Position numbers and translations under genes: made by a program
Shown here: positions 1 through 64,000 of the stretch, piece by piece
How the letters are laid out: every line of letters begins with the position of its first letter
Position numbering within the stretch: the stretch's first letter is position 1
The notes under the pieces: model-generated
Seen by the model: the letters and a program-made list of their open reading frames with translations, nothing else
Told to the model about the DNA's origin: nothing
Database searches by the model: none
Assembly: GCA_020137815.1 (NCBI GenBank)
Contig: CM035360.1
Span: 7,750,001-7,814,000, forward strand
Source of the DNA: Hormiphora californensis
Lineage: Eukaryota; Animalia; Ctenophora
DNA length: 64,000 bases
Direction: 5' to 3'

Positions 1-8894
<8,894 letters not shown>

Positions 8895-9976
8895 AATTTT
8901 AGAAAAGCAATGACTACTAAACTGTCTCGTTAAAGGGTTGTACCATACATGAGGCATGCGGTTTTATCGAAAAACCGCATGCCCTTGATTGCATTGTTAT
9001 AGGCTGAAAAGCGGGTGTGAAGAGGGACAAAGACAACTGCCAAGCAACAACCATCGGCAACTACTGGTGTGAGAATGCTGCCTGCTAAAGGTGTTAGGTA
9101 AACATTGGTGCGTCGCTGAATATTTACCCGGCCGACGACCCGGCTATATTTACCAACCACCAGATGATTTCTATCAAAAACAATGAGAGAGAGAGAGAGA
9201 GAAAATTGTGTGGGAGAGAGATAGAGAGAAAGAGAGAGAAAGAGACAGAGATAAAGATTTGAGAAGAAAATAGTTGTATTATATGGACGAATATCAATGA
9301 TGAGATCTTGTTCAGGATTAAATAGGGAGGAAAATTAGAAAAATATATCTGGCGATATTATATGGACGGACGCACTTTTCTCGCCGATATAATGAATATT
9401 TCAGTAATCAAATTATCTTGTCCCTAAGGCGAGTGGGTAAGATTCCATACATCACAGCCTTATCAAACGTTTATTTACCGCCTAAGTGGGTGAAGAATGG
9501 CGTGATGGTCGGGACGGGTAGGTTCACCCGACACCCGTGCTGGACAGGCGCTGTATAAGGCGTGCCGTTGGGACATCATGTTTTGTATGGCAGCCCAATA
9601 ACAAACACCTTGCAAAACTATGGATGAGGATTGAGGAGAAGTGACAAAAAAAGAAAAAGAATGGTGTGATGGGTTTTAATATGTATCTGAAACTACTTAG
9701 CATAATCGCACCTCCACCATATCACCACCATTTTCCTGCTGACGGTTATATGCGGTGTCCCATCTTCCTGCTTGTTCTGTATGGCGCCGCCATACCCCAT
9801 TTGATTCTCAACAGTGCGCTCAGATGGGGTCGCGGCGTCAGACAGTGCTTGTTCAGGTATACCATTCAAATTCTTGGTGGTCTTGGTGGCGGGGTCAACA
9901 GCCGTATAGAGGTGTGTGAGCTGGTGTACGGTTTCGGTACAGATAAAGCACATCTCCGATAACAGCACTTCTCATT

Positions 9977-12900
9977 ATGGTCCTAGTTGTGTTCTTAGTT
10001 TTCCACCTGCTTTCACTGGCACAAGGTGAGGGCACGTCATTGAAACTAGTTGAATGTCTTGTTTTGGCTTTTGGCTTTTGGTGCTTGGGTGGGGGGGATA
10101 GAACGGGAAACTATGAAACGCCCGGGAAAATGGGTAAAGATAAGGGCAGTGTTGTTATTGTCCAGTTTAATATCCTCTTGGTGACGCAGTCACCCCTCCA
10201 CTACCGCGTGCAGCTTGGCAAATGAAGCCCGTGATGGCATCACCAACATATATCCTCCTGTATTGATCCATGTTTCAGGGCTGTCTCATTAGTGATACAG
10301 CTTGGAGCAGCTTCCAGTTTCAAGACCCAACCACCCAGTCATGGAAGTGTCCATCATTATGGAGCATGTACGTTCAACAGAGAGATGAAGAGGAAATCAC
10401 GTGTTTAGATTCTAGTTTTCATGGAAGAATGAGTTTTGTTTGATCAGGTTGTTGCTATCATTATTCTTTGGTAGGTCGGAGTTCGTGTCAGAGAGAACCG
10501 ATTCCTCAGTTTTGCCCCTGGATACAGCTAATTTGACTGCACAGGTGATATTGGATGGGAACACTACAACAATTCAGCTGTGCTCACAAAGTAAGTTCTA
10601 ATCTCTAAACTTTCTACAAAACTATAATAAGAGCACCACATTTTCAGTGACAAAGGGTACACAAAAGTGGCCTCCAGGACCCTACTGTATCCCTACCCCG
10701 GGTAACTGCGGAAGTGGTCTTGTTAAGAAGTCAGTTGTTGTGGTTGCACCTGGGCGTAATTTCACCTGTGGAGATGACCTACCCTTCCAGGACTGCAAGG
10801 AGGGACAATTCTCACTAAACTTGTGCTGCCCAGATGTAAGTGCGATATTTCATATTGTCTTGACTCTTGCTGACAAAGAGGCTCATTTCAGGATCAAACA
10901 GCTGGTGAGGATGGCTATTTGAAAACCACGGCACCAACCCGAGACCCTTTTACCCTTGCAAAGACAGCCTCAACATGCCCCAAAATTTGGGGATTTCGTG
11001 TCACTGAAGAATCGGTTACCATTGGTAACGCGTCAGCTACAAGCGACTATGGAAACTTCACTGACGGCTCCTCACTTGACCATCTGGTCTTGAAATTCTG
11101 TCATTACAATAACAGTAAGTTTGTGATTCCCACTTCCTCCCATAATGTTGTCCTTGTTTCCTCTCACTATATGTAAATCTCTACTCTCCCTTCAGTAACG
11201 TGTCCATGGGCTCCAGCAAACGATTACGCTAGTCCGGCGACTTTTGACGACTGCAATCAACAAGAATTTATGATGTGCAAATCTGGCTATAAAGCACAGC
11301 CTGAAAATTCTAATAAATTTTACTGGAACCACTGTTTAGAATCGGGGCTATACGAATCAGATGAGTACTGCGGAGGTTAGTATTATGCTTAGCGGTAAGG
11401 ATAATGGTTATAGCGGTGAGGATAATGATGATTGTGGTGAGGAAATATTGTACGTATTATCTAGTTCATCATCCACCTCATGTTCCCCTGCAGCCCAGTG
11501 TCCAGATATAACGCCAACTGTTGATAATGGGACGGCCACCCAGGACTCAGATGGTATATGGCATGTGACATGTGATATTGGTCACGTGCTAAATGGACCA
11601 GTCAGTTCAGAGTGTCTGAGGAATGGGAGCTGGTCACATGACCTTAACACTACCACCTGTACCTACTGTGAGTTGTAAACTAGTCCATTGTATCTAGAGA
11701 TGACTATATTTCAACTACCCCACAGTGAAGTGCAAAACCAGTGCTCTACCCCGGGGTGGAAACAGAGCAAAGGGGGTTACAGACGGTTCGAAGGATCCCT
11801 ACGCGTATGGGCACAATGTCTCCATTGCTTGTAGAAGACCTGGCAGAGAGTGAGTACACAATTATAAGCATTTCTATTTGTCCTTGGAGGCAACAGTTGT
11901 AACTGAACCTCAGTTTTTAATATATTATATTAATGCCTAATGCCTATTTAGACCTGAACATAGCCATGTTTTCACCCGCTGTTTAGAAGCATACCCTCTC
12001 TATACCATCCTCTCTTCCAACCTCTCTCTCTGCAGACATTGCGACTACTACCCGGACTATGTGCTGACACATAACACAACATGTCTTGCCAATGGTTCCT
12101 GGAGCTACATTCCCAGATGCTTAGTAGGAGGTAATATCATGCAGAACAGCTGAGTGGGTAGCTTACAATATAACTTGCAACAATTATAATTTCAAAACAG
12201 CCATTTAAAACCACCATGCTGCTTCATCAAGTTAACATGTGACACTATTCCTCCTGTCAGTTGATTGTGGTGTTCCGGGAAATACCAGCACGGCGAGGGC
12301 TGGTATTAACACTACCGAACTAGTGTGTACTGATACAGTGGTTTACACATGCAATGAACACCATGAAATATCAAACAAGGTATCTGACATGAGTACAACA
12401 GATGAGGTGTTAATAAGGTGGTTAATTTTCAAACTAATTATCTCAGGATACTCCTTGATCTACCGAACCCTCACATAATGAGAGGTAATCCTCTATAACT
12501 ATTACCATAGGACAGTTTGACATTAACGTGCCGGTCCAATGGAACCTGGGATAGGGAACCCCCTGAGTGCCCTATTGTGTTCTGTGACAATCCTACCATC
12601 AACATCACGTAGGTCTAGTTAGATGTCTCCCAGCTTAGAATATGAACTGTGCTCTCTCTACCATACTGCCACAAGCATCTCAGTATCGTGGACAAAGCTT
12701 TATTATTATCAAGGTGTTCCGGTCTTAGTATCAGATGACAATTTATATCAAATGAGAATATTTTATACTGTCCAAACCAGCCGAATGGCGTGATGTTTTT
12801 ATAAACTGAATTATGTATACCTAGTAAAGTTTATCTTTTTAAACACCCCCTTTATAACAGGGACGGCGAGGCAATGATACACTATCCGAACGGCACCATT

Positions 12901-15900
12901 ACACGGGACCCTCCCCCTCTGTTCCTGGCCAACTTCACGATTCACTACGAGTGTGAACCTACCTTTGGACTGATAGGTGATGAGAGGATAACCTGCCAGG
13001 AAAATGGTACCTGGAATGGCACATCAGTAGCTTCTTGCAAACTTGGTTAGTGTTGTGTAGTAGTGATGTTGTGATGTGTTTTAGTACCACTGTATAATGT
13101 ACCTCCCTTCCTCTCTTCCCAGTATCGTGTCCAGTGCCTCCTGTTAATATTGAACATGGACACCGCAATGACACATTGGTGGATCACACTTCCTTCCACC
13201 TCGGAGATCAGGTACATTACACATGCTGCTAGTTACACACAGCTAGACCAGGTACATTACACATGCTGCTAGTTACACACAGCTAGACCAGGTACATTAC
13301 ACATGCTGCTAGTTACACACAGCTAGACCAGGTACATTACACATGCTGCTAGTTACACACAGCTAGACCAGGTACATTACACATGCTGCTAGTTACACAC
13401 AGCTACACCAGGTACATTACACACATGCTGCTAGTTACACACAGCTAGACCAGGTACATTACACATGCTGCTAGTTACACACAGCTAGACCAGGTACATT
13501 GTACACATCATGTTGCTGCCTGCTAGTTACACATGTGGTAAAGAAGTGACACATCATGTGGTAAAGAAGTGACAGATCATTTGGTACAGGAATTACACTA
13601 GCTGCTAGACAATCAAACACAATGTGAACCTCACTTATTGGGCCTCCCCTATAACTGCCCCGAAGACACCTGTTTACAACCCCCTCGGCCCTCCCAGGTA
13701 GAGTATGAGTGTGAAGAGGTCTGTGAATCAGGGATTTGTAATGACGATTACACCCTCAACTACACGGGCCCTATCTCCTGTGTGGAGGATGGGACCTGGG
13801 CTCCCTGCCTTCCGACATGTGATCTTGCAGAGTGCGGTCCACCTCCTGCTGTCGACCATTCTATACCACCTGGTACATACATGTTCCCTTTACATCGTGA
13901 TACACGTCATGTTTGTAGCACATCAGTCCCTTCATTTCCAGCTACAAACAGTTACCAACAGACCCTCCATTACTGATTGAAGCAAGGAAGGGTTTCATAT
14001 TATAATGTTTCTCTAAATCCCCGCCTAACTGTGTTCTGTTCCTTACAACCGGACCCTTCTTTCTCAGCGGGCCCATTCACGGTCCACACGAGGTTGAGTT
14101 ACCAGTGTGAGAGGGGGTTCAGGATATCTGGATCTCACCAGCTGAAGTGCGGCTTCAAGGACGGGATACTGGGCTGGCAGTATAATGGGAAACTTCCTAC
14201 ATGTGATATTAGTGAGTACCTATGAGTTCTCTGAGAAATTATCATGTCACAATGCATTATATCATATCTATATCGAAGATACAAGATGTATATTATTGTT
14301 TGTTAGCTCAAGAACCCATTCCCAGTACCGTGTGTTGCCCCACCAACCAACATTTCTCACGGGACCTATCTGAACACAACTACCTCCTACCTATACGGGG
14401 CTACCCTGGCATTCAACTGCAGTATAGGATACAACTCAACAAAACACCCCTACCCCTCTACCAACAACTACACTACACACTGCTCAGAGGACGAGAAGTG
14501 GCATCCTAAACCTGAGTGAGTCATTTACATGTCATCTAGTTAACCGTGTTGTACCACACTACCCCAGAACTACCCCTCCAACCACACCCCTAACTCAGCC
14601 CCTGAACTACCCCTCCAACCACTTAACTCAGCCCCCAGAACTACCCCTCCAACCACCTAACTCTCCCCCAGAGATACCCCTCTAACCACCTAGCTCACCC
14701 CCTCTCCCCAGAGATACCCTCTCTAACCACCTAACTCACCCCCTCTCCCAGATGTTCCGCAGTACACTGCCTACAACCCGGTATAGCTTACAGTATAGTT
14801 AACGACACAAGATCTCTAATTCCATACGGGGTCTGGATGGAAGTTAGATGTGACACGATCAGGCAGCCTCTGGAGCAGAATATACAGTGTGGGCATGATG
14901 GGGATTGGAAACCACAGATAGGAAACACTCTCATTTCATGCCATGGTATGGTCATTGAGCAGTCAGATTTGTTTTGGAAACTTTCAAACAAACTAAATCA
15001 GTAAAGAATTCATCTTGGTTGGTTGGTTGGTTTCTCTAGCTCTTCATTTGCTTCTTGTCTTCTTGACTTGGTCTGTCTTATCTTATTGACTTGATTTGAC
15101 TTGATTTGACTTGACTTGACTTGACTTGACTTGACTTGACTTGACTTGACTTGACTTGACTTGACTTGACTTGACTTGACTTGACTTGACTTGACTTGAC
15201 TTGACTTGACTTTATCTATCGGTCTACAAGGATCTAGATTTTGGGATATAGGGTTTTGTGGGATTGACCGTACCCACGGAGCCATCAACCAACCAGGCTC
15301 ACGGCAGAGGGACGATGATCACACAAGAAGTTTGTGTGGCCATCGCTGGTACGAAGAGTCACTATGAAATTGTTAGGCATTATCTGACTTCCAAAAAAGG
15401 AGTCAGATACTGCCTGACAATCGCATAGTGACTCCCCCCTCTGGGAACCCGGACCCTCCCACGCCTCCCCCGTATCCTGCTTGCCAGGCAGAATAGGAGT
15501 CAGAGTGAGAGGACCCGGGAACCGCTGATAAACAGCAAAAGGTCTTTCTTCGTCAATTGGCCTACTTGCCAGTAGAATCTCTGGAGGTTGAAGCAGGACA
15601 GTCAGTCACGAGGCAGTGAGACCAAGAGAACCAGACAGGATGGAGAGCCGGAGCACACACGTCTCACTAAAGGCTTACTCCATCTGAAGGATAACAGAAT
15701 CCGCTGAGGGGACGGGTGCGTCCTTGCCCGGTACAAGACCGAGCTCGACATCCGTCTGGACCTCAACGGTAGAGGAATTACCTGACTGGCCAGCTATCCT
15801 CCGTGCTGCCCGGTCTACGACCTGGGAAAGTGCCAGCCAGGATTGGCGTCCAGATTCCTTGATGAGGTCCCTAGTGGCCATGTGCTCACGCACAAGTACA

Positions 15901-17814
15901 TCTAGGAGCTTCACCAAGGCAGCTAGACTGTGGGCCTTGGAGTCTGTCTGGTGTCTCTTGATGTCATCTGCCACGCGAAGGACTCCCCACTTCAGTGCTG
16001 TCAGGTTGTTCGTGACACGGGCTCCTGAAGAAGCAAGGTCAACAGTGACACCCTGAACAGACGCCTCCAGAGAACTGAGCCTCCCCGCAAAAGCGTGAAG
16101 GCCGGCAAGTATTGTAGACAACGCCGCTAGGACGAGGATGCCGACGAAGAGAAGACAGATTTCTACAGGAGAAATCATAGTGTTTACGAAACTTGACAAC
16201 AGCAAGTGAAAACAACAGCAAATCAATAGCAGTAAACGGACAAAGAATCTGCACGTGGTGACCGGTTTTATATAGACCTCCTGGTAGCCATGGTTACTGA
16301 CCAGATTTGGCACACTTCTAGCACGTGCTAGCTTGACAGGGGACTGGAGGGCTGAATTTGGACTCTGTCCAGCACTTTCTGACGCTATGACAGACCCGAT
16401 CTTGAAGAATAATCAAAACTGGGACCGGTGTCTGGCCTGTCACAAGATCAATAATGATGGGGTTTTACAGGAACGGGGCGCGCAATGCACTTTTAATGAT
16501 TAAACCAAACATTGTCAGCCCTAAATATACACAGTGTACATTGTATTGTCGGTCATTCTGTGCTCCACCCAAACATAAACTAGGCGCGATCGGAGTTGTT
16601 GTGATGGGAGATTTAAGTTGAGTTAACAATAAACTTCCTGACATCCCCCTATAGAGTCGCCAGTAACGGACCCTAATGTTGACCCTGCGCGACACACCAA
16701 GTGGATTTTCCTGGGGGTCGGTCTTGCCATGTTCATTGTATTGTTCATGCTGGTGTTGGTGTATGTGATAAAACAAAGGACTGCCAGGAGACGTGAAAAT
16801 AGGGATCCATTCTCAGAACATAACAGATACTCGTGAGTAACAGGAACATTACCGAGGTGTCAACACGGTGTGCGGACTCTAGTGCTACACTCTAAGTCTA
16901 CAGTGGACTCTATATCTAAATTTAGATTTAGATAAAGAGTCCAAATAAGTCTAAACTCTAGGAGGACTCTTTATCTAAAAAGTCTACACAGGGCGGACTC
17001 TTTATCTAAAAAGTCTAAACAAAGTGGACTCTATATCTACATAAATCTAAATTAGATATAGAGTCCGCCTTTCGCCGCGAACTCGAGATTTCGGCCGTTA
17101 GGCCGGAAACGAGAGTTTGCTCTACCCCTATACTGATTTAGAAGTGTTAGGGCCGTTATTTGGGTTCGAGGTTAGGGTTAGGGTTAGTGTTAGGGTTAGG
17201 TTTTGGGTTGGGTTAGGATTTTAGACATAGAGTCCGGGTTGGAGGATTTGGCGCCAAAATGTACTAGAGGACTCTATATCTAAAAATTCTACACAGGGCG
17301 GACTCTTTATCTAAAAAGTCTACACAGGGAGGACTCTTTATCTAAACTTTTTTCAAAATCTAACTGTAGATAAAGAGTCCGTTTTTAGATATAGAGTCCG
17401 CCTTGGATTTAGATAAAGAGTCCGTTAGCACTAGAGTCCGCCCACCGTGTCAACACAAACCAGTAGTTATAGTTAACCCGTCCCCGGCCCCGTTACCCCT
17501 TTAGGGGAAACTCTAACTGAATGGCATCCCATTAATGGGATCCCATCAACAGTAAAACTCTAACTGATAATGGACCACAGTGACGGTTCTTTCTCTGTAT
17601 TCTCTCTGTGTGCGCGCCCAATCAATCAATGCCCGGGCATGCCCAATGTACTGCCTACAGAGAGAATACAGAGAAAGAACCATCACTTTAGTCCATTATC
17701 AGTTAGAGTTTTACTGTTGATGGGATCTCATTAATGGGATGCCATTCAGTTAGAGTTTCCCCTTACCCCGTTCTGTTTGTTTTGGATCCACACCTACTAA
17801 ACATAAAAAATATA

Positions 17815-17845
<31 letters not shown>

Positions 17846-18978
17846 TTGAGTAACAACAACTCTCCCCAGAATGAATCCAGCCTACAGTGCAGAAAATAAT
17901 GCCCTAAGTGGGTTCAGTAACCCTAACTACGAAGGTAATAACTTAACAAATATGAAATATATACAAGTGCTAAAGCACTATTGTCATAGTGTCACACAGT
18001 ATACACTTGTCAGTCAGACGCGAGTAATAATCAGTAGATAATTTCCCGATCGGGGTTGCGGAAAGTGACAGAGAGGGCTCTCGAGAGAACGGGTGTTCGA
18101 CTAGTTCTCTGAATACCCCATTCCCAGGTGAGAATGGTGGTTTCCCACTGGCTCCACAAGGGACTGCTCCAGGGGGACGACTCATTCTGAAAGAGGCTGA
18201 GGGACATTCCCTACCAATTGGGTTCTCTAACAGACTAAACGAAGAGTAAGAACTAAAATACCTTTGTGCATTGAAACAACTTGAACTACCTACTAATTGT
18301 AGTAATATGTTGCTGTGTTCTCCCCTATATCCCCCATCCCAGGCCTGCTACATATGACACTCTAGCGAGGGTAAAGGGAGGTAACAGTCCAGGAGGTGAT
18401 ATAGCTATAGCTGCTGATGGACAATACAACACTCTGCCGGCAGCAAGGGGAGAGAACACTCAGGAGGAGGAGGAAGATTTGTACAATATCCCTACTGCAT
18501 CTTCTCAAAAACAGGTAGGATCATTTTGAGACACGTAACATTACCATCATAACCTGTATCATTCTCTCAGCAGCCCCAGCAACAGAGCACGCTGAAGAAT
18601 GATTATGTGACACACCCCCGAGTTAGAGGGAGTCAGATAGTTGCAGAGGATGAAGAGGAGGATATCTATAATGTGCCAACACTTAGACGAGGCCCTAACT
18701 ACCTACCACCCGATTTGTACGTGATATCTCTCTCAAATAACATATATGTAGCTAAATAGTACACCTCCCTTCCTATAACACTCGACTGTAATGTGTCACC
18801 CTTGAAACGCTCTATTTCTTTACTTTCTTGATAGAGACCATTATCAAAACACCCCCGCAGGATGTTGAGTGATGATGAGCAAGAGGTAAATGCAGTGTAC
18901 GCCAGCAGAACCGCAGCGGAGATATGCGGAACACCCATAGAGACTGATTTTGACAACATTATATACGACAATATCTAG
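9977..18978 (+). CDS. Type I membrane protein: signal peptide, ApeC (apextrin C-terminal)-like domain, about ten Sushi/CCP modules, TM helix, Tyr-motif cytoplasmic tail
   Basis: Signal peptide MVLVVFLVFHLLSLAQ|G. ApeC-like WPPGPYCIP..C...LP...LCC...PFTL....CP.I.GF.V..E.V...LKFCHY in exons 10648-11114. CCP motifs (C..P...NG...Y.C..G...C..NG.W....P.C) across 11196-16680. TM VGLAMFIVLFMLVLVYVI followed by KQRTARRR (~16717-16790). Tail ends IIYDNI* at 18978. Confidence 0.8.
13209..13500 (+). repeat. 40-bp minisatellite whose unit contains the intron donor (CAG|GTACAT), 8 donor copies
   Basis: Unit caggtacattacacatgctgctagttacacacagctagac; the first copy is the exon/intron junction at 13211/13212. 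Confidence 0.95.
14555..14751 (+). repeat. Degenerate ~35-40 bp tandem repeat of branch point + pyrimidine tract + CAG
   Basis: Repeated ctacccctccaaccac..ctaactca..ccccag, ending at the acceptor ctctcccag|ATGTTCC. Confidence 0.85.
15086..15211. repeat. (GACTT)n / (CAAGT)n pentanucleotide microsatellite
   Basis: Direct repeat run. Confidence 0.95.
15675..16178 (-). CDS. Intronless 167-aa ORF (N-terminal hydrophobic helix, then helical/coiled-coil-like region), antisense within an intron of the ApeC-Sushi gene
   Basis: ATG 16178, MISPVEICLLFVGILVLAALSTILAGL...; GC-richer than the host introns; TATATAAAA on the minus strand at 16266-16274. No recognisable family. Confidence 0.45.
   Translation of the reverse strand: MISPVEICLLFVGILVLAALSTILAGLHAFAGRLSSLEASVQGVTVDLASSGARVTNNLTALKWGVLRVADDIKRHQTDSKAHSLAALVKLLDVLVREHMATRDLIKESGRQSWLALSQVVDRAARRIAGQSGNSSTVEVQTDVELGLVPGKDAPVPSADSVILQME
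16866..17447. mobile_element. MITE with subterminal GGACTCT(A/T)TATCTA repeats and an internal TTAGGG-like tract
   Basis: TIRs (c)ggtgtgcggactctagtgcta / tagcactagagtccgcccacc(g). Flanking direct repeat (g)tgtcaaca(c), an 8-10 bp TSD. Near-identical inverted copy at 54778-55352. Confidence 0.9.
17504..17762. mobile_element. PIF/Harbinger (Tourist)-type MITE
   Basis: ~105 bp TIRs starting GGGGAAACTCTAACTGA; TTA on both flanks (17501-17503 and 17763-17765). Confidence 0.9.
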
Positions 18979-19169
18979 CTGGGAACTGTAATTAGTGGGA
19001 TAGCATATTGAAACTCTGATATTTTGTTGATTTTGTGAATTAATTGTTTGATTTTGTACGTTTCTGTTTACAGCTTTGCTAAGCTTAGGTTTGTCACCCG
19101 ATGAAATACTTGTTTTCGATCTGTTGACTACTTTGTATGCTAAATCTGTGGCACTCTTGAGTAACCTAT

Positions 19170-19612
19170 CACTCTACAGAGAGTACAGCCTTATATGAGA
19201 CAAAGGCAAGCTCTTGGAGCATCTCTCTGGGCATGTTATACAGCACGTGCTTTTTGGAAGTCTGCCAGGAAAATGTCCGGTCAACATATCACACTCTGTG
19301 TTGTCTCACGTGACTAAACTGCGCGCAGTTTGTTACAGGAATGCTCCCGCGCCTTCCATAGAAATGGGAATGAGTGTACTGATTTTTCACCGACGTGCGG
19401 GTCAAGCTGGCCCCGCGTCCTGTAATATCCATGGTATCCCTTCCTAATGAACCACTGGGTAGTATCATGGAAGGAGGGCTACATGGTGAGGCACCACCAC
19501 GGCAAAGTAGTGCCCAGGATGTTGTTACTAGTGGTACACACACCGCGTGTGACCGGTCTAACACGGCGGAGGAAGATGAGCCCAGGAGATACCCAGGATT
19601 ATCTTCATCCAT
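19170..19612 (-). CDS. Possible small intronless gene, frame-broken; unknown product
   Basis: ATG 19612 preceded by tttacag|aga. Coding-looking segments occur in successive frames and end ...MPREMLQELAFVSYKAVLSVE*. No family recognised. Confidence 0.3.
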
Positions 19613-19803
19613 TCTCTGTAAATACTAAATCTTAAAAAGCATGATTAAAAGGTTTTAACAAATTACTAAAACAAATTACATTAATTTTCGGAGATAAAAT
19701 GGAAGCCATATTGGGTAGTAAACAATCCCTTCACCAATATCCAACTTGGTTCATCTCTGGATTCATTCTCTGAATTTTAGAAAGTTCTCAATTTCATAAT
19801 ATC

Positions 19804-22276
<2,473 letters not shown>

Positions 22277-22484
22277 CTTAACACGCTACTAACGCATCTG
22301 CTAATCTACATTGTATTGATACTTTAATCTTTTTGAGGAGGGGGCACTCTACAGTCTACTCCAATAAATTTGATGCTGAGAGTAGAGAGTTCTCAGCTGT
22401 TATTATTACAATACGATCTGGGTATTACAATACGATCTGGGTGTTTGGTGGCCTGTTTGCAGGTGCCCGCTGCCAAAAAGTTGA

Positions 22485-22830
22485 TAGGGATCCCTAAAAA
22501 AGTTCAGTATTTACATTGGCCTATGCTACAGGCCCTAAAGCCGTGGAAAACGCGCGCACTTGGGGTCTGCAGCGCATGCCAAGTATTTACACAGCGTTTA
22601 CACAGTCTTAACACAGTCGTTACACCCAGAGCGGCGCGTGCTGCGTTTTGCGGCTTTTTCTAAGAAAATATTGGATTGTGTGCTGCACAATTGAGTAAAT
22701 TGAGCGCTGCGGCGAAAAAAGTTTCCGAAAACGCTGCAAATCGAGTGCGAAAGACGCGGGCGCTCTGGGTGTAATATAATAACGACTGTGTAAACGCTGT
22801 GTAAATACTGAACTTTTTTAGGGATCCCTA
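22485..22830. mobile_element. MITE, TAGGGATCCCTAAAAAAGTTCAG family
   Basis: Inverted termini tagggatccctaaaaaagttcagtatttaca / tgtaaatactgaacttttttagggatcccta. Related copies at 25298-25672 and ~53249-53600. Confidence 0.85.
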
Positions 22831-22961
22831 TTCCCTAAACAACAAAATTAAATTTTCAGCGCTCGACTTATTTAGGAAAGTGAATTTTTGGCAGCGTTTT
22901 AACCATTTGTAACGGGGGGTGGCGGCCAACATCGGCCTGAATATAAATACGTGTATACACT

Positions 22962-25016
22962 AAGGAACCATAATAAAGTTCAAGAGCCTCCAAGAGCGCA
23001 CCACAATCAAGAGAGACCAAAATCAAGAGCACACCAAGGGCGACATCCCATCTATTATCCTACATGAGGCCAGGGAGCAACTATGCTACCCACTGTGGAT
23101 ACTGTGGAATGCGTCCTTTGATCGTGGATTCATCCCCGATGAGCTGAAGAGGCAACAGATTGCCCCGATTTTCAAGAAGGGGGACAAGAGCCTCCCAGAG
23201 AACTACCGACCAGTAGCACTAACGAGCCACGTTACAAAAACATTCGAACGAGTGGTAAGGCAGCAACTGGCTGATTTTGTGGAAAGGGCAGGGATCATCA
23301 ATGAGGAGCAGCATGGATTCCGGTCAGGGAGGAGCTGTTTGACGCAACTACTCCACCACTACGATGCAATCCTGGAGGATCTGAACAACGGCCACGAAGT
23401 AGATGTGGCCTATATAGATTTCGCTAAAGCGTTTGACAAAGTCGATATACGCATCCTACTGGGCAAGCTACGAAGATATGGTATCCGGGGTAAACTGTTA
23501 AACTGGATCGAGGCTTTCCTAACAGGGAGGTCGCAGACGGTAGTGCTGGAAGGGCATTGTTCCAGACCAGAATACGTTATCAGTAGTGTCATCCAGGGCT
23601 CAGTGCTGGGTCCACTTCTTTTCATAATCTATGTAAGTGACCTGGCGTCTTGTACGATGGGTGGTACCTTAACGTTTGCCGACGACACCAAGAGCCGACA
23701 AGGTATTGAAGAAGCAAAGGACACGATCCTACTCCAAGGAGATCTCGACAGGATAGCGGATTGGTCAGAGAGAAACAACATGCTCTTACACAAGGACAAG
23801 TTCGAGATTCTAAATTACACGCTCAATAAAACAAAATTGTTGAGAGTCCTTCCATTCAATGTAGAATACTACCGATACTACAATTCAGTGGGAGATGAAA
23901 TTAGCCCTGCCTACTGTGTGAAAGATCTTGGCATCCACATGAACAACGACGCATCGTGGACCACACACATTGATGTCATCACCCGTGAAGCCAAAAGACT
24001 AGCTGGATGGGTTCTTGGAGTATTTAGAGACAGGTCTGCACCGACATTGGTCCTCCTACTGAAATCACTCATCAGACCGAAGCTGGAATACTGCTCGCCC
24101 CTGTGGTCGCCATGCAAAGTGGGAGACATCGCAAAGATTGAGAATATCCAACGTTTTTTCACTCGAAGGATTGCCGACTGCAAAGGCAAAAACTACTGGG
24201 AACGATTGGAACATCTGCAGATCCTATCACTACAACGAAGACGAGAACGGTACCCATGATAATTCACATGTGGAAAATCTACCAGGGATTAGCACCGAAC
24301 AGCACAAACATATCGTTCTACGTTCACCAGCGGCACGGCCCAAAGGCAGTTGTCCCCCGTCTCATAACAACGGCCCAAAAATCAGTGCAGACGCTACGAG
24401 ATGCGTCTTTCGGGGTTAGGGCGGCCCAACTCTTCAATAGGATGCCGGACGACGTACGACTGGCACCATCTCTTGACAGCCTGAAAGTTCGACTTGGAGA
24501 CTTCCTCGCTACAGTCCCCGACTTTCCACCTGTCAGAGGCTACACAAGCCCCCGAGATAATTCCCTGGTAGCCCGTCTCACCGAGGGAAAGTAGGTTCAT
24601 TTAGGCCACCTCACTGTTTTGTTCACGCGGAAGTTCTGCTGAGTGCGTTGTATGACTTATGAATTGTACATACTAAAACTTTTTTGTAATCTTGTAATCT
24701 TGTAATCAAGAGAGACCAAAATCAAGAGCACACCACAATCAAGAGAGACCAAATCAAGAGGGCACCACAATCAAGAGAGACCAAATTCAAGAGCGCACCA
24801 CATCTGGTATCTTCTGGATAGGGAGCTCTCTTGGATGAGGTGCGCTCTTGATTTGGTCTCTCTTGATTGTGGTGCGCACTGCGCTCTTGATTTGGTCTCT
24901 CTTGATTGTGGTGTGCTCTTGATTTTGGTCTCTCTTGATTGTGGTGTGCTCTTGATTTTGGTCTTTCTTGATTGTGGTGCGCTCTTGGAGGCTCTTGAAC
25001 TTTATTATGGTTCCTT
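22962..25016. mobile_element. Foldback element with ~33-bp subterminal tandem repeats, interrupted by a LINE
   Basis: TIR aaggaaccataataaagttcaagagcctccaagagcgcaccacaatcaag at 22962, with its reverse complement ending at 25016. Repeats (caccacaatcaagagagacc...) flip orientation at ~24810. Confidence 0.85.
23037..24707 (+). mobile_element. 5'-truncated CR1-group LINE (reverse transcriptase and C-terminal region)
   Basis: PIFKKGDK..PENYRPVALTS, QHGFRSGRSCLTQL, YIDFAKAFDKV, QGSVLGPLLF, FADD, LIRPKLEYCSPLWSP, LSLQRRRERY. Frame change at ~24255; (CTTGTAAT)n tail at 24684-24707. Confidence 0.93.
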
Positions 25017-25030
25017 CTTCTGTCTTCACA

Positions 25031-25298
25031 ATGAGGCCCCTCGGAAATGTTCAAGTCATGCACAATCAAGTCACGCCCACCAATCACAGCGCAGGTGATT
25101 GGTGGGCGTGACTTGTAGTGGAAGCTCTTACGGTATTCCCACGACCGTGGGAAAAGAGAGATAGATAGAAATACTAAGTGAGAGAAATTTCTCTCTCTTA
25201 GTATTTCTATGTATCTTTCTTTTCCCACGGTCGTGGGAATACCGTAAGAGCTTCCACTATTGATTGTGCATGACTTGAACATTTCCGAGGGGCCTCAT
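25031..25298. mobile_element. Near-perfect palindromic MITE with internal hairpins
   Basis: atgaggcccctcggaaatgttcaagtcatgcacaatcaa ... ttgattgtgcatgacttgaacatttccgaggggcctcat; extra stem gtcacgcccaccaatcac/gtgattggtgggcgtgac. Confidence 0.85.
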
Positions 25299-25672
25299 AG
25301 GGATCCCTAAAAAAGTTCAGTCTTTACACAGTCGTTACACCCAGAGCGGCGCGTGCTGCGTTTTGCGGCTTTTTCTAAGAAAATATTGGATTGTGTTCTG
25401 CGCATTTGGGTAAATTGAGCGCTGCGGCGAAAAAAGTTTCTGAAAACGCTGCAAATCGAGTGCGCTCTGGGTGTAACGACTGTGTAAAGTGCGTTTCAAA
25501 CGACTTGACCTGAGATTCCTGGAAATTCAGGATTTCCCCTTTGTAAATACACGCACAATGCGCCAAATTCCAAGAATTACGGGTCAAGTCGCTTGAAACG
25601 GACATTACGGGTCAAGTCGCTTGAAACGGACTTTAATATATAAACGCTGTGTAAATACTGAACTTTTTTAGG
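25298..25672. mobile_element. MITE, TAGGGATCCCT family, right TIR cut short at the SINE
   Basis: Same left TIR and internal sequence as 22485-22830; right end aactttttta|gg abuts the SINE head. Confidence 0.8.
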
Positions 25673-25951
25673 CAGGGTGGTGTAGTGGCTAGTACACTCG
25701 CCTCTCACGCACTAGGTCCCGGGTTCGATCCTGGTCTAGCGCATGTCGTCTAGCCGACCAAGCTATGATTGGTAGGGGCTCTCTTGAGAGACCCGAGAGC
25801 AACACGAGGGCGTATGTTGTGGGGTAGCGCCTGACTACGCTGCAGAGAAATCTGTACCGGAAGGACCGTGGCTGACGCGATTGAAAGGGATATCAGCACC
25901 CCCTGCAATGGATTTATCCTAGCTGGCCTGCTTTGCTTTTTGCTTTGCTTT
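25671..25951 (+). mobile_element. tRNA-derived SINE
   Basis: A-box TGGTGTAGTGG and B-box GGTTCGATCC, but acceptor and anticodon stems pair poorly. ~200 bp non-tRNA body and a (CTTTG)n-like tail. Confidence 0.75.
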
Positions 25952-26287
25952 ATAATCAAAACTGTAATAAATTAAATATAAAAATAGAGTCAGTTACCCA
26001 ACTTGGTATAGCTGCTCGTCCCTGTTGCCTTCGCCCCTCAATCTTCCCCGATGCCCCCTGATGGAGATGGTTATTGATCGCACCATGGCGAAAGAAAGTC
26101 GTAGTCGAAGATAACGGATACATTGGTCATTAAACAGTTTTAAAAGAGATCTGAAGACGCATCTGTTTGGAAAGGCATTTGGGTAGTTTTGGCGTTAGAA
26201 GTCTTCTGTGTGGGTTGTGGTTTGTTTTCTGTCCTGGCGTTTGTGTTAGGCTTTGGTTGCATCGGGGGTTTATAGTGTGGTCTTCCG

Positions 26288-26555
26288 GTGGAGTCTGTGA
26301 AGTGGTGGTGGGGTCTGTGAAGTGGTGGTGGAGTCTGTGAAGTGGTGGTGGTGGTGTCTGTGAAGTGGTGGTGGAGTCTGTGAAGTGGTGGTGGTTGTGT
26401 CTGTGAAGTGGTGATGAGGTCTGTGAAGTGGTGGTGGAGTCTGTGAAGTGGTGGTGAGGTCTGTGAAGTGGTGGTAGAGTCTGTGAAGTGGTGGTGAAGT
26501 ATGTGAAGTGGTGGTGTAGCATGTGATGTGGTGGTAGGGTCTTTGAAGTGGTGCC
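26288..26555. repeat. 21-24 bp minisatellite (gtctgtgaagtggtggtg..)
   Basis: About 11-12 tandem degenerate units. Confidence 0.9.
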
Positions 26556-27934
26556 TCTTTTGGCTTTGAAGTGAGGTTTTGAGGTGATCTGCTGAGTCTC
26601 GGTTTGGAGTTTTAGAATCATCGTGGGAAAGGCTGTGGGAAAGGCTGTGTTGTGGTGAAGTCTCGGATGGGAGGTCTTTCCTTTTACGTCCTACATTCCT
26701 CTACTGTGCTACATTCCTATCATTACTACATTCCTATTTTGACTACATCCCCTATAACTACATCATCATCTGAAGTCCTTTCCTCCAACATATGAGTAGA
26801 GTAGGGGTCTGATATCATGTCAAGAGTGTCGAGTTTTTTTGAGTATATTTTCTGGTTGTATTGTGACAGTGTGTGTTGAGTTTCTTTCCTTTCTGGCTAG
26901 AGTAGAGTCATAGGTTCTTTGAGCGAGCGAGTGAGCCAGCCTGAACAATGTTCAGTGAACATCACGGAGGGTATTACGTTCTCGAAGACATCAAGACGAT
27001 AAACATACATGGACTTTATACGAGTGTGTTTGGAGAATAGACTCTAGAGTTTCTAAGTTGGGCAGCTCTTAATTGTATATCTTCTCTATCCTAGTTACCT
27101 TAAAATTACTTTAATTTAGAACCTAAATACTTACGTCTAGTACAGTTATCTATCTTACAGCTTACTATAATTAGCTTAACGTTTTTATCGTACATTAAAT
27201 TTTAAACCCAACCGCATTAATTAACTTATTCTGACTGGCCATTGCACTGGTCTCCTGCCTTTTTATTTTTACCGCTCCAATTAATTAATTTATTAACAGC
27301 TTTGTATTTAACCTATCTGACTGACCTCTGGTCTCTTGCTTTTTATTTTTCTATCTCGTTATTCATTAATTTATTACCAGCTTCTTTAGAATTTTCCATA
27401 GGCCATTTATTAGATCATAACCTTATATAGCAATTAATATGGTTAGTGTGTATTACCTTATCGGTTATCCTGTTACAGTTACTTTATCCATTAACTAATT
27501 ACTTAGCCATTCGCCTCCTTTTTAGATTACTAGCCTTTTACTTGAATTAATTATTAAACTATACTACTTACTTAGTATTTACACTATGTACTTATTAATC
27601 AACAGTTAATTATCTAACTAGTTATTATCTAACTAGTTAATTTCTCAATTATCTAACTACTTAATCACTCAACGAATTAATTACGCTATTTCTTAATTAG
27701 ATATTTTATAACCCTTATTTTCTACATACATTTATATATATATATATTATATCGAATGACTGCCGACGGTTTTTTAAGGCCTTTAGGATCTTATAATCCT
27801 ATAAGAGCCGCTTTAGAAGGCTTGTTAGTGGTGGGTGCGTTGCTTCAATCGACTGATTGAAACGGCGTCCTCCTAGCACTAACAATGCATAGGCCCAAAA
27901 GCGGGATATAAATTATAATTGTATTTGTATTTGT

Positions 27935-28420
27935 ATAGGAGTATCCCGTTTTCTTAGCTTTCTTGTCGGCGAGCTGTTTCAGTGTCTTTTTAAATTCTCG
28001 GCCGAGGCCCCTCGTTGTGGACATCACCAAAGGTGTAAATGATGATTTTTCCACCTCAATGACCCGATGAAGGTAGCCAGTCTTTTTCTCCCTTTCGTGT
28101 TTTTCGTACACTTTAGAGATTGACTGGTTAGAGTTAGACGCCACCCTAGGATTAAAAATCCTCACATCGAAATAGGTGTTATCCATGATACTAGACCAGA
28201 AATCACGTGTACTGATATCTAGGCGAGCACCATCCGCCAAAATTGTTCCTTCTGGCAGACTCGTTCCTCGTACATTTAACAGATGAGGTTCAACTTTCGT
28301 ATCATGACATACATTACTGAATTCACTTGCGATGAAGTCTCTCACTTTGTTGTGGCGAAAGCAAACAAAACCGCCAATTTTACATGAAATTACATTTGTA
28401 ACTGAATAAAGCTTGCGCAT
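27935..28420 (-). mobile_element. Fragment of an RLE-type (CRE-like) non-LTR retrotransposon: Zn-knuckle remnant and restriction-like endonuclease
   Basis: CKIGG....RHNKVRD, VEPHL, ARLDI...FW....YFDVRIFNP, HEREKK..Y..RVIEVE..SFTPLVMSTT.GLG. No RT domain nearby. Confidence 0.75.
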
Positions 28421-28482
28421 TACATAAACTGCGATGCTTACTTATCTTTTTTCATGCGCGAAAAGGCCTCGCATTTTTTTAC

Positions 28483-28732
28483 GGCCAGCGTTAAAACTTA
28501 AAATATGGATTGCGTTGCCAGCAGCGTTTGCCAAAAGTGGGGTTAATGTTCCAGGTTCGGGCTGGGGTTTGGGTTGGGGTTAGGCCTTAATATTTCCTAC
28601 CAGATAAACTTTGAATTAGCCAAAATGGTTGAGTGGTTTAGCGGTTGAGCCATTTTAGTGTATCAACTTTTTGGCGGTGTGCACTGTGCACCTGTAAACA
28701 GGCCACCAAACACCCAGATCGTAACGGCGCCT
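28483..28732. mobile_element. Repeat family with TTAGGG-like tract and ...CAGATCGTAACGGCGCC terminus
   Basis: Homologous to 53658-53889, inverted relative to 28761-28818 plus 30192-30355, and a terminus fragment at ~22430-22482. Confidence 0.75.
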
Positions 28733-28818
28733 ATTTTTTACAGGGTAATTTATATAGTAAGGGCGCCGTTAGGGGCTAAACGTGTTACGATCTGGGTGTT
28801 TAGAGGCCTGTTTACAGA

Positions 28819-30192
28819 ATGCCAAAAATCGTACGACGATGTACAACTCTAGAAAGGTAAAAGATCGAACTGGGAAATATGCTTGAAACCATTCCTGACT
28901 AACCTCTTGTAAAAGGTTACTCCAGTCTTCGTAACCGGTAACAACTCGCTCGTCGCTCTGCTAAAAGAAGGCATATACCGCGTGGCCCAAATTAAAGGGA
29001 GGGTACGTTGGTCTTCTTTTCACCCAGAAGTTTAATTTCAATCACTCTGATATTTTGACACAATGTCTGCATGGGTACTCATTCGAGGAATCCGAAGTTT
29101 CAAATCATAAAAGTTGAAAGTTCATTAATGAACTCAATTTTTCGTTTTTCGGGTTTTTTGAGGTTTTCTCTTGATTAAATTCGATTTTATTATTTTAAAA
29201 ACCGCCATACAATAGAGCAAGTATCAACAAATGGCAATCTGCATTTTTATTAAAATTGAATCAAGTTTAGTGGGTGAAATAAGTTATTTAAAGATAATAC
29301 TTTTTACCAAACATCGATTTTGACCTGTTTTGACCAGAAATCGGTAAATTCAGGCGCTAAAAATCTGTACGGCCACTACACTTGATCAACTTTGATGTAA
29401 GCTGGAATTTAAGCTCTCTATCTTAAAATTCATTTTTCCGACTGGAATGAATCCTGAATGAACTTGAAAACAGGAATGCTTTTTGGAACCGGAATTTCAC
29501 AGTCGCCTTCGGGTATCGATTTCCTTTCAAACGCGACTAATTTGAGCTCAATTGGACCACCACAAGAGACACAGTGTCTAGTTATCTAACCCTAGGTTTG
29601 GTCATCTGACACCTAATGAGACGATAGCGTCATTACTAAGTGCCAATAAGCAGGTGTAACGGTCGAGTATCACGTATCACGTCTGCTAATGAGGATGGTG
29701 TACCGATACAGCATCCGTTAAAATGTAAGCTCTCTTGCTAACACGTCATAATTTGATGGGGATCACATGACTTAGCCCTAGGCTTAGAAAACGGATCACT
29801 GTGATTCTTGTGGTGATCCAATTAAGCTCAAACTGGTCCCATTCGAAAGGAAATCGATAGCCAAACAAATTTGTGAAACTTTGGTACCGAAATATGGTCC
29901 CATATTGGTGTTCATTCAATGTTCATTCGGTCGAAAAAAATGAACTTTTATCCAGAGGGCTGAAACTTCGGATTCCTCGAATGAGTAACCATGCAGACAT
30001 TGTGTCAAAATATCAGAGTGATTGAAATTAAACTTCTGGGTGAAAAGAAGGCCAACGTACCCTCCCTTTAATTTGGGCCACGCGGTAGCAAAGCTCACTT
30101 CACAACCACTTCACACGGATACATTAGTTGAGTGCGTAGTATATTCTTTTGTTATGTATACCGAAACTAATTTGTAAATCTTGTAAATCTTG
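28819..30192 (+). mobile_element. 3' stub of a CR1-like LINE, split by a TA-flanked element
   Basis: Degenerate MPKIVRRCTTL...LETIPD.PLVKGY...NNSLVALL matches the C-terminus of the 23-24 kb LINE; (CTTGTAAAT)n tail at ~30172-30192. Confidence 0.7.
28978..30085. mobile_element. Non-autonomous TA-flanked (Tc1/mariner-like) element with ~125 bp TIRs and an older degenerate inner inverted repeat
   Basis: TA|CCGCGTGGCCCAAATTAAAGGGAGGGTACG... and its reverse complement ending ...GGGCCACGCGG|TA. Inner IR ~29420-29595 versus ~29775-29950. Confidence 0.88.
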
Positions 30193-30366
30193 TGCGTGCT
30201 GCCAAAAAAGTACCCTGCACTAAAAGGGCTCTAACCGCCAAACCACTCAACCGTTTTGGCTAAACCAAAGTTTATCTGATAGGAAATGTCAAGCCCTAAT
30301 CCCAACCCAAACCCCAGTCCTAACCCTAACCCTACTTTACCCTTAACCCTAAAAACTCTCTCCCTC

Positions 30367-30439
<73 letters not shown>

Positions 30440-30472
30440 ATCTCTATCTCTAAATTTTATGGACTCTCTAGC

Positions 30473-32067
30473 ATGAACCACAAGGATGATACTGTCGAAG
30501 AATCTTCAAGAAAAAGACAAAAAATTGGTAAAAACGAACCTCTCTCCGATAAGGTGAATATTGTTTATCGAGTTGTTATATACTACCCACTGAAAGAATC
30601 TTTATATAACTCTCCTTTTTCTAGGACTGGTTCAGTACTCTACCCTTAGAGATTATCATTGTGATACTTCCCCAACTTGAAGAAACTGATGTAAAACAGC
30701 TAGCTAGTGTGTCTGTGAAGTGGCGAAATAACGTTTTTAATGGTAAAATAAAAAGAGATATCATTGACATTCTGTAAGAATGATAAATTTAGTTATTTCT
30801 TCCTTATTTTGTCATATTTGCTGCTATAATTATAATAATATAATAGATAACATTCAAAGTAACTTTGTTTCAGCCGATAAGCACTGGGAAAGTCTACTTT
30901 GTACACACTACAATCGAGATCCGGACAGCACTGAGCCACCAAGATCAGGCTCCTTCCGGGAAGACTACAAAATATGCAAGAAGTATGAAGAGAAACCAGC
31001 GAACTGGGATGTTTGTAAAGACCTCAACACAGCCATCGCAGTTCAGGAATGTGGCTGGTGTGAGTTCTCCCCCAGTGGACGGTATATTGTGGCTATTTTT
31101 GGACCAAGCAGACGTTGTCAGTACAGCCTTCACGTTGCAGATGTTAATGATCCAAGAAACTTGGAAGAAAAAACGATACACCTTTGGACATTTTGAGTTT
31201 GATGATCCTAAAACCCGGAATATGAGCTACTGGGAGAATTTATTTAGTCCCAATGAAGAATTCATGATAGTGATGAGTAACCAGGCTGGTATGAGTAACT
31301 CTGACAAGCATAGGCGTATAACGGTCCACGAAGCACCGGATTTTCTCATAACACGGTCCATTACAATTCTGGGCAGTCCGCTAAACAATAATCCAGTGTG
31401 GCTAGGAGATTACACTCTGCTGATGGTGCAAGGTATCACTATCAACATTCTCTCTATCATATCCGGAGATAAAGTAGCTCTCGGCCGAAAAAGAAAAGAA
31501 AATAAGTGCGACATTTATGAAGTTGCATGTGACCGTGATTCTGGAAAAAAGTCACTGATTAGCTATGATGGTGAGTCTAAAAAGCTTCGTAAACAGGCGA
31601 TTAATTGCAAAGGGGGGTCCTACAATGTCGGGGATGTTAAGAAATCTTTTACAATGGATGGAAAGCCAGTCGAGGTTGAACTGGACAATAATGATCGATT
31701 TGAAATATATACCCATATCGACAACAGGATATTTCTGACGACTTATAACGGCAAGGTTTTAGAGTTTGACCTATCCCTTACACTGCTACGGAAAGTAGTA
31801 CTCAAAGACATGATACCAGCTTGTCGGGACAAGTATTCCACATACAGAGTCAGAGCGAAGGCAGAAGGTTTTTTACTAATTGAGGGTCAAGGATTGGCTA
31901 CTGCATGGGACCCCGTATCAGGTCTTCTGATCAAGGCTCACACTGAAGGAGTAAAGGACTATGGACATGCGGGTAATGATACATGGACATTTGTATGGAA
32001 GAAGGGTGCCAGACCAGCTCTAGTGTTGGTTGATGATGTAGCTGAACCTAGAATCAAGTGGTTTTAG
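30473..32067 (+). CDS. F-box protein with probable beta-propeller C-terminus; 3 exons, one +1 frameshift
   Basis: Exon 1 30473-30553 (basic NLS-like RKRQK). Exon 2 30625-30742 DWFSTLPLEIIIVILPQLEETDVKQLASVSVKWR is an F-box. Exon 3 from 30874 has FSPSGRYIVA and FSPNEEFMIV; frame changes near 31165-31195. Confidence 0.85.
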
Positions 32068-32310
32068 TTTTTATCGTGGATATGGGATGGAGATTTGGGA
32101 GACCGACGACCGTACATTTTAATATTTTACAACAGTTTTTAAATTAATTATCACCAATCAACTTGCCAGTATTTTTATTCTTTTTAAATTTTTATTAGCA
32201 TGCAATGTAATCAATAAAATTATTTTCAATTCCTTGTGTTTTTATCAAACATCATAAGACACTCATCAACTCCTCCTGTTTCTATTTTATGTTTAACACA
32301 CAGCACAAGG

Positions 32311-39295
<6,985 letters not shown>

Positions 39296-39917
39296 ACATA
39301 ATGTTTTAAAAGGGTCCTTTGTCTGTGACTGGAACTACTGGGCCCCAACTACTGACTTTGTGTGTCTGTCTATGGATATGTTACTGTTTGTGTGTGTGAC
39401 TTTTGAACACTTGATTCATAAAGTGAGGGACTTAAGTTTTGGAAAATCCCGGTGATTCAACAAAATTATGTTTGTTATGTTTGGCAATTTAACCCCTTTT
39501 TCGATGTGAGAAAACATACTTATTTTACAAGTTTCGGATAAAATGCGGCAAGTGATACAGTCACGTAGACTATGTGACTGTATCACCGGTCCGGTGGGGG
39601 TCCGGTCTGGTTCGGAAAGGATAGTCTTTGTGAGACAAGGCAAGATTGTGGATCAACTACTTTCAGGTGTTGTGATGTACATTCCACAGGGAACGAATAT
39701 GGGATGTGTGACGTGCAGTTGTCGAGCCTAAGTTAAAACAAGAAATCAACTGAGAAGTTGGTATTGGTAATACTGCTAGGGGTGTGACTGAGAAGTTTCA
39801 CATAACATGTCAATATGTCTTAATGGAACTGGAAGATTTCGGGAATAGGTAATAACATTTTCCTTTAGAACTGGCCCCTCTTATAGTTCCAATCATTCGC
39901 ATATATCTGATCTCTCT

Positions 39918-40024
<107 letters not shown>

Positions 40025-40499
40025 CCTCCTGTCCGGTGCAGAGCGGGCACAGGTTGCTAGTCCTTAAAATTAGAACATGGTCTCGTTTGTAGGGTAATTA
40101 GCCTCTCCTTCCCAATCCTTAGCCAGGCCAATGCCCTGTCCATGACTGTGAGCTCCTTAGCTCCATCTCTCTCTAGCGGGGCACGTGACTTATGACAGAG
40201 AGGCCACGTGACTGAGGGACACACACAACACTAAGACAAAGGCAATCACGTTGCCCACCTGACAATGCGACAAATGACAAACTCTTCCCGGGGACAATGA
40301 TCTGCGTGTACTCTGTGAGAGAGGGAGGGAGAGAGAGAGGGAGAGAGAGAAAGGATAAGCTAGCTGATAATAATACAACTCAACTGGCTGTAGCTCTCAC
40401 TCATTGTCTTTCCTATCCTGTCTTTTGTTGTGTGACTCTCGTTCTTCTAGACATATCACCACACTACCTGTAATACATCACATTACAGCCGTGAAAGAC

Positions 40500-42841
40500 A
40501 TGACTGATCATGACATTGAATCAAGTAGGTTTTTAATTTTTAGCGGGTTAGCTAGGGTTTAGCATTTTATAGAGTTCTTCATGTCAAAATGAGCACTCAG
40601 CAAACACGAAGATTTCTTCCTATTTATTGCATTGATCAGGGATGTCAAAAGTTAAACTTAGCTTCATTTTGTTTTCTATCATTATCTACTTCTTCCGCAA
40701 CGATTTCTCAAAATAATTCATTGAGCATTCATAGGGAGAAGTGTGCTACATAATATCAACTCTCTCTCTCTCTCTCTCTCTCTCTAATCCCTTCTCTCAT
40801 GATAGGTAGTAAGCGAAGAAGGATTGAGGCTGAGAGGGTGGTTGATGTACTTACAAATGGAACAGAGCAACTAATTAACCGGAGTAACTTACAGACTAAC
40901 AATGGTAAGTTGCTGAATATATTGATATCTGAAGCATACTTGTACTTGAACCGGGGTCTCCTCAGTCGATAGAGTGGCCTGCGTCGGAATATTTCGATCT
41001 TCTTGAAAATCGGCGCCACTCGCCACGATCTTGTGCTTTCCCCATCAAGTCCTCTTTATGGTATCATCGACCGTGACTACTGAAAGAGCACATGCATCGT
41101 CGCGGACACACTGCAGCCAGGTCATCCTAGGTCGTCCTCTAGATCTCTGCCGGGGTACCCAGTTCATGAAGATCTTCGGGATCCGATGTTCTGGCATCCT
41201 GGACACATGACCAAACCACTGTAGCTGGTTCGAAGAAATGTATCCCTGCACTGTACTGATTCCTGCTCTCTTGAAGACCTTAAGATTGCTCGCTTTGTTG
41301 TACCATCTAATTTTAAGGATATGGCGGAGACAGGTCTGGTGGAAATCCTCTAAAAGGTGCATCTGTGCCTTGGTAGTGTTCCAGGTCTCACTCCCATACA
41401 GCAGGATGGTCAGGATCGCAGCCTCGTAGATACGAATTTTAGTCCGCTCCAGGATACTACGATTGTTCCAGACCTTCCCGATCCAGATCTGAAGCATATC
41501 GATTGTTATCCCTCTCTAGTACACCATACTGGTCATCCGAAACATTGGTTCAGCTCCAACATCATCCAGGAACTCAGAACAACCTTGTCAAAGGTAATCA
41601 AAGGTAAACTCTCTCTCTCTCTCTCTTTCTCTATTTATCTTTCTCTCTCTCCTAATTACACGGGGTTATTGGATCAGTTCTATACTTAATGGTTTTGTCT
41701 GGAACAACGAATGCCCTGAAATTTGCTACAACTATAGGTTTTACAAGAAAGTCTACAGCTCAATGGTCTTACTACTTTTTTAAGACCTGAGATCTGAGGT
41801 CCTGCAATCGCTATTGACATTAATACCAGGCAGCAGCCCCTCCCCTCCCCTTAGTAGTAGTAGCCCATAGAGCAAGTTCCTGACTTCTCACTAACATTTT
41901 ATTTTTTATTATTTCCCTCTAACTCAGACACCACTTCCCCAGAGAATAGTCCCAAAAGCAAGTTCCTGCCCTTTATGGAACAGAATAACAGAACTGAACA
42001 GATAGCACTGCTGACTGCACTGTCCCAGGTTGTGGCATGCACCCAGGACGCAGTCAAGATACTCAAGGAGAGCCAGGTATATTATCCTATCCTCTTTTTG
42101 GGTTGGCTCCAAAATATTAAGTTTGCTAGAATCTTTCCAGCTCAATTCCGAAAGCGAAGATTCTTAAATTTTTTGGAAGAGTGCTATGTCAGATTACCTA
42201 ACTTGTACACCAGCCTGCATCCACTTGTTCCCCTCAGGAACAGTCCCTAGATCTGGAACACAAGAGGTTTAGATTCCAGCTGGAGGCGGAGGAGAAGAGG
42301 TTGATGATGGAGAGTGAACACTACAGAAAAATGGAAACCATGTTCTCTGGACTAATACAGGTACCAAGTCACACTGAAATTTTACAGGAAACTGTTCCCG
42401 ATCTGGGACTTTATTACCATCATTTTCCGGGCGTCAAGTCATACTATTTAACCAATCCTCCCTAGCTCCGAGCCCCAAGGGTACCCCACTTATTAACATA
42501 CGTGGTTTGCCTTATCGTTAGTCATCTTGTTATATCCACAAAGATCTCTCCATGCTTCTTTTCTCCATTTATAGCTCAAAAGTTCTCCCCCGTCCACTTC
42601 CCTTCTCTTTAGTCGTCGGGATAGTAGAATATACCCACATTTTCTCTCTCTTTTTCTCTCCTTTTCTCTCATTCTCTCTCTCCATATGTATCTCCCTCAC
42701 GGCTCACACCATAAGTACAGTTGTTGGGTGTTTAGCCAGGAACCATTGACCACTATTAACCACATAGTAAGGGAGCGACTATTGAGAGAGAGAGAGAAAG
42801 CGAGAGAAAGAGAGAGAGAGGGAGAGAGAGAAAGAGAGAGA

Positions 42842-42910
<69 letters not shown>

Positions 42911-43291
42911 TAGAGAGAGAGAAAGAGAGAGACTAGAGAGAGAGAGTGAGTGAGAGAGTGAGAGAGTGAGAGAGAGAGAATGCAAGAATACTAAAGATAT
43001 GAGAGTGTCATAATTGCATTGTGCCTGTTTATCACTACCCCAACTACTAACCAAGTCCTCTCTCTCGTGGTTCCTAATGACTGGAAAATATACGACACTT
43101 GCGTACCATCCTCTTGTACGCAGCGGATAAACCTATATCTCTCTATCCATCTGCTCATTCGCCATTACAGCTCTTAACATCACTCTCTCTCTCAGGCGAT
43201 ATCCCAGACACCTAGTGGAACCCCTGAGATAGATAAGCAGCAGGCTAGGAGAACTCCAACACCCTCTGTCAAGATAGAGGTGGAATCTTGA
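40500..43291 (+). CDS. Small spliced orphan gene (basic NLS-like motif, coiled coil, C-terminal VKIE); middle exon phases uncertain
   Basis: ATG 40500 after an acceptor-like cag. Exons SKRRRIEAERVVDVL; MEQNNRTEQIALLTALSQVV..ILKESQ|EQSLDLEHKRFRFQLEAEEKRLMMESEHYRKMETMFSGLIQ|AISQ...SVKIEVES*, with GT-AG junctions. Confidence 0.6.
40939..41486 (-). mobile_element. 5'-truncated RTE-clade LINE with 12-bp TSD
   Basis: TKIRIYEAAILTILLYGSETW...WFGHVSRM..RIPK...RSRGRPR.TW; CAAGTACAAGTA tail; TSD atctgaagcata at 40927-40938 and 41487-41498. Confidence 0.92.
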
Positions 43292-44279
43292 ACCTACCTG
43301 GATACAAGAGTGGTACTTGCCCAGAATGAACAATGTGAGGCAACCTGTGTGAAGTTGATGGTTGGAATGTCGCAGTAATTGGACTTTAATACATAATCTA
43401 CTGTCACCCTTGTCACCCTGTTTTTTATAAATTCAATGTGAATTATGCATGAAGCATAAATAGTTCAGAGGCACCTGTTAATGTCAAACCGTTTTCTGGT
43501 TTTACTCCCATTGTCACTTTTGCAAACCGAAATCACCGTGTTTAACTTTGCTTGAAGATCCCTTTCGCTTGCCATGCTACGCAGTCTGTCCATTCGGCGG
43601 CTTAACCGTCAGCTCGCTTACCCTAGCCCCTCGGGCTCACACCATGCATTCGGCCCCGGTGTGAGAGCTGACAGACGAGGAACATGTCAATGCATTCTTC
43701 CCCGGTGTGAGAGCTGACAGACGAGGAACATGTCATGTCAACCTTTGGAAGTTTGGCATGATCAGTACGTGTGAGAAGCTGGTAACTGCGCAAAAAAGGG
43801 CCAACTCGAGCAGTCGGCCCTTTTTTGCGCCGCGACCCCATCTGGGCGCACTGTCAAATGGGGTATGGTGCCATCTTGGGCCGCCCATTTCGAGAGGCCG
43901 CGAAGATCTAATCCATGAACACAGTGCATAAACCATGCCTCTGCGCGTCAACTGACACTATTACACTTTCATCACAACAAACTACGCGCGCCATCCAGCT
44001 CTCAAAACGAGATGTGTTTCAAAACAATTCCCAGGCTTGGAAGCCTTTTTATGTGCCCATCCTGGTCAGCTACTAACGGAAGACACTCGTCTTTTCTTTG
44101 AAGAATTTTAAAAACAATATCCACAAATGAACACCCTGTAACTTCCTGACACCAGATTATTAAACACAACACAATATAACATACAATGTCTTGGAAATGT
44201 CTCGGAAATGTCTCTCAGCACACAGGTGTCTGCAATATAATACTGTCCAAACCAGGTGAATTCCTTGAATTGCAGTAGT

Positions 44280-47200
44280 TCAAGTGGATATTTTATCGTC
44301 CACTGACAGGACATTAAACTTGGTGAGATGGGACGGGTTGACTCTTCTATTGCAGTTCTTCACTGGACATTTTGAGGTATAATTCACCATGAATATCACA
44401 CACCTGGAAGTGGCGGTCAGGGGTTAGTTAACTAGCGGTCAGGGGTTAGTTAACTAGCGGTCAGAGGTTAGTTAACTAGCGGTCAGGGGTTAGTTACCTA
44501 GCGGTCAGGGGTTAGTTAACTAGGGGTCAGAGGTTAGTTAACTAGCGGCCAGGGGTTAGTTAGCTAGCGGTCAGGGGTTAGTTAACTAGCCGTCAGGGGT
44601 TAGTTAACTAGCGGTCAGGGGTTAGTTAACTAGCGGTCAGAGGTTAGTTAACTAGCGGTCAGGGGTTAGTTAACTAGCGGTCAGGGGTTAGTTAACTAGC
44701 GGTCAGGGGTTAGTTAACTAGCGGTCAGGGGTTAGTTAACTAGCGGTCAGGGGTTATAGGTTAGCTTTAGTTAACTAGCGGTCAGGGGTTTGTTAACTAT
44801 CATGTAGCAGTAAGCAGGGCCGTTAGTATTGTGTGGCTGCCACCTTGTAGCAGGGCCGTTAGTGAACTAGAGTGTAGCTGGAAGGGCACCAAGATGTGTT
44901 TATAACAATGTTCTACTTTTATTGTTCCTCTTAAACACATTTCTTTGAATTATAGGAACTGCATTGTTTACAGCCCACACAATAACTTGCCTTGTGTGAC
45001 ATATGTGTCCACAGGGTAAGATGTTTAATCTCTCCGGTCTCTCCGATAGTAACGCACCACAGAAATCTAGGAAGAAAAGGTTGTGAAACTCACCATCCAA
45101 ATATACCACTTAATTACTCTTTAGACAAATTGATTCGTGTTCATTAATCCTTGGCGAATGCAAGTTCTGAGCCGTTGACCTCGTATAATGAAAAAGTCTT
45201 GGCATTGAGTGAGCTGCAATGTTGCAAGAACTGCATGACTACCAGACAAAGGGTCAGAGTGAGGGAGAGGGAGAAAGGGAGCGAGAGAGAAAGAAAGGGA
45301 GAGGGAAGGGTTGAGAGAGAGAGAGAGAGGGGCAGAGAGATGGATTGAAAGCTTCTTCTCCCCTGTGCAGCAAGATTAATTTGGTAATATGTAGAAAAGT
45401 TAATGAATAGGGCACGTAGCCTGATGAGAGAGCCTTGAGGCATGTCCCTTTTCTTGCATGTAATGAAGGGTGTGTTATAAGATGGCTGAGAGGGAGAGAG
45501 AGATTGAGAGATTGAGAGAGAGAGAGAAAGAGAGAGAGAGAGATCGCCTGCTCTCTCTCTCTATCGATAGCGCTAGCGCTCGATCTCGTCACTTGCTTAT
45601 CTCTCTGCGATAAGGACATAGATTGAGAGAATTGATAGAGAGAGACGGTGCTTAAGTTTGGGTTTCCGGTCCACCCCCCCCCGTTCTTGGGGTGTGTGTT
45701 CTTGCACACGTTGAGGTGAAGTTTTTTTACACGGTAACTTTCTGACCCCGGAAAAGGGGGTTTTTTTTTTTTTTTGGTTGAAATCCGGTAAACAATTCTC
45801 CCCCCCTCTCTCCTTTTTTTTTTTCTCCCCTCCTAATCCTTCTCTCTCTCTCCTCTCCCCTTTTCTTTCTCCAAACAAAAGGTGTTTCTGCCCCCTGACC
45901 TATTTTTTAAACACACCGGGGTTTACTGACAGCAGGTTTCCCCCAACCCACGCATTTAGCTTTTAAATGAACTGAAAATGCTGTGCGTGAGGTTGCAGCT
46001 GTTTTTTTAAAAAAATAAATTTTTTAGATTATAAACGAATCGAGAATAAAAAGGATAGAGATCGAGGAGAAAAGGAAAAGAGAAGAGAGAAAGGAGAGAA
46101 GCTAAAAGGGGGAAAAAATCCTTTCTTCGCCTTCTTTTTTTTCGCTCCTCTCTTTCTCTTCTCGCCCCTTTCTCTCTCTCTCCTCTCCCCTCCTTTTTCT
46201 CTCTCTCCTCTCTTCTCTCTCGCTCTCCTCCTCTCTCTCTCCTCTTTTTTTCGCCCTTTTTTTTTCCCCTCCGGGTTTCCGCTTTTTGCTTTTTTGGGGA
46301 GAAAGGGGTATTACCTTGGGGTTTTTTTCCTTTTTCTTTTCCCTCCCTTTGCTTTTTTTTCCTCCCCTTTCCCCCTTTCCTCATCTTTTTTTTTTACTAA
46401 TTCAAGGGTAAATTTTGGGGATATGCACTAATTTTGTACAAATCCAGTCCCAGGGTATTTCCAAACCCAAAATAGTTTTTTACAGGGATCAATGATGTCT
46501 ACCACTTCAAACTGCTTTGTTTTTTGGGGGGTAGAGGTGTGCTGTTACTCCTACCTTTTCCCGAAACCCCAGGGCGTTTTTCATGTGACCTACTAATGGT
46601 TCAGTTTCGCAGCAAGAAACATTACACGTTCAGCTAAAAACTAAACGGTGAATCATTGAATGTTGATTTACTAAATTATTATCACTTGGCCGGTTTTTTC
46701 TACAACCCTGCTTGGAAGACAGAAGTTTGATGAACCTTTAACCCCTGTTCTGATAAGATATCTGTCTTCCATGCAATAAAATCTTTTAATCGATTCTTCG
46801 ATTTTTACATTTTCTTAACTGCACTTGCAACATGACTAACCAGTCCGATCTAGCACAACCCAGATATCAAGTGTGCTGTACCAACTAGACCACCCTTTCT
46901 TTTAGCCCAAATAAAATGGGAAAAGCTGTGCTATCAAAACCACGTGATCCTAACTGTTTATATAGATCCGGGGGTAAACAAACAACGTAAAAGAATCTAT
47001 ATTCACTTTCACCTTTTCACTGTGTTTCATGGGTTACCGGCGGTTGTTTTTCCCAAAAGCGAAAGATAATTCCACCATAAGGTCAAAAGCTGCTAGGTTA
47101 ATCTGGTTCAAGATTTAACGGCTGCCACAACTTATGGTTAGCTTTCCGTTGGCGCCGAAAAGTCAAACACGTTGTAAAAAGGGTTCCCTTTTGCGGATAA

Positions 47201-49526
47201 TATACTTTAAACCCCCCTCCCCCAAAAAATGTCCATTTGAAACTCCCTGGACATGTCGACACTATCAATGCAGTGAAAAGGAGACAACATGTGAGCTGCA
47301 GTAGTGTCATGGTGTTTCAAATGTGAATAACTAATCTGAGATCAACTTTAAGCCTTTAAAAGTGATGTCAGATCACACCTGCTAGTTCCTAGAGTTAGAG
47401 GCCCCGGGTGTGATAATATAAACACGTATACCTACCCAATGACGTGGAGATATCCGGCAACTTGCCTACTTCTACAGTTCTTGTAACAGCGCTAGTAACC
47501 ATAGGACTGGTAAGTTTAGCCCCCGACTGCGGTTGATGAGGCTCAAAGACGATCAATACAAATACACAGGTTCCTTTGCGGTACCCCTGGTGGTCGAGGG
47601 CAACCTCACCACTTTAAATAGGGGGATAATACCGACGTTGACCTTTCGTGTAGGATCATACGGCAGGTGTAAATCTACATTTGGCCGCATATGCAGATAA
47701 GGGTTGAAACGACGGGAGGTACCGAACACCCACATTATACAGAATGGTTGAAAGATACGTGATAGTTAACCCCTAGAGGATAATTTATCCAACCAAGGCA
47801 ATGTTTTACAGCGCCGCTTGTAGTCGCATTACCGTAATGGAAGTACAGTAATGAGACGCACACTTTGCATAACGCATGTGTTCAGCACGTACTAGCGCCC
47901 TGAATCCTGATTGGCCACTGTTGCATGTCCTCTTACCGTATCTCCGTTTTCCATTACCGTTTTCCCACTACAAACGACCGGGTTAGGTTGCTAGTTTTGG
48001 TATCTGTTATGTACATGCACCGTGTCGGTAGGTTGCGGTAGGTTACAATTTGTACAGACACGCAACAGACACGTGCAATATTGTAGACAGTGTGACACAC
48101 TGAGTTTGTGTAGTAATAGTCATGTTACAGTATGTTTTCCTGCACATGTGCTATTATGCATGCACTATGGTGGTGTAAAGTGAGAGAGAGAGAGAGATAA
48201 ATAGAGAGAAAAAACTGTTTGTTTAGCGTTGTCCATGTAAATTGTAAGTCTGTACTCTCCGCACCGGACCTTTGGCCCGGTGCGGCTATGTGAGGTGGCG
48301 TTGCGGCCTCGTGTAGCAGCGTGCGCCATGTTACAGTCATGAGTCAGTGCCTGTAAATTTTAGCGAGTCAAATATAAGACATCACTTAGTGGTCTAGCCT
48401 ATCTAGAGACATTATACTGCACTAAGTGATCCTAGAAACTCAAAGTCAACTCCTCCATATTTCACACACACGGAACCACCCGTACACCTTTCTCACATCC
48501 AAAAAGTCTTACAAAAGTTGTGAATTAGTTGATATAATGATTCGTCCATATCATTATATTATATCAACTGATTGACCATGAGACCCATATCGAATGTGGC
48601 AAAAAATGAACTTTTTAATGATATTGTTGATGTAAAACTTACCACAGTTGGGAAAGATACTTTGGCGAAGTTTGCAGAATTTCCTAACTGGATATTTCTT
48701 TTCGTTGAGCCGTGATAGCCAAAAAGCACATTTTAGTTGCATTAGAGGACTGTCTGTCAGTTTTGCAGTCTGATAGAGTGACTTGAACATGTGACAGGCG
48801 TCTGCATCCCTCCCGTGACCCACCAACAACTGAGGGGTTGTCAAGATGTCAGAGAAGGAGGGGTTAGTTACTTATGTATTTATTAAAGAATAATATTTTC
48901 TGAATATATGTAAACTTCGAATCTCACAGATTTGTGAATCGTTACAGCGTCTAATTAAACTCCAGGGTATAAGAACATGTGAATCCATACAATATGTAAA
49001 AAGGTACGTGTCTAGACGCGGCACATATATTTCCACTGTCTGACTGTAAATACATCAGACCACACAACTATGCATCATCATACCTTAGCCCGTCTGAAGG
49101 CGAGTTTACAAAGTCCCTCCTTGCAGCTCATATCAGTAAATATCTTTTCGGCAACGTCCAGTTTGTCTTGTGTCACATGGACCTCTTCAGACTGAGGGTG
49201 ATAACAGGGTCAAGCAAGTGATACTGCAGGACGTGTGTTTCAAAGGGCAGCTGCATGCTCGATATATAGTTATTATTTGATCTGCAGTGAATTTACTACT
49301 GCTAAATAATGTTGTAGGGTGGTTGCAGTGGATTTGGTTCTGTGCAGGCTAATTACTGATTATGGTGTTATAAAATTGAAAATGGTTGTCAGTAAATTCA
49401 TCTACTATTGTCCACGTTGTTATTAAAAGATTATGCAGGTCGAATTGTAGTTGAAATTGGTAAAGAGTTGAAGAAACAATGGGAATCGTGGGAAATCATT
49501 GAATAGAGAGAGAGGGGAGAGATCAT

Positions 49527-49584
<58 letters not shown>

Positions 49585-52500
49585 AAAGAGAGAGACGAGA
49601 GAAAGAGAAGGGTAAAGAAATTTTTAAGGAGAAGAGGAACGAGCTGGGTTTTTGGGTAGAAAAAAGTTTCCCGATATAAGAAAGGGGAAACAAAGGATAG
49701 TGAGAGAGAGAGAAGGAACTGGGTAGTGGTGGGGAGGAAAAGAACGGGGGATCATGCCTTGTTTCCCCATCCTTTTAATCTGCCTCAGCAGCTTGGCATT
49801 AAGTTCATATTTTTACTTTCCCAAGGCATGGTTCTTTCTTATCCCTTTTTTTCTTCGTCCAAAGGGGGTTTTGGAGCATTGAACTGAAAAGAAGGGTTTA
49901 TCTGAGGAAAGCTTTGGTGGGTCTGGGAGAAAAAGAGATAAAGAGATAAAACAAAAGATCAAAAAAAAATAAAAAGTAGGAGGAATTTAAAGATGAGAGA
50001 AAAAGGTTTCGGGAGGGGGAGGAAAGGGGGGGTTCGGTAAAAAGAGGAGAGAGAGAGTGAGAAGGGAAAAGGGGGAAGAGAAAAAAGATACCAAAGAAAG
50101 GTGGGGAGAGATTGCCCTGAAAATCAGAATATTTTATGGCTCTCTCTCAATAGGAAAGGGGGCTTTTCAAAATCTTTCCTTTTCATACCTTTTCCTCCCT
50201 TTTTTAAAAAAGAGAAGAAGAAGAAAATAAGGGACTTGAAAAAAAAAAAACAAAAATTTAAAAGATTTGGAAAATTTTTTTTTCAAACTCAAATAAACAA
50301 TTTTTAGGGGAGAGGGGGGGGGGGGGTTAAAAAAGGGAAGAGAATTTTAGAGAAGAGTGAAGAGATCGACGTAGATTATTATCGGTAATAGGAGCATAGA
50401 CTAGAGAAGGAGAAAGAAAAGTTGTATTGCGACACACATCCCATTTACAGTCTGCACATTAGCAGCTAATGCTAATGCTGGAGTGTTATGAAAAAGTGAG
50501 CGAGAGAGAAAAGGAAGATGCAGTAGCTGTAGTCTATATAAAAGGTATAATAATCCCCTTTCCAGTTCTCTCTCCGTGCCGGCATATTTGGGAAGATTGG
50601 AGTAAAACTTGAAATCGAGTATGCCCGTTTTAGTCTGAGAGAGACAGCTTGTTGCTTGTGCGTGTAGGTGAGAGAGATGGAGAGAGAGATGATATCCCGT
50701 GGGAGAGAGAGAGGTCGTGCGGTACCGCCAACTATCCCTCGAGAGTACTTGCGGAGCAGAGAGCTATCTTTCTCTCTCGCCTCTCTCTCTTGCTTCTCTG
50801 CTTACTCGCTCTCGCCCCCTACTCGTCTTCCCCTCGAGAGACTCTCTCTAGATACTCTACGATAGAGAGAAGAGAGAGAGAATGATGTGGACAGTTCAGG
50901 GATGCTCAATCAATAGAAAGGGGCTGTAATGTGACAGAAGAAATGCGTAACCATGACGTGCAGTACCTATTTCTACAAAGTACAATTATTATTTTAAATA
51001 AGAGAACGAATGAAGATAATCATCAAGAAGGAGCTTGTAAAAAAAGGAAAAATCATAATATAATAAGATTTGGGATTGGATATTTTAAAATCAATCTACA
51101 ACTTGCGAACCATTTGTACTGGGTAGAGTGGGGGGGGGGGGTTTCATTAGTCATTACCATTTACCATTCTATTACCGTTCTATTACATACATACACGCCA
51201 CGTACTAAGGTGTTGTTGGAACCTGATTGTACCTGATCGGTAGACACCTCGAGAAGTGTGGAGGCGTGGGTGTTGTTGGAACCTGATTGTACCTGATCGG
51301 TAGACACCTCGAGAAGTGTGGAGGCGTGGGTGTAGTTGTCATTACACGCCACTGCTGCACTTAGAGACATCTGAAACATAATCAACTGATTAGATGAGCT
51401 GATCAGCAGTAAATCAAACTGGCAAGCTCCTTCGATACATCATTTCTATATCACCCTTTCAATTCGTCCCCACCCACATTGGTCCAAATATTTTGAGCGT
51501 GAAGAATTGGGTAACTGAAACTACAGAGAGACAGCTGACTAGATATAACCACGTCTGAAGAGGTTATAATCACCTTACTTTCTGTGATTCTAACGAATAG
51601 CAGAAATATAAAATATTTTGTTCTGTAAACATGCCTAAGTAACTGAGTGTCGTACAGTTAGCTACTGGTCCCCCACCCCCTGAAAAATCTGCAATTGCGT
51701 TTCTTTTCTCTATCACACTTTCCTGTTCTCTTTCAACATCTCTTTCACCATCTCTTTCTATCCTTGTCTCTGATTTCTCATAGAGGCCCTTTATAACTTG
51801 ATGAATGGAAATCAATATTGAAGATTGCCCTCGACTTTAGAGTTTAGAGTTCATTTTCTCTATCTCCATCCTTCTTATTTCTCTCTTTATAGTTTATTTT
51901 TCTGTCTCATAGTTCTCCAATAATTAAGCACACCTTTGCAAACCGAAGAGAAACAACACGGTGGTTTAACTTTCTGTAAGCGTAAGCGAGATTGTGGTAT
52001 GGTATGGCAAGGTGTTGTTGATTGATTGACGATTGATCTCCAGAGTCCTTAGCAGCATAGGTTTTAAGAATCTTGATCTGTTCTGTAAAACAATGGAGTG
52101 CTCCTTTATAATCACGAAGTGTCATGTACACCAGGCCAAGACCACCTGTGGAATTACAACTCGAGTTACCCACGTGTTTGCAAAATATATAAAACATGAT
52201 TGTAAAAGATTTTACAAAATAAGTTTTGGTACTATAACAACAATAGATATACTGTTCCCTGAATGGAAATTAAGCAGATCTTGTCACGTTACTAAATCCT
52301 ACCAAGGGAATTTTGAAACATCATCTGATCGTCTGTAGAAGAGGCTATGTCAAGGGCTTGGAGGAAATGGTCTGTTGCTTTTGTTAATCGTGTCTGGCCA
52401 AAATAAGCATTTCCCAAACTAATTTGACTGAAAACAAGAGTTTGTAATTGACAAGAAATACGTTTTACAAAATTCGAAACAATGGTGCGTGTTAGTGCTA

Positions 52501-52895
52501 AAATGCTAGCTTCTATGAAGTTCTTGATCTACCGAATCCTCACAGAGATGTGAGCCACACAAGGAAGTTCCTACTTACCAGTTCCCCGTTAGAGCTTGTG
52601 TCGGAGCTATTTTCAGGGCTTCTTTTGCATCTTTTATTGCTTCGTCAAAGGAACCCAATCGTTCATTAGCCCCACTTGATAAGATGAGAGCACAACAAAA
52701 CCAAGATGTCGGGAAACAGGTATATTTTGAGAGTTTTATCATTCGCCTGCAGTTTTGCAAGGCTTCAGTTAGGTTACCATTCGTCACATTCTTCCTGTAT
52801 TGCTGATAAACCTCGGCATATCTTGAATTTGGTTCAACTGGATAGAGATTGTTGCTTGAATAGTTCATGCTTTCCACAATACTTTTACTTTCCAT
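44280..52895 (-). CDS. RAPSN: Rapsyn-like TPR-repeat protein with C-terminal RING-H2; middle exons corrupted or uncertain
   Basis: TPR exons: NERLGSFDEAI..; QISLGNAYFG..KATDHFLQALDIASSTDDQM; LGLVYMTLRDYKGAL..YHNLAYAYRKL; FTDMSCKEGLCKLAFRRAK|LLV..PLMQLK. RING exons 45066-44991 and 44403-44280 (FCG..PERLNILPCGHICHTR|C...CPVKNC) are joined by a GC-AG intron. The order parallels recalled vertebrate rapsyn. Linking all exons into one gene is inferred. Confidence 0.62.
44411..44795 (-). repeat. 22-bp minisatellite containing the ACTAAC branch point, next to an acceptor
   Basis: Minus-strand unit tagttaactaacccctgaccgc, about 16 copies, ending ccgccacttccag|G at 44404. Confidence 0.95.
51210..51332. 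repeat. 60-bp tandem duplication spanning an exon end and donor
   Basis: The segment acctgatcggtagacacctcgagaagtgtggaggcgtgggtgt occurs twice; on the minus strand it reads CAG|GTACAA twice. Confidence 0.85.
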
Positions 52896-53023
52896 CTTCT
52901 GTGAGATTTGTTACAAATACTTTAAAAGCGGTTCGGGACAACAAGTGAAAAATCATGTTAAGATTTTGAACTGGAGAGCATATAAGCTAGAAAAGTTATA
53001 GCATGAATAGACCCAATTGAAAT

Positions 53024-53625
53024 GCGGGATAAGCCAGCGCTTTTCAAGTCTTAAAAAAGTAAAAAATTTAAAGTGAAAGAAAAATTTGGCAAACGTTGCT
53101 GGCTATATAGTGGGAGACACTAGCGTGGTACGTGCAAAAAAATACGCCGCCACACCAATTTCGTTTTTAAAAAACACGCAAGAAAAAGTTTTTCAAGATC
53201 TACTTTTCACATTTTGGCTCATAACTTCTGTTACTAATAATCTTCAGATAGGATCCCTAAAAAAGTTCAGTACAGTATTTATACATGCGCGGTCATTTGG
53301 GGGTGACAACTTCAAAAAATCCGACTTTACACAGTCTTTACACTGCACAGTCGATAAAATTCTAAAAATTAATTTACGGGTCAAGTCGCTTGAAACGGAA
53401 AAAAGAGCGCCCGCGCCGCTCTGCGTCTTTCGCACTCGATTTGCAGCGTTTTCGGAAACTTTTTTCGCCGCAGCGCTCAATTGTGCAGCACACAATCAAA
53501 TATTTTCTTAGAAAAAGCCGCAAAACGCAGCAAGCGCTGCTCTGGGTTTTTAACAACTGTGTAAAAAAGGACTGTGTTTTTTATAGTCGAATTTTTTAGG
53601 CTTGAAAAGCGCTGCCTTATCCCGC
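53024..53625. mobile_element. TIR element containing TAGGGATCCCT-family sequence
   Basis: gcgggataagccagcgcttttcaag / cttgaaaagcgctgccttatcccgc; internal part homologous to the 22485 and 25298 MITEs. Confidence 0.75.
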
Positions 53626-53657
53626 TATCGGGGGCCAGCAACGTTTGCCAATTTTTA

Positions 53658-53889
53658 GGCCAGCGTTAAAATCTGGGTGTTTTGGGAGTGCTGACAAACG
53701 GTTTTTAGGGTTAGGGCTAAAGTAGGGTTAGGGTTAGGGTCGGGGTTTGGGTTGGGGTTAGGCCTTGACATTCCCTACCAGACAAACTTTGAATCAGTCA
53801 AAACGGTTAGAGCCATTTTAGTGAATCAATTTTTTTGGCAGCGTGCACCTGTAAACAGGCCTCCAAACACCCAGATCGTAACGGCGCCC
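53658..53889. mobile_element. Copy of the TTAGGG-containing ...ACGGCGCC family
   Basis: Colinear with 28483-28732; ttagggttaggg tract at 53705-53762. Confidence 0.75.
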
Positions 53890-53891
53890 AA

Positions 53892-54118
53892 TTTTTTAAT
53901 CAAGGGACAGGGGGGGGGGGTCTTTTTGACGTTATCTCAAACGCGCATATCTCCGGTTCCTGGTAAGATTAAGACTTGAAATTTGGAGGTTATAAAGAAC
54001 TTGGCATGATTTTCCCAACCTCTAAGTTTCAAGTCTCTATCTCATCACTCATCAGGAACTGGAGATATGCGTGTTTGAAATAACGTCGAAAAGACCCCCC
54101 TGTCCCTTGATTAAAAAA
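53892..54118. mobile_element. Foldback MITE
   Basis: ttttttaatcaagggacagggggg..gtcttt..gacgttat / ataacgtc..aaagacccccctgtcccttgattaaaaaa. Confidence 0.8.
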
Positions 54119-54777
54119 TCCGACTTTATTTAAAAAGCGACATGCGGGCTCTTGTGGTATTTCCCACGGTAGCGTGGGAATTTTTTACGCAGAAAGTTAG
54201 TGTGTGTTACTTATTTGTGCATTTGAGGAAAGTGGGTCAAAATTGACGCTAAACATGACCAATTCTTTAAAAATCCGGCTGCAAGCTCATACGCTTGGTG
54301 ACGCAGTCACAGTGACTGAGTCACTCCTCCTCTACCAGCCAGGGTGGCAAACGAAGCCCACACGAATTACACATAAGAGGGGATTGTATCACCAACATGG
54401 TCGCAGACCGTCATGGCCTTGTGAGTTTGGGAAAATACCGGCCGATAAATCACAGTGCCAATTGAGGCGATAATTGGGGTTTGAGTAGTGCTAAGTCGGC
54501 TAAAAATGCCTGCTGAAACGGCCTGTCAGCGAAAATTGAGGTCTCACTGCTGGCGTGCACGTGAGTTGCTGCCCACAACGGATCAGGTACCTATTACTCG
54601 CGAAGCGAGAATAGGCAGCAATGGTACCAAGTTTTGCCCAGGTGGTATACAAAAATATTATTAACAAGATAGACAACGATATAATGGTACTAAATAAAAT
54701 AAAATATAAATGGTACTAAACAAAATAAAAATATTATTATTAGCTTGATATTAACAGGGGTGTAGGGGGGGGGGGGG

Positions 54778-55352
54778 GGTGGGCGGACTCTAGTGCTAAC
54801 GGACTCTTTATCTAAATCCAAGGCGGACTCTATATCTAAAAACGGACTCTTTATCTACAGTTAGATTTTGAAAAAAGTTTAGATAAAGAGTCCTCCCTGT
54901 GTAGACTTTTTAGATAAAGAGTCCGCCCTGTGTAGAATTTTTAGATATAGAGTCCTCTAGTACATTTTGGCGCCAAATCCTCCAACCCGGACTCTATGTC
55001 TAAAATCCTAACCCAACCCAAAACCTAACCCTAACACTAACCCTAACCTCGAACCCAAATAACGGCCCTAACACTTCTAAATTAGTATAGGGGTAGAGCA
55101 AACTCTCGTTTCCGGCCTAACGGCCGAAATCTCGAGTTCGCGGCGAAAGGCGGACTCTATATCTAATTTAGATTTATGTAGATATAGAGTCCACTTTGTT
55201 TAGACTTTTTAGATAAAGAGTCCGCACTGTGTAGACTTTTTAGATAAAGAGTCCTCCTAGATTTTAGACTTATTTGGACTCTTTATCTAAATCTAAATTT
55301 AGATATAGAGTCCATTGTAGACTTAGAGTGTAGCACTAGAGTCCGCACACCG
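54778..55352. mobile_element. Inverted second copy of the 16866-17447 MITE
   Basis: Near-exact reverse complement; gtagggggg on both flanks. Confidence 0.9.
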
Positions 55353-55425
55353 TAGGGGGGCGAGGATATTAATACTTTTACTTATGAGTATAGATGACGT
55401 TGTATAGCTAACACAGTTAACGGTA

Positions 55426-58400
55426 ATGGGAAACTTTGCTGCCCATGTGTTACCTGGAAGTACCTTCATTCTTCTTGGAATGTGGTGGTTCATCAACACG
55501 CTGAGAACGTATCGAAACACAGGTAACATATTTCATATGCCGGGGGTGCACTGTGCAGTGACCAGAGGCCACTATTCCAAAATTTTGTATGTGTCGACCA
55601 GATTGCCTGAAAGGTGCGTAGGGATCTACCCTTGTATAGGCGCGGGTGCATCTTGTGGGGGGCAAGGTAGCGAAGCCCACGAAAAAAATGAGATTTTTTA
55701 TCCAATTTTGATTTGACGCATTTTAAGCATTTATAAGTCCGACTTGTACTTGAGAAGAATATTTGAATAAAAAACTAGAATTATTTAACACCCTGTACAA
55801 TGTAATTTGTTTGAAAGAATTCAAAAGCGGAAACTTTTGTAATATGACACGTTATCATTCAAGGAACGCTAATAACTTCACTACATGTGTGTTCAATGTT
55901 CATCTCTCCCTGACACGTGTCTCTTTGCAGGTTCCCATACACACAGAAACTGTTTCGGGGGCCGGATTGAGAGCTTTCTCAAGATTTTTGTGTGTGTGGG
56001 AGGGATCTGTGCAGAGATTAATAGTGCACAGTTTACACTAATGCCTTCTGTGGAAGAGCCCAATGGAAATGACTGGCAACACGTTACAATGTACCTTCTA
56101 TTCCTAACAACTGCAGTCTATGACCTGATTGTAAGTTAACATGTACAACCCCCCTTCGCCCTGATTTCCTAACAACACTCCCCTATCACCCTGATTTCCT
56201 AACAACTCCCCATATCACCCTGATTTCCTAACAACACTCCCCCCATCCTGATTTCCTAACAACACTCCCCCTATCACCCTGATTTCCTAACAACTCCCCC
56301 TATCACCCTGATTTCCTAACAACACTCCCCCCATCCTGATTTCCTAACAACTCCCCATATCACCCTGATTTCCTAACAACTCCCCATATCACCCTGATTT
56401 CCTAACAACACTCCCCCCATCCTGATTTCCTAACAACACTCCCCCATCCTGATTTCCTAACAACTCCCCCCTATCACCCTGATTTCCTAACAACACTCCC
56501 TTCATCCTGATTTCCTAACAATACTCCCCCCATCCTGATTTCCTAACACTCCCCCCATCACCCTGATTCCCTAACAACACTCCCTTCATCCTGATTTCCT
56601 AACAACTCCCCCTATCACCCTGATTTCCTAACAATACTCCCTTCATCCTGATTTCCTAACAACACCCTCCATCACCCTGATTCCCTAACAACACTCCCTT
56701 CATCCTGATTTCCTAACAACTCCCCCTATCACCCTGATTTCCTAACAACACTCCCCCTATCACCCTGATTTCCTAACACTCCCCCCATCACCCTGATTCC
56801 CTAACAACACTCCCCCCCCCCCCAGGCGGACAGATACGGGGGGTTATGGGAGAAAGTTTCACATCTGTTTTATGTGCTAGCATTTGTAGGAGAAGCAGGG
56901 CTATTCTACGGCCATCTTCACGGCAGAGCTGTTCTTGATGTACAGGTACTATTATACAGGTTGGGCTACTACTACAGCTGTTCTTGATGTACAGGTACTA
57001 TTATACAGGGTACTACTGCAGCAGCTCTATACTACGACTTATGAGCTTTAATAATGAAATATTGATAACTAGAAAGCCCGTTGAAGTAGAGCATCAGTTG
57101 ACCCAAAAAAAACACTCCCTCACCCAGGAGCACCCCTCTCACCCGCTATCTCTCTCGATCCATCTCTCTCGCTGTCCCTATATCTCTATCTCTCTCGATC
57201 CATCTCTCTCTCTCTGTCTCTCTAGCTATCTCCCCCCTCTCTCTCTCTCTCCCCCCTTCTCTCTCTCCCTCTTTCTCTCTCATCATGTCCGTGTCGGGCT
57301 GAAGAATATGGAGGATGGTAGAGTGGTAGGAATCGTGATGAACATCAAGGGTGATCAGAAGGGGGTCGCTTGAAACATGCCGAATTAGGCGATAAACATC
57401 CGTAGAATTGTAGCTGTGTAGAGTAATTATCGGGGTACATAGGTAGAAAGTCTTTGGCAATCATTGAGGCAGCAGCAGTAGATCCCAAAACACCACACAA
57501 CACCGCAGGAACACGCAACACAACAACCAACAACATGCACGTGCAGTATTCACACCCTTGCCCACCAACCATAACAACCCCTTGATTTGCACGGGCAAAT
57601 GGGCAAATTGTTGCACGCTAGTGTTGCAAGCTAGGATACTCCATCATCATCACCACGCCACTCATTTGTACTTTATAATATAGACTAGAGAGCCCAGGCA
57701 AAAGAACAAAAAACTCTCACACCCTATTGACTCCTCTCAATCCTAATCCCTGGCTCATGCCTACTTTGCTCCCTACGGCGACGCTTCGCGGCACCTCCGG
57801 TCGCGAGATCAAACTCCACACCCCTTCCCCCTGTTGACTCCCCTCAGTCCTCATCCCTCTTATCCCTATTGACTCCCCTCGGCCCCTATTGATTCATATC
57901 GTTCCCTATTCACTCTTGGTGATGACATCCCCTTCGCAGGCTTCGTTTGCCGTGCTTCGTGCGGCCCTAGTGGAGGGGTGACCGCGTCACCAATATTCAC
58001 TCCATCTCACTCTCTATTCACTCCCCTATAACGCCATAATGAACACTTCCCTCACCCATCTCTCAATCTGTGATCTGAAGCAGTTCAGAACCCCACATTT
58101 TCCCTCATTTTTCACCATTTTCCCCATTACTCAGTCATTTCTCAACCAATTTCCAAAATCTTGGGCTCATTAGAAAGATAATCTCAAGCTCTTTCAAATC
58201 AGATATCTTCCCCCAAATTTATAAAACCTTTACACACGCACGTGCACGCCCCAAACCCCACCCAACCATCCCTAACAACACGTCAATTTTCCACGTGCAA
58301 GCCCTAAAACCCCCCCAAAAACCAATTGTCTTGCAAGGTTCTCTGCTTTATAATATAGACTAGAAAGCCCATTGAAGTCCTGCAACTGAAGCACCCCCCC

Positions 58401-59068
58401 CCACCCGTCTCTATGTCCCCCCCTCTTACTCTTTGTCTCTCCATGTCGGGGTAAAGAATACGGAGGTTGGTAGAGTGGTAGAGCGCTGGTGATCCGTGAT
58501 AAACATCAAGGGAAATCCCGCTGAATAACATGTAGAATCAGATGATAAAGATCCGTAAAATTGTAGCTGTGTAGAGAATCAACGGGGTGGGATGGTAGAA
58601 AGGCTTTGGCAATCATGGCGGTCCCAGCAGTAGATCCTAAAACACCACGAAACACCACACAGGAGCACGCAACAAACAAACAATAACATGCACGTGCAGT
58701 ATCCCCCTCCCATACCCCTCCCAGAGCACCTCCTTGGCAACCCCCCTCTATTTGCACGTGTGGATAGGTCATCACTACGACGTTCATTTGTACTTTATAA
58801 TATAGATATACAGATTACAGATCCCTAATTCAACTAACAAAGTGATATATTCAGTGTCATCTACTGGTGGCGTACAGTGGATTTCTAACTGGTGGCGTGT
58901 TAGTTTTGTGCTACTTCTACCCCACGTGTGTCGTTACTTCCTCACTCTACCACTCCTTGGTCATTAGCCATGGGTTCTGGTTTTTGGAGGTATGCAGACC
59001 TGGGGTTTTTATATGATCTAGAAGTATTATCCGTTTTATAAATCCAATGATCTCACAGTGAGAGAGAG

Positions 59069-59106
<38 letters not shown>

Positions 59107-59117
59107 GTAGAGAGAGA

Positions 59118-59185
<68 letters not shown>

Positions 59186-59733
59186 GAGAGAGTGAGAGAG
59201 AGAGAGAGAGAGAGAGAAATAAGAAACTAATGATTTGCACACACCTGGTGTTGTGAGAGCTCTACAGAAACTTTATAGTTGCTACCGTGGTTGGCGGTTG
59301 CTAAGGGATGAATTCAATCATTTATTACATCATTTCTAACCGTTGAGTTTGATAGACATCTTCCAGCGAAGCAGGCTATTATGTACAGGAAACTGTATTC
59401 AATGTTTAACTAATTCTATTTCAGACTGGGTTTATTCTGTTATCTCCAATTAACCTGGGTGTATGGAAAATGGACAGTGACGAACATGCAATGATGACTA
59501 ACGTGTTTTTCTGGTAATTACTACTACTTTACTTTGCTACTAGCTAGACTCTGTTTCGCACAAATGTAAAGGAGGGTTAGAACATAACAAACTTTACTTA
59601 GTCATGTTAGAATTTATCGGTTCGTACTGTCTCCACAATTTCCGTTAATAACAGGACCTACCTCGCCCTTCTCTCCCTTTCTCTGTGTGTCCTTTTTCTC
59701 TGTGTGAGCTGTGTGTCTCTCTTTCTCTCTCTA

Positions 59734-59770
<37 letters not shown>

Positions 59771-60887
59771 CATCTCTCTCTCCCTCTCCCTCTCTCTCTA
59801 CCTACCTCTTTCTCTGTTTCTCTCTTATCTAAATATAGAATTTTGTCAAAATCAACGCTGCATGAATACACATCCTAAATACAATGCACTTACACCACGA
59901 CCCTCGTTGTGGTGAAATACATTGAGAAAACCAAATTAGAAACATTTATTGTAATTGTAGTTGTAGGAACATATTATACATGACCACCTCAACAGGAGGG
60001 TTTGACTCACCTCTCAAACCGTTTGAGGGGTGACCTCGCTCCGACTTCTGTTATCCAAGCACGGGTGTGACAGGGTTCCACATGTGGGGTGAAGATGACA
60101 ATGATTTCTTTAGATTTAGCTTGAAAAGTTATTGGGGAGTGAAGACGGTCCCTAACCGATGCTTTTTCAAGCTAAATCTAAAGAAATCGTTGTCATCTTC
60201 ACCTCACATGTGGAACCCTGTCACACCCGTGCTTGGATAACAGAAGTCGGAGCGAGGCCACCCCTCAAACCCTCCTGTTCACCATGACCTCATTCCAATT
60301 TAACTTTCAATTTTTTCCCCGCCCGGGTGAAGGCCGAAGGCCTTCACCCGGATGCCTTTTGCAAAAAGGCATAGGGGGTTTAGAAATCTAAACGGATATA
60401 GTGACTATGTGTAGCAAGTCAGCTCTCTTGTCCCGTTTCAGGTTGCGAGGGGCAACATGTAGCAACTAGAGCCGCGCACACAACAACCTGCTCCTTCATA
60501 AACCACTTCATTGGCACGTTTTCAGGAAATGTGTGGCGCGCAATTCCGCAATGTGGCGCGCAATTTAGTGCAACTAAAACACAAGGATTTGTTCTATACT
60601 TTGTGTGATGTATAAATCGTCCGAAATGTCTGTCCGCCTTCATGTTAGGGATGAAAGGTTGGCGGGGAAACATAGCATTATGAAACATAATGCATTTATT
60701 CTTGTTTCAGTTGGACATACTATACATGACCACCGTGACCTCATTCCAATTTAACTTTCAATTTTTCAGTTGGACATATTTAACGATAGTTGGAGCGATG
60801 ACAATCATTTGCAGATTTATGTGGAGGGGTTTCAGGGTCGCTAATCATCAGGGACAAAATCAGTTTTTACTATCTGAGATGAACTAA
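55426..60887 (+). CDS. TMEM45: TMEM45 (DUF716) family multipass membrane protein, 6 exons
   Basis: MGNFAAHVLPGSTFILLGMWW, WQHVTMYLLF, LAFVGEAGLFYGHLHGRAVLDVQ|CHLLV, HGFWFLE|TGFIL, FFCW. Exons 55426-55522, 55931-56130, 56826-56945, 58855-58989, 59425-59513, 60770-60887. Confidence 0.93.
56150..56825 (+). repeat. ~26-30 bp minisatellite containing the CCTAAC branch point, filling a TMEM45 intron to the acceptor
   Basis: Unit (atcac)cctgatttcctaacaacactccccc; ends ccccccag|GCGGAC. Confidence 0.95.
57069..58806 (-). mobile_element. Three head-to-tail non-autonomous Helitron-like elements
   Basis: On the minus strand each unit starts TCTATATTATAAAG (58806, 58359, 57684) and ends GGGCT(T/C)TCTAG (58360, 57685, 57069). 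The array is flanked by A and T. Outer units are homologous. No clean 3' hairpin seen. Confidence 0.7.
59991..60279. mobile_element. Palindromic MITE
   Basis: aacaggagggtttga ... tcaaaccctcctgtt, with ~105 bp near-perfect inner arms. Confidence 0.88.
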
Positions 60888-61406
60888 CTCAAAACGAAAA
60901 TATAGACAGACAGAGGGAGAGAGAGAGAGTATTTATCTTTATTTTATTACTTACCTTTAATATAACTTTTAATATGTAAATTTGAACTATTCAGAGAGAT
61001 GCAGTTGTAGATTTGATTTTGTATCATAGCATGTACATAACTAGTATATAAGCATGAAATGATATTATTGATGACAGTGTGTAAATGTTATTATGAACAT
61101 TATTTCCGACAACATTTTAAACTGAAACACCTTCTTTGAATTTTCTACTTGCGGGTGTGTATAATTGACAGTTTCGTGCAAGTATGAATAGAAATCAAAC
61201 GGTTGTGAACCATGCTGTTTCAGTCTGTGTTCCTAACACTGCTGCACTTCTATAACAGTACAACCTGTGGATGAGCCCAATGTATGAAGGAGAATGTTTG
61301 TATGGAACACGCGAAGACATTACTGTATGACACATGGCGCAACTCATACCGCGCGCAACCCTGAACTGCCAGATTTCCCACGGTCAGCTCGACCACCCCC
61401 CCCCCC

Positions 61407-61671
61407 CCGGCAAATTATATTGATTAGCGGGAGACGTATCACGTACTTTAGACGTATTCAGACATATTAGCGACAGACGTGCTAAAGGCATACCCAGACG
61501 CACTATAATAGACGTCTTAGCAACGCTAAAGGCGTACTATAGACGCTTTTATTTAGGTGCCGGCAGGCACCTCCGACCCGAAGAAAACAGAAAAAACGAA
61601 AAAAAAAATTTTTGCCCCTGCACCAAATCCAAAAAGTGACGGCCCTATATAGCAGAAGAATAGAAGATTTT

Positions 61672-61707
<36 letters not shown>

Positions 61708-63595
61708 AATTTCAGGCAGCGATTGCGGCCACATCGTTTGAGATATCGACCTGAAATTTTGTAGGCATGTTCTAGTAGTATAACTACGTGTCATAACGTG
61801 GCCGGATTTTTGATTTTTAATTAATTAATTAATTATAAGCTATCAAAATTTGCCCCTGCACATTGCCCCTGTACATTTTGATTTTTTGCCCCTGCACGTG
61901 TGCCCCTGCACACGGTTTATCTTCCGTTCTGCTTGAAATATCGACTTGAAACTTTGTAGGAATGTTCTTCAATCATAAAAAATGATATTCGAAAAGTGGG
62001 AGTATTGAAAATTAATTAATTAATTAGTTATAGGCATGCAAAAATGGACTTTTTTAGGGCCCCCTGCACTTTTTTTGAAAATGTACAGGGGCAAATACCC
62101 CTGCACATTTTTTGCAATTTTGATATTCAAACTGTGGCCAAACCGTTTGTTTTTTCGAAATGAAACTTTGTATGCATGTTCTAGTAGTATAACTACGAGT
62201 CATAAAAAGGCTGGATTTCTTATTTTTAATTTAACTAATTAATTATAAGTAATTAAAATTTTGCCCCTGCACCATCTTTCCCCTGCACCGCTGATTTCGA
62301 CCCCCTGCACATTTCCTGAACAAGGCAACTAAAAATGGTATATTTTCTGTTCTGCTATAAATAACGACCTAACATTTTGTAGTAATGTAGTTCATGCATA
62401 TAGAAAGATCGACAAAAAGTGGGAATAGTCAAAATTAATTATCCAATTAATTATAAGCAATTAAAATTTTGCCCCTGCACATTTTGCCCCTGTACATTTG
62501 CGGCAAATGTTGCCCCTGCACATTTTCGGTAAATTTGATATTCGAACTGTGGCCACACCGTTTGATATTTCGAAATGAGACTTTGCATGCATGTTCTAGT
62601 GGTATAACTACGAGTCATAAAAGAGCCGGATTTCTGATTTTTTAATTAATTAATTAATTATAAGTAATTAAAACTTTTGCCCCTGCACAATTTTGTTTGC
62701 CCCTGCACAATTTTTGCAACTTTGATATTCAAACTGTGGCCACACCGTTTGAAATTTCGAAATGAAACTTTGTATGTATGTTCTAGTAGTATAAATACGA
62801 GTCATAACGGAGCCGGATTTTTGATTTTCTAATTAATTAATTAATAATAATCAATTAAAACTTTTGCCCCTGCACCAATTTGCGCCTACACAAATTTGAT
62901 ATTCAAACTTTGAGCCTTTGTGAAAGTAATGAAAATTATTTATTTCAGGTTATGATGAACAATAAGCTATAAAAATGCCCCTTTTTGTTACACAAGCCTG
63001 TGCTTGGTATCGAAGACACCTCACACTCTGTCGCCGGGCGACCTTTGCACGCGCTGGCAAGGGGTAACTTCGTAACCAAAGCCTGTGCATTGTGCACAAT
63101 GAAATGGATAAATTTCATCCAGTGGCTGGCGGTAGAACTTGAGCACCTCTAAAACAAATAAGAGCATCAACTTAATTAATTATTTATTAACGTGGTGAGA
63201 TAAGAAATTGATTTTGTTCTGCTCCCACTAACTACAAGGGCATTTCACATTTTGGTGCCATTATTTTTGTCTCTATTTTTAATAGGATTTACAATTTTAT
63301 TTTGGTATTAGACTGAATGTATGGGATTAGATCATTTGAGAAGTAGTGAAGATTTGAAATATGTTAGCAACTTGCCGGTTCGACAAACTAAACCCATATG
63401 ATTCCAACTTCGGGTCGGACGAGGGGAAGCTTGCCTTTTGCGAACATAAAAGTTACGTCTCAACGAAAGCCTTGAGTACGTCTGTCGGTAATACGTCTGT
63501 CGCTAATACGTCTGTCGCTAATACGTCTATAATAATGTGCTAATACGTCTATAGTACGTCTCCCGCTAATCAGTATTTGTCCGATAGCCACCCTG
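61407..63595. mobile_element. Composite foldback element enclosing a ~180-190 bp tandem-repeat cassette
   Basis: Inverted arms attagcgggagacgta..gacagacgt (61420-61545) and acgtctgtcgctaat..tacgtctcccgctaat (63478-63575). Inside are about 6 units carrying gcccctgcac and aattaattaattaatt (61700-62910). Confidence 0.7.
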
Positions 63596-64000
63596 TCGAC
63601 AACATTCTGTCTCTAGAAAGAAGCTAAATGGTTCAAAGTACTGGGTCACTTGGCTCCATTGCAACCTATTCTCGCTCCGCGACGTCGATCTCACTCAGGT
63701 ATCAATGTGGCCAACTGGGTCACCTGTCTCCAAGAGGTCACTGCGCTGGCAAGCGCAAAGGTGACCATCCCCTCCCCCCAGCCGCGCGTGCCAGAATGCA
63801 GTAATAACTTTTTTCAGTTTTTAGCCAAAAATGGCATTTTTCGACGCCCATAGCGAGGCCCCCACTGCACCAATCAGTCTGAAATTTGGTATACAGTGTC
63901 ACATAGTCTAGATCTACTGTAGTTTAAAAGGGCAAGTCTCTATCTTTTTTAGTTTTAGAGATATGGCATCGTGAAAAAAGCAATAAGTGTCCCGGGTCTA

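Follow-up and report, generated by a model that had tools for sequence, protein, structure and literature searches.

A predicted kinase-less receptor of the comb jelly Hormiphora californensis with an ApeC-derived head, a Sushi-type stalk and a tail of conserved tyrosine motifs

ApeC proteins, among them amphioxus ACP1, ACP2, ACP3 and ACP5, oyster CgACP1, snail BgACP1 and the apextrins, have in common an extracellular domain of about 190 residues with eight cysteines. Those that have been studied are secreted lectins and not signalling receptors (PMC9585378, PMC8361754). Both snail BgACP1 (PMC9585378) and amphioxus ACP5 (PMC8361754) bind Lys-type peptidoglycan with all three of their DxED motifs mutated, and ACP3 and ACP5 are without the MDP binding of ACP1 and ACP2 (PMC8361754). 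Membrane-bound ApeC proteins, and more than 20 ApeC architectures, have already been reported (PMC9585378, PMC8361754). Coral ApeC-CUB-TM proteins (Desmophyllum KAJ7370799.1, here P0010, and Acropora XP_074612298.1, here P0035), which are uncharacterised database entries, resemble the Hormiphora protein described below in having an N-terminal ApeC domain and one transmembrane (TM) helix. P0010 is made up of ApeC-CUB-TM-NPxY units whose acidic tails each contain 2-4 NPxY motifs and 5-11 tyrosines, and it looks like three tandem genes that were merged in one model. The coral proteins differ from the Hormiphora protein by their canonical ApeC domain, by a CUB domain and a Ser/Thr stalk instead of CCP modules, and by an unrelated tail that our tail search did not retrieve.

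Outside the ApeC proteins, CED-1, Draper and MEGF10 combine a recognition domain, a repeat stalk and a TM helix with a kinase-less tail that has a proximal NPxY and a distal YxxL motif, and Draper-II carries an ITIM (PMC8092387, available part). DCBLD1 and DCBLD2 are likewise kinase-less single-pass proteins, with conserved YxxP sites that are phosphorylated by Src-family kinases/Abl and bind CRK/CRKL (PMC6029619, available part). Selectins, Drosophila Furrowed and Tribolium CTL15 consist of a ligand-binding domain, many CCP modules and a TM helix, and have roles in adhesion and immunity (PMC9954269, available part).

The locus considered here lies in a 64-kb window of Hormiphora DNA, by which we mean the whole stretch that was analysed. 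Its exons were placed by hand between the ATG at 9977 and the stop codon at 18976-18978 on the + strand. All 22 introns are GT-AG with consistent phases, the single open frame comprises 1068 aa, and no stop or frameshift interrupts the 3207 nt of predicted coding sequence. The predicted layout is a signal peptide, a Cys-rich head, nine Sushi-type modules, a TM helix and a tail of 226 aa. Hydropathy values above 1.6 were obtained only for windows starting at residues 1-3 and 817-829, in agreement with the signal peptide and the one TM helix of the preliminary description, and the motifs quoted there were all found at this locus on the + strand. The helix is placed at residues ~820-842. The features are as follows.

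9977..18978, + strand: entire coding region with 23 predicted exons, for a type I membrane protein of 1068 aa
9977..10025, + strand: exon 1, signal peptide, placed by hydropathy; its donor is the least certain position of the model
10301..10590 (10301-10367, 10475-10590), + strand: exons 2-3, first third of the ApeC-derived head with Cys33 and Cys75, placed by alignment to orthologues and by cysteine positions relative to ApeC; first DxED site replaced
10648..10835, + strand: exon 4, central ApeC module (W-P-x-G-x-Y-C to C-C), by profile score and cysteine alignment
10892..11114, + strand: exon 5, final third of the head with PFxL, Cys169 and FCHY; third DxED site replaced
11196..14945, + strand: exons 6-17, nine Sushi/CCP-type modules, residues 215-803, by Pfam and cysteine pattern
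16655..16832, + strand: exon 18, short stalk, TM helix (~16702-16770) and basic stop-transfer residues, by hydropathy
17870..17934, + strand: exon 19, NPAY (17874-17885) and NPNY (17919-17930), by tail alignment
18128..18245, + strand: exon 20, tail linker, poorly conserved
18343..18514, + strand: exon 21, YDTL (18353), YNTL (18425) and acidic LYNIP (Tyr at 18482)
18571..18716, + strand: exon 22, conserved NxY and acidic IYNVPTL (Tyr at 18667)
18861..18978, + strand: exon 23, conserved C-terminus ending in IIYDNI, then stop

For junction 1, several of the 665 alternative 5' junctions that were enumerated score equal to or better than the chosen one against the orthologues, and the exact position of junction 22 is, like that of junction 1, provisional in the predicted model. 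An upstream acceptor near 18835, which leads to a short tail ending in YQN, was not adopted as the main form, since it is the IIYDNI frame that the orthologues match.

Two annotated proteins are orthologous to the Hormiphora protein along its whole length, namely Mnemiopsis leidyi P0022 (KAL5249391.1, ACHWQZ_G018298; 40% identity over 1114 columns, E 0.0) and P0054 (XP_063690873.1; same layout, 40% identity). Their database names are only hypothetical or SVEP1-like, with neither the ApeC-derived head nor the tail motifs mentioned, and the layout is mislabelled in current databases. Tiling of both orthologues across the 64-kb window by tblastn reproduced the exon order of the model, and intron-free relatives span 17 of the 22 junctions (4-7 in P0006, 10-22 in L018/P0056 and P0057). 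Conservation relative to Mnemiopsis is about equal in the head (~41% identity) and the Sushi stalk (44%; 249 of 561 aligned residues), a similarity that we count in favour of an endogenous ligand; in exon 18, 19 of 32 aligned residues are identical. The tail search retrieved a single cluster for each annotated species (2 of 2319 candidates, where matches need shared exact words), and no second copy was detected within the window by tblastn with the two orthologues or by the stalk profile. This, too, would fit an endogenous ligand. In the JGI metagenomes the tail query led to 1 of 580, and P0006 to 0 confirmed loci among 57 pattern matches. Exon 4 alone gave no relative among 16 candidates when compared with longer proteins, the ESM Atlas returned no usable match for exon 4 or for residues 1-114 of P0006, and a search of viral contigs for the ApeC motif came back with 0 matches. 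Three of the six matches of the representative search were true relatives; P0001, P0004 and P0005 were discarded as repeat-driven.

The preliminary description had recognised an ApeC-like module in the head, and this assignment stands with a custom profile but not with Pfam. The Pfam ApeC model (gathering score 26.5 bits) gave no match in 22 exon stretches of the window, in P0006 or in full-length P0022. The head comprises ~190 aa and is predicted to be extracellular, following the signal peptide, as expected for an ApeC domain of about 200 residues. When isolated and compared with a profile built from 12 canonical ApeC domains, it scored 40.1 bits. Three controls of 1000 shuffles each contained 0 that reached this value, and the best shuffle attained 23.2 bits even with the cysteines and the seed motif fixed. 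The other two ctenophore heads, also isolated, scored 30.6 and 38.0 bits (0 of 1000 shuffles each), and the full-length model 34.6 bits across profile positions 42-202. Comparison of the head with ApeC by hhalign gave 94.4% with an E of 9.4e-8, and in the reciprocal search a profile of the ctenophore heads matched snail ApeC at 34.7 bits. Exon 4 alone scored 17.0 bits and also aligns with prokaryotic 4-Cys ApeC modules. Exon 5, which lay outside the query that had fetched the canonical ApeC set, reached 15.6 bits by itself, a score that 0 of 1000 Cys-fixed shuffles equalled. Exons 2-3 alone scored -1.6 bits, with 519 of 1000 shuffles as high.

All eight ApeC cysteines (Cys33, 75, 91, 98, 137, 138, 169 and 210) are kept in the three ctenophore sequences, and the landmarks W-P-x-G-x-Y-C, C-C, F-x-L and C-x-Y occur in the same order in the Hormiphora head and in ApeC proteins. 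The absence of DxED motifs, as originally noted, extends to all three ctenophore heads (0 of 3 in each), though the count is also 0 in 3 of the 12 canonical domains. A cysteine pair, Cys118/Cys127, has been added where canonical ApeC has its second DxED loop. N-glycan sequons number 5-10 in the ctenophore head versus 0 in 6 of the 12 canonical domains, and we count these sequons, together with the lack of DxED, for an endogenous ligand. Identity to canonical ApeC is 17-25%, as compared to 31-78% among the canonical domains themselves, and in an unrooted tree of 13 rows, from which two partial canonical rows had been omitted, the three ctenophore heads group on a single long branch (100/100); the tree says nothing about the order of events. 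Judged by these sequence comparisons, the predicted head is a remote, strongly altered homologue of ApeC (PF16977) that falls below Pfam detection. The earlier suggestion that ligand specificity may differ in the absence of DxED is a weak argument, because BgACP1 and ACP5 still bind peptidoglycan with all three motifs mutated.

The structural model of the head is moderate (pLDDT 67.5), and we note this, as well as the lack of an ApeC score for exons 2-3 alone, on the negative side of our favoured explanation. The models of the head and of canonical ApeC are both predicted beta-strand folds with strands in matching order, as mapped by hand through the cysteine alignment. Foldseek found no match for the ctenophore head at E 0.001 in the PDB or BFVD (best VIA Z 2.5), and canonical ApeC gave neither a Foldseek match nor a Z of at least 2. 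PDB sequence searches reached a best E of 0.14, and no solved ApeC structure was found by the PDB sequence and fold searches. The missing PDB fold match is evidence neither for a new fold nor for a difference between the head and ApeC. Of the profile and structure checks that had been proposed for this domain, the custom profile gave a match while Pfam and the PDB gave none, the canonical ApeC model being equally without a PDB match.

The stalk had been estimated at about ten Sushi modules, a number that has to be corrected to nine by cysteine pattern; module 1 is degenerate, lacks the Trp that precedes the last Cys in these four-cysteine modules of about 60 residues, and is counted by its cysteines only. 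Pfam Sushi (PF00084) recognises eight modules in P0022 (160.7 bits); on the window's single exons, 4 of 22 stretches pass the cut-off and 2 more are weak. A stalk-profile scan of 2049 six-frame segments detected no tenth CCP and no alternative CCP exons in the long introns, and its 12 matches all fall on modelled exons.

The tail contains NPxY, two YxxL, two acidic YxxP and the terminal IIYDNI. Nine of its 11 tyrosines are conserved versus 67 of 215 other residues (Fisher p=0.0011), and the same holds for residues within 3 positions of a conserved tyrosine (32 of 54, versus 35 of 161 elsewhere; p=9e-7). The view of a kinase-less tail with tyrosine motifs is upheld, and these motifs are selectively conserved. 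Two NPxY motifs had been reported and both are present at the locus, but only the second (NPNY), 38-41 residues below the membrane, is invariant in the three full-length sequences, the first (NPAY) reading NRAY in Mnemiopsis. Six sequences extend to the C-terminus, and the last nine residues are the same in every one of them; the terminal IIYDNI fits both the YxN and the ITIM pattern. None of the three tails contains an ITAM (two YxxL/I motifs, 6-12 residues apart); the two YxxL motifs of exon 21 lie 24 residues apart, too distant for one. Because the tyrosine motifs are selectively conserved, it is sound to infer that PTB/SH2 adaptors would dock to the tail.

With one invariant NPxY and two conserved YxxL motifs in a kinase-less tail, the Hormiphora protein has the tail arrangement of CED-1 and Draper. 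However, CED-1, Draper and MEGF10 have EMI domains and EGF/NIM repeats, whereas the Hormiphora protein has an ApeC-derived head and CCP modules, is without an ITAM and has no homology to them. By analogy, it would work like these receptors, but it is not a member of their family. DCBLD1 and DCBLD2, to which there is also no homology, differ by an ectodomain of CUB, LCCL and discoidin domains, and the Hormiphora tail has only two conserved YxxP sites. Selectins, Furrowed and CTL15 possess a C-type lectin domain that the Hormiphora protein lacks, and selectin tails are short in comparison with its 226 aa. In Pfam searches of the window's exon stretches and of P0022, no EMI, EGF/NIM, CUB, LCCL, discoidin or C-type lectin domains were found.

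The predicted architecture, its end-to-end conservation, the remote ApeC homology and the selective conservation of tyrosines and their flanks are established at the level of sequence. Our favoured explanation, held with evenly balanced confidence, is that the protein, which is conserved in comb jellies, may serve as a kinase-less scaffold receptor for phosphotyrosine signalling, and that its head would bind a ligand situated on an adjacent cell or in the matrix; an endogenous ligand is slightly ahead of a microbial one. The nine CCP modules would serve as a spacer between the membrane and the head, in the manner of selectins, and ligand-driven clustering would allow Src- or Abl-family kinases to phosphorylate those tyrosines that are preceded by acidic runs. 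The invariant NPxY would recruit either the endocytic machinery or an adaptor with a PTB domain, both YxxP sites would bind a Crk-type SH2 adaptor, and the terminal IIYDNI would bind Grb2 or an SHP2-type phosphatase, the latter resetting the signal. Signalling would lead to actin remodelling, adhesion or uptake, as it does with Draper/CED-1 and DCBLD1/2. Except where a PMC source is cited, we take these motif-to-partner assignments from general motif biology. In the available part of PMC7260276, Grb2, Crkl, Sos and Shp2 are listed in Hydra and a sponge, and not in Mnemiopsis.

A microbial pattern-recognition or engulfment receptor, with a head that binds peptidoglycan or another wall glycan and a tail that drives phagocytosis in motile immune-like cells, is a possible but doubtful alternative to this scaffold receptor. 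In PMC9585378 and PMC8361754, every ApeC domain tested binds peptidoglycan, even without DxED (6 of 6 proteins bind the Lys-type, two of them with all three motifs mutated), which favours this alternative. Moreover, NPxY plus YxxL is the arrangement of CED-1/Draper, Draper binds lipoteichoic acid (PMC8092387, available part), and a beetle CCP-stalk lectin binds bacteria (PMC9954269, available part). Against this stand the low identity of the head to canonical ApeC and its very long branch, its richness in sequons, and the disulfide pair gained at the second DxED loop. Furthermore, ApeC immune genes elsewhere are lineage-specific, without cross-phylum orthologues and often dispensable, whereas the Hormiphora gene keeps one layout across distant ctenophores.

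It is unlikely that the protein is a constitutive endocytic or sorting receptor, in which the tyrosines would be unphosphorylated clathrin-adaptor and polarity signals with no phosphotyrosine signalling. YDTL, YNTL and YDNI all fit YxxPhi, and we presume that these and the membrane-proximal invariant NPxY could be read as clathrin-adaptor signals. YxxL can act as a sorting signal when unphosphorylated, which also weighs against the favoured scaffold receptor. However, the two YxxP and the NxY sites do not fit YxxPhi and are yet conserved with acidic flanks; acidic residues before a tyrosine are the usual context of kinase substrates. Nine conserved tyrosines are, in addition, more than sorting needs. 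According to the available part of PMC8092387, NPxY can be bound by PTB domains even without phosphorylation and serves as an unphosphorylated sorting signal, the latter being a further point against the favoured explanation.

A structural adhesion or matrix protein of the SVEP1 or complement-regulator type, with an unrelated Cys-rich domain as its head, is very improbable and largely refuted by the architecture, even though P0054 was automatically named SVEP1-like and Pfam sees only Sushi in the ectodomain. SVEP1 is secreted and has vWA, EGF and pentraxin domains. None of these domains was found in P0022 by Pfam, a TM helix and a conserved 200-aa tail are present, and in three sequences the head matches ApeC with a significant score. 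An enrichment of Sushi terms in the candidate genes of colloblasts (PMC6278862, available part) had pointed towards such a protein. Lastly, it is hardly credible that the head, stalk and tail exons were over-joined from separate genes or pseudogenes: junctions 8 and 9 are spanned by annotated gene models only and by no intron-free fragment, but the model runs collinear with both annotated orthologues as well as with three fragments that have no introns, as proposed from the start for one gene, and the reading frame is intact.

The architecture had been put forward as undescribed. None like it was found in our literature search, but membrane-bound ApeC proteins, more than 20 architectures and the coral ApeC-CUB-TM-NPxY proteins were already on record. 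Ctenophores have 0 occurrences in the main texts of PMC9585378 and PMC8361754, and neither ApeC nor apextrin occurs in the main text of an immune survey of Mnemiopsis (PMC11797021; 0 occurrences), one supplement file of which gave no match either. By title and abstract, nothing was found on ApeC in ctenophores; a 2021 survey of ApeC architectures, which lay outside the search, may list ApeC-CCP-TM. The terms ApeC-containing and sushi were encountered together only in unrelated passages of one paper.

Our findings add ctenophores to the animals with a full-length ApeC-type domain, here in a version invisible to Pfam, and domain-based surveys of ctenophore receptors would therefore miss the head. 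Functional work on ApeC has concerned secreted lectins (PMC9585378, PMC8361754); the Hormiphora gene would join this domain to a membrane-spanning protein with a predicted signalling tail. A head without DxED on an intact scaffold also offers a natural test of the role of this motif. Tentatively, and with considerably more doubt than conviction, we suggest that comb jellies may have a conserved Draper-like engulfment receptor that arose independently by combining an ApeC lectin head with a CCP stalk like that of selectins and with a phosphotyrosine tail, and that corals arrived at something similar with other parts. To our knowledge, comb jellies seem to be without Toll-like receptors. If the suggestion is true, ApeC-headed signalling receptors would be an unrecognised class of pattern-recognition receptors of the earliest-branching animals, and the failure of Pfam to detect the head would explain why they stayed hidden in ctenophores. 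The gene is a concrete and testable candidate for a ctenophore engulfment or contact receptor, because it has an orthologue in Mnemiopsis, from which phagocytic cells can be isolated.

The receptor gene was modelled as 23 exons on the forward strand (9977 to 18978), in a region of short introns and simple repeats. The exons were set by reading three frames and then verified by script, which found GT-AG borders at 22 of 22 introns, matching phases and a coding length of 3207 nt with its sole stop at the end, predicting a protein of 1068 amino acids. The parts of this protein, as read from the sequence, and the neighbours of the gene are as follows.

Predicted parts of the receptor and neighbouring features in the window
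Start of the model protein, +, hydrophobic N-terminus
Residues ~28-213, +, cysteine-rich head
Residues 215-803, +, cysteine-repeat stalk
Residues ~820-842, +, single transmembrane (TM) segment
After the TM segment, +, tail of 226 aa
277-7678, -, spectrin-repeat gene, 1119-codon open frame
19807-20880, -, SOCS-box gene, convergent with the receptor gene
22964-24591, +, reverse-transcriptase frame, read by eye
33375-37886, +, Vps35
51910-52910, -, TPR gene

By its sequence the receptor gene is real and intact; it is also conserved, and public records misannotate it. A HMMER search with exon 4 among 1.84 billion representatives gave 6 matches, 3 of them true relatives. The 252-aa frame P0006 aligned with the model over 245 nearly gap-free columns (33% identity, E 2e-46); the alignment crosses junctions 4 to 7 and so links the head to the CCP stalk. 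Since similarity to three other database proteins (P0002, P0007 and P0008) ends just past the C-C motif, which is an intron site in the window, the comparison suggests a shared intron position and a spliced origin for P0006. A profile search recovered the Mnemiopsis leidyi protein KAL5249391.1 (P0022, 1054 aa), which matches residues 2 to 1068 of the model (40% identity, 1114 columns, E 0.0), with 76/185 identities in the head, 249/561 in the stalk, 19/32 in the stalk end and TM segment, and 96/197 in the tail. In a search with its tail, 2 of 2319 candidates scored, namely P0022 itself and a second full-length orthologue, XP_063690873.1 (P0054, named SVEP1-like), whose accession series suggests the genus Bolinopsis. 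The heads of these two are 76% identical, and each is 40-41% identical to the window head, which falls outside that pair. The only named full-length match to the model is from a ctenophore, and the window most likely comes from a comb jelly further removed than these two. The database proteins P0056 and P0057 and the locus L018 (an intron-free frame of 593 codons, then 1240 nt) span junctions 10 to 22. Of the 22 junctions, 17 are bridged by intron-free records and 21 by the annotated orthologue; at junction 1, homology to the orthologues picks out no single splice choice, and around junction 22 the orthologues are shorter than the model.

Isoforms of both orthologues (P0042 and P0055) show a five-residue difference where the TM exon begins, and the window holds a further AG in frame, nine bases past the beginning of exon 18 (16655-16664). 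A small alternative acceptor may therefore be common to the window and the orthologues. Intron 13 starts with a 40-nt unit repeated 7.3 times (13205-13500). Every copy reproduces the end of the exon together with its AG|GT donor, so that decoy donors follow one another in a row; the first of these donors is backed by the orthologues. Intron 17 (1709 nt) holds a 245-codon stop-free frame (15678-16412, -), which adjoins a TTGAC microsatellite and a 34-nt inverted repeat, had no match in a Pfam scan, and is possibly a mobile-element remnant. Intron 18 contains a 600-nt element (16857-17456) that is bounded by terminal inverted repeats of 31 nt and includes further 31-nt repeats internally as well as a GGTTAG run. 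An inverted, 98% identical copy of the element lies at 54778-55353; it is likely a young non-autonomous transposon. The same intron carries an inverted repeat of 107 nt, near-perfect and with 47 nt between its arms (17503-17763), for which no second copy was found within the 64-kb window.

The relation of the head to ApeC is remote. Pfam ApeC gave no match in 22 exon stretches of the model at E 1, nor in P0006 or full-length P0022. A degenerate ApeC motif search gave 17 prokaryotic loci, and all 12 that were Pfam-scanned matched PF16977 (4 above cut-off) through the four-cysteine central ApeC module, with which exon 4 aligns. An alignment of exon 4 and this module, used as a query, retrieved 32 proteins, canonical animal ApeC proteins among them. 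The ApeC profile, built from the 12 of 23 near-complete domains that were kept after near-duplicates were dropped, matched the full model once (34.6 bits, profile positions 42-202, residues 55-212). The isolated window head scored 40.1 bits, and none of 1000 shuffles scored as high in any of three controls; the best shuffle, made with the seed motif and every cysteine left in place, reached 23.2 bits. The Mnemiopsis head (30.6 bits) gave the same shuffle outcome, and the P0054 head scored 38.0 bits, which none of 1000 cysteine-fixed shuffles reached. Exon 4 had contributed to the retrieval query, which makes exon 5 the cleaner test; alone exon 5 scored 15.6 bits (0/1000 cysteine-fixed shuffles as high). 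Exons 2-3 alone were not significant (-1.6 bits, 519/1000 shuffles as high). Profile-profile comparison of head and ApeC gave 94.4% (E 9.4e-8, 131 columns), and the reciprocal ctenophore-head profile matched snail ApeC proteins at 31-35 bits.

All eight canonical ApeC cysteines are kept in the head alignment, and an extra cysteine pair occupies the place of the second DxED loop. All three DxED motifs, which the preliminary description had reported as apparently absent, are indeed replaced in the ctenophore heads of three species. Head identity to canonical ApeC domains is 17-25%, compared with 31-78% among canonical domains. The AlphaFold2 model of the Mnemiopsis head is of beta-strand type (pLDDT 67.5), although its 14-row alignment included five canonical ApeC rows, so that it is not a blind test of the fold; a canonical ApeC domain gave pLDDT 89.6. 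By hand mapping, the strand order is the same in both models, and neither found a match in the PDB. The head is thus classed as ApeC-derived, but it is not assigned as a canonical PF16977 member because two defining tests gave negative outcomes. The earlier ApeC-like label accordingly holds for the profile match and the cysteines, but not for a Pfam assignment.

The stalk is of the Sushi type, as had been described, but its modules number nine by cysteine pattern rather than about ten; Pfam finds eight in P0022. Of the 53 cysteines in the model, 50 are shared by both orthologues; 13 N-glycan sequons occupy identical positions in all three. A fifth cysteine is conserved in each of modules 1, 3 and 4, where it could tie modules together or connect chains. 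The single TM segment and the kinase-less tail agree with the initial reading; a Pfam scan of the tail found no kinase and no other domain. Both orthologues conserve 9 of the tail's 11 tyrosines, compared with 67 of the 215 remaining residues (Fisher p=0.0011). Within three positions of a conserved tyrosine, 32 of 54 residues are conserved, compared with 35 of 161 elsewhere (p=9e-7); both tests assume independent columns and use a single three-sequence alignment in which two sequences are closely related. The tyrosine motifs claimed earlier were largely retained, with the second NPxY, YDTL, YNTL, two YN[IV]P behind acidic runs and a terminal IIYDNI invariant, but the first NPxY is disrupted in Mnemiopsis. 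IIYDNI fits both the YxN and the ITIM pattern, and no ITAM was present in the tails. Such tyrosine-centred conserved islands in a variable tail have the look of short docking motifs.

Among the readings considered, a kinase-less scaffold receptor ranks as the most likely, and a plausible mechanism can be proposed for it. The head would be held on a CCP rod, ligand binding would cluster receptors, cytoplasmic tyrosine kinases would phosphorylate the tail, and PTB and SH2 adaptors would be recruited, leading to actin remodelling or uptake. Among precedents, NPxY is used with ITAM or YxxL by Draper, MEGF10 and CED-1, and Draper-II uses ITIM (PMC8092387); the YxxP sites of DCBLD1/2 are substrates of Src-family kinases and Abl and also bind CRKL (PMC6029619); and Furrowed and CTL15, with a lectin domain and many CCPs, have roles in adhesion and immunity (PMC9954269). 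Of the adaptors, Grb2, Crkl, Sos and Shp2 are listed for Hydra and a sponge in PMC7260276, though not for Mnemiopsis.

We give about even chances to a role in contact, with an endogenous ligand. In its favour, the head is sequon-rich and evolves at the stalk's rate, the tail search gave one cluster per annotated species, and no second ApeC or CCP gene or copy was found within the 64-kb window, while rapid turnover is seen in immune ApeC genes elsewhere (PMC9585378 and PMC12373286). This turnover also speaks against a microbial ligand, which we consider possible but distinctly less probable. In favour of a microbial ligand, PMC9585378 and PMC8361754 state that every tested ApeC protein binds Lys-type peptidoglycan, BgACP1 and bfACP5 even with all three DxED mutated, and Mnemiopsis has phagocytic cells (PMC10998917) and apparently lacks true TLRs (PMC11797021). 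A receptor serving purely for sorting is improbable.

ApeC modules also occurred in other proteins. A secreted coiled-coil protein of the ctenophore Bolinopsis microptera (XP_063676262.1, P0039) has one C-terminal four-cysteine ApeC module of the prokaryotic type, closely like those in L001, L005, L010 and L017, which may reflect horizontal transfer or an ancient short form. The 17 bacterial and archaeal loci (L001-L017) encode secreted or membrane proteins ending in this module, many without DxED. Five Halichondria panicea proteins (P0014, P0043-P0046) combine MACPF with a canonical ApeC bearing three DxED motifs, the apextrin layout; the part of PMC9585378 on phyla with apextrins, as far as consulted, does not mention sponges.

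Because membrane-bound ApeC proteins and over twenty architectures have been reported (PMC9585378 and PMC8361754), the class is not new. Unlike the ctenophore model with its CCP stalk, the coral protein KAJ7370799.1 (P0010, Desmophyllum pertusum) has ApeC-CUB-TM units with NPxY-bearing tails. Its residues 26-1535 form one gene model of seemingly three tandem receptors, each with a canonical ApeC, a Ser/Thr stalk and a TM segment, with CUB in two of three and acidic tails carrying 4, 4 and 2 NPxY motifs. This predicted protein places ApeC-headed receptors with tyrosine tails in another early-branching lineage, as a parallel design. A literature search that included parts of PMC10855680 and PMC6278862 and did not cover the likeliest source, the survey PMID 33186688, found no ApeC in ctenophores, no ApeC combined with a CCP stalk and a TM segment, and no ApeC receptor with a described signalling tail, in keeping with the original impression that the architecture was undescribed. 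The receptor is a new variant made of known parts, and a direct route to testing its proposed mechanism exists in Mnemiopsis.
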